Virus record (IMG/VR): IMGVR_UViG_3300005573_000098
Span: 1 to 62,247 of that record
Strand: one strand, 5' to 3'
DNA: 62,247 nucleotides
DNA from: a virus
Taxonomy: Duplodnaviria > Caudoviricetes
This document shows positions 1 to 62,247 of the stretch, one piece after another. Each line of letters begins with the position of its first letter. The first letter of the stretch is position 1. A model generated the notes under the pieces. It was not told the DNA's origin. It searched no databases and saw only the letters and a program-made list of their open reading frames with translations. The position numbers and the translations under genes were made by a program.

Positions 1-121
1 GATCCTTAAATGCTGACATGAAATTAGTTTTCAAGCAAGATTCAACAATATCTCCTGTCCTCCTCCTGACAATCACCCATTTTGCATGTGGAAACGCGAC
101 ATGCCAGACAGGCCAAATCAA
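1..121. repeat. Terminal direct repeat copy 1 (circular-assembly overlap)
   Basis: Bases 1-121 (gatccttaaatgc...ggccaaatcaa) are identical to 62127-62247, and an ORF reads through the join in frame. Confidence 0.97.
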
Positions 122-583
122 ACTGATCCTTGAGTCCTTATACATCCAAGGAGTTTTTCCATCATACCCAAGAGAAGCAAAAACGTCCTGAACAATTTTT
201 CTCCATCCAGTCGGAACCAACAACTTCTCGGAATTAGGAAGTGGAAACTGTCCTTTTGGATCTGCTCCAATCCCCTCAAAGTAAGGATAAACAAGCCGAT
301 TCAAAATCAACTCATTCTCCAACATCATCAAATGCCGCCTGGAAACGGAATCATTGTCAATCTGCGTGTCAATCCTGGAAAGTCCAGAAAAAGCACCGCA
401 TAGCTCAATGCATCCTGCAATCATACTCGTTCCGCTTCTAGGGCAGCCTGTAACAAGAATTGGATCAGGGCAGGTCGCACTGTCAAACGAAACAACTTCA
501 ATTTTTTGCCTCAATACTTTTGGAGCATTATCAATTTCATTTCCTTCAAGATCATTATTGGATTGATTCTTTTCTTCTTCCAT
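1..583 (-). CDS. Sulfotransferase-family protein, N-terminal part (gene spans the contig ends and continues 62126->61795; about 304 aa)
   Basis: Hand translation from ATG at 583 gives MEEEKNQSNN...DPILVTGCPRSGTSMIAG...PWMYKDSRISLIWPVWHVAFPHAKWVIVRR. GxPRSGT is the PAPS-binding loop, and KDSR and IVRR match the KDPR and 3'-phosphate-binding regions. It joins the 61795-62247 ORF in frame. Confidence 0.85.
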   Translation of the reverse strand, partial: MEEEKNQSNNDLEGNEIDNAPKVLRQKIEVVSFDSATCPDPILVTGCPRSGTSMIAGCIELCGAFSGLSRIDTQIDNDSVSRRHLMMLENELILNRLVYPYFEGIGADPKGQFPLPNSEKLLVPTGWRKIVQDVFASLGYDGKTPWMYKDSRISLIWPVWHVAFPHAKWVIVRRRTGDIVESCLKTNFMSAFKD

Positions 584-586
584 CTT

Positions 587-1489
587 TCATGCCTCCTGAT
601 TGGCAATAGAGTTGAGAGTAAGATTTCCGGTCATTCTATACCAATAATCTTTTGCCCATTTTTCTTCGTCTACAATTTCATGAGGACGAGGATTGCCATG
701 AAAGCATATAACTCTTGCATCAGAAGGAAGGGAAAGCATTCTATGTCTGATGTCCTTCTTATAGCTGTATATTCCTGCAATAATTTCCTGCAGCAACATC
801 AATCTTATTCTAGAGGTTGCCTGATGAGCAATCTTGAAAGAAATGTAATCTTGATCTCCTCTAAACTGCTCCGCTGTGCTAGGAAATGAAAACTCGTCAT
901 AAATCGACACAAAATCATCACTGTTGCCAAACCAGCACATTATACCAGATCCAAAAACCCCTCTTATCCTCTCAAGATTTCCAAATGGACGAAGAGCACA
1001 GAAAACATTGTCCTCTCCAGAGGACAATTTAAGCAATTGTGGAAGCCTTAAAAATGGATAAAGAGACCCAACGATCATAGTGTCCAAATCAAAGTAAATG
1101 ATCCAAGAACCAAGATCAAACAAGTCCGGTCTGAATAGCTCAATCTTTGACCACCAACCAGGCCACTCATTATTTAATTTTTCAACCCTGAATCGTATTC
1201 CGTTTTCCGATGTTTTGAGAACGTTTTCGGCTTCTTCAACTTTATCGGTCAAGCAAACAAATTCGACATCACAGCCACTGGACGGGCTATGCTGCAGAAC
1301 CGCTCCATATAGAGCTTTGAGATAATCTGCAGAAAACGAAGATCCAACAGTCCATTTGACAACAGATCTCTTTCTTACTCCTTCGCCGTCTCTGGAAACA
1401 ATAACGGTCGAAGAACTCGGAACATAAATCTCAGTCTTTGAATTTGACCAAACACAGCAAAACGAGATTTTTCCATTCCATGATTTCAT
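587..1489 (-). CDS. Glycosyltransferase, GT-A fold (GT8-like)
   Basis: FVCLTD, GWWSKIELF, YFDLDT (DxD), GDQDYI and VICFHGNPRPH motifs. Confidence 0.8.
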   Translation of the reverse strand: MKSWNGKISFCCVWSNSKTEIYVPSSSTVIVSRDGEGVRKRSVVKWTVGSSFSADYLKALYGAVLQHSPSSGCDVEFVCLTDKVEEAENVLKTSENGIRFRVEKLNNEWPGWWSKIELFRPDLFDLGSWIIYFDLDTMIVGSLYPFLRLPQLLKLSSGEDNVFCALRPFGNLERIRGVFGSGIMCWFGNSDDFVSIYDEFSFPSTAEQFRGDQDYISFKIAHQATSRIRLMLLQEIIAGIYSYKKDIRHRMLSLPSDARVICFHGNPRPHEIVDEEKWAKDYWYRMTGNLTLNSIANQEA

Positions 1490-3309
1490 GTTTCCTTCTC
1501 CTCAATTTGTTTGTTGGCTATCAAATCCATGACTGTTGATTCAATTTTTTTTCCCATGCCAAACGAAATGATGTCGCTGATAGTAACAGGAAAATACCAA
1601 TCTCCAACAGACTCCGCAGGAACGCAATTAACGTAAAAACTAGAGTTTGCAAAATACTTATCATCCCATACGATGGCAGTAGGCTTCCTCAAAACAGTCG
1701 ATAAAACAGTAATCCCAGACGGCCATCCAAACACAAACCTACAACTATCAATAAGCCCTAAAAGCTCTTCCAAAGAAGTCTGATTAAGCAATGAGCAAAT
1801 TTTCCCGCCATATCTTTTCCCGAGCCTGTCATGAATTCCTTTTACAAAATCATATGATTTCCCAACCAATATCAGATAGTCAATTCTTTCAGCAAACTTT
1901 GTATTCGAAATCAAATTTTCTATTGCATCAACAATTCTGGAAATCCCTCCAAGATGCTTCAGCCAAAACTTAAACATCCCATCTCCGCTCAAATACAACA
2001 ACCCATATCTGCCGTATCTTTCCAAATACGATCTTGCTTTGAGTTGCCTCTTAATGCTGCGAAACATTTTCAAATTCCATTCGCATCCATATTGAGGATA
2101 AATATCCTGTAAAGATATTCCGCAATTTGTAATAGATCGATTCATGCAAACGAAATAATCTTTTCTAAACGCTCCCTCTATAATCGAATCACGACAAGCG
2201 TCTCCGTTTGCCAAACTAACTTTTCCTCCGTATGCCTTCCACCAAGCTTGATAATCTTTCTCATCACTAAAGACTTCCACATCAACTGCTTCCAAAAATG
2301 GATATAATTGAATAAATTCCAGTCCTCTTTTTCTTCTTTCCTGAATTTCATTCTCGTCAAGCCCGACATAACTTACATGAGGACAAACAATATATGCCAA
2401 AGGAACATTTTTCAACGTCCTATCATTTTCGTTGCCATAATAATTTCTGACCAATCCTGGAACTTTGGTAAGGCTCCACAATATATCTCCAATTCCAGGA
2501 GGAAAAGCAATCTTCAAACGGCCAGAAATCAATTTATCCCTAGACGGCTTCCTGCAAATAAACAAAACCTTTCCAGGAATTGGAACAAAAATTCTGATAA
2601 TCTCGAATCCGATGCTTTTCAAAATCTTCTCTAACTGATCTGCTGAGAAAAACCAAATATGCTCAATCAATCTCCAATGATGCTTGCCGTAAGAACTGAA
2701 AAAATTCGGAAAGTCCAATATGAACAATCCTTCATATTTTAACACTCGAAAAACTTCATTAAGCATTAGCATCGGATCCCACACGTGCTCCAAAACATCA
2801 TGACAAGTCACAACATCAAAGAAAGATGTTGGAAATCCGACGTCCTCAAATGGGCAATCGTAAAAGAAATCTGGATAAACAGAAAAGCGCTTGGCCCCAA
2901 CATCACAGCCGACAGCATCAATCCCTCTTGCCTTGCATTCATCAACCCAAGCGCCGTTTCCGCTTCCAATATCCAACAGCTTGACACTGGATAGTGAGCC
3001 AAAAATCTTAAACAATTGATAAGTGTTCCAACGAACCAAAGCGACTTTTCGATCGTGCTCGTAAGTATGAATGGATCCTGCAACGTACTTAAAGCGATAA
3101 AAGTCCTCCCATTCTTTTTTACTTTTGAATGGCAAACAATCCTGCCTCAGAACTCCACATTTCGAACAAGAGACGATGGGAACACCATTCTTTTTTTCAT
3201 TACTGCCAATGCCATCATTCCCGCAAACACAACGAAGCCCTTCATGATTACTTCGCTCTTTTCCAATATCGGCATTTGTTTGCATCATCAAAAGTCTTTC
3301 TTCGTGCAT
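1486..3309 (-). CDS. Class I SAM methyltransferase fused to a GT9-like (GT-B) glycosyltransferase domain
   Basis: N-terminal CxC...CxxC, LLDIGSGNG and DVLEHV motifs. C-terminal PPGIGDILW and NQTSLEELLGLIDSCRFVFGWPSG...KPT resemble heptosyltransferase-family motifs. Confidence 0.75.
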   Translation of the reverse strand: MHEERLLMMQTNADIGKERSNHEGLRCVCGNDGIGSNEKKNGVPIVSCSKCGVLRQDCLPFKSKKEWEDFYRFKYVAGSIHTYEHDRKVALVRWNTYQLFKIFGSLSSVKLLDIGSGNGAWVDECKARGIDAVGCDVGAKRFSVYPDFFYDCPFEDVGFPTSFFDVVTCHDVLEHVWDPMLMLNEVFRVLKYEGLFILDFPNFFSSYGKHHWRLIEHIWFFSADQLEKILKSIGFEIIRIFVPIPGKVLFICRKPSRDKLISGRLKIAFPPGIGDILWSLTKVPGLVRNYYGNENDRTLKNVPLAYIVCPHVSYVGLDENEIQERRKRGLEFIQLYPFLEAVDVEVFSDEKDYQAWWKAYGGKVSLANGDACRDSIIEGAFRKDYFVCMNRSITNCGISLQDIYPQYGCEWNLKMFRSIKRQLKARSYLERYGRYGLLYLSGDGMFKFWLKHLGGISRIVDAIENLISNTKFAERIDYLILVGKSYDFVKGIHDRLGKRYGGKICSLLNQTSLEELLGLIDSCRFVFGWPSGITVLSTVLRKPTAIVWDDKYFANSSFYVNCVPAESVGDWYFPVTISDIISFGMGKKIESTVMDLIANKQIEEKET

Positions 3310-3310
3310 T

Positions 3311-4147
3311 TCAATTTTTCTCCAACATCACTGAATCCAAGGCAATGTCACAAGCGTTTCCGATTGAAATTCGATCGAAGAAGTCTAAAAGTTTGCTATG
3401 CCCAAATCTGTCAACAACATAAATTTTAACTTTCTTTTTGACGGCGTCCTTGGCAATCAAAGACAAAGCATTGATATAATTTGAGTAAGGACGTTTTCTT
3501 TCGACGCTCCAATTTGTATGTGCTGGATGCCAATGTGATACTCGCAATCCATCCACGCAGTCCCGCATGTCGAAGCCAAACAAACAAATCACCTTTGCCC
3601 CTAATTGATAAGCAACATCAATCGTGGCCCCTCCACTATTGTAGTTCCAACAGATCTCTCCAATGCAGTCCGAAATACCACAAATTTTGTCCGACCTGGG
3701 AAAATAGTAAATACGACGATCTTCCTCTTTTACAATTCTCGAATCAAACATCTTCGCGCAACTCATCAAGAGAAAATTGGACGGAACTGACGAAAGAAAA
3801 TTTGAATGGCATTTGTACCAAGACCGATCTCCGAAAAACATTCCATGAACGAAAGGCTTTCCCAAATCTTCCAAGCCTAATAAATATGCATTGTTGACGC
3901 CTAACACAATCCATTTTCTCTTGTGAGGAGGACTGTCAGCATCAAACTTGTCTCTCATCGCTCCATATAAACTATCAAAGACACTTGCAAAGTAAGGCGT
4001 GTAGGAAGATAAAGGCGCTTCACAAAAATGCACCGACTCAACAAGAGATTGAGGAACTCCAAACTGCACTGGCAACGAAGGACCGCCACCAAAAATCCAA
4101 GCGCATCTGACTTCCGACTCCTCAATCAATTTTTTTACCGCACTCAT
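3311..4147 (-). CDS. Maf/MptE-like (sialyltransferase-type fold) putative glycosyltransferase
   Basis: WIFGGGPSL, LGVNNAY, FFGD and NSGGATIDVAYQLGAKVICLFGFDM motifs. Confidence 0.65.
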   Translation of the reverse strand: MSAVKKLIEESEVRCAWIFGGGPSLPVQFGVPQSLVESVHFCEAPLSSYTPYFASVFDSLYGAMRDKFDADSPPHKRKWIVLGVNNAYLLGLEDLGKPFVHGMFFGDRSWYKCHSNFLSSVPSNFLLMSCAKMFDSRIVKEEDRRIYYFPRSDKICGISDCIGEICWNYNSGGATIDVAYQLGAKVICLFGFDMRDCVDGLRVSHWHPAHTNWSVERKRPYSNYINALSLIAKDAVKKKVKIYVVDRFGHSKLLDFFDRISIGNACDIALDSVMLEKN

Positions 4148-4218
4148 AATGCTTCCGCTCCAACTGTCATGGTTAAAAATCTTTAGCTTGATTAGCCATC
4201 AAACCGAAGCATTGCAAA

Positions 4219-5301
4219 TTAAGACAAAAGAACGATTCCGGTCTTGCTATTATAGTCTGCGCGAATTTGCGGGACCTGAATAGTCAAGACCTTAAACTTT
4301 GTCACCATATTTCCTTCTGTGGACCATTCAACATTCTGGATTGGCATTCCTCTGACAAGCCTAACAACATCAGAGGTCATTTGGACCAGCAAAACATGAT
4401 CGGCCGGCAACATGTCCGCAACTTGAACGGCCTCAATTCCAGCGATTTTAAGAACGCGCTCCCTAATCGTCACCTTGGCGGTAGCATTGTAATCAGCGTC
4501 AAGCACGGTCTCGTAAGCAGTCGGCACATACAAGACCCACGGCCCATAATGCAGATTGTTAATGCTTAGCTGCTTCATGGCAAGGACGTCATTGATAATG
4601 TCCTCTCCAGTGATGCTGGAGTCCGCCCAACTAGTGGCAAGAGTTGCCGGAATGACAGAAGGATGGTTCAGATAACTATAAATCGTACCTCCGCCAAAGG
4701 TATAAGTCGTGTCCGTGAAAAGCATCGCTTCCAACTTCTCGGACACTTTTCTTGCGGCCCTTTCAGCCATCGTCGTATCAAGCGGATTTCCAAGATTTCG
4801 ACTCGCCGCAAGAACTCTCGCATTGATCTCATAATCAACGTGAATAATCGGCAGAGGCAAGTAAGAAGTGCTGTAGAGAGGCCGATCACCTTTCGCTCTG
4901 GTAACTCCGTCCATCGTGAGTTCGGCCTCCAAAGCGTCACTCAAGGAATGGTATTCAAGGACAGTGGTCCCCATTGCATTTCCAAGATTAAACACCAGAT
5001 TTCGATTCACCAAGTCTTGAATACCAACAAGCCTTTGCTCCGCGACTCTCAATACAGCTTCGTCCAACTGCTTCCATTCATCCCTTCGCAAAGTCGCGTT
5101 TGTCTGGACTTCCACAACATCATAAGATTCTTCTTTTGTTGGATCGCCTCCTTTGTAGATGGTAACATAACTCTTCCCGTCCGACGCAATATATGGCCGC
5201 ATTCTTCCAGGATCAAGCTTTCCCATAGACAGCAATTTCGCGGCAACGTCTCCAACACCACCATCTTTTCCAACGAGATCAACGTTAACTTTCTCAGACA
5301 T
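4219..5301 (-). CDS. Major capsid protein (HK97 fold, linocin/encapsulin-like family)
   Basis: 360 aa, downstream of the protease and decoration genes, strong RBS (AAAGGAGG). TLRRDEWKQLDEAV and LPIIHVDYEINARVLAASR resemble this capsid family. Confidence 0.85.
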   Translation of the reverse strand: MSEKVNVDLVGKDGGVGDVAAKLLSMGKLDPGRMRPYIASDGKSYVTIYKGGDPTKEESYDVVEVQTNATLRRDEWKQLDEAVLRVAEQRLVGIQDLVNRNLVFNLGNAMGTTVLEYHSLSDALEAELTMDGVTRAKGDRPLYSTSYLPLPIIHVDYEINARVLAASRNLGNPLDTTMAERAARKVSEKLEAMLFTDTTYTFGGGTIYSYLNHPSVIPATLATSWADSSITGEDIINDVLAMKQLSINNLHYGPWVLYVPTAYETVLDADYNATAKVTIRERVLKIAGIEAVQVADMLPADHVLLVQMTSDVVRLVRGMPIQNVEWSTEGNMVTKFKVLTIQVPQIRADYNSKTGIVLLS

Positions 5302-5330
5302 TTCGAATCCCTCCTTTCAAACCAAATATG

Positions 5331-5771
5331 TTAGATAATCATGACCTTGATTCTAGCCGTTGAAGAGGTTGTGGTAACGGCCTCAATCGCCACTCCCACA
5401 ACGGTAGCATCCTCATAAACGGTCGCAGTGTCTCCAGTAAGCTCCTTCAATGTCCCGTCTCCATTGGAGACAAGAAAATCGCCAACAGCCACTGCCTGCG
5501 AGGTTGTAAGAATAGCATTGACAACATCGCCCCTTCCAGGAATCCAAACTTGGACTCTGTCTCCGCTGGAATAGTTGCCCGTGATGTCCCTTCCTTGAAG
5601 TTCGTCTTCAAGAGCAAACATAATGGGAACAACTTTGCCAGCGGAACTAGCATGAACAACCACTTGCCCACTGGAATTCAATCGCACAAGATGGCCTGGA
5701 GTAATCGTTCCTCCAGCAGGATATTCGACCACAACATCGCTGTACTTTTTGATCTTGACCGTGTTCGCCAT
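5331..5771 (-). CDS. Capsid decoration/cement protein
   Basis: Lies between scaffold and MCP; ITPGHLV, AVGDFLVSNGDG and VGVAIEA beta-rich pattern; GGGAGG RBS. Confidence 0.7.
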   Translation of the reverse strand: MANTVKIKKYSDVVVEYPAGGTITPGHLVRLNSSGQVVVHASSAGKVVPIMFALEDELQGRDITGNYSSGDRVQVWIPGRGDVVNAILTTSQAVAVGDFLVSNGDGTLKELTGDTATVYEDATVVGVAIEAVTTTSSTARIKVMII

Positions 5772-5795
5772 TTCAAATTCCCTCCCTTATCAAGA

Positions 5796-7565
5796 CTACT
5801 TTTTCGAAACCGAAAAAAGTGGAAGCAGCTTTTCAGCCTTAGAAACACTGTCGGCTTTCAAAGGCTTGCTGCCACTCCACATCCCTAGGAAATTACCAGA
5901 CGGCTTGATGAGCCTTGTAAGTTTTTCCAATTCGATCATCGGTTTTGATTCCAGTTCCTCTTTCGTATAGACATCTCTTGCTTCATTCAGTAGCAGATCA
6001 ATCATCTTCTGCCGCTGTTCTTTGTACAGCTTGACACCATAATTGATTTGCTCTTGCACCTCGACAGGAAGACTGTTCATGATAGCAGAAGGATCGGAAA
6101 GTTTCTTCTTCAATTCCTCCAACTCTTTCTCAACTTCCATCTTTTTGGTCTCGGCGTTCTTCTGAAGTTTAGAGACCTCGGATTCCGCCTTCATCACCCT
6201 TTCGACAAGCCCGACAAGTTTGTTCACAATCTTCTCTTCCATGCTAGACAACACTTCCCTATCAGACTCCCCAAATCCAACATCTGCCTGGACAATCAAA
6301 TCAATCTTTTCTGGACAACATCCTTTTTCATTCATCTTAAGCTCTCCTTTCTCTTCGTTTCTGCTAAGGTTGTCTGGAATTTCAAGACCTGCGTCAAATT
6401 CTTTGTTCAATAGTTCGTACGCTTTCCTTCTTGCTCTTTTCAATTCATCTTCGCTGACTCCTTTTACTTGAGCCCCTCTTCCGCTGATTACTGCTCTCAA
6501 AGCTCTTTCATTTAACTTTCCCGTCTTAGGATTTACGACGGGAAGCTTCAAATCTCCAAATGTTTCCGCGTTAGCAGATCCAATCAAGAAACATGAAGCC
6601 ACCTTTGCTCTTTCAGACTGTGACAACTCCTCCCATCTGGAACTAGAAACGTCGAAGTCTGCCAAAGTTGGAGCGTCCCATGATGTTGACTCTGTCCCTT
6701 TGTAAGATAGAGCATTCTCCAAAACATACTCTGGCATTTTATCCTCACCTCCCTTCTTGTTCAATCTTATTCCGCATCCATCTTCCCACGAACAAGCTCC
6801 TTTTTCATCAAACAGTATAGCCAAATGATCCGGCCTGTAATTTTTAGCAATGGCTTCGTAAGATTCCGTTCCCCAAATACCATGAATAGGTTCTTCATCT
6901 GCCCAAACTCCAACACTAACTTCTAATGGCTTAAGCTGTTTAATCGCCATTAAAACATCACGATTGACTTTAAGAATTTTCTCTTCATCAATCCATGCTT
7001 CTCCTCTCAAGGCCCCGTCCTTGAAAGCAACATTGAAAACTCTTCCAACGACAGATGACTCTAAAATTTCCGGATCATTCGCGCTGCCAGTCCGAGTCAA
7101 AGGATGGCCGATCGTGATAGGGATTCCATTCCAAGCAGACGCGAATTTGGAAAGCTCATTAGCGGGATGATAGATGGCTCCATGACTCCCAACATGAACT
7201 CCTTCTGTCATCATGACAACGGGAACGACGAGATGCTTTTTGCCATCAAGAACTCTGACATTAACAGAGTAATGCCTGTTTACTTCAACGTCCGTACTCA
7301 ACTTGTATTTGCTTTGCTTTTCCGAAGAAGCCGGCTCAAAGAGCTTCCCATCATGAGATTTGCAATGACTTCTCGCTTCGGATTCTGTCCAAGACTCTTT
7401 TGGATAACGATACGTTTGCTCCACCATTGAGCCGCCTTCTTTTAGTTTGCCAACAATAATGCTATAACTTTTTCCTTCATGTTCTCTGCTGATAGTCCTG
7501 AAACTATCTTGCACAAAATCTCCAGGATCTCGAATTCTGCAAGCGTGAAAATTTGGATAAGGCAT
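5796..7565 (-). CDS. Capsid maturation protease (DUF2213-like) fused to scaffold
   Basis: PITIGHP, EVSVG and PDHLAIL...GACSWEDGCG motifs, coiled-coil C-terminus, head-module position. Confidence 0.8.
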   Translation of the reverse strand: MPYPNFHACRIRDPGDFVQDSFRTISREHEGKSYSIIVGKLKEGGSMVEQTYRYPKESWTESEARSHCKSHDGKLFEPASSEKQSKYKLSTDVEVNRHYSVNVRVLDGKKHLVVPVVMMTEGVHVGSHGAIYHPANELSKFASAWNGIPITIGHPLTRTGSANDPEILESSVVGRVFNVAFKDGALRGEAWIDEEKILKVNRDVLMAIKQLKPLEVSVGVWADEEPIHGIWGTESYEAIAKNYRPDHLAILFDEKGACSWEDGCGIRLNKKGGEDKMPEYVLENALSYKGTESTSWDAPTLADFDVSSSRWEELSQSERAKVASCFLIGSANAETFGDLKLPVVNPKTGKLNERALRAVISGRGAQVKGVSEDELKRARRKAYELLNKEFDAGLEIPDNLSRNEEKGELKMNEKGCCPEKIDLIVQADVGFGESDREVLSSMEEKIVNKLVGLVERVMKAESEVSKLQKNAETKKMEVEKELEELKKKLSDPSAIMNSLPVEVQEQINYGVKLYKEQRQKMIDLLLNEARDVYTKEELESKPMIELEKLTRLIKPSGNFLGMWSGSKPLKADSVSKAEKLLPLFSVSKK

Positions 7566-7587
7566 TTCCAGACTCCTTTTGCAAGAT

Positions 7588-7615
7588 ATTTTACAAATCC
7601 ATCAAAAATAATCAA
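7588..7615 (-). promoter_or_regulatory. Sigma70-like promoter for the protease-capsid genes
   Basis: TTGATT-16 nt-TAAAAT on the minus strand, followed by an AAGGAG RBS and the ATG at 7565. Confidence 0.5.
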
Positions 7616-7624
7616 TGAAAAATT

Positions 7625-7999
7625 TTAGAATACATAATCAATTCCCTCAACTCCAGCAGGATGCTTAAACTTCAATTTATCAGCTTTGACAATTTTGCAA
7701 ATGCCTCCAGACATAGACTGCATTTGCTTCGCGACAAAAACAGGATCCTCTACAATTGCAGACCGGTAAGTAAATTTCTTTACAGACCCATCAACAACAA
7801 ATCCGCTCATAGCTCTATTATGCCAAATACCGATTATTGATTTCAAAGATCTCAAAGTATGATTATCCATATTTTTCCATGCATCGCCAAGAAAGTGAAG
7901 TTTAAGACTTCTGTCGATTCCTATTTTCAAACCGGAAATTCTTCCAAATCTGACACTCATTTCCACGATGATTTCAGAATCCATTTTACCATTCCTCAT
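7625..7999 (-). CDS. Hypothetical protein (candidate immunity/partner of the MuF extension)
   Basis: 124 aa ORF whose ATG overlaps the MuF stop codon (TAATG). Confidence 0.55.
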   Translation of the reverse strand: MRNGKMDSEIIVEMSVRFGRISGLKIGIDRSLKLHFLGDAWKNMDNHTLRSLKSIIGIWHNRAMSGFVVDGSVKKFTYRSAIVEDPVFVAKQMQSMSGGICKIVKADKLKFKHPAGVEGIDYVF

Positions 8000-10296
8000 T
8001 ACTGCAAATAATGCTTAAACTGCTCCCAAACCAAAGACAAAAACTTCCTGTCCTTCCTAATGATCTTCCCATAAGTCGAGACATGTTTTGCATCGGCTGC
8101 CAAATTTATTCCCTCTGTTCTGCTAAACAAAGTCTGGAAAAACATCGATAGCATTTCAGTCGGCCTGTAATCTCTTCCCAATAATTGCTCATGATATTGA
8201 TTGTAAATTTTAGAAGCGTAGGGAACTTCCTCGAAAACAGGAATACAAACTTCATCTTCTCTGAAGAATCCGGACTGGGCCACTTCTGAAAGTTTCTTGA
8301 TCTCGACTTGCCCTGTAGGAGAAATCTGCTTGCCATATTCAAAAAGAGACTCGCATAATCCTTTATTTACAGACGGACTGAGATATTCGATATGATGCCC
8401 GTACTCATGGATAACGCTTTCAAATACCGGACTGGCTCTTCCTGACACAAATCCAAGTTTTGCGTCCTCATAGTCTACAAACATTGTATGATAACGCATT
8501 ACGTAATGATCTCTGATACGCTGCCCGCCAAATCCATCCAACCAAATGAAACAATCAAGGTTTGGCTCGGTTTCGGCAAATTCAGCAGGATAAGCTTCTT
8601 TGAGAGCACTCTTCAAATTGCCGCTGGCCATCTTCCAATGACTTTCAACGTCCTCTTTCGTGACTCTCAAGCCAAGCCTTTCTAAGTCTTCTTTTACCTT
8701 CTTAAACATGCGTGACTCAGAAAACTCTCTAATGTCCGGCACCTCTGGGATTTCCCTAAATTTGATAGTCCCAACATTCCCTTCTCTTCCGTCAGGGTTT
8801 ACAAATTTTATCATACGATCGACAAAATCATTCCTGCCTTTCGTATAAGCAGACATTATCTCATTCCTGGACTCTAGCTCCTTTCTCCACAAATCACTTT
8901 GCCGCTGAGTCATGACATCCAACTTTTTAGCAATGTCTTCTGTCTCCTCTTTCAACGAATCCAATAACTTTGCAATTCTGTCTTTCTCTGCCTGATCCAC
9001 AACAGCAGCCAACTTCCTCTCAAGATCTGGGATTTGCACGTACTGCAAATCGCTCTGCCGTTCTCCCATTCTAAGCATTTCCTGATCAAGCCTGTTAATC
9101 TCATCAACGATCTTTTGATATTCTTCGACAAATTGCTCTGCTTCGGCATAACACGCATCAAGAGTTTCATTTACCTTTTGTGCAAACTCATCACCGCTCA
9201 TCCTTAGAAGCTTCTGTCTTTCTGTTTCCTCTACAATTTTTTCCTCAACCTTTTGAACAGGAGAAACGGCTCCAGCGGCCTCTCCAGCAGGAGCGGCTTC
9301 TTTCTTTTTTCTTCCTCTGCTCGCCGCTCTCTTAGGGCTTACAGGAATTGCAACACACCTGCACTGAGGATGATAAGGGATCAAAGGCTCTATATCGTCA
9401 AGAGTATAAATTGTTCCTTCCAATCTTGCGCATTGATCGCAAACACGATCGTCTCCAGCGGTAAACCACTCAGCTTTTACTTCAACACCTTCAACGCCCC
9501 AGTTTCTATATTCCTGGACTGTCGCCGCATGATGAGCCCTCATAATTTCTGTTCTTGTTAGTATCAAAGCTCTGCGCTTTGCCGGAATAAATCTTCCCAT
9601 TTTGTCGACGATTGAAAGAGAACCTCCTTCTCCAGTTACAGCTTTGACTAAATTTCTAGCCAACGGAACAGGATTGATTCCCATTGCAATCCCTTCCGTC
9701 AATACTCTGCTCAACAAAGTATCCAACGAAGATGTGATTCCCTTTAGCTCTCCGAACGTTCTAGTGTAAAGAACTCCCAATCTGTCAACGTGAAAAGGAT
9801 TCTGCAAAGCAGCAGCAAGCCCACCGGTCTTGCTCAAATCAGGAACTCTCTGAATCTTCCTAAGCTCTGATCTTGCTCTAGTAATTCCTTTTTCGTAAGC
9901 TCTTTTAACATAGATGTTTGCCCACGGCTCTTCAACAGGAAACCCCAATTGTTGATGCTTCACAAGCTCCAATAGTCCATTTTTGTGTTGCTCATCAAGC
10001 CACCGCATAAAAGTTTCGATCTTATCCTTCGATGTTCTGAAAACATACTTATCAAATCTTCTCGGCCTGGAAGATGAAGCTTGTTGATAGGTAAATATCT
10101 GAGTGGAAGATGGAGACAATCCAAAAACATCCATCTTCGCAACAAGCTCATAGATCGAATTCGCAAGATTGTTTATCCTTCTCAAAGCATCCCTAAAAAA
10201 CATGCGTTGAAGCGGAATAATCCTAGCAGGATCAGATTTCCTTACAGCAGCGTACAACCAAACTTTTTTGCTGTCTGGCTTACTGAATCTTTTCAT
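7999..10296 (-). CDS. Head morphogenesis protein (SPP1 gp7/MuF) with a long C-terminal extension carrying HExxH
   Basis: RALILTRTE, GDDRVCDQC and PYHPQCRC MuF motifs, then coiled coil and VIHEYGHHIE...PTEMLS. Start placed at ATG 10296 behind GGAGG. Confidence 0.85.
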   Translation of the reverse strand: MKRFSKPDSKKVWLYAAVRKSDPARIIPLQRMFFRDALRRINNLANSIYELVAKMDVFGLSPSSTQIFTYQQASSSRPRRFDKYVFRTSKDKIETFMRWLDEQHKNGLLELVKHQQLGFPVEEPWANIYVKRAYEKGITRARSELRKIQRVPDLSKTGGLAAALQNPFHVDRLGVLYTRTFGELKGITSSLDTLLSRVLTEGIAMGINPVPLARNLVKAVTGEGGSLSIVDKMGRFIPAKRRALILTRTEIMRAHHAATVQEYRNWGVEGVEVKAEWFTAGDDRVCDQCARLEGTIYTLDDIEPLIPYHPQCRCVAIPVSPKRAASRGRKKKEAAPAGEAAGAVSPVQKVEEKIVEETERQKLLRMSGDEFAQKVNETLDACYAEAEQFVEEYQKIVDEINRLDQEMLRMGERQSDLQYVQIPDLERKLAAVVDQAEKDRIAKLLDSLKEETEDIAKKLDVMTQRQSDLWRKELESRNEIMSAYTKGRNDFVDRMIKFVNPDGREGNVGTIKFREIPEVPDIREFSESRMFKKVKEDLERLGLRVTKEDVESHWKMASGNLKSALKEAYPAEFAETEPNLDCFIWLDGFGGQRIRDHYVMRYHTMFVDYEDAKLGFVSGRASPVFESVIHEYGHHIEYLSPSVNKGLCESLFEYGKQISPTGQVEIKKLSEVAQSGFFREDEVCIPVFEEVPYASKIYNQYHEQLLGRDYRPTEMLSMFFQTLFSRTEGINLAADAKHVSTYGKIIRKDRKFLSLVWEQFKHYLQ

Positions 10297-11731
10297 TACC
10301 TCCGCCTTCTTCAACATCGCCACCAGGATTTTCTTCAACTAACTTATCTTCAACATCGGAAGACTTTTTCTCCTCTTCTTTCAAAGTTAAAATATAATCA
10401 ATCTCTTCTCTCGACAAGCCAAGGAAAAATTCAAGAAACGCTTCTTCCGGCACGATGCTGGAAGCCATCGGCTCGGCAGCATATGCAGCCAAAGCTTGCG
10501 TCCGAATTTGTCCTACTCTTGCTTGCTCTTCTTCGCTTTGCGCCCACAAATCCGGCCAAGAAATCGTGTAATCTCCAGTTTCAGGCTCAGGCAAAATCGA
10601 AAGCTCAATCATCCTATCGACAAATGGACGAATAATCCTTTGCTCTACTAATTTTCTTCTGGAAACGATAACTGAGTTCCAGCTTGTCAAATCTTGCGTG
10701 GAAGCAAGCTCTCCTCTTTCGCTTCCAGTAAGAATTCTTTTCGGAATCCCAGTTGCAGCAGAAATCATCTGAATCTGCACATCGACATGACTTGATGGAT
10801 CCGAAATCTGAGACGCCAAAGATTCAATGTCAATTCCTTCGTTGATCAAGAATCTTCTAAGGTTGTGTTCAAACTCATCTAGCTGCTCCCTCAATTCTTC
10901 TCTAACTTTCTCGGTTAGCTGAAACTCAGGATCGACTTTTCCAACATATCCAGGCCTGGCGCCTTTCCAAAACATTTCAGCAGAGCCGCCCACAAGCTTT
11001 TCCAAATCAATTAGTCTGTTAAAAGTTTTCTCAAGAATTGGAGCACAAAACAATTCACTTTCAAGAACTGTTCCCATGACCACATGAAGCACTCTGGAAT
11101 GATGAACCAGCAAAGAAGTCGAGCCTGCAAATGAAGTTAAAGAAGACGAGCTTCCATCCAACATGACGCTATACAATTCTGGATAGCCGAATCGTTGACT
11201 GTTAGGGTTAAGATCGACGCTTTGGATACTGACAGATCCTTGACTTAAAGGCTTTAGATAAAGAAGACTTCCATTGCTAGATCCATTAAATTTACTTCTG
11301 CCAATGTTTGCAGGCTTGGAAAAATCCTCATTCGATTTAACATCATCAATGCCAAGAAGCAAAATCCCAAATTCTCCAACACAACTGAGCCTGTCTAATC
11401 TTTGAAAGATTGAATTCAACCCAAACCTGTTATACATCTCAGCCCATTGCAACTCAAATAACGTATCTTCTGCTTCTTCCGACTCAATCACTTCAAATCC
11501 ATCTCTCCATGTCGACTCAACTGGCCTATCAATGATTGCAGCGGCTATATCCTGTCTTCTATATCTTATAGCATAATCCTCAAACCTTAAAGCCTTTGGA
11601 TAGCCCAAAGCTGTAAACACATCCCTGCTGCCTCCATATTGCAAACCGAATTTCTGCGCCAAATCAAACCTGCTCATAAGAGCACTCATTAACAACATTG
11701 TTGCACTATGTCGATCAGATTTGTTTGCCAT
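10280..11731 (-). CDS. Portal protein (DUF1073-like)
   Basis: Follows TerL; VHHSRVLH and ISAATGIPKRILTG motifs; 483 aa. Confidence 0.88.
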   Translation of the reverse strand: MANKSDRHSATMLLMSALMSRFDLAQKFGLQYGGSRDVFTALGYPKALRFEDYAIRYRRQDIAAAIIDRPVESTWRDGFEVIESEEAEDTLFELQWAEMYNRFGLNSIFQRLDRLSCVGEFGILLLGIDDVKSNEDFSKPANIGRSKFNGSSNGSLLYLKPLSQGSVSIQSVDLNPNSQRFGYPELYSVMLDGSSSSLTSFAGSTSLLVHHSRVLHVVMGTVLESELFCAPILEKTFNRLIDLEKLVGGSAEMFWKGARPGYVGKVDPEFQLTEKVREELREQLDEFEHNLRRFLINEGIDIESLASQISDPSSHVDVQIQMISAATGIPKRILTGSERGELASTQDLTSWNSVIVSRRKLVEQRIIRPFVDRMIELSILPEPETGDYTISWPDLWAQSEEEQARVGQIRTQALAAYAAEPMASSIVPEEAFLEFFLGLSREEIDYILTLKEEEKKSSDVEDKLVEENPGGDVEEGGGNEKIQ

Positions 11732-11758
11732 TGCTTAAACCTCCAATAATTGCAATTG

Positions 11759-13330
11759 TCATACAATCGGACCGGCCACTCTCTTGGCAAGCAAATGGTT
11801 AAATGCTCCGGCAGATGCATCAACTTGATCTTTGTATTTGCTGTATGGAAAATTCTCATGCTCGGAAATGAAAGCACTGTTCCAATCTCCACGAATCAAA
11901 TAAACATTGCCAGAATTAACTTGGACACTATATGGATCCGCTCTACGGACTTTGTCTCCAGTCGGACGGTCAGCTTTAACGATAAATCCAGCCAAATTTC
12001 GAATTGTGTAATTAGCAGAATCCTTTCCTCCGGACCCAGGCTCCTGCTCCACCCAAACGTGAACGTCCTTTCCGTCTTGTTCCGCTTTCGCTTTTATGAT
12101 TGCCTCCCTTTCATTTGATGCCCATTGGCCTCTGCAAACATCGTGAATAATAAAAATTCCGCCACTAGTTTTACTCATCTTCACCCCGACCGTATAGGCT
12201 CCACTATCACTTGATCCCGCTTTGTCCCAATATCGCACTGTATGAATAATTCTGCCGCATCCAACAATGGAAGATACCGAATCCACAATCTTAAACATTT
12301 CAACCCTGAACATCCCACCTCCTGGTGGAACCGGCTTTTGCCCGATTTGTCCGGAGTATCCATACTGGCCCAAGTCAGTTTCCAAACTTTTCAAAACTTT
12401 CCAAGGCATTCGATTCGCATCGAACAAATCATCAACATAATACTTCTCAACTTCCTTTGGAGACAACTGCTCTCTGAAATTTCTGATTTCGCCAGGAAGG
12501 CAAATATGCTTCAAATCACCGAAAGAACTTCTTTTGCTCAACAAATGGCCGGAGCAATCATTCTCATGCAACCTTTGCATTATCAAGATGACCGGAGACA
12601 CATCCTTGTCAACTTTTCTCGTGCTCAACGTCTGATCGATCCAACGATTTGCATTTCTTAGCTCAACTTCAGAAGCGGCCCTATTAGGATCAAGAGGATC
12701 GTCAACGATAAGGATGTGACCATGATAACCGGTCAATGTTCCACCTACAGAGGTGGAATATCTACTTCCTCCGTCTGAGATAATTTCTTTTCCTGTTTTT
12801 GGATCTAATATCTTTCTCTGAATTCTAAAGTTGCTTTTCGTATCTTTGTCTTGTCTAATGTCAAAATCGGGAAACAAGCTCTTAAACTTTTCACTTCTTA
12901 CCAAATCTCTGCATAGTTCCGCATGTTCCAAGCTCAAGGCGCCAGAATAGCTAACTGCAATAAATTTCATCCAATGCCAGTTGACCCAGCACCAAACAGG
13001 AAACATCACTGAGCACATAATTGATTTAGTTGTTCCTGGTGGAACATTGATAATCAAGTCATGTTTTTTAGGTTCAAAATTTCCCACTCTTCTTGCCAAT
13101 TCCATCAATTCGTCCGAAATATAATCAATGTGCCAATTCCAAACTAGCTTATCTGAAGTAATAACATCCCAAAAAGTTTTAATCATATACGGCAAACTTC
13201 TTCTACAAAGCTCCGCTCGAATTAAATCGAAAGCTCCGGCGGACAAAATGATAGAGACAGCTTCTTGCTTCGAAAGAAATTTCTTTCTGCGCTTGTAAGC
13301 AAGATATTTATTGATGCTCAATCGTGACAT
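11759..13330 (-). CDS. terL: Terminase large subunit
   Basis: INVPPGTTKS (Walker A), LIVDDP (Walker B), IMQRLH, RYWDKA and YKDQVDA nuclease motifs. Confidence 0.95.
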   Translation of the reverse strand: MSRLSINKYLAYKRRKKFLSKQEAVSIILSAGAFDLIRAELCRRSLPYMIKTFWDVITSDKLVWNWHIDYISDELMELARRVGNFEPKKHDLIINVPPGTTKSIMCSVMFPVWCWVNWHWMKFIAVSYSGALSLEHAELCRDLVRSEKFKSLFPDFDIRQDKDTKSNFRIQRKILDPKTGKEIISDGGSRYSTSVGGTLTGYHGHILIVDDPLDPNRAASEVELRNANRWIDQTLSTRKVDKDVSPVILIMQRLHENDCSGHLLSKRSSFGDLKHICLPGEIRNFREQLSPKEVEKYYVDDLFDANRMPWKVLKSLETDLGQYGYSGQIGQKPVPPGGGMFRVEMFKIVDSVSSIVGCGRIIHTVRYWDKAGSSDSGAYTVGVKMSKTSGGIFIIHDVCRGQWASNEREAIIKAKAEQDGKDVHVWVEQEPGSGGKDSANYTIRNLAGFIVKADRPTGDKVRRADPYSVQVNSGNVYLIRGDWNSAFISEHENFPYSKYKDQVDASAGAFNHLLAKRVAGPIV

Positions 13331-13904
13331 CGATGTTCTGATTTCCTGGATACAGCAAATTTGTTACACCGTTGCCTTTGTCTTTCTTTTTCTCGATCAA
13401 TTCAATTCCCAATTTTTCCAAAGCTTTCAATTCTTCAATTGAAAAAGCAGAAAGATCCAACTTGAATTGACGCATATCAATTCCGGCTCTCAACAATATC
13501 GGATTCTCACCATCTCCAGCGTGCTCAACTCTGGTTGTTTCTCTCCATCCTGCTTGAGTCTTTAGGAAAAAGCACATGGAAGCAATGTTCCCAGCTCTTG
13601 CCTTGGCAATCAAAGAATCTGCTATTTCCGCAATCAATCTCGCTTTTCCTCTTCTCAAAGATCGCTCAAGTTCTTTATGTTTATGCATGGCCCTGTAAAA
13701 TGTATCGGTTCTGATTCCAAAATAATCCGCAATCTGTTGAACGCTCAAATACGGACTCAACGCTTCGACTTTTGCAAGGATTTCTTGGTCCGATGGATTT
13801 TTCAAAAACTTGCTTCTCTCCTTTGCTCTTAGCAAAAGCAAAGTTTTGGAAGTGCTCTTTTTCAGCTTTGGTTTTCTTTTCCCGTTGCCGTTGTTGATTG
13901 ACAT
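13308..13904 (-). CDS. terS: Terminase small subunit
   Basis: HTH (QIADYFGIRTDTFYR) and FFLKTQAGWRE, directly upstream of terL. Confidence 0.8.
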   Translation of the reverse strand: MSINNGNGKRKPKLKKSTSKTLLLLRAKERSKFLKNPSDQEILAKVEALSPYLSVQQIADYFGIRTDTFYRAMHKHKELERSLRRGKARLIAEIADSLIAKARAGNIASMCFFLKTQAGWRETTRVEHAGDGENPILLRAGIDMRQFKLDLSAFSIEELKALEKLGIELIEKKKDKGNGVTNLLYPGNQNIDVTIEHQ

Positions 13905-13914
13905 TTCAAAATTC

Positions 13915-16900
13915 CTATACAGCGTTTGGATCCAAGGATAATCTTACTCTATATTTTTCGGAAATGGAAGGATAAAGCTCCAATGCCGGATTCGCTATCA
14001 TAATTTGACTAATCTTCTCCGTCATATCAACGTAGCATGGCTGTTTTTGGAAAAGTAATGAGCGACCGATAAGTGCATTTGCAGGCACAATCTCAGCAGA
14101 TTTTATTCCTTCCGCAAATATCGTATATGAGCCAACAGAAACTTCTGGACTTCCAAAAATTTCAGAAGTCTCAATTCCTCCAACATCGTGAATAGCAGAT
14201 GCCCCAACAGCAACGGAAGCATTGAGCGATACATTTTCTTCTGACTCAATCGCAATCGGATTGACGAAAACAGAGCCAAATCCGAAAGCCGGAACTCCGA
14301 AATTCTCTCCAGGTCCAACCGATGGGACAGATATAATGACTGAGCCAATGCTAATATCAGCAGAGCCGAACTGCTCTTGAGATTCAATTTCCCCAACATT
14401 TTTTATCGAAACAAGCCCAGCACTTACAATTGGATAAGAAACAAATTCAGAGGAGTTGATTGAAGAAGGATAAACTGAAACAATTCCAGTTTGCAATAAC
14501 GGATTGGCAACTGACTCTGCAGAAGAAATGCCGGAAGCAATAATTGATAAAGCAGAAAATACAGAGGAATCTCCAACTTCTTCAAGCGATTGAATCGAAG
14601 TCGGTTGAACCGATACCGAGCCGACGTTGACGGTCGGATTCGATATCGATTCCGAAGTCAGAATTGAAATCGGTTGAATCGATATTGAGCCAATGTTGAC
14701 AATCGGATTCGATACCGATTCCAAAGTCAGAATTGAAATCGGTTGAACCAATACCGAGCCGACGTTGATAGTCGGACTTGACATCGATTCTGCCGTCGGA
14801 ATCGAAGACGGTTGAATCGAAATCAATCCAACATTGATAGTCGGCGCGGAGATGAATTCTAAAGAAGAAATGCCTCCGGCATTTTGAACAAATATCTCTC
14901 CGCTGCTAACAATCAAGCTTCCGAACAGCTCAGAGGTTTGAATCGAAGCCGGTTGAATCGAAGTCGAGCCGACACTGACAATCGGATTCGATACCGACTC
15001 CGAAGTCGAAATCGAAGCCGGTTGAATCGAAGTCGAACCGACGTTGATAAACGGACTCGATACCGATTCCGAAGTCGGAATCGAAGCTGATTGAATCAAC
15101 ACTGATCGGACATTGATAATCGGAGTCGATATGGTCTCCGAAGTTAGAATTGAAGCCGGTTGAATCAAAATCAATCCGACATTGACAACCGGATTCGATA
15201 CGGACTCCGAAGTCGAGATTGATGATGGCTGGATCGAAGTCGAACCGACGTTGATAAACGGACTCGATACCGATTCCGAGGACGAAATCGAAGCCGGTTG
15301 AATTGAAGTCAATCCGACGTTGATAGTCGGAGTCGACATCGACTCCGAAGTCGAAATAGATGTCGGTTGAATCTGTAATGCCCCGCCAAACACCTCGATA
15401 GAAACGGAACCAAAATTTTCCGCACTGGAAATTCCTTCAGCATCGGAAACAATTTTCGGGAAATTGGTTCTGTAAACAAGCAAAGATCTAACAACTGTAG
15501 CCGTCGCATTGGAATCGCTGGAATAAGCATATGTATAATATCTGACTCCAGGAAGAATATCTGCTTGGCTTGAGCTGGATTCGACGTATACTTTTTGCGT
15601 CGACGTTGTGCTTATTATTTCTTCCGCGGAACCATACGAATCATCCAAACTCAAATAAGCAGTATATCCGTCAGCAGAAACTTTTAACGTCCCGCCGATA
15701 CCAATAAAATCATTACTTGACGGAACAAGCCAACTTTTTGCAGGAACTGAACAGCTTGAAGAAATTCTTGCCGGAGTAGTCTGGGTGGCATTCGATGGCC
15801 CTGCGCAAAAGGATTGGAAGCTTATCGTCTTTGTGAAATTGGATTGCTTGATGATAAGTCTAATATCTGCAAAATATGCAGTTCCGCCACTTGTTTTTAC
15901 TCTTGGATGATAAACATATCCATCTGTTAAAGTAATCGCAGACGAGCGAACCCTTGTAAGGACTGTTCCGGTTACAGAAACCTCAGAGCCAGAAACCTGA
16001 TTCCCATCTTGATCAAATAAAGCAGCGTATCCAGTGTATGAAGAGCCGCTGGTATAAATGTTGGCTTCAAAGTAAATTGATACAGTCCCATCAAAATCAG
16101 ATGAATTAAACTTAAATTTGGAAGTATCGCAATTGGTCCCAACACTCTCCACATAGGAAGTGCTGGTCGTGGAAGGCATGAGATCTTGAGATCCACAACT
16201 TAAAAGAGCAAATTCCGTGGCAGTATTTGTTATGTTGCCTTTCTGATAAACGTATAGAGTGACTCGCTTGACATAAATAGTTGTTAGAACAGACCCAGAC
16301 CTGAGCCTGAATCTATATTCATGCCCGTTGGCTAGGTTCGATTTGAAAAATGGGGCGGACCGATGAATCTGCCCAACATCTGAAGTTGTGTTGTATACTT
16401 TTACAGCAGATTGCGAGACAGTGCCTTGCGCAGTTATGTCAAAAAGAGCAATGGAAGCATTATCGTTTAGATTGTTCGTGTAAGCATCAACTTCGAGAAC
16501 GAAGAAAACGTCACCGTCGTAATCGTCTTCATTGTACAACCACTTAGAAACACCGCTTGGATAGGTGGCATCAACATAATTTGTATTTACTGCCTGAGCA
16601 TGGGAAACCATCATAAGAGGAATGGCTTTTCTTAATCGCCATGTTCCTCCAGGATCAATCCAGCCTCCAGGAATTTCTCTCGCTGCAAGATCAGCAAGTG
16701 CAACGGAGCCGTAAGATGTCGTATGGACATCATCAATTGCCATAAGCTCCTGATGAGCGTCGAAGAACTCCCTTGGATCCAAAATTGCAAAATTAAGCTC
16801 TGGCCAGTTTGATTGAAATTGAGAAATGTAATTTTCCCAAAAGTAATCAATCGCACTATTGTAGACTGCAAGATCGCCACGCAAATGATATGGCCCACCG

Positions 16901-18147
16901 TAAAAGACTTTCTTAACTCCGTCGGCAACCATATCATCGAAAAGCGATGCAAAATCATTCCATAACTGATTCCAAAACGTAGAATCACATGGTGGGGAGC
17001 TGGAAGGATTCGAGCATTCATCCTTAATGTCATTGAGTCCGCCATCGAATATGACAACTTCAGGAACTCCATATGTTGCCACGCTGTCGGAATACTGCTG
17101 AGGAATTGTCTTTACAGTTCCTCCGGACATTCGTGCTCCGCCGACAGCAGCAATCACAACCTCAATAATTGGATTGGTTTCCGGAAAGAGCCCGAAATAT
17201 TGCTGGATAAATTCGGCAACAGATGAATAATATGGAGAAGCATTTACAACCATCGCACTGTCGCCGAGGATGAAGACATACTTCTTATTCCCAGCTTTAG
17301 GCGATGAGACCGACTCGGACGAAGAAATTGAAGTTGGCTGAAGTGTTACAGCCCCAGGAAGTATTGTCGGGCTAGATACTGATTCAGCAGAATCTATTGA
17401 AGACGGATAGATAGGTTGATATGAAGGCGCATCATCCCAAGTAATAATTATCTGACCATTGGCTCCCTTTCCGCCGACTCTATTTGTGCCAGTCGTTGTG
17501 TTAGCTCTGCCAGCTCCACCACCTCCGCCTCCAGCAATTGATCCGTTATTGCCATTCGCATTTCGCGCGCCTCCATTACCACCGTTTCCACCACCGTTTG
17601 AGCCAACGCCTCCTGAACCTGTACCGCTGCCGGTCCCATTGTTTCCAGGATTAGCGTTGCCCGCTCCAGCTCCGCCACCTCCGCCATAGTTGCTAGATCC
17701 TGCATTGGATCCATAACCACCAGCGTATGACGTAACACCTGGAGCTGTATTAGCTGCTCCACCAGCACCCGCACGGTTACCTGCTACATTTCCGGCTAGG
17801 CCTTTGCTTCCTCCGTTTGCCGCAATGATAACATCAGTATTGCCGCCCGTGTTGTTGTAAAAGATAGTCTGGCCGCCGTCAGTGCCATTTGCGTTCCCAA
17901 CTCCTCCTGTTCCTCCGGCGCCCACAGTGAAGTTGAATGTGTTGCCCCCAGCCAGTCCTGGATAAAGGATCGTGATTCGAGCATAGGCGCCTCCTCCGCC
18001 TCCTCCACCTGTGTTGCCCTGGAGATTAACGTTGGAGCCACCGCCGCCTCCGCCTCCACCCCATACTTCAATTGTAACGTTTCCAACGTTTGCCGGAGCG
18101 GTCCAAGTGCCGTTGCCCGCAGTGTTATATGTATTTGATCCAGCCAT
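13915..18147 (-). CDS. Large virion fibre-like protein: glycine-rich domain, SGNH hydrolase domain and Ser/Thr-rich 23-aa repeats
   Basis: EVWGGGGGGG glycine-rich N-terminus; GDS / G / GLND / DDVH SGNH blocks; repeated IQPxSIxTSESxSxP. Confidence 0.75.
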   Translation of the reverse strand: MAGSNTYNTAGNGTWTAPANVGNVTIEVWGGGGGGGGSNVNLQGNTGGGGGGGAYARITILYPGLAGGNTFNFTVGAGGTGGVGNANGTDGGQTIFYNNTGGNTDVIIAANGGSKGLAGNVAGNRAGAGGAANTAPGVTSYAGGYGSNAGSSNYGGGGGAGAGNANPGNNGTGSGTGSGGVGSNGGGNGGNGGARNANGNNGSIAGGGGGGAGRANTTTGTNRVGGKGANGQIIITWDDAPSYQPIYPSSIDSAESVSSPTILPGAVTLQPTSISSSESVSSPKAGNKKYVFILGDSAMVVNASPYYSSVAEFIQQYFGLFPETNPIIEVVIAAVGGARMSGGTVKTIPQQYSDSVATYGVPEVVIFDGGLNDIKDECSNPSSSPPCDSTFWNQLWNDFASLFDDMVADGVKKVFYGGPYHLRGDLAVYNSAIDYFWENYISQFQSNWPELNFAILDPREFFDAHQELMAIDDVHTTSYGSVALADLAAREIPGGWIDPGGTWRLRKAIPLMMVSHAQAVNTNYVDATYPSGVSKWLYNEDDYDGDVFFVLEVDAYTNNLNDNASIALFDITAQGTVSQSAVKVYNTTSDVGQIHRSAPFFKSNLANGHEYRFRLRSGSVLTTIYVKRVTLYVYQKGNITNTATEFALLSCGSQDLMPSTTSTSYVESVGTNCDTSKFKFNSSDFDGTVSIYFEANIYTSGSSYTGYAALFDQDGNQVSGSEVSVTGTVLTRVRSSAITLTDGYVYHPRVKTSGGTAYFADIRLIIKQSNFTKTISFQSFCAGPSNATQTTPARISSSCSVPAKSWLVPSSNDFIGIGGTLKVSADGYTAYLSLDDSYGSAEEIISTTSTQKVYVESSSSQADILPGVRYYTYAYSSDSNATATVVRSLLVYRTNFPKIVSDAEGISSAENFGSVSIEVFGGALQIQPTSISTSESMSTPTINVGLTSIQPASISSSESVSSPFINVGSTSIQPSSISTSESVSNPVVNVGLILIQPASILTSETISTPIINVRSVLIQSASIPTSESVSSPFINVGSTSIQPASISTSESVSNPIVSVGSTSIQPASIQTSELFGSLIVSSGEIFVQNAGGISSLEFISAPTINVGLISIQPSSIPTAESMSSPTINVGSVLVQPISILTLESVSNPIVNIGSISIQPISILTSESISNPTVNVGSVSVQPTSIQSLEEVGDSSVFSALSIIASGISSAESVANPLLQTGIVSVYPSSINSSEFVSYPIVSAGLVSIKNVGEIESQEQFGSADISIGSVIISVPSVGPGENFGVPAFGFGSVFVNPIAIESEENVSLNASVAVGASAIHDVGGIETSEIFGSPEVSVGSYTIFAEGIKSAEIVPANALIGRSLLFQKQPCYVDMTEKISQIMIANPALELYPSISEKYRVRLSLDPNAV
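14570..15380 (-). repeat. Degenerate 69-bp (23-aa) tandem repeat array within the fibre gene
   Basis: About 11 units resembling IQPASISTSESVSNPIVSVGSTS, visible at DNA level as recurring ggttgaatcgaagtcga...gataccgattccgaag. Confidence 0.85.
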
Positions 18148-18159
18148 TGCTTATTTTAC

Positions 18160-18873
18160 CTACAAATCACCAACAATCTTTTTTAGGCCCCAAGAGCCTA
18201 CCAGATCTCTCATTTGCTTTACCTTTTCATGAATAGGGATTGTGTATTGATGCCAATAAAAATTTGCATTAGGCAATCCGATTTTTTGCTGTAGCTCAAT
18301 GAGAGTTGTCTTCTTAAGGCCAAATCTTGCAATGTTACAGCTTAATGCAAAATCATCAACAAGATGATCAGGGCTGATAACCGTATTCATTTCCTCGACG
18401 ATGGGAAAGCAATGGCCGATTGCTTCCTCCGGTGTCATTTCAAGTGGACGCCAAAGATCCCTGCACCAATAACTTGCAATTGTATTCCAGTTGCATGACC
18501 CGATATTTCTGCCGTCTCGCAAAAACCATTCATTGTATTTCCATCTCACAGCGGCCATGTCAGTGCCGTTATGCGCAACCGTGTCCATAGGCAAAAAACA
18601 TGTCCAATCTATCGTCTCAGGATGAACAATTGCGTCGGAGTCAAGATAAATGGACCATTCATCTTTTCGCTCTTCTGAAAGATAATAGATTTGCAATTTT
18701 TCATAAACAACCGGCCAATCCGGAAATTTGCGCTCCGTCATTACATAAAATTCAGCTCCGCATTTTTTGGCATAATATCTTAACAATGGATAAGTGATCC
18801 TCGTGATTTCTGGAGCATAATTGCCGATGTTCAATGTGTAGAGAGTTTTGCGAAACCTCAAGATTGCCTCCAC
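18160..18873 (-). CDS. Putative GT-A glycosyltransferase
   Basis: YAKKCGAEF, YEKLQIY and IYLDSDAIV (DxD) motifs. Confidence 0.6.
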   Translation of the reverse strand: MEAILRFRKTLYTLNIGNYAPEITRITYPLLRYYAKKCGAEFYVMTERKFPDWPVVYEKLQIYYLSEERKDEWSIYLDSDAIVHPETIDWTCFLPMDTVAHNGTDMAAVRWKYNEWFLRDGRNIGSCNWNTIASYWCRDLWRPLEMTPEEAIGHCFPIVEEMNTVISPDHLVDDFALSCNIARFGLKKTTLIELQQKIGLPNANFYWHQYTIPIHEKVKQMRDLVGSWGLKKIVGDL

Positions 18874-18879
18874 AATGAT

Positions 18880-19134
18880 TCATGGTTTCCTTCCAAGAAT
18901 TTTGTGAACGCCTTCTCTCAACTTCGGAATGTTGGTGTCAGGAGAAGCAAAGTTTTTAATCGCCTCATCGAATCTCATTGCTTTTTCCGCACTGGATACT
19001 TGTACACCTTGCAATTTTTTATTCGCAGACCATTCCTCGACATTTTCATAGACTTCCTTTGCGATCTGATACAGCCTCGGACCAAATTCAAAAATCAACT
19101 GTAGCACAAGAATGGTTGTCTTAAACCAGTTCAT
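18880..19134 (-). CDS. Small membrane-associated protein (holin-like)
   Basis: GGAGG RBS before ATG 19134; hydrophobic N-terminus then an amphipathic helix with SSAEKA. Confidence 0.45.
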   Translation of the reverse strand: MNWFKTTILVLQLIFEFGPRLYQIAKEVYENVEEWSANKKLQGVQVSSAEKAMRFDEAIKNFASPDTNIPKLREGVHKILGRKP

Positions 19135-19135
19135 T

Positions 19136-19321
19136 TCATAAGCCTCCATGAAGGTAAAAATAGAAAACAAAAACAACCGTTGCAAATCCTATCAATGCAA
19201 ACCAACCAATCATTGCCAACGCAACGAAAAGAAGAAAGAATCGGGCGAAGTCAAAAATGACAATCGCCCGATTCTTCTTTTCTGAAACAGAAAACATCTT
19301 ATTTTTGCTTTCGCTCATCAT
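19136..19321 (-). CDS. Small membrane protein
   Basis: About 35-residue hydrophobic stretch; start overlaps the upstream stop. Confidence 0.45.
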   Translation of the reverse strand: MMSESKNKMFSVSEKKNRAIVIFDFARFFLLFVALAMIGWFALIGFATVVFVFYFYLHGGL

Positions 19322-19740
19322 TGAGCAACTGCCTTCACTCCGGAGCAAGGGCCCACAGTCGGAACAGGAACAATAAATGAAACAGCGTCCGTCCAACAAC
19401 CTACCGATCCTCCAGGAAAGAAAGCTCCGACCGAAACTTCCAACGTCACACCGACAGGAACATTCTCAATTGTAAATTGACGCTGTGAAGTTGTGGCAAT
19501 CTGATATTGGCCGCCGGAGCCTACTCTCCATTTGACTTGATATTGCAATGTTGCGAGATCTTGACTGGAGATTGGAGGTCCGCTGACTGAGCAATCACCT
19601 CCTGGGCCTGCAAGACAAGTCGGAGCGTCCCATGTCACGGTGACAGATCTGCTCAGGGCGAAAAGCATAGATGGAGCAATTGCAAGCAAAGCAATAATCG
19701 CAATGCAACCAAGACAGATTTTGATTTTGGATCTTTTCAT
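19318..19740 (-). CDS. Exported fibronectin-III/Ig-like protein
   Basis: Signal peptide-like N-terminus, then VTVTWDAP...YQVKW...FTIENVP...EVSVGA (FN3 pattern); AGGAGG RBS. Confidence 0.6.
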   Translation of the reverse strand: MKRSKIKICLGCIAIIALLAIAPSMLFALSRSVTVTWDAPTCLAGPGGDCSVSGPPISSQDLATLQYQVKWRVGSGGQYQIATTSQRQFTIENVPVGVTLEVSVGAFFPGGSVGCWTDAVSFIVPVPTVGPCSGVKAVAQ

Positions 19741-19758
19741 GATTAAGTCCTCCTTGTC

Positions 19759-20166
19759 CTAGAGTTTGAAAATTCTATTCGCGCCGTTGTCCCATTGCAC
19801 AACAATGTCTCCGCCATTCGGCGTAACTGGCAGACCTGTTGCAGTATCAATGTAAGCAATCAATCTCGATGTGCTGGCCGTCCCTGTGTCCTGATAAATG
19901 ACAAGAGCTTCGCTCACATCGCCGGTAACAGATGAAAAAGTTACATCGGCAGCATCTGCAACTCCGGCTGCATAAGTCTTCGAGCTAAGCGCCGGACTTG
20001 TAGCAACAATCGCGGTCGATGGAATGTCGTCCAGGAAATCATGGGTTGACAAGTTAACCGTGTAATCGTTTGTGTCGACTAGGCAAACCTTTATATTATC
20101 GTTACCCCATGAAATCTGGCCATTCAGAAAAGCTTCCCGTCCTTTGTCATAGAGTGCATTCGACAT
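19759..20166 (-). CDS. Conserved phage virion structural protein
   Basis: SNALYDKGREAFL...DAADVTF...LIAYID...PNGGDIVVQW...IFKL, a pattern recalled from phage minor tail/structural genes. Confidence 0.7.
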   Translation of the reverse strand: MSNALYDKGREAFLNGQISWGNDNIKVCLVDTNDYTVNLSTHDFLDDIPSTAIVATSPALSSKTYAAGVADAADVTFSSVTGDVSEALVIYQDTGTASTSRLIAYIDTATGLPVTPNGGDIVVQWDNGANRIFKL

Positions 20167-20186
20167 TTTTCAATCCTCCGTTATGT

Positions 20187-21635
20187 TCAGTTAGTGTCCA
20201 AACATTTGCAAACAATGTCCAAAAATCTATTGACATCCAAATAAAAACAGCACAACGGCCACCTGGATGAAAACGAATGATTATACTCTTTCAGCTCGCA
20301 TGTTCCCAGCCCGTCATGCAGAGTGTGACAAGGCCAGCAAGGAACTTGATCTGGTTTGGGAGTGATGAATCTAGTATTGATCCAGCCAAAATGATTATTC
20401 GGGCTTGAATGGCTTAACCACATTATTTTTTTCACGTTTGCATCAAATGCAACGCTAAGCAAAAGACCAGTCTCAGGTCCGAAGACAAGATCCGCTCCGC
20501 ACTTGGCAAATGTTAATGAATGTCTGATATTCCAACCGTCATCTCCAGACTTATGAAAATGCCTTGGATGTTTGAAATCACGAATCTCTGGTATCCAATG
20601 GTCGTCGCCGACAGTAATAATGACAATATCATCCCGAAGGTCCAAAAGTTTTTTAATTCCATCCAAGACAAAAATCCATTTTTTGTGAATGCTGGAACCG
20701 GAAATTGAAAGCAAGATTGACTTCCTTGGAAGGATTTGACTTACAATTTCCGCGCATTGCTCCTTTTCTTCTTCTGTCGGAAAAAATGCGGAAGTGTAAA
20801 CATGAGGAACTTCTGCAACATCATGAATCAATTCCATATACGGCTTTCCCATAAGCCTTGATCTGACATCCTTTGGCCAAAACCTTTGTGGACTGACAGC
20901 GCTTGCCATAAGCGTTGCCTCAACAATGTAATTCATGTTGAGCACTTTGTCGAAGGCTTTTCTGCCTCTTTGAAAATCCCAAAACTTTACAAGCTCCGAT
21001 CTGTCCAATTGACCAATGTCATAAGCCAGATATTCATCAATATAAGGGTTATTGTCAAGAACCAATTTGCTCAGTGGAGAGCCAATCCAGGTTATCCAAT
21101 TATATCCTTGATCGCGAAGATGTGGAAGAATGCTTCCGACTTGTAGGGCATCTCCGAAAACGCCTTGCCTCAAAATCAATACGCTCTTTTTTCCATCTTT
21201 TTGCTTATACCATTCAACGTCATCATTCGATATTTTCAATGCCACGCAAAGAACATCAGATCCATTTTCGGAAACAGATTCAATCAATCTAATGCTAAGA
21301 TTTCCAACTTCTCTTGCAATGGAAGCAATCGGAAAATTTTCAGCCCCAGGAAAGCATAAGATAAGATGTCCTCCGTTTTTGACCAATCCAATGCAATTTT
21401 TCAAAACTTCCTTAACCAGATCTGTCTTTCTTGTGCATTTGATAACTATAGAGTCAAGAGATTTTGGAGCAAAGAATTTTTGGATATTTCCCAATGCTAA
21501 ATTGATATGACCGAATTTTTTCGAAAACTCAAATCGACTGTTTATTCCAATCGTCCACGGAAAAAGTTTGGACTGTCCACATTCAACTTCCAGGCTATGT
21601 TTACCAAGATATGGAAGCAACAACCATTTAATCAT
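20187..21635 (-). CDS. GT9-like glycosyltransferase with a degenerate N-terminal methyltransferase-like domain
   Basis: ILRQGVFGDALQ, VLDNNPYIDE, DLVFGPETG and CWPC motifs. The N-terminal LEVECG looks like a decayed MTase motif I. Confidence 0.75.
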   Translation of the reverse strand: MIKWLLLPYLGKHSLEVECGQSKLFPWTIGINSRFEFSKKFGHINLALGNIQKFFAPKSLDSIVIKCTRKTDLVKEVLKNCIGLVKNGGHLILCFPGAENFPIASIAREVGNLSIRLIESVSENGSDVLCVALKISNDDVEWYKQKDGKKSVLILRQGVFGDALQVGSILPHLRDQGYNWITWIGSPLSKLVLDNNPYIDEYLAYDIGQLDRSELVKFWDFQRGRKAFDKVLNMNYIVEATLMASAVSPQRFWPKDVRSRLMGKPYMELIHDVAEVPHVYTSAFFPTEEEKEQCAEIVSQILPRKSILLSISGSSIHKKWIFVLDGIKKLLDLRDDIVIITVGDDHWIPEIRDFKHPRHFHKSGDDGWNIRHSLTFAKCGADLVFGPETGLLLSVAFDANVKKIMWLSHSSPNNHFGWINTRFITPKPDQVPCWPCHTLHDGLGTCELKEYNHSFSSRWPLCCFYLDVNRFLDIVCKCLDTN

Positions 21636-21670
21636 GTAATTTTCCGGTAATTTTCGATTGTTTTGCCATA

Positions 21671-21863
21671 GTTATTTTCAAAATTACATATGGAGAATAC
21701 ATGCAAGGCCAAAGCCAAAGCCAAAGTGCATATAAGGACGATGAATGATAATATATATAATATATAACATATTATATATATTATCATCCATCGTACGTTC
21801 TTATATGTACTTCGACTTTGACTTCGACATTACATGTATTTTTCATGTAATTTTGAAAATAAC
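21671..21863. repeat. 193-bp imperfect palindrome with AT-rich core (candidate origin/cruciform)
   Basis: Perfect 19-bp outer arms (21671-21689 / 21845-21863), perfect 19-bp inner arms (21745-21763 / 21769-21787) around a 5-nt loop, and an imperfect middle. Confidence 0.92.
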
Positions 21864-21902
21864 ATAATGCACTTTTTTTGCAAATCATAATTTGGAGACA
21901 TT

Positions 21903-22223
21903 TTAAAACTCTGGAGATACCTCCACTCGATGCTTGCTTTTGTCAAGCAAAAATCCTCCCTGGTTTATCTCCAACGTTGCATAAAAAATCCCGTCCTCCA
22001 TGAATGGACAAACCACAGATACTTCGCCGTTTTCGGCATTCGACTTGTCAAAATCCGAATCTTGCTTTTCAACCAAAACATACTCTCCAGACTCTGTTCC
22101 GATTCCAAGTTTGAAAGCAAATGTAATGTTTGAGTCGCTCAAGTCAACCGGCGCTCCATTTGCGTCTCGAATCCTGAATAGCAAATTTTTTGCTTCTCCA
22201 ACGATCACTCTAAGCGTTTTCAT
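21903..22223 (-). CDS. BppU N-terminal-like virion protein
   Basis: VGEAKNLLFRIRDANGAPVDLS...GEVSV...YATLEI pattern; GGAGG RBS. Confidence 0.6.
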   Translation of the reverse strand: MKTLRVIVGEAKNLLFRIRDANGAPVDLSDSNITFAFKLGIGTESGEYVLVEKQDSDFDKSNAENGEVSVVCPFMEDGIFYATLEINQGGFLLDKSKHRVEVSPEF

Positions 22224-22259
22224 CTTCCAATCCTCCGCAAATACAGTCCTATGAGAATA

Positions 22260-22288
22260 AGTCTAGTTCAAGCGAAGAAAATGATCAA
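22260..22288 (-). promoter_or_regulatory. Sigma70-like promoter heading the late arm
   Basis: TTGATC-17 nt-TAGACT on the minus strand, upstream of 22223. Confidence 0.55.
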
Positions 22289-22378
22289 GAATTTTTTCCG
22301 ATCATAATAATTCCAATAACGAAGGAAATCAACAATTTACAGATCAGGAAAAAAATTTTTTCGATTTCAGAATTTTTC

Positions 22379-22407
22379 TTGATTTTGAAAGTTGTCCAAG
22401 ATATATT
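22379..22407 (+). promoter_or_regulatory. Sigma70-like promoter heading the replication arm
   Basis: TTGATT-17 nt-TATATT with an upstream A/T tract. Confidence 0.6.
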
Positions 22408-22435
22408 CTCTTCACGTTTCTGGATTTAATTGACC

Positions 22436-23863
22436 ATGAGCAGAGCCGGCAATTTATACAAGTTCCAAAAAGAGGCTGTCAAGTTCGTCTCGCGACGAAA
22501 CGGGAAAGCATTGATTGCAGATGAAATGGGGCTTGGAAAAACAATCGAAGCTCTTGCATGGGCCGAACATAGAAAAGACTTGCGTCCTGCTCTTATTGTC
22601 TGTCCTTCGATAATGAAGCTTGTTTGGAAACAGGAAATAAGAAAATGGACAACGTCACAGCCACGCATCTTAAACGGGAAAAAGAGCAGCGAAATTCTTG
22701 ACGGAGGAAATTTGATCTACATTGTTAATTATGAGGTCATCCAGTATTGGGCAAAGCCACTAAGCAAAATAATCAAATTGTTAATTTTGGACGAATGCCA
22801 CTACATTAAAAACTTCAGAGCAAAAAGAACAAAAGCTGTCTGCTCATGGCTGAGAAACACTCCATCGATTGTTGCCCTTTCCGGAACTCCTGTCATCAAT
22901 CGTCCAATCGAATTTTTCACAACGCTTAACATGATCAATCCAAAGCTGTTTCCTTCTTTCTTTTTCTACGCGACTAAATTTTGTGATGCAAAAAAGACAA
23001 AATGGGGTTGGGATTTCAATGGATCGTCAAACACAACGGAATTAAACAAATTACTAAGCATTGTAATGATAAGGAGAAAAAAAGAAGATGTACTGCAAGA
23101 GCTCCCTAAGAAAGTAAGAACAATAATACCTGTGAAACTTGGAAATGACACTAACCTCCTATACCTCGAAATGAGAAAACAATTCATCGATTGGGTCCGA
23201 AATAGTCCTGACAATTTCAGGAAAAAAGTTGAAATCTTTTCCAGGATGGAGCAGTTAAAAAGCATTGTGCGAAAAGAGAAGTTATCATATGTTTCTGAGT
23301 GGATTCGAAATGCTTTGACTGGCTCAGATCAGAAAATCGTAGTGTTTGCCACTCATCATTTCTCGATTGATTTTCTTCTTGATAGCCTTTCCGACTTTAA
23401 TCCGGTTTCGATTGATTCCAGGACTTCGCATCAAGAAAGAATGAGCAACATTGACAAATTCGCAAAAGACGAAACTTGCAGGCTCTTTATCGGAGGAATC
23501 CGAAGTGCCGGAGTCGGCATCACTTTGACAGTTTCTCCAATTGTTTGTTTTGCGGAATTAGGATGGACTCCGACGGAGCATGATCAAGCAGAAGATAGAG
23601 TCCATAGAATCGGACAGAAAGAGAGCGTCTCAATATATTACTTTGTTGCTCACAAAACAATAGAAACGTCAATTTTAAGAGTGTTGGATCGAAAAAGGAA
23701 TACTGTCTCTGAAATACTTGACGGAAGAAGCGTAAGCAAAGAAGAAATAATGATGGAAACTTTGATGGAGCTAATCAATGAGGAAAGACGTTCTGCCTCT
23801 GCTAATCAAGCTGAACTTGATTTCGAACAGAGCGCAAAAAGGAGACAAGCATTACTCGCATGA
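22436..23863 (+). CDS. SNF2-family (HARP/SMARCAL1-like) helicase
   Basis: ADEMGLGKT, LDECH, LSGTP and QAEDRVHRIGQ motifs. Confidence 0.93.
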   Translation: MSRAGNLYKFQKEAVKFVSRRNGKALIADEMGLGKTIEALAWAEHRKDLRPALIVCPSIMKLVWKQEIRKWTTSQPRILNGKKSSEILDGGNLIYIVNYEVIQYWAKPLSKIIKLLILDECHYIKNFRAKRTKAVCSWLRNTPSIVALSGTPVINRPIEFFTTLNMINPKLFPSFFFYATKFCDAKKTKWGWDFNGSSNTTELNKLLSIVMIRRKKEDVLQELPKKVRTIIPVKLGNDTNLLYLEMRKQFIDWVRNSPDNFRKKVEIFSRMEQLKSIVRKEKLSYVSEWIRNALTGSDQKIVVFATHHFSIDFLLDSLSDFNPVSIDSRTSHQERMSNIDKFAKDETCRLFIGGIRSAGVGITLTVSPIVCFAELGWTPTEHDQAEDRVHRIGQKESVSIYYFVAHKTIETSILRVLDRKRNTVSEILDGRSVSKEEIMMETLMELINEERRSASANQAELDFEQSAKRRQALLA

Positions 23864-24728
23864 CTGGATCAACATTGAATGCCCGTTTTGCTCCGGCTCG
23901 AAGGGCTATCATCTTGGATATTGGATCACGAAAGGAATTTGGAATTGCTTCAGATGCGGGCCTCATCAAACAAGAGATGTCTTGAAACGTTTAACGGGTT
24001 TGGATGACCGCAGTATTTCCTCACTAATAAAGGATTGCCCTCCGCTTATCGAAGGAAAAACAAGAATTGTCTTCAATGCAAATGAAGATAGCAAAACTTC
24101 AAATGCTACTTCTCCGTCTTTTCTGAGTTTGCCAATAGGATGCAAAAGCATCATGTCTGACGATCCTCAATTTGAGCGTCACAGAAATTATCTTGCATCC
24201 AGAAATTTCGATCCAAAAGAGTTGGAAAAAACATGGAAGCTATATGGGACAGGACCCATAGGACCATACAAGTTTCGAATTATCGCACCGATTTTTTACG
24301 GCGGAAGAATGGTGAGCTATCAAGGAAGAGACATAACGGGAAAGAGCAAGATTAAATACAAGGCTTGCTCAAAATCTATGGAGCTGGTGAATCATAAAAG
24401 AATACTTTACGGTCTGGATTTTGTGAATGACGTTGCAATCATTGTTGAAGGAATTGCAGATGTTTGGAGGCTTGGAAAGGGAGCGGTCGCAACATTTGGA
24501 ATAGAATTCACGCAGCCTCAAGTCGCCATTTTAAGCAAACTGAGAAAATGCTTCATAATGTTTGATGCTGAAGAGATCGCTCAAAAGAAGGCAAAAGAAC
24601 TTGCGGAGTCTATCGTGTCACTCAATCCTAACGTCAAAGTGGAGATAATAAAGTTAAGCGGAGTAAAAGATCCTGCAGAGTTGACCGAAAAGGAAGCGAG
24701 AGAAATTTCATCTTGCCTCTTGGAGTAA
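23778..24728 (+). CDS. dnaG: DNA primase (Zn finger plus Toprim)
   Basis: CPFC...CFRC, YQGRD, IVEGIAD, FDAE and KDP motifs. Confidence 0.88.
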   Translation: MRKDVLPLLIKLNLISNRAQKGDKHYSHDWINIECPFCSGSKGYHLGYWITKGIWNCFRCGPHQTRDVLKRLTGLDDRSISSLIKDCPPLIEGKTRIVFNANEDSKTSNATSPSFLSLPIGCKSIMSDDPQFERHRNYLASRNFDPKELEKTWKLYGTGPIGPYKFRIIAPIFYGGRMVSYQGRDITGKSKIKYKACSKSMELVNHKRILYGLDFVNDVAIIVEGIADVWRLGKGAVATFGIEFTQPQVAILSKLRKCFIMFDAEEIAQKKAKELAESIVSLNPNVKVEIIKLSGVKDPAELTEKEAREISSCLLE

Positions 24729-24735
24729 TGAAACA

Positions 24736-25584
24736 ATGACGCAAGATGAACTTCGCAAGTTGAAGAAAATCAGGAAGCTGCTAAGAAAAACTGAGAAATT
24801 GATTAGGTCATTGATCGAAGAGGAGACATCCTACAGCGCAGAGACAGAAGATATTATTGATGCAACGATAACATTGCAAAGGCAATTGACAAGAAATAAA
24901 GAAGAAACGACGAGCATAATAAATTATGCTTCGAAAAAAGAAAACGGGCATTATGAGGCGGCAGAAAAGCTGTTGGATTTTTGGAATAGTCTGCCCTATG
25001 TGAGAAAGCATCAGCGAAAAACGACACGCGTATATTTTTTAAGCGCGCAAAAGATCGTGCAACTGATGAGAGGCAAGTTCGGCATAATGAATTTCTTGGA
25101 TATGGATTGGATCGAAGCAAGAAAAATTCCGGCGTCCCTGCTTATCAAAAAATGGAGCGAGGATGAGATAAAGGAAGGACTCAAAAATTTGTCTTGTCTA
25201 TTCGATCCCAAATACTGGCCTTCCAACAAAGCACATCTTCCAAGGAATCTTAGTGAGTTGTTGTACAATCCACTCAAGAAAAATTCTTTGTTTCTGTTTT
25301 GTAGTGCAAACAAGCCAAGGCTGATAACCGAGTCTTCATTCCTCAAACAAATATCAGAGTATCACGCAAAAATGAAAGCAAAAGAAAATCCTGTATTGAA
25401 TAAATGGTTTCCAACTCCTCGATCTCTCTATAATGAATTTGAAAGATGGATGCAAAAAAGAAAGCTGGATTCCTCAGACATATCTCTGAGAAGGCTGGAT
25501 TCTTGGGCATGGGACAAGTTTGTAAAAGAGACGAGTGAAGATATTGGAGTTGATTTGAACAGCGGGCAGAGGATTGAAAAGTGA
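24736..25584 (+). CDS. Hypothetical replication protein
   Basis: 282 aa between primase and helicase; the function is inferred from position only. Confidence 0.55.
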   Translation: MTQDELRKLKKIRKLLRKTEKLIRSLIEEETSYSAETEDIIDATITLQRQLTRNKEETTSIINYASKKENGHYEAAEKLLDFWNSLPYVRKHQRKTTRVYFLSAQKIVQLMRGKFGIMNFLDMDWIEARKIPASLLIKKWSEDEIKEGLKNLSCLFDPKYWPSNKAHLPRNLSELLYNPLKKNSLFLFCSANKPRLITESSFLKQISEYHAKMKAKENPVLNKWFPTPRSLYNEFERWMQKRKLDSSDISLRRLDSWAWDKFVKETSEDIGVDLNSGQRIEK

Positions 25585-27110
25585 CAATAGAGAGAGAAGC
25601 AATACATAAATCCGAAGAGAGATTGATTGTAATCGGAATGATTGTCAGCAAGGAAGTATTGGCAGAGTTGGAACCTATATATCAAGAGCATTTTTTTGTA
25701 AGCCCTTATGCAAGGATAGTGTCACGTTGGTGCATCAATTATTGGAGAGAATACAAAGAAGCTCCATATCAGCATATCCAGGATATTTATGAATCGAATC
25801 TTAGAAACGGATCATTGGATTCGGACGTTGCGGATTTGATAGGAAAGTTTCTTTCTTCGATAAGTGAGCAGTATGAAAGAGAGAAATTTAATTCCGAGTT
25901 TGTTCTTGATTTGGCGGAAGCTTTTTTCAAGAAGAGAAGTCTGATTGCTTTAACCGAAGACATACGGACAGCTTTGATTCAGCAGGGGGTGGAAAGAGCG
26001 GAATCGTTGCTTCATAAATTCAAGCCAGTTGAAAGGGAGAAATCAAAAGGAATAGATTTGTTTAGCAAAGAAACAATCTTAAAGGCGTTTTCCGAAGATA
26101 CCTCACAAATACTTTTTCGAATGCCTGGAGTCTTGGGAAAGGAATTAGGGCCGTTTGAGCGAGACTCTTTAATCGGAATCATGGGTCCGGAAAAGAGAGG
26201 CAAGACATTCTGGCTCATGGAATTTGCAATGAGAGCATTCAGAGCAAGATGCAATGTTGCATTTTTTCAGGTCGGAGATTTGTCGGAGGCTCAACAAGTA
26301 AGAAGATTTCATGTTTATCTTTCTCAGCGGAACTACAAAAAGAGATATTGTGGAAAAATACTAATACCGATTTTGGATTGCGAGCTAAACCAGAGAAACA
26401 GTTGCTCAAGGCCGGAAAGAACATCAAGAACTGGAGTAATACGAGAAGACGAGTCTATTTTGAGTTTTGATGAAGCCGTGAACTACAAAGCATGTACGGC
26501 TTGCCTTGGAAACGAACGAACCGGATTTTTGTATAAAGGAGCAGTATGGTATGAGGAAAGATTTATTGAGCCTTTGACATGGAAAGATGCTTACAAAGTT
26601 GCAAAAGAGTTTGTTGAAATATCAAAAGGAAAACGATTCAAGCTATCTGTTCATCCAGCAGCCTCTATTTCTGTGAGAGGAATCACGAACATTTTGGACT
26701 CATGGGAGAAGCACGAAGACTTTATTGTCGATGTTGTTGTAATTGACTACGCAGACATTTTGGCTCCAGAAGATCCAAGGAAAGAATTTCGTCATCAACA
26801 AAATGAAACATGGATGGCGTTGAGAAGACTGAGTCAAGAAAAACATTGTTGCGTTATTACCGCAACGCAGGCAGATGCTAAATCTTATGACAAACGTTCG
26901 ATAGCGCTTTCAAATTTCTCCGAGGACAAAAGAAAATACGCACATGTAACTATGATGCTGTCACTAAATCAAACGCACGAAGAAAAAGCAAGAGGGATAA
27001 TGAGGATTTCGAAAATGATTGCTAGAGAAGACGAGTTCGACATTTTGCGTGAAATTACTGTTTTGCAATGTTTGAAGATAGGCCGCCCTTATTTGGGCTC
27101 CTACATTTAA
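25581..27110 (+). CDS. dnaB: DnaB-like replicative helicase
   Basis: GPEKRGKT (Walker A), VVIDYAD, ITATQA and SEDKRK motifs. Confidence 0.85.
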   Translation: MTIEREAIHKSEERLIVIGMIVSKEVLAELEPIYQEHFFVSPYARIVSRWCINYWREYKEAPYQHIQDIYESNLRNGSLDSDVADLIGKFLSSISEQYEREKFNSEFVLDLAEAFFKKRSLIALTEDIRTALIQQGVERAESLLHKFKPVEREKSKGIDLFSKETILKAFSEDTSQILFRMPGVLGKELGPFERDSLIGIMGPEKRGKTFWLMEFAMRAFRARCNVAFFQVGDLSEAQQVRRFHVYLSQRNYKKRYCGKILIPILDCELNQRNSCSRPERTSRTGVIREDESILSFDEAVNYKACTACLGNERTGFLYKGAVWYEERFIEPLTWKDAYKVAKEFVEISKGKRFKLSVHPAASISVRGITNILDSWEKHEDFIVDVVVIDYADILAPEDPRKEFRHQQNETWMALRRLSQEKHCCVITATQADAKSYDKRSIALSNFSEDKRKYAHVTMMLSLNQTHEEKARGIMRISKMIAREDEFDILREITVLQCLKIGRPYLGSYI

Positions 27111-27134
27111 CCTAATAAGGAAAGGAGCAATGCA

Positions 27135-27506
27135 ATGATTTCTGTGACAAGAAAATTTCATTTCTCTTACGCTCACAAACTTCCTAACTATCCTGGAAAC
27201 TGCTCGCGCCTTCATGGCCACAATGCAATCGTCGAAGTTACTTTTGAGCCAACAGGAGAAAATACGGGAATCCCAATGGTCATTGACTTTAGGGAAGTTA
27301 AGCAAATTGTCAGTCCGATTATAGAAGAGTTAGATCACAAATATCTTAATGACATTGTCTCATATCCATCAGCGGAAGCAATTGCAAAATATATTGCGGA
27401 TAAGATTATTGAAACATACCCATCGACGAATTCTGCTAAAGCAAAGCTCACAGCAGTAAAAGTTTTTGAAACTGAAAATTGCTGGGCCGAGTGGAAGGAG
27501 AAATAA
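27135..27506 (+). CDS. queD: 6-carboxy-5,6,7,8-tetrahydropterin synthase
   Basis: FSYAH, CSRLHGH, VIDF, LDHKYLN and VFET motifs. Confidence 0.93.
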   Translation: MISVTRKFHFSYAHKLPNYPGNCSRLHGHNAIVEVTFEPTGENTGIPMVIDFREVKQIVSPIIEELDHKYLNDIVSYPSAEAIAKYIADKIIETYPSTNSAKAKLTAVKVFETENCWAEWKEK

Positions 27507-27508
27507 AA

Positions 27509-28303
27509 ATGGAATGGGTGAAAGACAGCGGAGGCGAAGGAAAGAGTGTCTCAATCTATTCGATCGTAGAAAGCATATCAGGAGAGGTCTCTTTCGTTCC
27601 ACAAGGAACAAAAACACTCATCATTAGACTTGCAGGATGCAATTTGAGATGTTCTTATTGCGACACAAAAAAGGCATTGATAAAAGCGTCTGGAATGGAA
27701 GTTGAAACAAGCAAAGTAGCAAATAGGATAATTGATTATCTCCACGATAAGAGCATCTATCATGTGCTGATTACAGGCGGAGAACCGCTGATTCAGAGAT
27801 CGGCAGTCGATAAGATCTGTAAGTTGATTCTCAGGAAAAGCAAGGACAGGCTCATCACAATTGAAACGAACGGATCTCAACAACCTCTGCTATTGTCCGA
27901 AATTAGCAACAGGATATGCACAGTATTTGACTACAAACTTCCATCGTCTCTCCAAGAATGGAAAGGAGCAAATTTGCCATATATATTTTTCACACTTCCA
28001 AAGCATTCGTTTGTCAAATTTGTCTGCAAAGATGCTACGGACCTGGCCGTTGCCAAGGACGCGATGAAGAAGATAAGACTGAAAGAGGAGAAAAAAGCAA
28101 GGAAAAACAGAGTCAAGTTTGCTCTTTCTCCCGTATTTAAAGATGGAAGTCCAGATAGACTTTTTTTGAGAAGGTTGCTGGACGAGGTCTTGAAAATTCA
28201 AGATGGAGAAATGATCTTGAATTTACAAATACACAAATATATTTATGATCAATATAAAACCGAAGAAAGCGAATCCAGAAACCTCCTGAAGCGCTTTATC
28301 TAG
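27509..28303 (+). CDS. queE: 7-carboxy-7-deazaguanine synthase (radical SAM)
   Basis: SISGE, RLAGCNLRCSYCDT, ITGGEP, IETNG and LQIHK motifs. Confidence 0.93.
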   Translation: MEWVKDSGGEGKSVSIYSIVESISGEVSFVPQGTKTLIIRLAGCNLRCSYCDTKKALIKASGMEVETSKVANRIIDYLHDKSIYHVLITGGEPLIQRSAVDKICKLILRKSKDRLITIETNGSQQPLLLSEISNRICTVFDYKLPSSLQEWKGANLPYIFFTLPKHSFVKFVCKDATDLAVAKDAMKKIRLKEEKKARKNRVKFALSPVFKDGSPDRLFLRRLLDEVLKIQDGEMILNLQIHKYIYDQYKTEESESRNLLKRFI

Positions 28304-28433
28304 ACAAAGAAAATCAACTTATTCGCGAGTTTTTGCGTTTTGAAAAAACACTTGATTTACTATTTTTCTATAATTTCATCCTAACCTATTGAAATTATTG
28401 ATGAATTTTTTTTACTTTTCAATCATTTTTTTC

Positions 28434-28462
28434 TTGACTTTCTTTTCCGTCTTTTGTATATT
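28434..28462 (+). promoter_or_regulatory. Sigma70-like promoter for the GC-rich island
   Basis: TTGACT-17 nt-TATATT in the AT-rich gap, then a GAGGAG RBS before ATG 28501. Confidence 0.65.
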
Positions 28463-28500
28463 GTAACCAAAAAAGAGGACATCTAGAGAGGAGACGGAAA

Positions 28501-30468
28501 ATGAAAGCAATGAAAGCATTGAAGATTGCGAATTCGCTCGGGGCTGCCATTGACAAGGGCTTTCTCCTGATCAATGCCATCGATCAGGAGAAAGCCCTTT
28601 TTCTTTCCCGTTGGTTTCATTTTGCCCAGCGGGAAAGAGATATTGATGAGACCTTGGCAGAGATCCGAGAAGGGTCTCTGCCGCCGAGGACGATCATTTT
28701 CGCCTCGGCAGAAATTATCGACGCGGAGGATGACAGAGACCGGCATTTTATAGGCATCACCGATGCCTGCCTAGAGAAGATCTGGGACATTGTCCCAGAT
28801 CTTGATGACAGGGAAGAGATCGAGGAAATTAGCTCCTCGATCTATCTCGAGATCGACACCAACGAAGGGCCGGCGTGGAAATGGGTTGGATCCACATTTC
28901 GCTGTGGGTCCAATTATTCCTTCGTGACGAGCATCGACGTCGAAACGCTCGAAAAAGATGTCTTCGAGCGTCTGTTTTGGTTGCTCGAAAATGAAGGATT
29001 CCTCCGGCCCATCAGCGACGGGAATCCGGAGGAGCTCCTTCGGGCCGTGAGCCCGTGGATTGTGGAGCACGCTCAGCTCACCGAACGATCGTCCATCATA
29101 ATCAACACGATCGTCCGGCCTGCTCCGCTCACCCTTATCACAGCTTCAAGATTTTTGCCTCGCGGGCAACGCGAGATCATCCTGTCTAGTGATTTCCTTC
29201 CAATACTGCGATGGGATGAGTGGTCAGTCGACTTCGACGAAATGATCGAGTCGGTCCCAATCGCGACCGTTTGGGCCGAGCGCCCAGATGGGTCCAGAAA
29301 GTGGATTTGCTCTGTTGCGACCGACTCACAGGTAGTCACTATGCCATACCTTATAGGCGACGTGGAACACGTTGCTTACTGGATGACCAAGCTTTTTTGT
29401 AAGTTGGAAGAGCTTGGCGTTCTGGCCCCTCTTTCCGAGTGGTCCGGAAAAATCTGCAAGCCGGCCATCGAGGTCTCCCTCGGCGGAGACCCTGAATTTG
29501 AGCTCCTCAAAGATGGCCGGCTCATCGAGGCAAGAGAGACGGAGTACTCGTCTCTCGGAGAGGCGATAGGGCGAGATGGAGCGGGTTATCAGATCGAGCT
29601 CCGTCCTGAGCCGAGCACCAACCCACAGGAGCTCGTCCGCAACATCCGAAGCTTGTTGCGGGAGCTGTATAGCAATGGATATGACGTCTCCGCGACCGGA
29701 GACATCCATCCGCTCGGAGGTCATATCCACTTTGGCCTGTCAATCCGGCCAGAGGATGTCGAGGTCTATGTTGAGGCTCTCGACGATTTCATCGGGCGCC
29801 CAACCCAGATTCTCTCCGGAAAGGCTCGGCAGAACTCCGAATACGGGCGGCTCGGAGATTATCGGCTCCAGCCGCATGGATTTGAGTATCGGACCGTCCC
29901 CACGGCAGTTTGGAGCCATCCTCGGATGGCTCAGATCACGTTGACGATGGCCAAGGCTCTTGTCCAGAGTCTGGCCAATGGAAAGGTCCTCGAGTACAAC
30001 GAGGAGCCGACGGTCGAGGATTATGTTCGATTGACAGGCGTCGGCGAAAAAGATGTCCGATTTTTCTTGGGGTTTTGTAAAAAAACCCTTCACAGAAAAT
30101 TCACTGTCGCCGCCGCGTGGAAGCTCGACATCGATGAATCGCCTGCCACGGCAGTTAAGTTGGCGGCGGGATCCGTCTTTGAGCCGTGGGCAATGGATGA
30201 GGTCCGGACTGTCTTCCAAGACGTCCGGCTTATGTCGAGGATCTTGCTTTTTGGTCTTTCCGAGCAGCGTGGAAATGTTTTCAATTTCCCTTGCTCGCTG
30301 GGGAAGACAATAAAGTTCTGCGGTGAGTGGAACCCATACACATCGTATGGGTTTTCCTGGGAAAGTAGGAGAGATCGGGGCCTGTTCAGGAAAGCGCTTG
30401 AGGATTTGAAGGCCCATCTCCTTAAAACGAAAGTGGCGATCAGCATCAAAAGAAGAAAGGAGAGCTAA
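28501..30468 (+). CDS. COOH-NH2 ligase-type (phiEco32-like) amidoligase with unknown N-terminal half
   Basis: LGGDPEFEL, IGRDG, ELRPEP, GGHIHFG, YG..GDYR and GFEYRT motifs. Confidence 0.8.
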   Translation: MKAMKALKIANSLGAAIDKGFLLINAIDQEKALFLSRWFHFAQRERDIDETLAEIREGSLPPRTIIFASAEIIDAEDDRDRHFIGITDACLEKIWDIVPDLDDREEIEEISSSIYLEIDTNEGPAWKWVGSTFRCGSNYSFVTSIDVETLEKDVFERLFWLLENEGFLRPISDGNPEELLRAVSPWIVEHAQLTERSSIIINTIVRPAPLTLITASRFLPRGQREIILSSDFLPILRWDEWSVDFDEMIESVPIATVWAERPDGSRKWICSVATDSQVVTMPYLIGDVEHVAYWMTKLFCKLEELGVLAPLSEWSGKICKPAIEVSLGGDPEFELLKDGRLIEARETEYSSLGEAIGRDGAGYQIELRPEPSTNPQELVRNIRSLLRELYSNGYDVSATGDIHPLGGHIHFGLSIRPEDVEVYVEALDDFIGRPTQILSGKARQNSEYGRLGDYRLQPHGFEYRTVPTAVWSHPRMAQITLTMAKALVQSLANGKVLEYNEEPTVEDYVRLTGVGEKDVRFFLGFCKKTLHRKFTVAAAWKLDIDESPATAVKLAAGSVFEPWAMDEVRTVFQDVRLMSRILLFGLSEQRGNVFNFPCSLGKTIKFCGEWNPYTSYGFSWESRRDRGLFRKALEDLKAHLLKTKVAISIKRRKES

Positions 30469-30699
30469 ATGCAGAAGATCGTTGTCCCTCACTTCATTGA
30501 CAGTTTCCAACAAATTGAGATCGCGAAGGTCGTCCTTCGCGATTTGCTCCAAATTTACTCTTATGATGAGAAAACAAAGCAGACGTTGGAGTCTGCTCTG
30601 GAAGTGGTTTCTCGGCATCGGGATTATCTCGTTGCCGACGAGATCGAAAGAAGGACTCCGTATAGGGAGGAAAAGGAAGATGGCTTGGGAAGCCGATAG
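30469..30699 (+). CDS. Hypothetical protein
   Basis: AAGGAG RBS, ATG immediately after the upstream stop; 76 aa. Confidence 0.55.
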   Translation: MQKIVVPHFIDSFQQIEIAKVVLRDLLQIYSYDEKTKQTLESALEVVSRHRDYLVADEIERRTPYREEKEDGLGSR

Positions 30700-31268
30700 C
30701 ACTCTCGTTGCTATGGCGGAGGAAATGGCTTCTGTCCATAGCAAAAAGGTCGACTTGCTGGTTAGTCGAGTCGGCCAATGGTTGGCTACTCCTGAAGGAT
30801 GGGCTGCTCATCCCAAAGTTTGTGAACATATGGAGACTTTCTTTTATGCGGCAGGGACGTTGTTCTTCCTCGAAAGGGTTCCTGTTCGCAAGTTTGGCAG
30901 CGACTTTGGTCCGGTATGTGACCATGTCCTCGAAATGGTTTTTGTGGATCTTCATCTTCGGAGCTTGCCAAAAAAAATTAGGCAAAAGTTTCCGAGCGTT
31001 GAAGTTTGCTTACGACAAGGCCACGTTGACAGAAGAGATTCTGGATTATTTTGCAACGAGAGATGCAGCAGAGATTATTCTGAGTGGCAGAGTTGCGGGC
31101 TGCTCTGCTCCTGTTTCCACCACGGCTCTTACGTTTTTAAAAAATGTCGATGAGAAGTTGTTGGTCTTGTTGAAAAAGAATCCCGTTCCGGCGGAGGTCA
31201 AGGAAAGAAGCGTTCTTTCCTGGGCCAGTCCGGCTAGGAGATCAGCATTTTGGTGGTATAACTATTAG
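30680..31268 (+). CDS. Hypothetical protein apparently interrupted by a frameshift near the A8 run at 30970-30977
   Basis: Good RBS and ATG at 30680 (MAWEADS...). Removing one A fuses ...LRSLPKK to LGKSFRALKFAYD..., which stops at 31268 next to the following RBS. Confidence 0.5.
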
Positions 31269-31277
31269 GAGGTTAAT

Positions 31278-31898
31278 ATGTGTATCATTGGCGTTCTCTA
31301 CAACAGAAGGCCATCCACGGAAGAATTAAACAACTGTATCTTCGAGAACTCGCACGGAGCGGGACTGGCATGGATTGAGAAAAATCATGTTAGATGGACG
31401 AAAGGATTAAAAACCATAAATGAGGTTCAAAAAGCCCTTTCACAGATCCCACTTCCCGCCATCTTTCACGCAAGAACGGCTTCCGCAGGAAGTGTTCTTC
31501 CTGAACTTTGCCATCCTTTTCCGCTCGAACCTGACATTCCACTTGCAACATCTGGAAAAACGAGCAAGGGAGTGTTGTTTCACAACGGGCATTGGAGCGG
31601 CTGGGAGATTGCCTGCAACCTTCTTGCTGAGACTAATGGGTGGCCTTTGCTTAAGGGACCGGCGAGCGATACCAGATACATTGCTTGGTTAGTTGTCAAC
31701 GCGAAGAATGCAAGCATTTTGAAAAAGCTAGAAGCAAAAATTGTGATCCTAAGTCCGAAAGGACCAGTCATCTTCGGAGATGGCTGGATTAAAGATCGAG
31801 GGGTCCTTTGGTCAAATTATGGATACAAGGGAGGTGCATATCAATGGGCAAAAGAGAGATGGAACCTGTTATCAGGTGGAAAAGGATTTTGGAAGTAA
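31278..31898 (+). CDS. Class II (Ntn) glutamine amidotransferase
   Basis: N-terminal MC nucleophile, HGAG, HARTAS, CHPF, FHNG and SDT motifs. Confidence 0.88.
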   Translation: MCIIGVLYNRRPSTEELNNCIFENSHGAGLAWIEKNHVRWTKGLKTINEVQKALSQIPLPAIFHARTASAGSVLPELCHPFPLEPDIPLATSGKTSKGVLFHNGHWSGWEIACNLLAETNGWPLLKGPASDTRYIAWLVVNAKNASILKKLEAKIVILSPKGPVIFGDGWIKDRGVLWSNYGYKGGAYQWAKERWNLLSGGKGFWK

Positions 31899-32197
31899 CA
31901 AAGAAAATTTCCGGTCGAGATATAGCATTTTACTTAACTAGCAAACATACAGGATACCGTGGAGCATTGATTCATGATGACGAGGGAAAGACCATTATTT
32001 ATATGGACCTTTTAACAAATAAAAGCGAGGAAGATGTTATTGAGACGGTGTCGCACGAAGTAGCGCATTTATTGGTGAGAACGTCAGACCATTCTTTGGA
32101 GTGGTCTGAAAAGATGAAGGAAGTAAGAAAACAATTTATGGAAGAAATGCAACAGGGACAGGGAAGAAAAAACAAGGAAGAGGAGGGACTGCAATGA
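31889..32197 (+). CDS. Small SprT-like zinc metallopeptidase domain protein
   Basis: TVSHEVAHL...DHSLEW (HExxH plus a third His). The start codon is uncertain. Confidence 0.6.
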   Translation: MEVTKKISGRDIAFYLTSKHTGYRGALIHDDEGKTIIYMDLLTNKSEEDVIETVSHEVAHLLVRTSDHSLEWSEKMKEVRKQFMEEMQQGQGRKNKEEEGLQ

Positions 32198-33168
32198 GAA
32201 ATGAAAGCGAAGAAATCGAGTTCGATGATGGATCCAAAATCTCGGCAGAAAAAGGGAAAGTTTTTTGTGTCATGTGTCCGAAATGCGGAGCAAAAATTGA
32301 GACAGATGCAACAGCCGTATCGTTAAATTATGGCATTGCCCTGAAAAGGGCCGTGAAACTTACTGATGACGGCTTTAAAGCCTTATTGCTAAGAAAGGGA
32401 TGTGTGTTCTGCAAATCCGACAAAGCAAGAAGAAAGGAGGAAAGCGAAATGGCAAGAAGAGAAAAGAAGTCCAAAGTCGAAGAAGAGAAAGTCAAAGCCG
32501 AAATCCAGGACGAAGAAACCGAAATCCAGGACGAGGACGAAGAAACCGAAATCCAGGACGAGGACGAAGAAATCGAAATCGAGGACGAGGAAGACGAGGA
32601 AGACGAGGAAGATGAAGAAGAGGAAGACGAGGAAGACGAGGAAGACGAGGAAGATGAAGAAGAGGAAGACGAAGACGAGGAAGACGAGGAAGACGAGGAA
32701 GATGAAGAAGAGGAAGACGAAGACGAGGAAGACGAGGAAGATGAAGAAGAGGAAGACGAAGACGAGGAAGATGAAGACGAGGAAGATGAAGAAGAGGAAG
32801 ACGAAGACGAGGAAGATGAAGAAGACAATAAGAAGGGAAAGCGCAAAGGAAGGAAAAAAGTAATGACAAGAACAGCAAAGACCACCAAGGAGAAAGCAGA
32901 AAAACAGAGAAAGATTTCCGACAAACAAAAGAAGACTGAAGCTAAAGCAAAGGAGGGCAAGCCTGGAGTCGTTAAAACAATCTTCGAGTCGCTTAAGCAA
33001 AGAGCATTGGCCAAAAACGAGATCTTGGAAATCCTGGTTAAGAAATTTCCGAGCAGAGACCCATCGAAAATGAAAAACACGATTAGCACTCAGCTAGCTA
33101 ACGCAAAAAGGAACGGAATACTCTACAAGAGGAGCGACGGTAAATTTTGTTTGACGCAGAAAAAATAG
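32194..33168 (+). CDS. Hyper-acidic tract protein: Zn ribbon, poly-D/E, basic linker and winged-helix-like C-terminus
   Basis: CPKC...CVFC, 82 consecutive D/E codons, [10 protein letters not shown] and [16 protein letters not shown]...; internal AAAGGAGG-ATG at 32449. Confidence 0.75.
32497..32826 (+). repeat. GAR/GAY low-complexity tandem repeat encoding the acidic tract
   Basis: Recurring gaggaagac and gaggaagatgaagaa units, preceded by three copies of ccgaaatccaggacga. Confidence 0.9.
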
Positions 33169-33174
33169 GAATGA

Positions 33175-33234
33175 AGCGAATAGCAGAGAGCGAGCAAAGA
33201 AGGCCATTTTGCCGTTCGCTCTCTGCTATTCGCT
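33175..33234 (+). promoter_or_regulatory. Intergenic hairpin with a perfect 19-bp stem
   Basis: agcgaatagcagagagcga / tcgctctctgctattcgct; no U-tract; lies just before the clamp RBS. Confidence 0.7.
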
Positions 33235-33252
33235 AACGAGGAGAAAGCAAAG

Positions 33253-34320
33253 ATGATTTATGTATACGAAGCCTTTAGCCCAGAATCGATCTGCTACGTA
33301 ACAAAGCATGGAGCGGTAATAGCAGACGATTACTCACGTGCAAAGTTTTCTTTTCCCAGTCATGTCAAAGGAATGGAAAAGATCGAGGGCGGGATTTCGT
33401 TCAAGATGATAAAATACGTTCTATCAGTTGAAAACGACGAGCTTCAATCCGAAATTTCAGAGAACGCGCTCCATATATTTTCTCAAAATAAAGACAAGCA
33501 CGCATCTTTTGCTTATATTGAAAATGTTCCAAAACATATATCGAAATATGCAAAGAGCCTTTCAAAGTCAAAACTTACCTGGATCAAGGAAGAGGCTGCA
33601 AAGGATCTTGTCGAAGGATTGACCACCTGCGTAGATTCAGCGTCGGAAAGTCTTTACTATCCATCTTTAGCTTACCTAGCAATAAGAGGACGTAAGATTT
33701 ATGGCTCTGACGGAAAACAATTGTCAATATATACCCTGGACGAAGAATTTCAATGCGACAAAAAAGAGGTTTTGCTTCATTCCTTCGCAACAAAAAAACT
33801 GCAGCACCTGAAAAAAGAAGGAATAGCAGGATACGCCGTAAGCGGCAGCGAAGTCCACTTTCTTTCAAATGACGGAGTCATTATGAGCTTGAGAATGGGA
33901 GAAGCAGAGTATCCTGACATAGAAACTCTTTTAAAGCTCAACGAAAAAGGAAATGAAGTTACCATCCAATTTAGCCAAGGCTTCATGCTCACCCTAGAGC
34001 GATTGATGGTAGTTTCGCCCGAAGCTATCTGCGTTGAAATCGTGAAAAGAAAGGAAAAAGGAAAACAAGTGGAAATGACAATGCTAGCGACCAACAAGCT
34101 CAACGAAAGAGTAATGGAAAAGTTAGTAGTGCAAGGTATGGCAAAGGATAACTTTGATCTCAGGATCATCAAGTTTAAAGTTTCAGCGGACATACTTTAT
34201 AAGCTGCTGAAGAATGCTAATTCGTTCACTATTGAAATTGGATCGAATTTGCTGAAGCTGAGTGGCAAAAAGGGCGATGATAAAGTAGAGCATTACATTG
34301 CTAAAGAGGAGGCAGAGTGA
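33253..34320 (+). CDS. dnaN: DNA polymerase III beta-subunit-like sliding clamp
   Basis: 355 aa; YPSLAYLAI...YGSDGKQL resembles the ATDG.RL motif, and EYPDIETL is present. A clamp loader gene is nearby. Confidence 0.6.
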   Translation: MIYVYEAFSPESICYVTKHGAVIADDYSRAKFSFPSHVKGMEKIEGGISFKMIKYVLSVENDELQSEISENALHIFSQNKDKHASFAYIENVPKHISKYAKSLSKSKLTWIKEEAAKDLVEGLTTCVDSASESLYYPSLAYLAIRGRKIYGSDGKQLSIYTLDEEFQCDKKEVLLHSFATKKLQHLKKEGIAGYAVSGSEVHFLSNDGVIMSLRMGEAEYPDIETLLKLNEKGNEVTIQFSQGFMLTLERLMVVSPEAICVEIVKRKEKGKQVEMTMLATNKLNERVMEKLVVQGMAKDNFDLRIIKFKVSADILYKLLKNANSFTIEIGSNLLKLSGKKGDDKVEHYIAKEEAE

Positions 34321-35280
34321 ATGAGAAAACAGTATACAGCGGAAGAGTTCATCAAGGATGCTAAAAAACTTGGAGACATTATAGCAGATTTTCTTTCAGC
34401 GGACAAAACCGCATATGAAGGCATCTATGGAGTGCCTAGAGGGGGCTGTTGCCTCGCAACTTATTTGTCCCAAAAACTGAAGATTCCTCTTGTAAGTGAC
34501 ATAAAAAACAGAAATGACATATTGGTGGTCGATGACATCATCGATAGTGGAAAAACGAGGAAGCGATTTGAAGGAAAAGATTTCGCAGTGATACATTGCA
34601 AAGCTGATCCAAACAGGCTTAACAGCATTCGAGGAAGGACATATTTTGTTCACAAAATAGACTCAAGCGTTTGGGTTGATTACTTTTGGGAACAAGGAAC
34701 CATATCAACAGCAGAAGAAATAATTACAAGGCAGATTGAGCTTATCGGAGATAATCCGAATCGAAAAGGGCTAATTGACACGCCAAGAAGAGTTGCCAAG
34801 GCATGGAAGGAAATGTTTAGTGGATATTCAATAAATCCTTCAACTTTATTCACAAGTTTTGACGCTGAAAGATATGATCAAATTGTGGTAGTTAAAGACA
34901 TCGATTTCTTTTCAACTTGTGAGCATCATCTTCTTCCGTTTTTGGGAAGAGCTCATGTTGCTTATATTCCTAACAAACAAATAATAGGAGCTTCGAAAAT
35001 TCCGAGGCTTGTTGAAGCATTTTCTAGAAGATTGCAAATACAAGAAAGACTTGGAGATCAGATAGTTGAAAGTTTAATGCGTAACCTAAAACCAAAAGGG
35101 GCTGCTTGCATTCTTGAAGCTCATCATCTTTGTATGATGCTGAGAGGCATCAAGAAGAAGCCTGTCATGATAACGTCAAGCATGAAAGGCATTTTTTTGG
35201 AAAACAGCGATAAAGGGAGAGCCGCAAGACAAGAGCTAATGGCAATTATTTCAGCTAAGAGTATCAAACAATACAGCTAA
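34321..35280 (+). CDS. folE: Type I phosphoribosyltransferase fused to GTP cyclohydrolase I
   Basis: N-terminal YGVPRGG and LVVDDIIDSGKT (PRPP-binding loop); C-terminal DTPRRVA, CEHHLLPF, LQIQERL and HLCMMLRG. Confidence 0.92.
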   Translation: MRKQYTAEEFIKDAKKLGDIIADFLSADKTAYEGIYGVPRGGCCLATYLSQKLKIPLVSDIKNRNDILVVDDIIDSGKTRKRFEGKDFAVIHCKADPNRLNSIRGRTYFVHKIDSSVWVDYFWEQGTISTAEEIITRQIELIGDNPNRKGLIDTPRRVAKAWKEMFSGYSINPSTLFTSFDAERYDQIVVVKDIDFFSTCEHHLLPFLGRAHVAYIPNKQIIGASKIPRLVEAFSRRLQIQERLGDQIVESLMRNLKPKGAACILEAHHLCMMLRGIKKKPVMITSSMKGIFLENSDKGRAARQELMAIISAKSIKQYS

Positions 35281-35291
35281 GGCGAATAACA

Positions 35292-36371
35292 ATGAAAATC
35301 TATTTGACCATTGACTTTGAAATGTCAAGATTAGAAGCCTATATACGCTTCCTGAATTTCAAATTTCCAACAGAGTTGAGCAATTTTCTTTTCTTCAGTG
35401 CAAACGACGAAATTGTGACAAGAAAACTGAAAATGCTAAGTGAGGTTTCCGACTCAATTCTTTACGACTCTGGAGCGTTCACGCTTCACCTACGAGCGAT
35501 GAAGCAAAAAGCTAAAGGCACTTTTAATCAAGCGGAACATGAAAGGACTTTAGAACGCCACTTTCAAAATTATTTGCAAATGCTTCATAAGCACTCAAAA
35601 AAGTTTGAGCTATATGCAAATTTCGATGTAATTGAAGATCCAGAAAGGTCTGCACAATATCAATCTAGAATGGAGAAGCAAGGGCTAAGACCAATGCCAG
35701 TATATCACAGAGGAACGGATCTAAGATACCTTAAATACTACTTAGAAAATTATGAGTATGTTGGTATCGGAGGATTTGCTTATCACTCTAGTGTGTCTTG
35801 GAAAGTGAAGCAGGAAATGCTGAAAGACTTATGGAGATTTATTTACAATGTTAACCCAAACGCAAAAATTCATGGATTCGGCCTGGGACGAGCTAGGTAT
35901 TTCGCTTTTCCATGGTGCAGCATCGATACGAGCAGGCCTTTTAGGCAGGCTGTGTGGACAAAATTGCTGTTAATCAGCTACATTCCAGAGGAGATAAAGT
36001 TTAGTGGAGCAAGAGAAATAAAGAGACAATGCAGCGTGCATATTGCAGATCTTATTGATTATAGCATTTCAAAGTTTGAACTTATGCAGCCAGGAAGTGA
36101 AAAAAGAAAATTTATGGATGCGATTTTAGACTACCTCTACGAGAAAAAAATGCTAAAGGAAAAAGTTAAAACTAAGGATCTGATCTTCAGCGCGAAAACG
36201 ACGAAGGGCAAGCACAAGGTGGACACGCCTTTGTGGATGTGCATTCAATTTGCAATTTCAAAACTATTGACAGACTATATCAACTCGAAGGAGTTTCAAT
36301 CTTTTGTCTCGGAAAGGCTCAAGAACGAGCTGAAAAGAAGAAAGTCCATATTTACAGGAGTAGCTAAGTGA
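35292..36371 (+). CDS. dpdA: DpdA/TGT-like guanine transglycosylase
   Basis: YDSGAFT, NFDVI, PMPVYH, VGIGG, IHGFG and SIDTS TGT-fold motifs; lies between folE and polA. Confidence 0.72.
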   Translation: MKIYLTIDFEMSRLEAYIRFLNFKFPTELSNFLFFSANDEIVTRKLKMLSEVSDSILYDSGAFTLHLRAMKQKAKGTFNQAEHERTLERHFQNYLQMLHKHSKKFELYANFDVIEDPERSAQYQSRMEKQGLRPMPVYHRGTDLRYLKYYLENYEYVGIGGFAYHSSVSWKVKQEMLKDLWRFIYNVNPNAKIHGFGLGRARYFAFPWCSIDTSRPFRQAVWTKLLLISYIPEEIKFSGAREIKRQCSVHIADLIDYSISKFELMQPGSEKRKFMDAILDYLYEKKMLKEKVKTKDLIFSAKTTKGKHKVDTPLWMCIQFAISKLLTDYINSKEFQSFVSERLKNELKRRKSIFTGVAK

Positions 36372-39070
36372 AAAGAAAAAGCCCGTTCTTTCTATGGTAT
36401 CCAAAAAACTTGAATGCGGGCCCTTCTTCGATGGAGGAAATTTCCCGCGAAGCAAATTGCATGGAATGCAAGCTTTTTGCCCGATGCAAAAGCCCGAAGA
36501 TGAAAGCCAGTGGAGAAGGAAAAAGGAAGGTCTTAATCGTAGGAGAAGCTCCTGGAGAAACAGAAGACCTCCAAGGCATTCAATTTGTCGGAGAGGCCGG
36601 CAAGCTACTAAGGAGAACGTTGGCCGCATTAAAGTTTGATCTGGACAGAGATGCGAGGAAGATAAATGCAGTAAATTGCAGACCGCCAAACAACAGAACT
36701 CCAACAAAAAATGAGATCCAATGCTGCCGTCCGATGTTGGTTGCCGAAATCAAAGAAAGCCGTCCAAAAGTAATTGTGCCAATGGGCGAGACAGCCCTAA
36801 CTTCCGTGCTGTGGCAAAGGTGGAGACAGGCGTCCGGAGGAATTAGCAGATGGAACGGGTTTCAAATCCCAGATCAAGAGTATGGATGTTGGATAGTTCC
36901 GACTTTTCATCCTTCTTTTATTTTACGTATGCAAGGTAAAAACGGAACCGAAGCGATATGGATTCGAGATCTGAAAAGAGCAATTGCAAAGTCCGAAGAA
37001 CCAGATTTTCCAAGCTACAGCAAAAACAATCTTGAGAGCTCTTTGATAACGTTAAAAGATGAGACGAAGATAATAAAAGCTCTAAAGATGATATTGCACA
37101 AGAAGCCTGCTCTTATTGCAATCGACTTCGAAACAACAGGACTCAAGCCAAGAAAAGACGGGCATAGAATTGTCGCTTGCTCCATTTGTTCCGCTGGAAT
37201 CGAAAACGAAGACGAAAAGGAGGTATCAATCTCGTTTTTGCTGAACATGAGAAAAGACAGTGGCAATGAAAAGATAAGACGTCTTCTATGCAAAATTTTT
37301 ACTGACCCACTAATCGGAAAGATTTCCCACAATTCCCAATTCGAATTGACCTGGGCCAAAGAAATACTGGGATGCTGGATTGCTCCGATAATCTGGGATT
37401 CAGAGATTGCAGCACATATAATCGACAATAGGCAAAAAACGTGCTCTTTGAAATTTCAAGCCTACGTCAACTTTGGAACTGTTTACGAAGACTTGGTTCC
37501 TCCAACATTAAGGGATTATTTGTTCAGCGGGGAGGATGGTACTTCATTTAACAGAATAAATGAGATTCCAACAGATGAATTGCTAAAGTACAACGCTCTC
37601 GACTCTCTATTTTGCTTCAAGCTGGCCAAGAAACAGATGGAAGAGCTAGGATTCCTTGCCCATAAAACAGAGGAAAGAATCGTACTCAAAAGATTTCCGA
37701 AAATCGATTCCGAAACGGAGCAGGTTGCGTCTGGTCTGCAAAAAGCAATGATGCTGTTCCTCGATGGATCTATATCCTTTGCGACCATGACAGCAGCGGG
37801 AATAAAAATCGATATAAACCAATGCAAAAGGGAATTGAGATCGACAGAGGAAAAAATTGAGAAGTGCGAAAGCAACTTGAGAAATTCCGTACTAGGGATG
37901 GAGTGGAAAAGAAAATATGGGCAAAAAATGAACTTTGAATCTCCTATCCAGTTATCAAGGCTTTTGTCTGCCAATGTGAGCTCAATGAACGGCGAAAAAA
38001 TATCAACAAGGCATGAAGATCTTGAAGAGCTCGTGGGAAAAATAGACGGAATAGCAAATCTCTTGGAATACAGGAGACTGCGAAAGCAGCAGAATTATCT
38101 ACTAGGGCTGGAAAAGGAAATTGAAAACGGAAAGCTTCATCCTTTCTTTTCCTTGTCTGGAGTTTCTACGTATCGCAGTTCCAGCCACAACATCAATTTC
38201 CAAAACATACCCATTCGTCATGGACAAATGAGCGAAGCAATAAGGAAATGCTTTGTTCCGAGAAATGGAAGAAAACTAATTGAAGTCGATTATAAGGGAA
38301 TCGAAGTTTCAGTCGCTGCTTGCTACCACAAAGACCCCAATATGATTTCTTATTTGTCATCTATGTCAAAAGATTTGCACAAAGATATGGCCTCGATGAT
38401 TTACTTGCTCAAGAGGAGCCAAGTCTCGAAGCAAGCAAGATACTCAGCAAAGAACGCTTTTGTCTTTCCGCAATTCTACGGAGATTATTACGTCAATTGC
38501 GCAAAAGCGTTGTGGAAAAATGTTCAAGCATTGGACCTGAAAATTGAAGGAGCGGGCATTAGCATTGCCGAACATCTAAGAAATTCAGGACTTGGAACGT
38601 ATGAAAAGTTCGAAGAGCACCTAATGAAAGTCGAAAACAAATTTTGGAATGTAATGTTTCCCAAGTATAGAGAGTGGAAAGAAGAATGGGTCAACATGTT
38701 CGAGAAAAAAGGATACGTCGAAATGCTTACCGGATTTCGATGTTGGGGCCCGATGACAAGAAACCAGGCAATCAACTATCCCATACAAGGAACGGCATTT
38801 CACATCCTGCTATGGTCGTTGATCAGAATTACCGACAAGCTCAAAGAGAAGAGAATGAGGGCAAAGCTGATTGGGCAAATCCATGATTGCATGTTATTTG
38901 ATGTGCCAGAGGATGAGGTCGAGGAGTTGATAAAACTTCTAAACGAAGTCATGACAGTTGAAGTAAGAGATGAATGGAAATGGATTATCGTGCCACTATC
39001 GATCGAAGTGGAAGCAACGCCCATTAACCAGTCATGGGCCGCAAAAAGGCCAATAGAGGAGAATCACTAA
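36368..39070 (+). CDS. polA: Family A DNA polymerase with N-terminal family-4 uracil-DNA glycosylase domain and 3'-5' exonuclease
   Basis: UDG motifs CMECKL, VGEAPG, NCRPPNNR and FHPSFILR; exonuclease IDFETTGL; polymerase DYKGIE, RYSAKN...YG and QIHD. Confidence 0.93.
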   Translation: MKRKSPFFLWYPKNLNAGPSSMEEISREANCMECKLFARCKSPKMKASGEGKRKVLIVGEAPGETEDLQGIQFVGEAGKLLRRTLAALKFDLDRDARKINAVNCRPPNNRTPTKNEIQCCRPMLVAEIKESRPKVIVPMGETALTSVLWQRWRQASGGISRWNGFQIPDQEYGCWIVPTFHPSFILRMQGKNGTEAIWIRDLKRAIAKSEEPDFPSYSKNNLESSLITLKDETKIIKALKMILHKKPALIAIDFETTGLKPRKDGHRIVACSICSAGIENEDEKEVSISFLLNMRKDSGNEKIRRLLCKIFTDPLIGKISHNSQFELTWAKEILGCWIAPIIWDSEIAAHIIDNRQKTCSLKFQAYVNFGTVYEDLVPPTLRDYLFSGEDGTSFNRINEIPTDELLKYNALDSLFCFKLAKKQMEELGFLAHKTEERIVLKRFPKIDSETEQVASGLQKAMMLFLDGSISFATMTAAGIKIDINQCKRELRSTEEKIEKCESNLRNSVLGMEWKRKYGQKMNFESPIQLSRLLSANVSSMNGEKISTRHEDLEELVGKIDGIANLLEYRRLRKQQNYLLGLEKEIENGKLHPFFSLSGVSTYRSSSHNINFQNIPIRHGQMSEAIRKCFVPRNGRKLIEVDYKGIEVSVAACYHKDPNMISYLSSMSKDLHKDMASMIYLLKRSQVSKQARYSAKNAFVFPQFYGDYYVNCAKALWKNVQALDLKIEGAGISIAEHLRNSGLGTYEKFEEHLMKVENKFWNVMFPKYREWKEEWVNMFEKKGYVEMLTGFRCWGPMTRNQAINYPIQGTAFHILLWSLIRITDKLKEKRMRAKLIGQIHDCMLFDVPEDEVEELIKLLNEVMTVEVRDEWKWIIVPLSIEVEATPINQSWAAKRPIEENH

Positions 39071-40041
39071 TGACATTGTATCTTAAATATCGTCCAACAT
39101 GTTTGGAAGATATTGTCGGAAATTGCAGTACAGTTGAAGCATTAAAAAGTTTATCAAGGATGCCTCTCGAAAGTCTTCCGCATTCTTACTTGTTTTCAGG
39201 ACCCACGGGATGCGGAAAGACAACGTTGGCAAGAATTTTGGCAAAGAACATTCTTCAATGCTCCGATTTCGATTTTCAAGAATTGGACGTTGCGGACTTC
39301 CGTGGAATAGAAACGATAAGAGATATAAGACGCACTATGACTTTAAAGCCGTTAAAGGGAAAAACTAGAGTCTGGCTGCTTGATGAATGCCACAAGCTGA
39401 CCAACGACGCTCAGAATGCAATGCTGAAAGCTCTGGAAGACACTCCATCTCATGTTTACTTTATTCTTTCGACGACGGAGCCCAACAAGCTGATTCCAAC
39501 GATCGTCAATAGATGTTTAAGGTTTCAAGTTCATAAGTTGTCAAGGAGAGAGATGATTAAACTTTTGAAAAGGATTGCCAAGCTAGAATACAACAGCAAA
39601 ATTGAGATTCATCTTTTGAGTGAAATAGCATCGACGTCGGAAGGATCTGCGAGAAAAGCTTTGACCACTTTAGAAAAAGTCATGGCCTTGAATGATCCAG
39701 AGTCGATGTTAAAAGCGATTCGAGAAGAACAGTTCAACGAAAACAAAAGCGTTATCGATCTCTGCAGAGCGCTTTATCACCCACAAGCAAACTGGGAAAA
39801 CGTCAGGAAAGTTCTTCTCGACCTCGAGAGCGAAGACCATGAGAAAATCCGCAAAGCAGTGCTCGGCTATTTTGCGAACGTTTTAATGTCCAAGCATGAC
39901 ATGCTTGCCCATCTTATTATTCAACTTTTCAAGGAGCCATTTTATGACTCCGGATTTCCAGGAATCGTTTCAGCTTGTTTCGAAGTATTTGCTCAATCAA
40001 AGGAGGTGATGAAACATGACAATTCCGACGTGCCGTATTAG
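39070..40041 (+). CDS. dnaX: Clamp loader, DNA pol III gamma/tau-like AAA+ ATPase
   Basis: LKYRP, SGPTGCGKTT, LLDECH, NAMLKALED and TIVNRC motifs. Confidence 0.92.
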   Translation: MTLYLKYRPTCLEDIVGNCSTVEALKSLSRMPLESLPHSYLFSGPTGCGKTTLARILAKNILQCSDFDFQELDVADFRGIETIRDIRRTMTLKPLKGKTRVWLLDECHKLTNDAQNAMLKALEDTPSHVYFILSTTEPNKLIPTIVNRCLRFQVHKLSRREMIKLLKRIAKLEYNSKIEIHLLSEIASTSEGSARKALTTLEKVMALNDPESMLKAIREEQFNENKSVIDLCRALYHPQANWENVRKVLLDLESEDHEKIRKAVLGYFANVLMSKHDMLAHLIIQLFKEPFYDSGFPGIVSACFEVFAQSKEVMKHDNSDVPY

Positions 40042-40077
40042 AGAGTAACATCACTACCAAGAAAGGAGAAAATCAAG

Positions 40078-40563
40078 ATGAAGTACAATTTCAAAGAAGA
40101 CATCAAAATCAACGAAGACAATCTTCAAGAAGAATGGATAAAGCAACCAATGCTGTTTTGGAAATACAGCAAAAAAGCAAAGGAGCTGAGAGCAAAAGCA
40201 ATAAAGGCAAATGAAAAGACAAAGCTAATAAAGTCCGAACTAATTCTTAAAGCCTCGAAGGATGGAATCGAAGGAATAGACAGGATAAGCGACGTAAAAG
40301 CGGAAGCCTGGGCCAGAACACAACAAGAGTATTTGCAGGCAAAAGAGGAGTGGGAAAATGCAGAATTGGAAGCTGAGATTTTCGACGCGGCCGTTTATGC
40401 ACTAGTGCAGAAAAAGACGGCGCTGGAAAACTTAGTACGCTTAACGTTAGGAGACTATTACTCATATCCTAAGTACGAAGAAGCCGGTAAAGAGCTAAAG
40501 ACAAAAGTAAAAAAAGCGATCGTTTCTTCTAGCAAACTTTCAGAAAAGGAGGAGGACAAATGA
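40078..40563 (+). CDS. UvsY-like recombination mediator
   Basis: DIKINEDNLQEEWIKQP and helical composition; sits beside the SSB and RecA genes. Confidence 0.6.
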   Translation: MKYNFKEDIKINEDNLQEEWIKQPMLFWKYSKKAKELRAKAIKANEKTKLIKSELILKASKDGIEGIDRISDVKAEAWARTQQEYLQAKEEWENAELEAEIFDAAVYALVQKKTALENLVRLTLGDYYSYPKYEEAGKELKTKVKKAIVSSSKLSEKEEDK

Positions 40564-41696
40564 ATCTGACAGAGCGAATCAAAAAGAGGATCACGGAAAG
40601 GCAAAACGTAAAAGGAAGCTCCAGTAAGTATATTTTGGATCCAGATGTTACGTTCTTCACGCCGAAGAAAGGAATAAACGAGATTGATATTATCCCTTAC
40701 AAAGTTACAGTGGAAAATCATCCAGAAGGAATTGAAGTAGGCGATCTTTGGTATCAAAGAACTGTCTTTGTTCATTATGGCATTGGATTGGAGGATCAGT
40801 CTTACATTTGCCCTCGAACAATTCGAAAGCCTTGTCCGATTTGCGAGCACAGGCTTATCATACTCAAAGATGAAAACGCAGACAAAAGTATTTCGGACCA
40901 TCTAAAGGCAAAAGAGAGAGAGCTCTACAATGTCGTGGATTTGAGCCTTCCGGAGCGTAAAGTCCAGCTTTGGGAAATCTCTTACCACAACTTCGGGCGA
41001 ATGTTGGAAGAGGAAATTCGAGAAGGCAACATCGAATGGGCGAGATTTCCAAGCCTGACCAAAGGATATACATTAAGAGTCAGGTTCACGGAAAAAACGA
41101 TTGGAAGTGGGAAAACATACTTGCAAGCCACTAGAGTTGACTTTGTCAAAAGGCAGGAACAATACACAAAAGAAATTTTGAAGCAAGTATATGATTTGGA
41201 CAGAATCTTAAACGTTCTTCCCTACAAGGAATTGGAGAGACTTTTTTTCGAAGGGACTAATAATAGTGGAAGCGATAACGATGTCGACAAATTTCAAGAT
41301 TCCACCGGAATCAAAAAGACAATTACGAAAGACACAAGAATGAAGCCTCAAGTAGTTGTAAGCAGGAATCTCTCAAGAAAGATCAAAGACGAGGAGAACG
41401 AGGAAGGGATTGAAGAAAAAACTGAAGAAGACGAAGAAGAAAAGGAAACGGCAGAGCAATTAGAAGACGAGGAAGAAAACGAAGGACATGAGAACGAAGA
41501 TGAAAATGAAGATGAGAATGAAGGCGAAGATGAAGACGAGGAGGAAAAAGAGACTCCGAAGGCAGCCGGAAAGCAAAAACAAATAAGCCAAAAGAAATGT
41601 CCATACGGACACAAATTCGGCCAGGACGTTGACACAACAAAGGACTGTGTAGATTGCAAAGTCTGGGAGGATTGCCTCGATGCAGCGGAAGAATAA
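40560..41696 (+). CDS. T4 gp32-like single-stranded DNA-binding protein
   Basis: VHY...YICP...CPICE Zn site, acidic C-terminal region and a terminal CPYGH...CVDC...C knot. Confidence 0.75.
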   Translation: MNLTERIKKRITERQNVKGSSSKYILDPDVTFFTPKKGINEIDIIPYKVTVENHPEGIEVGDLWYQRTVFVHYGIGLEDQSYICPRTIRKPCPICEHRLIILKDENADKSISDHLKAKERELYNVVDLSLPERKVQLWEISYHNFGRMLEEEIREGNIEWARFPSLTKGYTLRVRFTEKTIGSGKTYLQATRVDFVKRQEQYTKEILKQVYDLDRILNVLPYKELERLFFEGTNNSGSDNDVDKFQDSTGIKKTITKDTRMKPQVVVSRNLSRKIKDEENEEGIEEKTEEDEEEKETAEQLEDEEENEGHENEDENEDENEGEDEDEEEKETPKAAGKQKQISQKKCPYGHKFGQDVDTTKDCVDCKVWEDCLDAAEE

Positions 41697-41922
41697 TAAC
41701 AGCAAAAGGGAATTCAAAAAAGGGAAAAGTATTTTTGTCACAACCCGCGAAATTCAAAAGATGCTAGAGGAATACGGAGTAATTGTAACACCTCCGACTA
41801 TTGTGAAATGGATAACCGAACTGGGATTAGCAAAAAAGCTGACCAAAGGAGGTTGGTATTATGCCAGGAGAGAGGAAGTTGAAAAGGCGATCAAAGAAAA
41901 ATTCGGAAACGGAGGAGATTGA
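41680..41922 (+). CDS. Small HTH/excisionase-like DNA-binding protein
   Basis: TTREI...PTIVKWI...GGWYYARREEV pattern. Confidence 0.55.
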   Translation: MQRKNNNSKREFKKGKSIFVTTREIQKMLEEYGVIVTPPTIVKWITELGLAKKLTKGGWYYARREEVEKAIKEKFGNGGD

Positions 41923-42967
41923 ACGAACGATCCTTTCCGAAGATGCTCAAAAAAATTCAGGGCCGTCCTTCGTTCATTCCGGCTCTACACTACTAAATCT
42001 TGTTTGCTCTGACAGCATCAAAGGAGGATTTGTCAAAGGATCTATGATCAACGTGATCGGCGATTCTCATACCGGAAAAACTATCCTAGCGCTTACTTGC
42101 CTTGCTGAAGTCTCCAATCGAAAGCGGTATGATGATTATCTTTTGTTCTACGATGATGCCGAGAACGCCTGTAACTTCAACATCAAAAAATTGCTCGGCA
42201 ATATCGCTTTCGAAAGAATTACCTTTCTAAGTCCTCCGTCATTTACAATTGAGCAATGGGCGGATCGCGTCAGAGAATTGCTGAAGGAGGGAAAGAAATT
42301 TATCTACGTTTTGGATTCTCTTGATGCGTTGACCAGTGAATCAGAAGTTGAGCTATTGGAAAAACAAATCAAGGAGAGGGCACGATCAGGAGTGACACTA
42401 TCGGAATCATATGGGACAGAGAAAGCAAAGGCAATCAGTCAAATGCTAAGAACTATCTCTAATGATCTGAAGCAAACCGAATCTTTGCTCTATGTGATCA
42501 GTCAAGTCAGGGAGAACATCGGAGCCAGACAATTCATGCCGAGGTATCGACGTTCCGGAGGCAAAGCACTTGATCATTATTCGCAACATGTATTTTGGTT
42601 GGCAACAAAGGAAGTGATAAAAAGCTCAAAGCGAAACATACCAATAGGACAACTAACACAGATAAAATGCACTAAAAACAAGGTAACAGGAAAGATCAGG
42701 TCAATTGAAGTCCCAATCTATTACAGTTATGGAGTTGACGATATTGGGTCTATGATCAATTTCCTGATGAGCGAAGGAAGATGGAAACGAAACGGAGGTA
42801 TCATTCATTGTCCAGAGTTAAACTTTAACGGAACAAAAAATCAGCTAATACAATTCATAGAAGACAGCAAACACGGCGAATCAAAGTTGAAGAAAATTGT
42901 CTGGGAGCAATGGAACAAAATCGAGTCCGAACTGGAGTTGGGAAGGAAAAGCAAATATGACAATTAA
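41861..42967 (+). CDS. recA: RecA/UvsX-like recombinase
   Basis: GDSHTGKT, YDDAEN, VLDSLDAL, ISQVRE, SGGKAL and KNKV motifs. Confidence 0.9.
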   Translation: MPGERKLKRRSKKNSETEEIERTILSEDAQKNSGPSFVHSGSTLLNLVCSDSIKGGFVKGSMINVIGDSHTGKTILALTCLAEVSNRKRYDDYLLFYDDAENACNFNIKKLLGNIAFERITFLSPPSFTIEQWADRVRELLKEGKKFIYVLDSLDALTSESEVELLEKQIKERARSGVTLSESYGTEKAKAISQMLRTISNDLKQTESLLYVISQVRENIGARQFMPRYRRSGGKALDHYSQHVFWLATKEVIKSSKRNIPIGQLTQIKCTKNKVTGKIRSIEVPIYYSYGVDDIGSMINFLMSEGRWKRNGGIIHCPELNFNGTKNQLIQFIEDSKHGESKLKKIVWEQWNKIESELELGRKSKYDN

Positions 42968-43358
42968 GATGAGAATAAGCAGAGCAAGATGCAAGGAAAG
43001 AGGAAGATATTTGCAAAAGGAAGTCGCAAAGAAAATTTCAGAAATCACAGGTATCTCGTATGGAAAAGACGAGCCAATAGCATCAAGGGAAATGGGTCAA
43101 AGTGGTCCCGATGTCAGATTAGTGGGAGAAGCAAAAAGGATCTTTCCTTTTGCGATTGAAGCAAAGTATCAAGAAAAATGGAACGTCGTAGAATGGATTA
43201 AGCAAGCGAAGAAAAACATGCAAGATTCCGGAAAGTATCTATCATGGTTGCTAGTGTTAAAGAAAAATAATTTGGATCCTGTCATTGTTTTAGACATGAA
43301 CGTTTTCTTTTCCATTGCTCTTCCGTGGATCGAAAAGATGAAAGGAAACCATAAATGA
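42957..43358 (+). CDS. Holliday junction resolvase (PD-(D/E)xK)
   Basis: RGRYLQ, GPDV, AIEAK and W..QA motifs. Confidence 0.8.
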   Translation: MTIKMRISRARCKERGRYLQKEVAKKISEITGISYGKDEPIASREMGQSGPDVRLVGEAKRIFPFAIEAKYQEKWNVVEWIKQAKKNMQDSGKYLSWLLVLKKNNLDPVIVLDMNVFFSIALPWIEKMKGNHK

Positions 43359-44320
43359 TCAAATCAATCAAGATTAAAAACTTCAAATCTCATCAAAAAA
43401 CAAGTTTGGACTTATCTCCTGGGATAAACGTTATAACAGGGCAAAGTGATGCTGGGAAAAGCGCAATACTTGGATCCATCTATTGGGTTACTCAAAACAG
43501 GCCATTAGGAACGGCCATCCTCAGACACGGAAAAGACAAGGCAGCAGTATCGATAAGAACGGATCATGGGAAAATTACAAAAATCAAATCCGACAAAGTC
43601 AACAGATACATTGTAACTTTGGCTGAAAGCGGAAAGAAGCAGAAACATGTCTTAGATTCTGTTGGAACTTCTGTTCCTGATACTCTCAAAAAAGTAATAA
43701 ACGTAGACGATCTTAATTTTCAACGCCAACATGATCCTCCGTTTCTTGTGAGCTTCTCAAGCTCTGAAGTCGCGAGAATCCTAAACGAAGCTGCAAGCCT
43801 GGACGAAATTGACAAAGCTCATTCAAAAGTCAGATCAATTCAAAGGCAGTTAATTTCCTCTATTGAGCATTACAAGTTACAAGCAAAGTCAGTAACAGAG
43901 CAAATACAATCGCATAAATATGTTGAAAAAATAGAGCGCAAGTTTTTGAAGAAAGCTCTGCCATTACATCAAAAGTTAAAAACTCTCAAGGAGACGGAAG
44001 AAGATTTGTCAAAAGCAATAAAGGAAACCCTGTCAATAGAAGAGCAGATAAAAGAAAAATGTTGGGCGAAAACAGTTGATGAGAAAAAGGTGCTATCTGA
44101 TTGTCAAGCGATAAAGCAAAGGTTGATTGAAATATCACAAACAGAAAAAGAACTGACTATTTGCATATCAGAGTTGAAATCAATTGACGAAAGAATGAAG
44201 CAAATACTGTCGACCATAAATAAGACAAAAGAAGAAATACTTTCGTTAAACATTCAAAAATGTCCGCTGTGCGGAAACGTATGGAAGGGACTTAATCATG
44301 AAAATTTTGATTTGCTCTGA
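43355..44320 (+). CDS. sbcC: SbcC/Rad50-like ATPase, N-terminal half
   Basis: IKNFKSH, GQSDAGKS (Walker A), Q-loop (FQRQ) and coiled coil, ending at the CPLC zinc hook. Confidence 0.88.
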   Translation: MIKSIKIKNFKSHQKTSLDLSPGINVITGQSDAGKSAILGSIYWVTQNRPLGTAILRHGKDKAAVSIRTDHGKITKIKSDKVNRYIVTLAESGKKQKHVLDSVGTSVPDTLKKVINVDDLNFQRQHDPPFLVSFSSSEVARILNEAASLDEIDKAHSKVRSIQRQLISSIEHYKLQAKSVTEQIQSHKYVEKIERKFLKKALPLHQKLKTLKETEEDLSKAIKETLSIEEQIKEKCWAKTVDEKKVLSDCQAIKQRLIEISQTEKELTICISELKSIDERMKQILSTINKTKEEILSLNIQKCPLCGNVWKGLNHENFDLL

Positions 44321-45272
44321 TTTGCATATTAGGGAAAGCAGCCCAAGATGCCGCAAAGATGATTATTGGAGTCGTCAAAAAGCAAAGCTAGAATTCATAA
44401 AAAATTTGTCGAGAGAATGCAACATTACAATTTGCGCAGGAGATGTTTTTCACCATTGGAAGCCTTCACCATTCTTGATAAGAGAATCTATGAAAAGGCT
44501 GCCTGTTGGAATGCTATGCATTCCTGGGCAGCATGATCTTCCGCAACATGATTTTTCCCAAATAGGCAAGAGTGGATTCGCAGTGTTGGAACAAGCCGGA
44601 ATAATTGAGAAGCTATACGTAAATGAGCCGTTTACAAGGCATTTGATTTATCCTGACAAAAAATCAAGCAATGATATTCCGATCATGATTGACTTGTATC
44701 CATTCGGCAGAAGCACGGAAGAAAACATAGCAAAGGCAATGGAAGCGATGAAAGACGATGACGGTATTTTCAAAATAGCAGTAATACATGAATTAGTATG
44801 GGAATCCAAAAAGAAAGATACGCGGCAAGACTTCCTTCCTTTGTCCGGCCATGTCAAAAGAGTCGCAAAAAGACTTGAAAAATACAATTTGATCGTTTGT
44901 GGAGACAATCATAATTATTTTGTTGTAAAAGAACGGCAAACGTCAAAATTCATTATCAACACTGGCTCCATGATGAGAATGACTATTTCGCAAGCTGAGG
45001 ATGAGCCTTCGGTCGTTGTATTCGATACTGCCAACAAATCATATAGACGAGTTTATCTTCCAATTTCGAGCAACTTGAAAGACACTTTCGACTTTGAAAG
45101 TAAGATGATAGAAGACGGAGATGAAAAGTTGTCATTGTTTATCGAGCAGCTGTGCAAAGAATATGAAATAGGTCTCAACTTCAGAAAAAACATAGAAGAG
45201 TTTTTAGCAAAGAATCCTAATATAAGGAATGAAGTTAGGCAGATGATATGGAGGATCGTTGAAAATGAATGA
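44298..45272 (+). CDS. sbcD: SbcD/Mre11-like metallophosphoesterase nuclease
   Basis: SDLH, AGDVFH, PGQHD, GDNH and NTGS motifs. Confidence 0.9.
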   Translation: MKILICSDLHIRESSPRCRKDDYWSRQKAKLEFIKNLSRECNITICAGDVFHHWKPSPFLIRESMKRLPVGMLCIPGQHDLPQHDFSQIGKSGFAVLEQAGIIEKLYVNEPFTRHLIYPDKKSSNDIPIMIDLYPFGRSTEENIAKAMEAMKDDDGIFKIAVIHELVWESKKKDTRQDFLPLSGHVKRVAKRLEKYNLIVCGDNHNYFVVKERQTSKFIINTGSMMRMTISQAEDEPSVVVFDTANKSYRRVYLPISSNLKDTFDFESKMIEDGDEKLSLFIEQLCKEYEIGLNFRKNIEEFLAKNPNIRNEVRQMIWRIVENE

Positions 45273-45528
45273 GTCGGCAAAAGAGCTAATCAAACGACTT
45301 GAAGAGTTACAATTAAAACTGACTAGGGCAAGAACAGAACTTGCAAAATTAGAAGGAAGAAAAGAACAAGTCTTGTCTAATTTGAAAGAAAAACAGAAAT
45401 GCGAATCATTGGAAGAAGCAAGTGAAAAGCTGAAATCTGTTAGAAGAATAAGGGAAGCAACAGAACGAGAGCTGATGTCGATCTTAAATGCTTTAGAGGA
45501 AGGAATGAAAGAGCATGACAAATCTTGA
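45265..45528 (+). CDS. Small coiled-coil protein
   Basis: Heptad-rich 87 aa ORF overlapping both neighbours. Confidence 0.65.
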   Translation: MNESAKELIKRLEELQLKLTRARTELAKLEGRKEQVLSNLKEKQKCESLEEASEKLKSVRRIREATERELMSILNALEEGMKEHDKS

Positions 45529-46156
45529 AGAAAAAATCTCGAGCATAAAATCAACGTTAGATATGAAAAAAGGAGAATTGGAAAAGCTAAGGAATGATTT
45601 GCGGAAATTTAATGACAAGATAAATGAACTGCAAAATGAACTAGATATTTTGAAAGAAGCAAGATCCATCATTCAGAACGTAGCAGCGGAAACGCAAGAA
45701 AAATTGGAATACAAAATCAGCCAGTTGTCAACATTGGCCCTGCGCACGATCTTCTCAGATCCTTATACTTTAAGAATTTCATTCGATCAAAAAAGAGGAA
45801 AGACAGAAGCAACCATCTTTCTTGAAAGAAACGGAAAGACATATGAAATCACGGAAGTCGGCGGCGGAGTAATTGATGTTACATCTTTCGCTTTGAGGCT
45901 TTCAATCCTTGCAACAAGGGCAAGGCAAACAGACAAAATCTTGATATTGGACGAGCCTTTCAAGTTCTTAAGTAGAGATCTTCAGCCGTTTGCTGTTGCA
46001 ATGATGAGAAAATTAAATGAGCGGCTAAAGTATCAAATCATAATGGTGACGCACAATGAAGAGCTAATTGAAGCAGGCGACAAAAAATTTAGAGTGCAAA
46101 TTACAAAGGGAGGCAAAAGCAGTGTCAAGGAAGAGTCAAGAAAAACTCCGACTTGA
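45515..46156 (+). CDS. SbcC/Rad50-like ATPase, C-terminal half
   Basis: Coiled coil, degenerate signature VGGG, LILDEP (Walker B/D-loop) and MVTH (H-loop). Confidence 0.85.
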   Translation: MTNLEEKISSIKSTLDMKKGELEKLRNDLRKFNDKINELQNELDILKEARSIIQNVAAETQEKLEYKISQLSTLALRTIFSDPYTLRISFDQKRGKTEATIFLERNGKTYEITEVGGGVIDVTSFALRLSILATRARQTDKILILDEPFKFLSRDLQPFAVAMMRKLNERLKYQIIMVTHNEELIEAGDKKFRVQITKGGKSSVKEESRKTPT

Positions 46157-46409
46157 AGAAATTCCTCTCTACAGAATCATAAGATACATGATTAAGAGAT
46201 CCACAAAATCTTATGACGAAGTAGCAGAGCAATTGGGAATCAAAGTGCATATGCTGTATAAAATGCTTAATCCAGAATGCAAGCAAGAATTTCCGGCTCA
46301 AAAGTTGCTTCCTTTGATGACGTTTCTAAACTCAGATCTTCCAATAAGATGGATGAGAAGGCAATTCACAATTGCAACGCAAAAACAACAAAAGGAGAAA
46401 GTGCCATGA
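46122..46409 (+). CDS. Phage CII-family-like HTH regulator
   Basis: GGGAGG RBS and GTG start; VAEQLGIKVHMLYKMLNP...KLLPLM. Confidence 0.55.
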   Translation: MSRKSQEKLRLEEIPLYRIIRYMIKRSTKSYDEVAEQLGIKVHMLYKMLNPECKQEFPAQKLLPLMTFLNSDLPIRWMRRQFTIATQKQQKEKVP

Positions 46410-46579
46410 AAAAAGGAAGCCGCAATGTTATTAGTGAGTATGAAATCCTGGAAGCGTTGAGGCAGAAAGAAGAAGACAAGTATTATACGATCAAATGGGC
46501 GATTCTTGAGACAATAGCTTTCCTTATCGCGACTTCTGGAGTATTATTTCTTATCTATGTTTTGTTTTTCAGCTATTGA
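46406..46579 (+). CDS. Small membrane protein
   Basis: AAGGAG RBS, ATGA overlap and a C-terminal transmembrane segment. Confidence 0.5.
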   Translation: MKKGSRNVISEYEILEALRQKEEDKYYTIKWAILETIAFLIATSGVLFLIYVLFFSY

Positions 46580-46611
46580 CTGACGTGGGCAAAATCAAGG
46601 AGGATGAGAAA

Positions 46612-47244
46612 ATGATTGAGTCCGTCATTGGAACAATCGCGATAGATGCAGGTCACGGAGGAAAGGATCCTGGAGCAATTAGCTACACCGCCGGAAAAAA
46701 CGAATCCTCCAAAATTCCGTATGAGTGGATCTTTGAAGGAACGAAGACAGACTTATGCGAAGCAGATCTCAACTATGTAATTGCTGGAAAAATTGCAAAA
46801 TTTTTAGTAGAGACGCACAAGATTCCTGTGGTAATGATAAGACCGACAAGATCATGTTTTCTAACCCCATATTCAAGATTGTCTTTGTTTCAGAATTCAT
46901 GTGCCAAAATGCTGCTATCTGTGCACATGAACAGTTACAGTGGATTTGCAACAGGATTCGAAGTTCTTGTCGGTAAGTACAGTGGAAGCAAAACTTTCTT
47001 GCTAGCAAACAAAGTTGCGTCCGCAATTAGGAAATGCTTGCCAAATCAGTTTCCGTTTAGAGGAATCAAAATTCGTCCAGACCTTACTCTCTTATCAACA
47101 CTTAATCCATCTATTATCATTGAGCCAGGGTTTTTAACAGATCTGGATTTCGTGAAATGGATCGTCAAAGAAGAAAATCAAGATGAATTGTCGCTTAAGA
47201 TTGCAGGCGCGTTAGCAGATGAATTTTTCAACAGATCAGCATAA
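46612..47244 (+). CDS. N-acetylmuramoyl-L-alanine amidase (Amidase_3), probable endolysin
   Basis: IDAGHGG, EADLN, LSVHMN and IIEPGF Zn-binding/catalytic motifs. Confidence 0.88.
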   Translation: MIESVIGTIAIDAGHGGKDPGAISYTAGKNESSKIPYEWIFEGTKTDLCEADLNYVIAGKIAKFLVETHKIPVVMIRPTRSCFLTPYSRLSLFQNSCAKMLLSVHMNSYSGFATGFEVLVGKYSGSKTFLLANKVASAIRKCLPNQFPFRGIKIRPDLTLLSTLNPSIIIEPGFLTDLDFVKWIVKEENQDELSLKIAGALADEFFNRSA

Positions 47245-47258
47245 GAAAGGAAACGAAA

Positions 47259-47522
47259 ATGAAATTTCTAATAATATTGCCAGTGATCGTGATTTTGTTT
47301 GCAATTATCATAGCAATTGCAGAGGCAAGGCATTCGAAACTTACAACGCCGAAAGATCAAAACTGTTATCCACATATTTATCTCAGCGGAAGAGTTGAAA
47401 TCAGAGGATTCCCAAATCAATTATATGTTTTGGAATACAATAATCTTGATGAATTGAGCAAGATGCTGACCATTGTTCAGAAAGATATGGAAGGAAAAAT
47501 CAACTGGATGGGGCATGATTAA
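47259..47522 (+). CDS. Hypothetical protein with N-terminal membrane anchor/signal
   Basis: MKFLIILPVIVILFAIIIAIA; AAAGGA RBS. Confidence 0.55.
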   Translation: MKFLIILPVIVILFAIIIAIAEARHSKLTTPKDQNCYPHIYLSGRVEIRGFPNQLYVLEYNNLDELSKMLTIVQKDMEGKINWMGHD

Positions 47523-47536
47523 AAATATCATGTCTT

Positions 47537-47800
47537 TTATTTAGGAGCGCTTTTTAGAAACAGCATCAAAATGTCTCGCAACAAAGATCCTCCGGAAAAG
47601 AAGCAAGTAATGATGACGATCAAAACAAGAGTATTTAGCTTGGATTCAAGATTCCTTATTTCATCTCTCCTATCCCTTTCAAGCATATCAATTCTCTCCT
47701 GTATCTGTACGACAGACTCCTTCATTTCTCCATGCACTGGACAAACGTAGGAATCAGAGAAATATGGTCCGGAAGCTTTCTTTGGCGGCGAATCTCCCAT
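47537..47800 (-). CDS. Holin-like membrane protein
   Basis: Coiled coil plus C-terminal TM segment; last gene of the late arm. Confidence 0.45.
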   Translation of the reverse strand: MGDSPPKKASGPYFSDSYVCPVHGEMKESVVQIQERIDMLERDRRDEIRNLESKLNTLVLIVIITCFFSGGSLLRDILMLFLKSAPK

Positions 47801-47827
47801 ATCTTTGTTCCTTCTTTTTTAATTTGC

Positions 47828-50800
47828 TTATGCTTCTTGCTCTGTAAAAACTGAGGGATCATAATTTACGGCTTCGATTTTGACTTTCATTTCATTCGTC
47901 AAAGTGATTGATTCGATCCTGACTAATTCCAAATCGTACTCATATCTTCCGATTGCAAACGGATCTCCTTTGCTGATGTCTGACAAAATTTGATTAAGAT
48001 TTGCAGGAGCGCTTACAGTAAAAGTATCAGTCAACGAATCGAATGGAGAATCAATTTGAAGAAGATAGTATTGGTCTGTATCGTTCGATCTAACTGCTAC
48101 TTTTGCATTAGAGGAAGAATACATTGCAGAATCGAGTTGAATTTTCCTGTCAAGTTTCACAGTATGAGCAGTGGCATTGACAGACTCTATTTTTCCTCCG
48201 AATCCATATTTGTTTGATTCACTCTGCAAAATAATTACATCTCCAATTTCGAAAGCCAAACCATCAATATCCATTTGCCATGCATATTTCTTCTGAATTG
48301 ATCTTACTGTTCGAAGTCTCAAATCGGCTTCTCTCAAAGCCTGCCCGTAGCTTGTAATCCACGGAATGAAAATTGTCTCAATTTTTGCTTCTCTCATCTC
48401 AACAGGATCGCTGATAATTTCATCACAAACAGCTTCCGCAACATTTTTCTTGTATTGATTTTTTGCGTCCAAAAATTCAATTCTCAAGATTGATGGCTTG
48501 TCTTTGTCAGTAACCCATTCAACAACCATAGAATTTTTTTCATACATCGAACTTGATACCATAGCAACGGGATCAGAAGGCTTGTTGACTTTCGCGTATA
48601 AGACACTTCCGAATGACGACAGCCTTGCTCTTCCTACCTGCAAAATTTGCTCTAATGCGTCTTGAACAGACATGTCCTTAACATCAAAGACACCATTGCA
48701 AGTAATCCTCTTTGAGATTTCAGTCATCTCTGGTGGATCGTAGACAGGGACATCACAATACGATGCCCATTCCGAAAAACTCGCATAATCTAATCTCTTT
48801 GGATCATACCCAGCTCCGTACCTTTCATTCGTCAAAATGTCATAGCAAACCCAAGCTGGATTGTCAGAATTATGGTACTCGTAAAAGTATGCTCTTCCGT
48901 TCCACACTCTTATTCCTAATTGCCCCCTGCGAACAATAACATTGACAGTAGGAACATTGACAAGTCTGTCCTGTGCCGGAATCTCAACCCCAATTTGAGC
49001 AATATAAGGATACCGCAAATTCAGCCGGCGAATAGCGGTGATAGAATACAAATTAGCTTCATTAACTTTATCCACGCTGCTCCCACGCATCGGAAGCCTT
49101 GCTCTTGTGGAAACTTCGATGCCGGTATTCGATTCTTTAGTGACTAACGATCCGCTTAATGTCGCATGAGCATTGCTTTTGCTTCCTGTCACGACTCTTC
49201 CAGCAACAAAAGCAGAAGGATTTACAATTTTATCAAGATAAAATCTAGTGTATGGGTAACTTTCACTCATCCCAACAAGTATTGCAGATCCGCCTCCAGA
49301 AGATGTTGTTATCGTTTCTCCTGGAAAGAAAGTCCCACTGTAGCCCGTCCCAGACAATGGGACGTAATCGAAAGAAAACCATTTTCCAAATGAATAAACT
49401 CCGAGCCATTTTCCCTTGACGTCTGTGCTTCCGTATCCTTCACGCATATAAGGGCGCCAAGTAACAATCAATCCTCCGGTTTGATCTGATTGTATTGACT
49501 CGGTAAAGATCTGATGCCAACTATCGTTTCCATCGTAGAGTCCTTTTTGAAATCTGTAGCCAAAGACAATTTGATCGGCATGGCCTTTAATCTTGTATCT
49601 TGCAAGTCCGGCATTTACCCAGTCATTCAGCCAATCCTGGCCGACATTAGGAGTGGTGAAAGATTTCGTATATGGAACTGCGCCCATAAACAACGCAAAT
49701 CTTTTGATGTAAAATGACAAAGATGGAATTACATCGTCATCGTCTTCTGTATGCCATCTTGCCTTTCCCAGTCCAAACCTTATCCCACGGTCATCTTCTC
49801 TTGTCCAATCGCAATAAATTGAGTCTGAGCCAACTCTGTTTTCTGGTAAATCTTTGTCGGTATATTCGATGCCGTCGACAAAAAATCTGTAATCCCTTCC
49901 GCTCCTCAAAAAATAAAAGAAATGCCATGCATTCAAAGTCACCTCTGAAGTCGATATTAGCTTTGACCAAATATAGGTATCACTGTCCCAACCCTCTTCC
50001 TCATAATGCTGCACCTGAAAGAAGAAATAAAAACGGCTAGAATCCACTTTCCAAAAGTAGAGATAAACAGCCTTCCTGCCTGCGGAGTCGTCATCATAAC
50101 GCGGAGACCAATGAGCAATAAGTCTAGCGTGTCCGCTTGGAATCACAGCATAATCATCTGTTGTTAGATAAAAATGAAATGCTATTGCAAATGTCTCACT
50201 ATAAGGAGACAAAGCATAACAAGTGTATTTGTCACCTAGCTCTATTGCAGCATCGCCATCAAGAAGCCTCGTACAAATCTGTCCTGCAATACTAGTTCCA
50301 ACAGATACTCTGCTAAGAAAGCTAAGCATGGGAGGATTCTTGTATCCATTTCTTAAGTCGATCCAGACATTGCTCCTTATGTCAAGATCTCCGCCAATCA
50401 ATTGTTGAAAATCTGCCGCATAAACCAAAGGATCCCTTAATGACACGTCAGGATAAAACTGCTGATAAAGCACATCAAATCCAGGAAGACTATTAACAGT
50501 GGAACCATATTGCGGCCCTCTTCCGATCTCCACATTCCACTTAACATTCGAATAACTGGATAAAGGAACATCATCAATGAAAATGTCATCTTCTCCATTT
50601 GGAGCGACGGCTTCAACCGGACCTTCGCACAATGCAAGCAAAAGCTTGGCTGTCTCATACGCCATTCCTTGCTCTGGAAGGATTGCCCTATTTATCACGA
50701 CTCCACCAAGTCTGGACTCTCCATAAAGGACAGGAATCGGAACGGAATCTGTCGTGTAATTTTGCTTCGCCTCGAATGAATATGCTTGACTGGCAGATGC

Positions 50801-51196
50801 ATCATCCTTAGTAGGATCAAGATTCTTAAGAGCCGATAATTGATTTCTCAAGTCGATATAGGAGTAGACGCTATATCCAATGGTCACGGCCCCTAAGATC
50901 AATCCAGTCACAAGCAACAAAACTTCAATCCCTTTCGGGCGGACAGTAAAAACAACAACATCTCCATCTTCCAATTTGTCTTGATATGATACTTGCTCTT
51001 TCCTTCCAAAGACAGAAGCAGAAAACCATTCTCTTCTTACTCTCTTCAATCTCTTGTGTCTTCTACAAGCCACCTCAAACACTTCTCCAACAGTCCATTC
51101 CCTAACGGAAGTAGAGACTGATCCAGAAAAGAAAAAATTATGATTTGGATCACGCAAAATGAAAGGATGCAAAGCAATGCTATATTGTATTGCCAT
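47828..51196 (-). CDS. Tail tip/host specificity protein (lambda J-like, with I-like N-terminus) carrying inserted lectin-like domains
   Basis: PIPVLYGESRLGG, LALCEGPV, DNPAWVCYDILTNERYGAG, CNGVFD and FEIGDVI motifs. Confidence 0.88.
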   Translation of the reverse strand: MAIQYSIALHPFILRDPNHNFFFSGSVSTSVREWTVGEVFEVACRRHKRLKRVRREWFSASVFGRKEQVSYQDKLEDGDVVVFTVRPKGIEVLLLVTGLILGAVTIGYSVYSYIDLRNQLSALKNLDPTKDDASASQAYSFEAKQNYTTDSVPIPVLYGESRLGGVVINRAILPEQGMAYETAKLLLALCEGPVEAVAPNGEDDIFIDDVPLSSYSNVKWNVEIGRGPQYGSTVNSLPGFDVLYQQFYPDVSLRDPLVYAADFQQLIGGDLDIRSNVWIDLRNGYKNPPMLSFLSRVSVGTSIAGQICTRLLDGDAAIELGDKYTCYALSPYSETFAIAFHFYLTTDDYAVIPSGHARLIAHWSPRYDDDSAGRKAVYLYFWKVDSSRFYFFFQVQHYEEEGWDSDTYIWSKLISTSEVTLNAWHFFYFLRSGRDYRFFVDGIEYTDKDLPENRVGSDSIYCDWTREDDRGIRFGLGKARWHTEDDDDVIPSLSFYIKRFALFMGAVPYTKSFTTPNVGQDWLNDWVNAGLARYKIKGHADQIVFGYRFQKGLYDGNDSWHQIFTESIQSDQTGGLIVTWRPYMREGYGSTDVKGKWLGVYSFGKWFSFDYVPLSGTGYSGTFFPGETITTSSGGGSAILVGMSESYPYTRFYLDKIVNPSAFVAGRVVTGSKSNAHATLSGSLVTKESNTGIEVSTRARLPMRGSSVDKVNEANLYSITAIRRLNLRYPYIAQIGVEIPAQDRLVNVPTVNVIVRRGQLGIRVWNGRAYFYEYHNSDNPAWVCYDILTNERYGAGYDPKRLDYASFSEWASYCDVPVYDPPEMTEISKRITCNGVFDVKDMSVQDALEQILQVGRARLSSFGSVLYAKVNKPSDPVAMVSSSMYEKNSMVVEWVTDKDKPSILRIEFLDAKNQYKKNVAEAVCDEIISDPVEMREAKIETIFIPWITSYGQALREADLRLRTVRSIQKKYAWQMDIDGLAFEIGDVIILQSESNKYGFGGKIESVNATAHTVKLDRKIQLDSAMYSSSNAKVAVRSNDTDQYYLLQIDSPFDSLTDTFTVSAPANLNQILSDISKGDPFAIGRYEYDLELVRIESITLTNEMKVKIEAVNYDPSVFTEQEA

Positions 51197-51626
51197 TTGC
51201 TTCTTCCTTTTTGCCTTTATCGTCAAACGTCCAAAACGTCGGTCTCAGTCTTGAAAAAGCTGGCCTGTTTAACCTCGACACTACAGACCCAAACTTTGGA
51301 GCAGTATGCAAAAGAAGAGAGCATTGATCGTCAATAATTACCCCGACATGCCAAAGCATTCCATCTTGATCGGACTTTGCTCCGTACAATGCGATGTCTC
51401 CTGCTTTCGGAGAATTCGTTTGATGAATGATTTCCTTATAAACCTCTTTGCCAACATCTGCCCACTTTTTACCCCAAAAGCTTCGATGCAATTCAATCGT
51501 AAAATCATCAAAGCATGGAAGATCCCTTCCAAAAATTTCCTTTTCTACTTTTGCGACCAGAGCCCAACAATCCAATTGCTCAAAAGGAATCCCAACATAC
51601 TTTGACCACCAAGCATTATTAGGCAT
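51180..51626 (-). CDS. NlpC/P60 tail assembly protein (lambda K-like)
   Basis: YVGIPF, DCWALV, AGDI, HVGV and LLH motifs. Confidence 0.85.
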   Translation of the reverse strand: MPNNAWWSKYVGIPFEQLDCWALVAKVEKEIFGRDLPCFDDFTIELHRSFWGKKWADVGKEVYKEIIHQTNSPKAGDIALYGAKSDQDGMLWHVGVIIDDQCSLLLHTAPKFGSVVSRLNRPAFSRLRPTFWTFDDKGKKEEANGNTI

Positions 51627-52146
51627 CAAAGTATCCTCCAGGAATAGCAGGAAATCCTCCAAAAATCAAAACCTGTCCTCTTTGAATACATTCCGAAAGC
51701 CTCTTACTGCAAACATTTGCATATTGGCATTCAGTTGTTCGAATCCATCTACACTGCAATCTCGAAAATCTCCAACGTGGAAAAGATGAAGAAAGAGAAG
51801 ACGGAAGGCCCAAAGTAAAAACGACATGTTCTGCTGTAGCAGATGTTTTCAAAATCGCCAGCTCAAGCTCCGCAACAGGCGTTGGAATGAGACTGAATCT
51901 TCTCAGGACTTCGATTGCGCAAGAAGATAATTTTACACTTCTTCCTCTTCGCAAAACTTCAATAGCATTTTGAAAAACAGAAGCTTCTCTGGTTCTTTCA
52001 GCTTTTTGGCGTAAGATCTCAACTATCGCTTGATGCGCTCTGGCTCTCCTTCCAGGCCTTAAGACTTCTATCGCTGTTTGGTGAGACCTGGCCCCTCTTC
52101 CGGACCTTAAAACTTCTACTGCTACCTGATAAGTTTCAACTGCCAT
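51619..52146 (-). CDS. Chimeric protein: EVLR repeats fused to the lambda gpL-like C-terminal Cys domain
   Basis: Five (Q)xAxE(V/I)LR repeats, then CRW...CQY...CSK...C...FGGFPAI. Confidence 0.75.
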   Translation of the reverse strand: MAVETYQVAVEVLRSGRGARSHQTAIEVLRPGRRARAHQAIVEILRQKAERTREASVFQNAIEVLRRGRSVKLSSCAIEVLRRFSLIPTPVAELELAILKTSATAEHVVFTLGLPSSLSSSFPRWRFSRLQCRWIRTTECQYANVCSKRLSECIQRGQVLIFGGFPAIPGGYFDA

Positions 52147-52173
52147 TGTTATGGATCCAGTTACAAATTGACA

Positions 52174-53178
52174 TTACGAAACAAGGCGAACTCCTGCCTG
52201 GATCCCATTAACAGCATCTCTTGTCCATGCCGTAGATGTTGCCGGATTTCTCATGAAAATCCCTTGAAGGACTGAAACAGAATCAAGCACAGCCAGCCTG
52301 TTGGAATAATAATTGGTTGAGGAAATCCTTACAACTCCATTTAGTCCAATATCTCCAGACTCCGTTTTTTGAGCAGCAGAATTGACAACAACAGCATGAA
52401 TAACATCTGTTCCTAACAGTGAAAGATCTGTTAAGCCATAGACATCAACAGCATTCAAAGTAGAGGTATAAACATAGTCGGATTCATCAATAGTCCCAGA
52501 ATCATCAACTAATGAATAATGAGACGATCCAGAAGAAGGAGTCCATTGCACGACGGCTCCGTCTTCGTTTGGATACAAAGTATCAACTTGGCTGTCTCCT
52601 AGAAAATCGTTGCAATAAGATCCAGTCGTATCGCAAATATATAGATCATCAAAATAAGCATAATAAGACGAAGGACTTCTAATAGTTATCATAGAGCAAC
52701 CGGCAGAGCCACTAGATAAAGTATCGCCGGTTCCCGAAAGAACAGTTTCCCCATTAACTCTTACTTCCCAAGAGCCAGAGTCAGCAACAACGGCCTTCGC
52801 TTCCACATAGTACCAATTTCCAGCATTGATCACCCCTCCATTGGAGGTTTGCAAAACTGTCGTGTATCTTCTAAAGCTCAATGATCCATCTGAACCCAAA
52901 TAAACATTGCATTGATCACTCCAGTTAGAATTGCCAAAACTTATAACCCATGTGCTATTTGACAAAGAAGAAATTCTGTAAGCAAGCCCAACAATAATGG
53001 CTCCTGTAGTAAGTGGAATGCCTTTGTTTATCCACGCGCTATTGGTAAGTCTTAAAGCCCCAGAGCCGGTCCTAACAACAGTAGATTGAATAACAGGGCT
53101 AGAATAAGCATCTGACCATTTGCTGAGAAGATGCGAAGTATCATAATGATCAAACCCGTCAACAAATAGAAGAGCCAT
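52174..53178 (-). CDS. Beta-rich (lectin/ConA-like) virion structural protein
   Basis: LFVDGFDHY, WYYVEAK, EVRVNG and FDDLYICD...DFLGD; Ser/Thr-rich; GGGAGG RBS. Confidence 0.65.
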   Translation of the reverse strand: MALLFVDGFDHYDTSHLLSKWSDAYSSPVIQSTVVRTGSGALRLTNSAWINKGIPLTTGAIIVGLAYRISSLSNSTWVISFGNSNWSDQCNVYLGSDGSLSFRRYTTVLQTSNGGVINAGNWYYVEAKAVVADSGSWEVRVNGETVLSGTGDTLSSGSAGCSMITIRSPSSYYAYFDDLYICDTTGSYCNDFLGDSQVDTLYPNEDGAVVQWTPSSGSSHYSLVDDSGTIDESDYVYTSTLNAVDVYGLTDLSLLGTDVIHAVVVNSAAQKTESGDIGLNGVVRISSTNYYSNRLAVLDSVSVLQGIFMRNPATSTAWTRDAVNGIQAGVRLVS

Positions 53179-53226
53179 TTTCCTTACCTCCCTTTTCTTG
53201 TTTTTCTTTCTCAACTCTGAACATTC

Positions 53227-53931
53227 TCATCCTTTATATCTAAATAATTTTTCGACTCTCGGAACTAGAACGTTTCTGTTGTTCAAGCGAATCTCATGTC
53301 GTATTTCTCTTACGCAAACAAAATCTTCTGGCGCTGAATACTCACTTACAAATACTGTATGCCCTTTTTTCGCCTGGATCCTGCACCACTCCCAAAATGC
53401 ATCATGGTCAAAATTCTTACTCTTACTGTATTCATATTCAGTAACATTGGCGTACGGTGGATCACAATAAATTAGACTTGATTTTGGTATCTCCAAGTCT
53501 AAATAACTGCCTGACTTGAATACCACGCCCGCAAGTCCTTTTGCCAGTTTAACAAGACTGCGGCTTCCCTCTTCAGCATAATTTCTGCCCTTGCTGTCAG
53601 AGATATAACCACCAAACCATTTCCCTCCGAAAGAGCAAGCAAAGCCGACAAACCCAACAAGCTCTTTTGGATATTTGTGGGGTTCTTTTTTAATTGCGTA
53701 ATACTCATCCTTGCTAATGTTCGTCGGAGGAATATACCCGTCTCTTACAGCAGTTAATAAAGCAATAAGATACTCGTTAATATCATTGCCAATCCTATTT
53801 CCTGCAACTCTACTAATTATACTTGCTCTGCCGACGAAAGGTTCGACCCACCATTGACCAGGTTCTCTTTCAGAAAGCATAACAGGCAAAATGTATTTTG
53901 CTATTCTTTCTTTACTTCCCATATGCCTCAT
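53227..53931 (-). CDS. D12-class (Dam-like) DNA adenine methyltransferase
   Basis: MGSK, EPFVG, IGNDIN, IYCDPPY and VSEY motifs. Confidence 0.85.
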   Translation of the reverse strand: MRHMGSKERIAKYILPVMLSEREPGQWWVEPFVGRASIISRVAGNRIGNDINEYLIALLTAVRDGYIPPTNISKDEYYAIKKEPHKYPKELVGFVGFACSFGGKWFGGYISDSKGRNYAEEGSRSLVKLAKGLAGVVFKSGSYLDLEIPKSSLIYCDPPYANVTEYEYSKSKNFDHDAFWEWCRIQAKKGHTVFVSEYSAPEDFVCVREIRHEIRLNNRNVLVPRVEKLFRYKG

Positions 53932-53969
53932 TTTCGACTCTCTAACCGATCTCCCCGCTTACATCCAAT

Positions 53970-54533
53970 TTAAATCAGATCACCTGCCCAAATAACTTTT
54001 ATCCTGACCAAGCTTCCGATAAATCCATTTCCTTTTCTCACCCAGGCCTCAACGATTCTGTCAGCATTCGAAACTGTAATGTCCACGGTCGGCATATTAT
54101 CCTCTCCCATGCGCATGTCTCCAAATGCAAATGGAAGTGGATTGTAAGTAACTTCGCCAATAGTGATAGCTTCTGTGTTTTGACAAAAATAAAAAGTCAT
54201 CCCGTCGGAAACATTGGTATCAAGTCTTTCCGCAACATAGGCCCCTCCGCCTTTGTTGTCTGTCATAGAAGCCCCTTCTGGAAAAACTCCATCTGACCTT
54301 GTTAAAGGCGAAATGATAAGGCTTCCGGTCGTTGAACTTGAAGGCTCGATGAAAAGAATCGTAGCAGTCTCTCCGGAACAAGACAACGTAGCACCCTCAT
54401 GAAAAGAACTGCTTAAATTGCGATACTTCAATCGATACCAACCTTCTTTGTCCACTTCAAGCAACCAGATGAAAGGACTATCAATTGTTGGGCTGTTTTT
54501 AGCTTGTTTGAAAGACTGTGGAAAATCTCTCAT
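53970..54533 (-). CDS. Minor tail protein L-like (DUF1833-like), N-terminal half
   Basis: IWLLEV...FCQNTEAIT..EVTYNPLPF...PTVDITVSNADR; lacks the C-terminal Cys domain. Confidence 0.7.
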   Translation of the reverse strand: MRDFPQSFKQAKNSPTIDSPFIWLLEVDKEGWYRLKYRNLSSSFHEGATLSCSGETATILFIEPSSSTTGSLIISPLTRSDGVFPEGASMTDNKGGGAYVAERLDTNVSDGMTFYFCQNTEAITIGEVTYNPLPFAFGDMRMGEDNMPTVDITVSNADRIVEAWVRKGNGFIGSLVRIKVIWAGDLI

Positions 54534-54537
54534 CTTA

Positions 54538-54897
54538 TTAAATCTCGATTATCTCAAGTTCGACGGCCCATCTGTCAGGAGCAACGTACTTGAACATTAT
54601 TTCATCGACTCCGTCCGCCAAAACATATTCACTCTCATCATGGGACTCTCCCAATGGATTTGTCCACATAAACGATCCGCCTCCATATCCTATTCCTTCT
54701 AGGAAATCAACTAAGACCGCCTTTTCCGAGCTAGTCAGCGAAGTCCATCTCAAGATAAATCTTCTTCTCGTCCTAGTCCAACGAGGCCTGGTTTTAACAT
54801 ATCCAAGTTCCATCTCGCTTCTTATTGCCGGCCTTACATAAGACTCATAAAAATCAATAGTAGGTTGAGGCAAAGAAGAAGGAAAGTTAACAGCCAT
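54538..54897 (-). CDS. Distal tail protein (lambda M-like)
   Basis: Follows the tape measure gene; IRSEMELG..KTRPR...SFMWTNP. Confidence 0.7.
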   Translation of the reverse strand: MAVNFPSSLPQPTIDFYESYVRPAIRSEMELGYVKTRPRWTRTRRRFILRWTSLTSSEKAVLVDFLEGIGYGGGSFMWTNPLGESHDESEYVLADGVDEIMFKYVAPDRWAVELEIIEI

Positions 54898-54913
54898 TTG
54901 TCTTGCGCTCCTT

Positions 54914-57900
54914 TCATTTGATTATTTTCTGCAAACTTCTTCTCTTTTTCGAGTCTGAAGATACTGCACTCAACCAAATATCAAAAACCCGATCTCCAGT
55001 AAATGGATCGTATCTTTGCTCAACTTTTCCAGCAGTCGCGGGAACCCCAGTATTATTGTGCAAATTTATTACAACATTCCCACTATCGGAAGAAGATGTC
55101 TTACCTCCAAAAGTTTCAAGTCCAGCACCGAAGACAGATCCAATACTCTTTCCGACCATGCCTCCGTCGTGAAACTTTTCTATGATGCTTCTGGAACTGT
55201 CATAACTGAAGACGGTGTTTTCAAAGTTGGTTGAAATGCTTTTGTCCGACACTTTTGTCTTAAGTACAACTCCTCCGTCATGAAACTTCGACGACGACAT
55301 GATGAAATTCAAAACGCTTGCCCACTTTTTCGCTCTGTCTTTGTCGATAACAACTTCTCCAACTTGCAATACAGCGGGAACTTCATCTGACTTTAATTGC
55401 ATTCCAACCGAACTAAAATAAGACTGCGCTTTCCCACGATCGACAAGGAAAGCACCATCATGAAACTTAGGAAGCGCTTCAATTTCTTTTGCAATCGAAG
55501 AAGAATGAGAAATCATATAGTCAGGAACGATCCCTTTCTCCCTTCCAGCAACAAGCCCACCAGAATGGCCCAAAGCCGGAATCCCACCAGAAACACTAAA
55601 CGGAGACGCTCCCGTCGTCCATTGACTCCAAACTCCGCCGCCGACCGCTGCTCCTCCGCCTCCTCCAAATCCGAACAAAGACGTCACCCCTTTAATCATT
55701 TGCTCAATCATCCACATAATCAATAGCTTCATGATAATCTGCACAATCGTCTCAATTACCACTTCGCCCATTTTGGCGAAGGCTTCCTTCATGTTTTTCG
55801 TCCCCATGATGACGTCACTAAATGCTTGAGTCATGCTGCTGCTTATCGTGTCGGCCAATCCTGAAATCATTTCTGATACAGCGCCTGCAAAATCTTGAAA
55901 CTTGCTCAAAGCATCTTTCAATCCAATTTCAAGCCCGCCTGCAAACTTCCTTCCTGTCTTTTCATCAATGCCACCAAAAACCTGCTCAATCGGGCTTCTG
56001 GTGATCCACTCAGTAGAAGGTGCCATTGCAATTTCCGGCTTTGCTCCCACTGCCATTTCCTGCAAAGTCGGAAACTTCCACTCGAAGCGCGTCGCTTCTC
56101 TTGGATACCCACCTCTCGCGACAAAAAGCTCCCATTTTCTTCTGTCCTCTTCTAACTGTTGAAGCGTCGCTCCCTGCTCTTCTAATTTTGACTTGTGCCA
56201 TTCATAATACTCTTCCGAGTCTTGTTTTCTGCGAAGAATGCTTTCTCTCTCTTGACGATCGTATTCCATCAATTGAAGCGTCATGTATTCATACAGTTTG
56301 GAGGTATCGGCTCCAACAAGATCATAAGCTTTCTTTGTTTCATCGTACCAGCTTTTAAGCTCTCTTCTGCGAGATTCAAACTCATTCAAAGTAAGAGACT
56401 GAATTTTAAACGTAAGATCCTTTTCTGTTCTTTCAACTAATTCTCTTGCCTCCTTCTCTTGCTCAATCTTCTTTACCATTTCATCCCGAATCTTCAACGC
56501 CTCTATCAATTGCCTATATTCGATTGAATTTGTAGAGATGTTTTCTCTCTGCGCAATCTCCAAAGCCTGTCTTTCATAGGCTTCTTTATTGATCCATTCA
56601 ACTTGCCTTCTTGCTTCTTCAATCTCTTCCTGCACTCTCAACTTCGACTGAAGCTCTGTCTTTTTTTCAAGCAAATTAAGAATAACCTGATATTCCTTGC
56701 TTCCGACAGCAATACCAATGTCTCGAGCGGCATTCATAGCTTCTTGCACAACTTTGTCCTTGCCAAGAAGCTCAATCTCAAATTTTAACTTACTCAAATA
56801 ATCATCATACTTTTTTGCAACTTCGCTTAAACTTTCGCCATACTCTTTTACAGCGTCAGCTATGTTGGCAGTTTCTTTCGCCAAAGGTTCTTGGCGCAGG
56901 CGCAATGGAACCATAACTCCTTTGAGTCCAGGAGCAGAGACATATCTTTGTGCAGGCCTTGAATAAAGCTCTTCAGGCAAAGCCTCAGCCGCAAATTCTC
57001 TGAAGTACTCTCCTTGATATGCAGTTAATACTTTTCCCTTTCTTTCTGAAACCTTCCTCCAAACTTCTTGAAGCTTTCTTTCTGTCGATTCGATATCAAG
57101 ATGAATGGGCAAATGAAATTCCTTTCCAATTCCAACAAGTCTTTCTTTGATTCGCTTCTCCACCTCAAGAAATCCAGCATAAACATAATCAGAGATCTGA
57201 CCGACAAAGTATCGAATGGCCTCCCATATGTAATCTGTAATTTCCCTGAAAATTGAACTTACTTCTCTTAAGTACTTTCCGGCCTCCCATCCTCCAAATA
57301 ATACCAAACCAACAAGGCCTGCCCTAGACGCAATTGACAATTTTCCAAATGTCATGGTGACAGCAGAAAGAGTCCCGACAGCTTTTGAAAGCTCTTCGAC
57401 ACTTCTTGCACAAGACAAAACAGCGCTTCCGATTTCGACAAAAACAATCGCAAGTCTGTAAGCGATAAAAGCCTTTACGATAAAAACCAAAGCATCAAAA
57501 GCACTAGCAAGCTTGTCAACATATTCCTTAACCCCACTCTCGACGATATTGTGAAAACTCGTCCTAATCGACGCTGCGATCTCTTTAATTTTTGGAGTAA
57601 TACGTTCAATAATTTCCGATAGAATTGGAAGAACATCTTTGCCTATCAAAATCATATTGTTTTTGATTGTAGACGTAAATCTACCCCAGACACTCTCAAA
57701 TCCTTTGTAAAATTGCTGCCATGCTTTTTCAGCAGAACCAGCTCCTGCTTCAACTCCACTAATCAAATTTTTCAACAGTTCAAAGTTCTCCATCCTCAAA
57801 GCTAGAAATCCGAGAGTGGCTTCTTTTCTTCCACCCAAAATCTGCTTTATTGCTTCTGCCGAGCCTTTTCCGGCTTCATCTATTCTTCTAAGCGTTTCCA

Positions 57901-58762
57901 CGAATCCCAACTTCTGAATTGCAGAGATAGCTCCACCAAAATCTTTAAACAGCTCTTTCAGCTCATCTGTAGGATTGATCAAAGCAGCAAGAAGGGCCTC
58001 TAATTGAGTCGCAGCTTCTGCAGTATTTCCAGCCGTCTGAGTCACTAATGACAACGCTCCCGCCATCTCAACTGCTTTAAGTCCGACGTTATGAGCAAGG
58101 TTCGCCGTTGTTCCTAAAACAGGAACCAGCTCCATGACTGTCGTTTTTCCATATCTTTCTGTGGCAAACAAAATATCGGCTGCTTCTGAAGTTGACTTTA
58201 GTTCCCTGCCATAAGCTGTCATGAGAGCAGTCAAAACGCGAATCATAGACGCTTGATCAACATGCGCTGCTTTCGCCGCCTTCGACGCCGTCACCAATAA
58301 CTCCAACGCCCTAACCGGCTCAGTGACTCCGGCGGAAATCACCATATAATATCCACGCATCAACTCAGTAGCACTTCCAAAACCTTTTCCTGTCAGACTC
58401 CAAACTCTTTTCTCGATCTCTTCGAAAGATTGATCTGTAACCTTTCCCATATCAATCAAAGCAGTCTGATATTCCGTGGCAGCATCGATAATTTTCTTAA
58501 ATGACAAACCGACTCCCAAAGAAGCAAAGACACTGTTGATACTAAACAAAACCCCTTTCAAGGATTCGAGCCTAGAAGTAATCGCAGAAGAGCTTTTAGA
58601 AATGTTATCGTTAAATTTTCTCCAGGCCTGCTCAGCCCTTCCCAAATTCTTAGTTGTGCTATCAGCGTATCTTTGCAAAGTAGACTCAGCTTTAGACACC
58701 GCCTCTCTTAGCTGAGAAATATCGGCTCCCAATGTAACGAACAAAGATCCAAGATCTGCCAT
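54914..58762 (-). CDS. Tail tape measure protein (TP901-type core)
   Basis: 1282 aa and helical; MADLGSLFVTLGAD start, YGKTTVMEL, and FHDGG/EVPAVLQVGE C-terminal motifs. Confidence 0.93.
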   Translation of the reverse strand: MADLGSLFVTLGADISQLREAVSKAESTLQRYADSTTKNLGRAEQAWRKFNDNISKSSSAITSRLESLKGVLFSINSVFASLGVGLSFKKIIDAATEYQTALIDMGKVTDQSFEEIEKRVWSLTGKGFGSATELMRGYYMVISAGVTEPVRALELLVTASKAAKAAHVDQASMIRVLTALMTAYGRELKSTSEAADILFATERYGKTTVMELVPVLGTTANLAHNVGLKAVEMAGALSLVTQTAGNTAEAATQLEALLAALINPTDELKELFKDFGGAISAIQKLGFVETLRRIDEAGKGSAEAIKQILGGRKEATLGFLALRMENFELLKNLISGVEAGAGSAEKAWQQFYKGFESVWGRFTSTIKNNMILIGKDVLPILSEIIERITPKIKEIAASIRTSFHNIVESGVKEYVDKLASAFDALVFIVKAFIAYRLAIVFVEIGSAVLSCARSVEELSKAVGTLSAVTMTFGKLSIASRAGLVGLVLFGGWEAGKYLREVSSIFREITDYIWEAIRYFVGQISDYVYAGFLEVEKRIKERLVGIGKEFHLPIHLDIESTERKLQEVWRKVSERKGKVLTAYQGEYFREFAAEALPEELYSRPAQRYVSAPGLKGVMVPLRLRQEPLAKETANIADAVKEYGESLSEVAKKYDDYLSKLKFEIELLGKDKVVQEAMNAARDIGIAVGSKEYQVILNLLEKKTELQSKLRVQEEIEEARRQVEWINKEAYERQALEIAQRENISTNSIEYRQLIEALKIRDEMVKKIEQEKEARELVERTEKDLTFKIQSLTLNEFESRRRELKSWYDETKKAYDLVGADTSKLYEYMTLQLMEYDRQERESILRRKQDSEEYYEWHKSKLEEQGATLQQLEEDRRKWELFVARGGYPREATRFEWKFPTLQEMAVGAKPEIAMAPSTEWITRSPIEQVFGGIDEKTGRKFAGGLEIGLKDALSKFQDFAGAVSEMISGLADTISSSMTQAFSDVIMGTKNMKEAFAKMGEVVIETIVQIIMKLLIMWMIEQMIKGVTSLFGFGGGGGAAVGGGVWSQWTTGASPFSVSGGIPALGHSGGLVAGREKGIVPDYMISHSSSIAKEIEALPKFHDGAFLVDRGKAQSYFSSVGMQLKSDEVPAVLQVGEVVIDKDRAKKWASVLNFIMSSSKFHDGGVVLKTKVSDKSISTNFENTVFSYDSSRSIIEKFHDGGMVGKSIGSVFGAGLETFGGKTSSSDSGNVVINLHNNTGVPATAGKVEQRYDPFTGDRVFDIWLSAVSSDSKKRRSLQKIIK

Positions 58763-58765
58763 TTG

Positions 58766-59164
58766 CTATTTCTCCTTTTCGCCGCTGCTAGAGGAAGCCG
58801 AAGCGAAAACGGAAAACAAAGCCTTTATCTCTTCTGGACTGGAAGCAATCGATCTTCCCTTGAGCATTTTCGACTCTTCGAAATCTCCGGCCCAATCTGG
58901 CATGAAATCAATCGGACTGATATTGCTAGAGCCACTTTCCTTCTTTCCAAAGACAGCAATTGCAATTTGCGAAATCAAAGAACACAAAATCCCGATTCTA
59001 TAATCTGCTCTCCATTCTCCGATAGGTTCTAATTGGTCATACGCTTGCCACTCAGAGATCTGCTCAGAATTTAGCACGTCCAGCAGAAAATCAGGATGCG
59101 GAAATCCTAGTTCTCGGCAAAGCCTGAAGAGGAATCTTCTGCTGGGATGAAATCTGAGTTTTTT
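58766..59164 (-). CDS. Tail assembly chaperone T portion, expressed by -1 frameshift
   Basis: The -1 frame after A AAA AAC reads KLRFHPSRRFLFRLCRELGFPHPDFLLDVLNSEQISEWQAY... and is open to 58766. Confidence 0.8.
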   Translation of the reverse strand, partial: KKLRFHPSRRFLFRLCRELGFPHPDFLLDVLNSEQISEWQAYDQLEPIGEWRADYRIGILCSLISQIAIAVFGKKESGSSNISPIDFMPDWAGDFEESKMLKGRSIASSPEEIKALFSVFASASSSSGEKEK

Positions 59165-59526
59165 AGTAAGTTATCCCTATCCTCTTGACTAATTCTGTTA
59201 AGACGTTGGGCAGCTTCCACAATCAACTCAAGCTTTGCAGCAGGCATCGAATCTCCCAACGTCTTATAATCATCCTGCTTCAACAAAAGATTTCCGTGCT
59301 CATCGCAAACCGTACAAACAGCCATCTTAGACCTGAAATCTTCAAGGTCGTGCTCGTAATCAATACGATTTCCTCTCCTCACCTGTCTAATGATGGATGC
59401 TTCAAATCTGTCTCTTTCTCTTCCTGTCATCTGCTTTACATACACATAATCGCCATCTCCAAGATCCACCTTTTCAATTTTCAAAGCCTGCTTCTTCAAC
59501 AAATCTTCTCTGCTCAAAAGTGACAT
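59107..59526 (-). CDS. Tail assembly chaperone G
   Basis: Between tail tube and tape measure genes; VYVKQMTGRERDRFE; ends ...LLKNS. Confidence 0.85.
   Translation of the reverse strand: MSLLSREDLLKKQALKIEKVDLGDGDYVYVKQMTGRERDRFEASIIRQVRRGNRIDYEHDLEDFRSKMAVCTVCDEHGNLLLKQDDYKTLGDSMPAAKLELIVEAAQRLNRISQEDRDNLLKNSDFIPAEDSSSGFAEN
59158..59164 (-). other. Programmed -1 ribosomal frameshift slippery heptamer AAAAAAC
   Basis: CTA AAA AAC fits X XXY YYZ at the canonical G/GT position. Confidence 0.8.
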
Positions 59527-59632
59527 TTGATTTCCCTCCTTTGTCGATTGTTCTTTTTAAATGATTTCTGAGTATGCTTGTCACGCACTTGTCTGCTAAC
59601 AATCATTAACAAATCATCTTTACAAAGAAAAA

Positions 59633-59754
59633 CCGAACGGGAAAAGAACTTAAAATCCAAAGAAACAGAGTAGGCCTTAAATGGAAGAATCGTAAAAAGT
59701 GCCGTTCTGCTTTCTTCAGACATGCATTTTTCCTTCTGTTCTTTTCCCGTTCGG
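59633..59754. repeat. Perfect 17-bp inverted repeat with an 88-nt spacer
   Basis: ccgaacgggaaaagaac (59633-59649) and gttcttttcccgttcgg (59738-59754). Confidence 0.85.
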
Positions 59755-59776
59755 AATTGTCAATCACTTTCCCTCA

Positions 59777-60184
59777 TTAGGAAGTAACCTCAACCTCTCC
59801 AGTAATCTGGATTGTAACGTTAGCAGTAACTTTATCGTCCGCCGGAATTGTAAGAGGAAGCTCCGTGACCAAGCCCTGGAATTCGATGGTAGTCGCTCCA
59901 GGATCTGGCAAAGTAATACGATAATATCTCGGCGTGTCGCTCTCAAAGTCCGACTTCATTAGTCCATAGGTTGCAATTGTAAAGTTCATGTTTAGCGTGA
60001 TCGTTCCAGGGTTGCGGAAGCCAGTGATAAAAGTCCGATAGCCCCCTGCAGTATCAAGAGCCGTTGTATCAATAGTGGCTCTTGACATTGTAGGACCGGT
60101 AATACTGTTAATCTCGCCAATAGTCGTATAAGTCGTCCCATTCAAAGACCGAGAAAAAGTTGTGCCTACACCTGCAATTGCCAT
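59777..60184 (-). CDS. Major tail (tube) protein
   Basis: IGEINSITGP, IDTT, RTFITGFRNPGTI and YYRITLPD...FQGLV motifs. Confidence 0.9.
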   Translation of the reverse strand: MAIAGVGTTFSRSLNGTTYTTIGEINSITGPTMSRATIDTTALDTAGGYRTFITGFRNPGTITLNMNFTIATYGLMKSDFESDTPRYYRITLPDPGATTIEFQGLVTELPLTIPADDKVTANVTIQITGEVEVTS

Positions 60185-60255
60185 TTTCTGTCCCTCCTAC
60201 AAATTGAAATTTTCAAACCTATAAATACCGCCAACCAAACTTCCAAAGTTGTTGA

Positions 60256-60660
60256 TTATTCCGCCTTCGATCTCTGCAATTCAAAAGTTACCGCAAACTG
60301 ACACCTCCCATTATTGTCCCACCCCAAAAATTGAGGTGAAGCAACGATCCTGATTAAATGATAATATGAGTCACCCCATACCTCATGATTTCTGCCGTGA
60401 ATAGAATCGGCAATTTTACTTATCATATCCCAACCGGCTTGATAACTTCTGTCTCTAACTCTTACTTGCACTCCATCATACCTGTATGATTCATCTCTGT
60501 CCAAAGACATTCTCGAAGGCCATCCAGAAACATCCAAAACAGTAACACAAACATCTGGAAAAGCCGGCTCATACCCAACAAATAAATTCTCGCCAAACTT
60601 CAATCCCAAACTGGCTCCATTCTCTAGCATGTTTTTCACATCAATTGCAGGAGAATTCAT
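60256..60660 (-). CDS. Tail terminator/completion protein
   Basis: LFVGYEP...VQVRVR...LGWDNNGR; neck-module position. Confidence 0.75.
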   Translation of the reverse strand: MNSPAIDVKNMLENGASLGLKFGENLFVGYEPAFPDVCVTVLDVSGWPSRMSLDRDESYRYDGVQVRVRDRSYQAGWDMISKIADSIHGRNHEVWGDSYYHLIRIVASPQFLGWDNNGRCQFAVTFELQRSKAE

Positions 60661-60684
60661 CTTAAACTTCTCCCACTTTAATAA

Positions 60685-61119
60685 TTAACGTTTTCCCTTA
60701 ATCGCCTTTTTGGCTTCATCTTTGATCGTTTTTAAAATCAAGTCATGATTTCTTTTCAACGCTTCTTGAAACCATTTCGGACCAGATCCAGGCCTGCTCC
60801 ATTGCACATTTGGATTTGTCTTTTCATGGACAAACGGAGCATAATAAGCAGTGTATCCCAAAGCAACGAAGGGAACTTTGAACCCTCCTTGCTCGATAAC
60901 CCAGCTAGTCGTGAAAAAACTCGCTCTTAAATTTCCGGTATCAACCGGAGTTAATGGAGATGTGACTTCCATATCCCTCCTTATTAGCATTGCAGATTTG
61001 ATCAATCCGCTCATTGTGATGTCAGAAAGCTCCTGTATCTTCTTGTTCAATCTAGAAGTCACGAGAAGAAGTCCTACATGTGGATCTTTTTTCTTTTCAC
61101 CAGAAATTTCAACCATCAC
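60685..61119 (-). CDS. HK97 gp10-like neck protein
   Basis: TPVDTGNLRAS, YAPFVHE and PKWF motifs. Confidence 0.8.
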   Translation of the reverse strand: MMVEISGEKKKDPHVGLLLVTSRLNKKIQELSDITMSGLIKSAMLIRRDMEVTSPLTPVDTGNLRASFFTTSWVIEQGGFKVPFVALGYTAYYAPFVHEKTNPNVQWSRPGSGPKWFQEALKRNHDLILKTIKDEAKKAIKGKR

Positions 61120-61469
61120 AAATAAGCCCTCCTGAAGAAAAACTTACCACGCATGTCCATGATTTTTTCAAAGTATTTTATCTTTGATGCTCCTGAAATT
61201 TTCATTGGGTCGTCGTTAAACTGACTACTGTCATAATCGTCAAAAGATCCAAGCAAGAGAACTCCTCCAATATCCAAGTCTTGATTGACAATAACTTGGG
61301 CTTCGCTAATTATTGTCTCTCCAAATGAATTTACAACAGATCTGACTCTCTGCTCCCACCTGCAATCTATCTCAACAGGATCATTATAGGTAAATCCACC
61401 ATACCCGTCCACAACAGGATTGCCCCAATATATCGCTTTTTGTCCCAGCCAATTTTTTCTGAACATCAT
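61116..61469 (-). CDS. Head closure/head-tail adaptor protein
   Basis: YWG...DGYGG...PVEIDCRWE; neck-module position. Confidence 0.7.
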   Translation of the reverse strand: MMFRKNWLGQKAIYWGNPVVDGYGGFTYNDPVEIDCRWEQRVRSVVNSFGETIISEAQVIVNQDLDIGGVLLLGSFDDYDSSQFNDDPMKISGASKIKYFEKIMDMRGKFFFRRAYL

Positions 61470-61495
61470 AACATTAAATCCTGCCTAAATGATAG

Positions 61496-61876
61496 TTAGT
61501 CATCAAAGGACCGAATCGCATGTATTGACACTTTTCCCTTGCCCAATGATGCCAACTTGCCACTCACATCCAACAGCAAAACCTGCTGGCCATAAGTCGT
61601 AGAATTCAACCTCAATCCGCCAGAAGGAACAGTATATGAAACTGAAACACCGCCAACTGTTTCACTAGAAACTTGCAACTCTACAGATGAAGCCAAAAGA
61701 TGTGCAGCCAGCCATCTTTCAATCTCTGCAAGATGGCTTTCATTAAATTCTCCAGAAGAAGCCAAATGATAGTCAACCAGCAAATTAGCAGCATTCAAGA
61801 ATGGATCGAGGTCGCTTCCTTCGAGCGATGTTGATATGATTGCCTTGACATTCTCTGCTGAGATACGAGGTGGCAT
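61496..61876 (-). CDS. Head-tail connector protein
   Basis: IERWLAAHL, SETVGGVSVSY and STTYGQ motifs; AAGGAG RBS before ATG 61876. Confidence 0.78.
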   Translation of the reverse strand: MPPRISAENVKAIISTSLEGSDLDPFLNAANLLVDYHLASSGEFNESHLAEIERWLAAHLLASSVELQVSSETVGGVSVSYTVPSGGLRLNSTTYGQQVLLLDVSGKLASLGKGKVSIHAIRSFDD

Positions 61877-62247
61877 TTCGCTTTTCTCCTTGCCGTCCAA
61901 AGTTTTGGGTCAATATAACCTAAGACATCTGTATTCCAGCTCAGCCCCAGCCAATCCATCAATTCGTACAGCTGTTGGAAATCTCCATAGACCATTCTTT
62001 CGGGCCAAATAATTTTAACATTCAATCCAGTCGAAATCATGTCGACAAATCTCTTCTCGTACTCATGAACCCACCAAATCCAGCCATCCCGCTCGGTTTC
62101 AACTCCAACCGCTTTGCAATTTTCAGGATCCTTAAATGCTGACATGAAATTAGTTTTCAAGCAAGATTCAACAATATCTCCTGTCCTCCTCCTGACAATC
62201 ACCCATTTTGCATGTGGAAACGCGACATGCCAGACAGGCCAAATCAA
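61795..62247 (-). CDS. Sulfotransferase-family protein, C-terminal part (continuation of the gene starting at 583)
   Basis: In frame across the circular join; FPHAKWVIVRR...DIVES...MDWLGLSW. Confidence 0.82.
   Translation of the reverse strand: MIWPVWHVAFPHAKWVIVRRRTGDIVESCLKTNFMSAFKDPENCKAVGVETERDGWIWWVHEYEKRFVDMISTGLNVKIIWPERMVYGDFQQLYELMDWLGLSWNTDVLGYIDPKLWTARRKAKCHLVSQQRMSRQSYQHRSKEATSIHS
62127..62247. repeat. Terminal direct repeat copy 2
   Basis: Identical to bases 1-121. Confidence 0.97.

Follow-up and report, generated by a model that had tools for sequence, protein, structure and literature searches.

A loop-less phosphoribosyltransferase domain joined to FolE in phage 7-deazaguanine clusters and its possible role in guanine recycling

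The modification of phage DNA with 7-deazaguanines, as it is now described, involves FolE, QueD, QueE, QueC and its variants, tailoring enzymes and DpdA. We found no mention of a phosphoribosyltransferase (PRTase) gene or of a PRTase-FolE fusion in the main texts of the key papers (including PMC10516641 and PMC10484667) or in full-text literature searches, although supplements may list the gene; the literature matches PMC11097641 and PMC11309003 concerned NAMPT only. Gat-QueC is a phage example, described in PMC10516641 and PMC10484667, of a core pathway enzyme with a fused accessory catalytic domain. However, Gat-QueC alters the end product (dG+), whereas the PRTase-FolE fusion described here stands at the entry step and occurs with several end products.

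The Streptomyces clusters for toyocamycin and tubercidin, compared here by description only, likewise carry a PF00156-type PRTase beside FolE, QueD and QueE, the PRTases presumably being ToyH and TubE. These clusters are devoid of DpdA and make free nucleosides, whereas in the window (the whole stretch of phage DNA that was analysed, 62,247 nucleotides) a DpdA-like gene is adjacent and the product would go into DNA. Among solved proteins, the phage domain resembles XGPRT/Gpt (E. coli 1nul, 1a95 and 4jls; Y. pestis 5xtk) and the archaeal purine PRTases (P. horikoshii 1vdm and S. solfataricus HGXPRT) in its fold, PPi loop and PRPP motif, and it also has in common with XGPRT a Lys aligned with K115 and a Trp aligned with W134 (profile-to-sequence E values from 1e-15 to 1e-25). 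In contrast to these enzymes, the phage domain is about 20 residues shorter and lacks the beta-hairpin carrying the flexible loop, and unlike XGPRT it is encoded in deazaguanine clusters, here fused to FolE. A small partner dedicated to FolE is also known in GFRP (1is7, 6z80, 7alb), and GFRP complexes were among the Foldseek matches of the FolE part; the fold of GFRP is unrelated, and the idea that the PRTase domain regulates FolE is treated below as a rival hypothesis only.

The window comprises a complete phage genome of 62 kb; QueD, QueE and a DpdA-like gene that adjoins the fusion are all encoded in it. Megablast of its 30-42 kb region against isolated phages gave no match. The features that matter here are the following.

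27135..27506, plus strand: QueD (PTPS family; PF01242, E 6.7e-35)
27479..28303, plus strand: QueE-like radical SAM enzyme (PF04055, E 3.6e-14; also matches the QueE profile built for this study)
33253..34320, plus strand: sliding-clamp-like protein abutting the fusion upstream (phrog_947 'DNA polymerase processivity factor', E 1.7e-6)
34321..34704, plus strand: loop-less XGPRT-like mini-PRTase domain, residues 1-128 (phrog_8995, AF2, Foldseek, family profile against PDB sequences)
34432..34446, plus strand: VPRGG PPi-loop motif, residues 38-42 (translation; aligns with SRGG of XGPRT)
34447..34524, plus strand: short spacer at the site of the flexible catalytic hairpin of solved relatives (26 residues, RGG to DD)
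34525..34557, plus strand: VVDDIIDSGKT PRPP-binding motif, residues 69-79 (aligns with IDDLVDTGGT of XGPRT and with the motif in the Pfam, PHROG and PDB relatives)
34672..34692, plus strand: WVDYFWE motif, residues 118-124 (aligned with W134...W139-D140 of XGPRT)
34705..35280, plus strand: GTP cyclohydrolase I (FolE) domain, residues 129-319, with CEHH at 200-203 and C271 (PF01227, TIGR00063, Foldseek)
35292..36371, plus strand: DpdA-like DNA transglycosylase (phrog_887, E 3.3e-30), starting 11 nt past the fusion stop
36368..39070, plus strand: UDG-family domain, 3'-5' exonuclease and family A DNA polymerase in one fused gene of the same operon (PF03167, E 1.8e-26; PF01612, E 1e-9; PF00476, E 6.9e-56)

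The translation confirmed that the plus-strand ORF at 34321-35280 (319 aa) is real. As the earlier note had proposed, the PRTase is fused in frame to FolE: both domains were matched within this single ORF, which shows that the gene encodes a bifunctional protein with a PRTase-type N-terminal and a FolE C-terminal part. QueC was absent from the 62-kb window, and no NMP kinase, ribonucleotide reductase or dNTPase/dGTP-clearing enzyme was present among the genes annotated in the replication module (22-47 kb).

The profile phrog_8995 ('phosphoribosyl transferase') matches residues 1-130 alone (E 6.2e-9). The AF2 model of the N-terminal domain has a pLDDT of 92.9, and its top Foldseek match is E. 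coli XGPRT (E 5.5e-9, TM 0.75). The search returned 73 PDB matches at E ≤ 0.001, the best 23 of which are all PRTases; the closest folds are XGPRT of E. coli and Y. pestis (TM 0.67-0.75 for XGPRT) and XGHPRT of H. pylori. When the family profile was run against PDB sequences, it matched 1vdm at 1.4e-25, the Sulfolobus HGXPRT at 1.6e-18, the XGPRTs at about 1e-16 and the ppGpp-bound XGPRT-like protein 5vog at 3.7e-13. The scores for PF00156 (19.4 bits, gathering score 26.3) and for the XGPRT equivalog NF006613 (25.7 bits against 138) lie below the cut-offs; however, the PRPP motif, the PPi loop and the parallel-sheet core with a hood are all present, as expected for membership in PF00156. What is missing, between the PPi loop and the PRPP motif, is the flexible catalytic hairpin: the profile alignment places a gap of about 20 residues here against every solved relative among the matches listed. 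The spacer from RGG to DD comprises 26 residues in the window and 26-34 in 201 of the 216 family domains in which it was measured, against 48 in XGPRT. The earlier description of this PRTase as intact goes too far, since the flexible loop of about 20 residues is gone and the Pfam score is below the cut-off.

Despite the shortened spacer, the motifs are strongly conserved in 247 family domains: R40 in 221, G41 in 241 and G42 in all 247 for the PPi loop; D71 in 245, D72 in 222 (with E in a further 22), D75 in 236, G77 in 247 and T79 in 236 for the PRPP motif; and W118 in 231, W123 in 212 and E124 in 237 at the C-terminal end. The residue at position 94 is not universal, being K in 162 and R in 29. 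The profile alignment pairs D75 with D92, K94 with K115 and W118 with W134 of XGPRT, which we take to be the N7, O6 and base-stacking contacts, respectively. Sequence and model comparisons together place the N-terminal domain in a family of its own among the XGPRT-like type I PRTases, one that has lost the flexible catalytic hairpin.

The C-terminal part is, as judged from its sequence, a normal FolE, predicted to open the deazaguanine pathway from GTP. It matches PF01227 over residues 132-300 (E 1.6e-64; 217 bits against a cut-off of 27) and passes the curated FolE cut-off of TIGR00063 (199.7 against 181.6 bits). The best Foldseek match is M. tuberculosis FolE (E 9.9e-23), and the FolE structures gave target TM-scores of 0.82-0.89 (T-fold). 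In an alignment of 15 fusions, C200, E201, H202, H203, H269 and C271 are invariant, and we presume that this Cys/His set binds zinc. That dpdA follows directly was also claimed previously, and the ORF 11 nt downstream does match phrog_887 'queuine tRNA-ribosyltransferase', but no match to the Pfam TGT domain PF01702 was obtained in it, even at E ≤ 1. The gene is therefore called DpdA-like by its PHROG match only; it groups with the type of Vibrio phage 1.207.B (Queuovirinae), apart from the DpdA3 type.

The family of the N-terminal domain has 1201 representatives at 50% clustering, mostly stand-alone proteins of 110-170 aa; one member, P0156, appears by eye to be fused to a MazG-like protein. 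For its genomic setting we started from the PRTase alone, collected 80 viral loci and counted neighbours within 10 kb. At least one deazaguanine pathway gene was present in 73 of the 80, which clearly contradicts a distribution independent of dpdA and the que genes, the possibility that the earlier note had raised against its own proposal. FolE and QueE were each found in 66 loci, QueD in 57, DpdA in 54 and QueC in 52. PRTase and FolE are fused in 16 loci and lie less than 100 nt apart on the same strand, in either order, in 32 more, and their stop and start codons overlap in many loci. In whole records, FolE was present in 43 of 50 and in all five that were at least 90% complete; for comparison, FolE-like matches occurred in 405 of 50,697 isolated-phage records. 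Moreover, the PRTase-FolE pair stays joined where it lies 5-7 kb from QueE (loci L170, L171 and L230). These counts show that the PRTase family recurs as an accessory in phage 7-deazaguanine clusters and forms with FolE a mobile two-gene module, either fused or adjacent.

A tie between the fusion and the absence of queC had also been suggested, but it finds no support, since QueC is encoded in 13 of the 16 fused loci (and in 37 of the 50 records). PF14395 (COOH-NH2 ligase) was found in 0 of 5 records with QueC-less fused clusters (L005, L007, L008, L010 and L020), and the control genomes gave no match either. The fused form of the family accompanies the Queuovirinae-type DpdA and the stand-alone form the DpdA3 type; TGT-like proteins of about 400 aa also occur alongside the family. 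Among DpdA3-seeded loci, the PRTase was present in 22 of the 37 that showed FolE and missing from 15, so that it is an accessory even in DpdA3 clusters. For this sample the 80 nearest relatives of a single DpdA3 protein were taken, many of them on truncated contigs, so that little can be read from the 38 loci in which both FolE and PRTase are missing. Stand-alone members from DpdA3-type clusters share a conserved C-terminal tail, DSxxIQDY, in which D133 and Y134 are at least 90% conserved; we know of no PRTase role for this tail.

Family members are present in the phages CP220, phiST and immuto_2-6A, which are reported to replace all G, and the family as a whole occurs in phages reported with dPreQ0-type bases, dDG, dADG and fdPreQ1 (modifications from PMC10516641). 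CP220, with dADG, has a member, whereas its relative NCTC12673 (dI, Fletchervirus) has none. The same source reports at second hand that CP220-infected cells contained ADG nucleoside and that DpdA3 activity could not be shown in E. coli. The PRTase lies far from FolE in CP220 and phiST; in phiST it adjoins ribonucleotide reductase (RNR), and in the Brevundimonas phage StAshley the gene order is RNR, dNMP kinase, FolE, PRTase.

Loop-less relatives occur also in CPR bacteria. All four that we inspected come from MAGs of Saccharibacteria and Parcubacteria; their neighbours are housekeeping genes (ClpB, ParB, HtrA, a P-type ATPase and a ZIP transporter), and no deazaguanine genes were found near these four. 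These CPR relatives may themselves be uncharacterised or misbinned. In 80 relatives from genome contigs, in a count that leaves out L134, L141, L142 and L169, the spacer was short in 12, long in 24 and not measurable in 40.

The reading that we put foremost, though with somewhat less than even confidence, is that the domain is a guanine PRTase which recycles the guanine released by DpdA into GMP and then GTP for FolE. DpdA would expel a guanine base from DNA at each exchange, the PRTase domain would join it to PRPP to yield GMP, and host Gmk and Ndk would convert GMP to GTP, on which the fused FolE acts; the GTP pool drained by the deazaguanine pathway would thereby be refilled. Recycling would also clear away guanine, which DpdA could otherwise put back into DNA in competition with the deazaguanine. 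We considered, and dropped, the idea that GMP is channelled straight into FolE, since FolE requires a triphosphate: GMP is two kinase steps away from this substrate, and the fusion therefore cannot channel it directly.

Of the two mechanisms put forward in the earlier note, the comparative evidence leans towards guanine recycling rather than nucleotide synthesis. The gene is coupled to FolE, which consumes GTP at the entry to the pathway, and not to the last biosynthetic enzyme; it accompanies several DpdA types and several end products, and guanine is what all DpdA reactions have in common. The lean is strengthened by the conservation of the Asp aligned with Asp92 of XGPRT (236 of 247), presumably the residue that contacts N7 in 6-oxopurine PRTases, and by the housekeeping surroundings of the CPR relatives, which speak for the competence of the loop-less form. 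The PRTase is also dispensable in many DpdA3 clusters, which fits a booster of a function that host Gpt/Hpt already supply, and the replication module of the window lacks the NMP kinase, reductase and dGTP-clearing enzyme that a nucleotide-level route would want. Against recycling, catalysis may be weak or different without the hairpin, which in characterised type I PRTases covers the transition state, and K94 is conserved incompletely (162 K and 29 R of 247). Homology, furthermore, cannot separate guanine from CDG or preQ0, since the 6-oxo and 2-amino groups are common to 7-deazaguanines.

It is this shared chemistry that a deazapurine nucleotide synthase would exploit: the loop-less family would join CDG (elsewhere preQ0, ADG or DG) to PRPP, and kinases and a reductase of host or phage would supply deaza-dGTP to the phage polymerase, a pre-replicative route operating beside or instead of DpdA. 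The presence of the family in all three reported full-replacement phages and the ADG nucleoside in CP220-infected cells (PMC10516641) fit this route and count against recycling. In favour of the route are also the failure to show DpdA3 activity in E. coli (PMC10516641), the RNR and kinase neighbours in phiST and StAshley, the use of PF00156 PRTases in tailoring the preQ0/CDG scaffold for toyocamycin and tubercidin, and the absence of QueC from the window, as in tubercidin clusters (bioRxiv 10.64898/2026.04.15.718813). Nevertheless, we regard nucleotide synthesis as unlikely. It leaves the pairing with the first enzyme instead of the final-base enzyme without a reason, it demands that a single conserved pocket with an almost constant D75 take very different 7-substituents, and it must be reconciled with DpdA in at least 54 of the 80 loci, with a DpdA-like gene next to the fusion here, and with the 15 of 37 DpdA3 loci that have FolE but no PRTase.

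The tight pairing with FolE would suit a regulatory subunit equally well as guanine recycling. A loop-less fold that binds PRPP, a guanine nucleotide or (p)ppGpp could tune FolE activity or assembly non-catalytically, and there are precedents in GFRP, which controls animal GTP cyclohydrolase I, and in the PRTase fold of PurR, which senses PRPP. Loss of the catalytic hairpin across the whole family agrees with such a role, as do the alternation of fused and adjacent forms, in which stop and start codons frequently overlap, a pattern typical of subunits of one complex, the movement of the pair as a unit, the conserved DSxxIQDY tail in DpdA3-type clusters and the ppGpp-bound relative 5vog. However, the residues contacting PRPP, PPi and the base are conserved far beyond the need of a fold or docking surface. 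Most members are stand-alone, some of them far from FolE (phiST, CP220) or in CPR chromosomes without FolE nearby, and the MazG-like fusion of P0156 points to general nucleotide metabolism; a purely regulatory partner is about as improbable, in our estimate, as a nucleotide synthase. The sub-threshold Pfam and NCBIfam scores and the deleted loop could also suggest an inactive remnant carried along with FolE. We give this hardly any credence: the number of representatives is large, motif residues vary little or not at all across the 247 domains, the fold is confidently predicted, and the family is maintained independently, both fused and stand-alone, in unrelated phage lineages.

The family adds to the phage pathway a conserved extra gene that is physically coupled to FolE and occurs in every experimentally studied full-replacement phage that was checked. 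It bears on how a phage pays for and disposes of one guanine per exchanged base; with full replacement, the guanine released would be comparable in amount to all the guanine in the progeny DNA. It bears also on whether deazaguanine insertion is purely post-replicative. If the less probable pre-replicative route were true, it would explain the complete replacement of G in phages of the CP220, phiST and immuto type and the published view of phage 7-deazaguanine modifications as post-replicative throughout would fall. The family is moreover of enzymological interest as a naturally occurring type I PRTase that does without the flexible loop, whether it is active or has turned into a sensor.

The recovery of family members varied with the query: tblastn with the N-terminal domain of the window retrieved 5 phage records and more central queries retrieved 43 and 37, while a profile was needed to reach CP220.

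The window is a complete virus record, 62,247 bp long and bearing direct terminal repeats, in which the fusion lies within a densely packed plus-strand operon. The features considered here are as follows.

27135-27506, QueD, upstream of the fusion
27479-28303, QueE, upstream of the fusion
ending at 34320, plus strand, clamp-like protein (phrog_947), directly followed by the fusion
34321-35280, plus strand, phosphoribosyltransferase (PRTase)-FolE fusion, ORF of 319 aa
fusion residues 38-42, PPi-loop motif VPRGG
fusion residues 69-79, PRPP motif VVDDIIDSGKT
fusion residues ~129-319, FolE part (PF01227, E 1.6e-64)
35292-36371, plus strand, DpdA-like gene (phrog_887, E 3.3e-30), 11 nt past the fusion stop
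36368-39070, plus strand, UDG-exonuclease-PolA fusion, after the DpdA-like gene
after the UDG-exonuclease-PolA gene, clamp-loader-like AAA+ protein

The earlier note had described an in-frame PRTase-FolE fusion directly before dpdA; the fusion was borne out, and the gene after it is DpdA-like. The FolE half passed the curated TIGR00063 cut-off (199.7 bits against 181.6), and C200, E201, H202, H203, H269 and C271 were unchanged across 15 fused homologues. With the full-length AF2 model of the fusion (pLDDT 88.7), FolE structures ranked first and the top match was M. tuberculosis FolE (E 9.9e-23). No Pfam TGT match was found in the neighboring DpdA-like gene, whose assignment rests on PHROG. The start of the next gene overlaps the dpdA end, and its product carries an N-terminal UDG-superfamily domain, then a 3'-5' exonuclease and a family A DNA polymerase. 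QueC was not found in the whole 62,247-bp genome, and no NMP kinase, ribonucleotide reductase or dNTPase was present among the genes annotated at 22-47 kb.

The N-terminal domain (residues 1-128) scored 19.4 bits with the Pfam PRTase model (26.3 required) and 25.7 bits with the XGPRT equivalog (138 required). It is nevertheless a real PRTase domain, above chance, since phrog_8995 ('phosphoribosyl transferase') matched the isolated domain at E 6.2e-9, the AF2 model built from 77 family sequences was confident (pLDDT 92.9, pTM 0.86), and the nearest PDB folds were E. coli and Y. pestis XGPRT and H. pylori XGHPRT (E 5.5e-9 to 1e-6, TM 0.67-0.75). The profile of the family, i.e., of the XGPRT-like domains homologous to this one, matched among PDB sequences the P. 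horikoshii purine PRTase (1.4e-25), S. solfataricus HGXPRT (1.6e-18) and Y. pestis and E. coli XGPRT (about 1e-16), and in each alignment shown the solved protein had ~20 additional residues separating its PPi loop from its PRPP motif. This spacer measures 26 residues in the window, 26-34 in 201 of the 216 measured family domains, and 48 in XGPRT as counted from the profile-PDB alignment. The role of the flexible-loop hairpin is established for type I PRTases, and the segment absent from the family is, as read from the alignments, the hairpin bearing this catalytic loop. All other XGPRT contacts to PRPP, PPi and the base are retained in the sequence alignment. Across 247 family domains, R40 (221) and G42 (247) are conserved in the PPi loop, D71 (245), D72 (222, plus 22 E), D75 (236), G77 (247) and T79 (236) in the PRPP motif, and K94 (162, plus 29 R), W118 (231), W123 (212) and E124 (237) on the C-terminal side; D75, K94 and W118 correspond to XGPRT D92, K115 and W134 in the profile-PDB alignment. 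The domain, previously called intact, thus has the motifs and the fold but is not canonical, as it lacks the hairpin and stays below both cut-offs; the loop-less PRTase is a variant of a known enzyme type.

To assess the genomic setting, we scored 80 IMG/VR loci, retrieved by the PRTase motif alone, with profiles built in this analysis. The PRTase was fused to FolE in 16 loci, N-terminally in all, and in 50 a separate FolE lay no more than 10 kb away, without exception on the same strand and in 32 cases within 100 nt of the PRTase (22 with FolE first, 10 with the PRTase first); 14 loci had no FolE. Within 10 kb we detected QueE in 66 loci, FolE in 66, QueD in 57, DpdA in 54, QueC in 52 and QueF in 8, and only 7 of the 80 lacked all six. 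Library models applied to the entire records for the first 50 loci detected FolE in 43, QueC in 37 and phrog_887 in 14, or in 5, 5 and 3, respectively, of the five records at least 90% complete; among isolated phages, the FolE base rate is 405 of 50,697 records. Thus, the family is coupled to FolE and to deazaguanine/DpdA clusters, and the linkage to dpdA/que genes proposed for survey is strong. The suggested association of the fusion with queC absence failed: QueC occurs in 13 of the 16 fused loci, so that the fusion is not tied to its loss. Among 57 typed DpdA matches (L001, L004 and the window included), the window/Vibrio type accompanies the fused form in 12/13 and the DpdA3 type of phage immuto the stand-alone form in 33/44; six fit no seed, one of them (locus L014) with a weak Pfam TGT match. 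Several phrog_887 matches contained in-frame stops (G044/L048, 5 TGA; G011/L015, 3 TAG and 4 TAA; G021/L025, 2 TGA; G007/L011, 1 TAA), which could reflect drift of the match frame, broken genes or stop-codon reassignment.

In the converse survey, 80 loci seeded by DpdA3, which are closely related to a single query and in many cases truncated, contained the PRTase in 27 and FolE in 37 (both in 22, FolE only in 15, PRTase only in 5, neither in 38). This implies that even in DpdA3 clusters the PRTase is common yet dispensable, or located elsewhere. It adjoins FolE even where FolE lies 5-7 kb from QueE (L170, L171, L230).

A HMMER search of 1.84 billion representatives gave 1201 family matches at E ≤ 0.001, none of which reached 1e-30, so the window copy is divergent. 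Among the best 150 of the 1201 matches, 2 were shorter than 110 aa, 112 had the stand-alone length of 110-170 aa, 11 had 171-270 aa, 20 had 271-335 aa (PRTase-FolE fusions, judged by eye) and 5 exceeded 335 aa. A word-based search found 15 fused proteins of 287-320 aa, every one with PF01227, and at least 80% of the fusion was covered in 34 of the 405 isolated-phage records with a FolE match. The fused form occurs in Queuovirinae and relatives infecting Vibrio, Pseudomonas, Stenotrophomonas, Xanthomonas, Sphingomonas and Variovorax, annotated merely as GTP cyclohydrolase I. Stand-alone members are found in Flavobacterium phage immuto_2-6A, where gp211 precedes FolE gp210 by 62-70 nt, in Cellulophaga phage phiST, where CGPG_00045 is close to ribonucleotide reductase, and in Campylobacter phage CP220 (CPT_0182, profile E 2.5e-17), Synechococcus phage BUCT-ZZ01 (order QueE, PRTase, x, QueD, FolE) and Brevundimonas phage StAshley (order FolE, PRTase); none was found in the dI-containing Campylobacter phage NCTC12673. 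The StAshley PRTase (L088, 5905-6378) matches the family profile as two pieces ~32 residues apart and may have kept a longer loop; if so, it is an intermediate between the two forms, encoded next to FolE. By eye, the 573-aa fusion P0109 has a big intein-like insert directly before the CEHH motif, P0038 and P0050 a LAGLIDADG-like region N-terminal of the PRTase, and P0156 a MazG-like N-terminus ahead of it.

Full-text literature searches found no discussion of a PRTase in phage deazaguanine clusters, and term searches of PMC10516641, PMC10484667 and PMC6884629 gave no 'phosphoribosyl' in the main text; the supplements of these papers may list the gene. GenBank annotators had already labelled the stand-alone genes 'phosphoribosyl transferase'. 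The PRTase thus represents an accessory of a known deazaguanine system that the texts searched do not mention.

Among 80 loci from species-representative genomes, 24 cellular copies (archaea, Actinomarina and others) had a long spacer of 43-53 residues and 12 a short one; 4 regex artefacts were left out and 40 were not measurable. Four short-spacer loci with FolE and Que genes are probably phage DNA in MAGs, and the other eight had no pathway genes nearby. All four contigs inspected from these eight (L095, L108, L120, L137), CPR MAGs of three Saccharibacteria and one Parcubacteria, carry the loop-less PRTase amid housekeeping genes, far from deazaguanine genes. These lineages depend on nucleotide salvage, and the loci suggest that a purine PRTase can function without the loop; it may be the PRTase with which these reduced genomes carry out salvage.

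Of the two mechanisms envisaged in the earlier note, deazaguanine nucleotide synthesis and guanine recycling toward GTP, recycling is the better one, with partial support. We tentatively favour, at slightly under an even chance, a guanine PRTase that would convert guanine and PRPP into GMP. The guanine would be the base freed by each DpdA exchange; GMP formation would refill the GTP pool drained by FolE, and removal of guanine would leave one competitor fewer for re-insertion. This is supported by the kinship to XGPRT, the conservation of the Asp that aligns with D92, the pairing with the first enzyme of the pathway instead of the final one, the several DpdA types and end products accompanying the PRTase, its accessory status and the CPR relatives. 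The absent catalytic loop counts against it, as does GMP being two kinase steps short of the FolE substrate.

The nucleotide route, with a deazapurine PRTase as in tubercidin or toyocamycin clusters, is weaker and rather unlikely. In its favour are the occurrence of the PRTase gene in all three 100%-replacement phages and the report, relayed by PMC10516641, of ADG nucleoside in CP220-infected cells; that paper nevertheless proposes a post-replicative origin for all such modifications. The loss of the catalytic loop would also suit a non-catalytic partner of FolE, a role we consider doubtful, and so would the alternation of fused and adjacent forms and the conserved C-terminal tail of stand-alone members. 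This tail (DSxxIQDY, with D133 and Y134 at least 90% conserved in alignment A3, loci L012-L083) follows the WIVYPWE motif and could be a docking element; its bearers adjoin FolE, mostly in DpdA3-type clusters, and the fused form lacks it because FolE's first helix comes straight after. The residue conservation over the 247 domains makes a decaying remnant very unlikely.

Two ORFs between QueE and the fusion encode a 655-aa protein with a phiEco32-like COOH-NH2 ligase domain (28501-30468; PF14395, E 1.1e-20; phrog_3815) and a 206-aa product starting MCIIG (31278-31898), which resembles the start of N-terminal-nucleophile amidotransferases and had no Pfam or PHROG match. They might amidate or conjugate the CDG carboxyl in QueC's stead; PF14395 matched none of five other fused records and no control genome. 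In addition, the middle third of a 324-aa ORF (32194-33168) is a nearly pure Glu/Asp repeat; against Pfam it gave only a sub-threshold DUF7560 match (18.1 bits, 27 required), and the acidic product could be a DNA-mimic-like protein.
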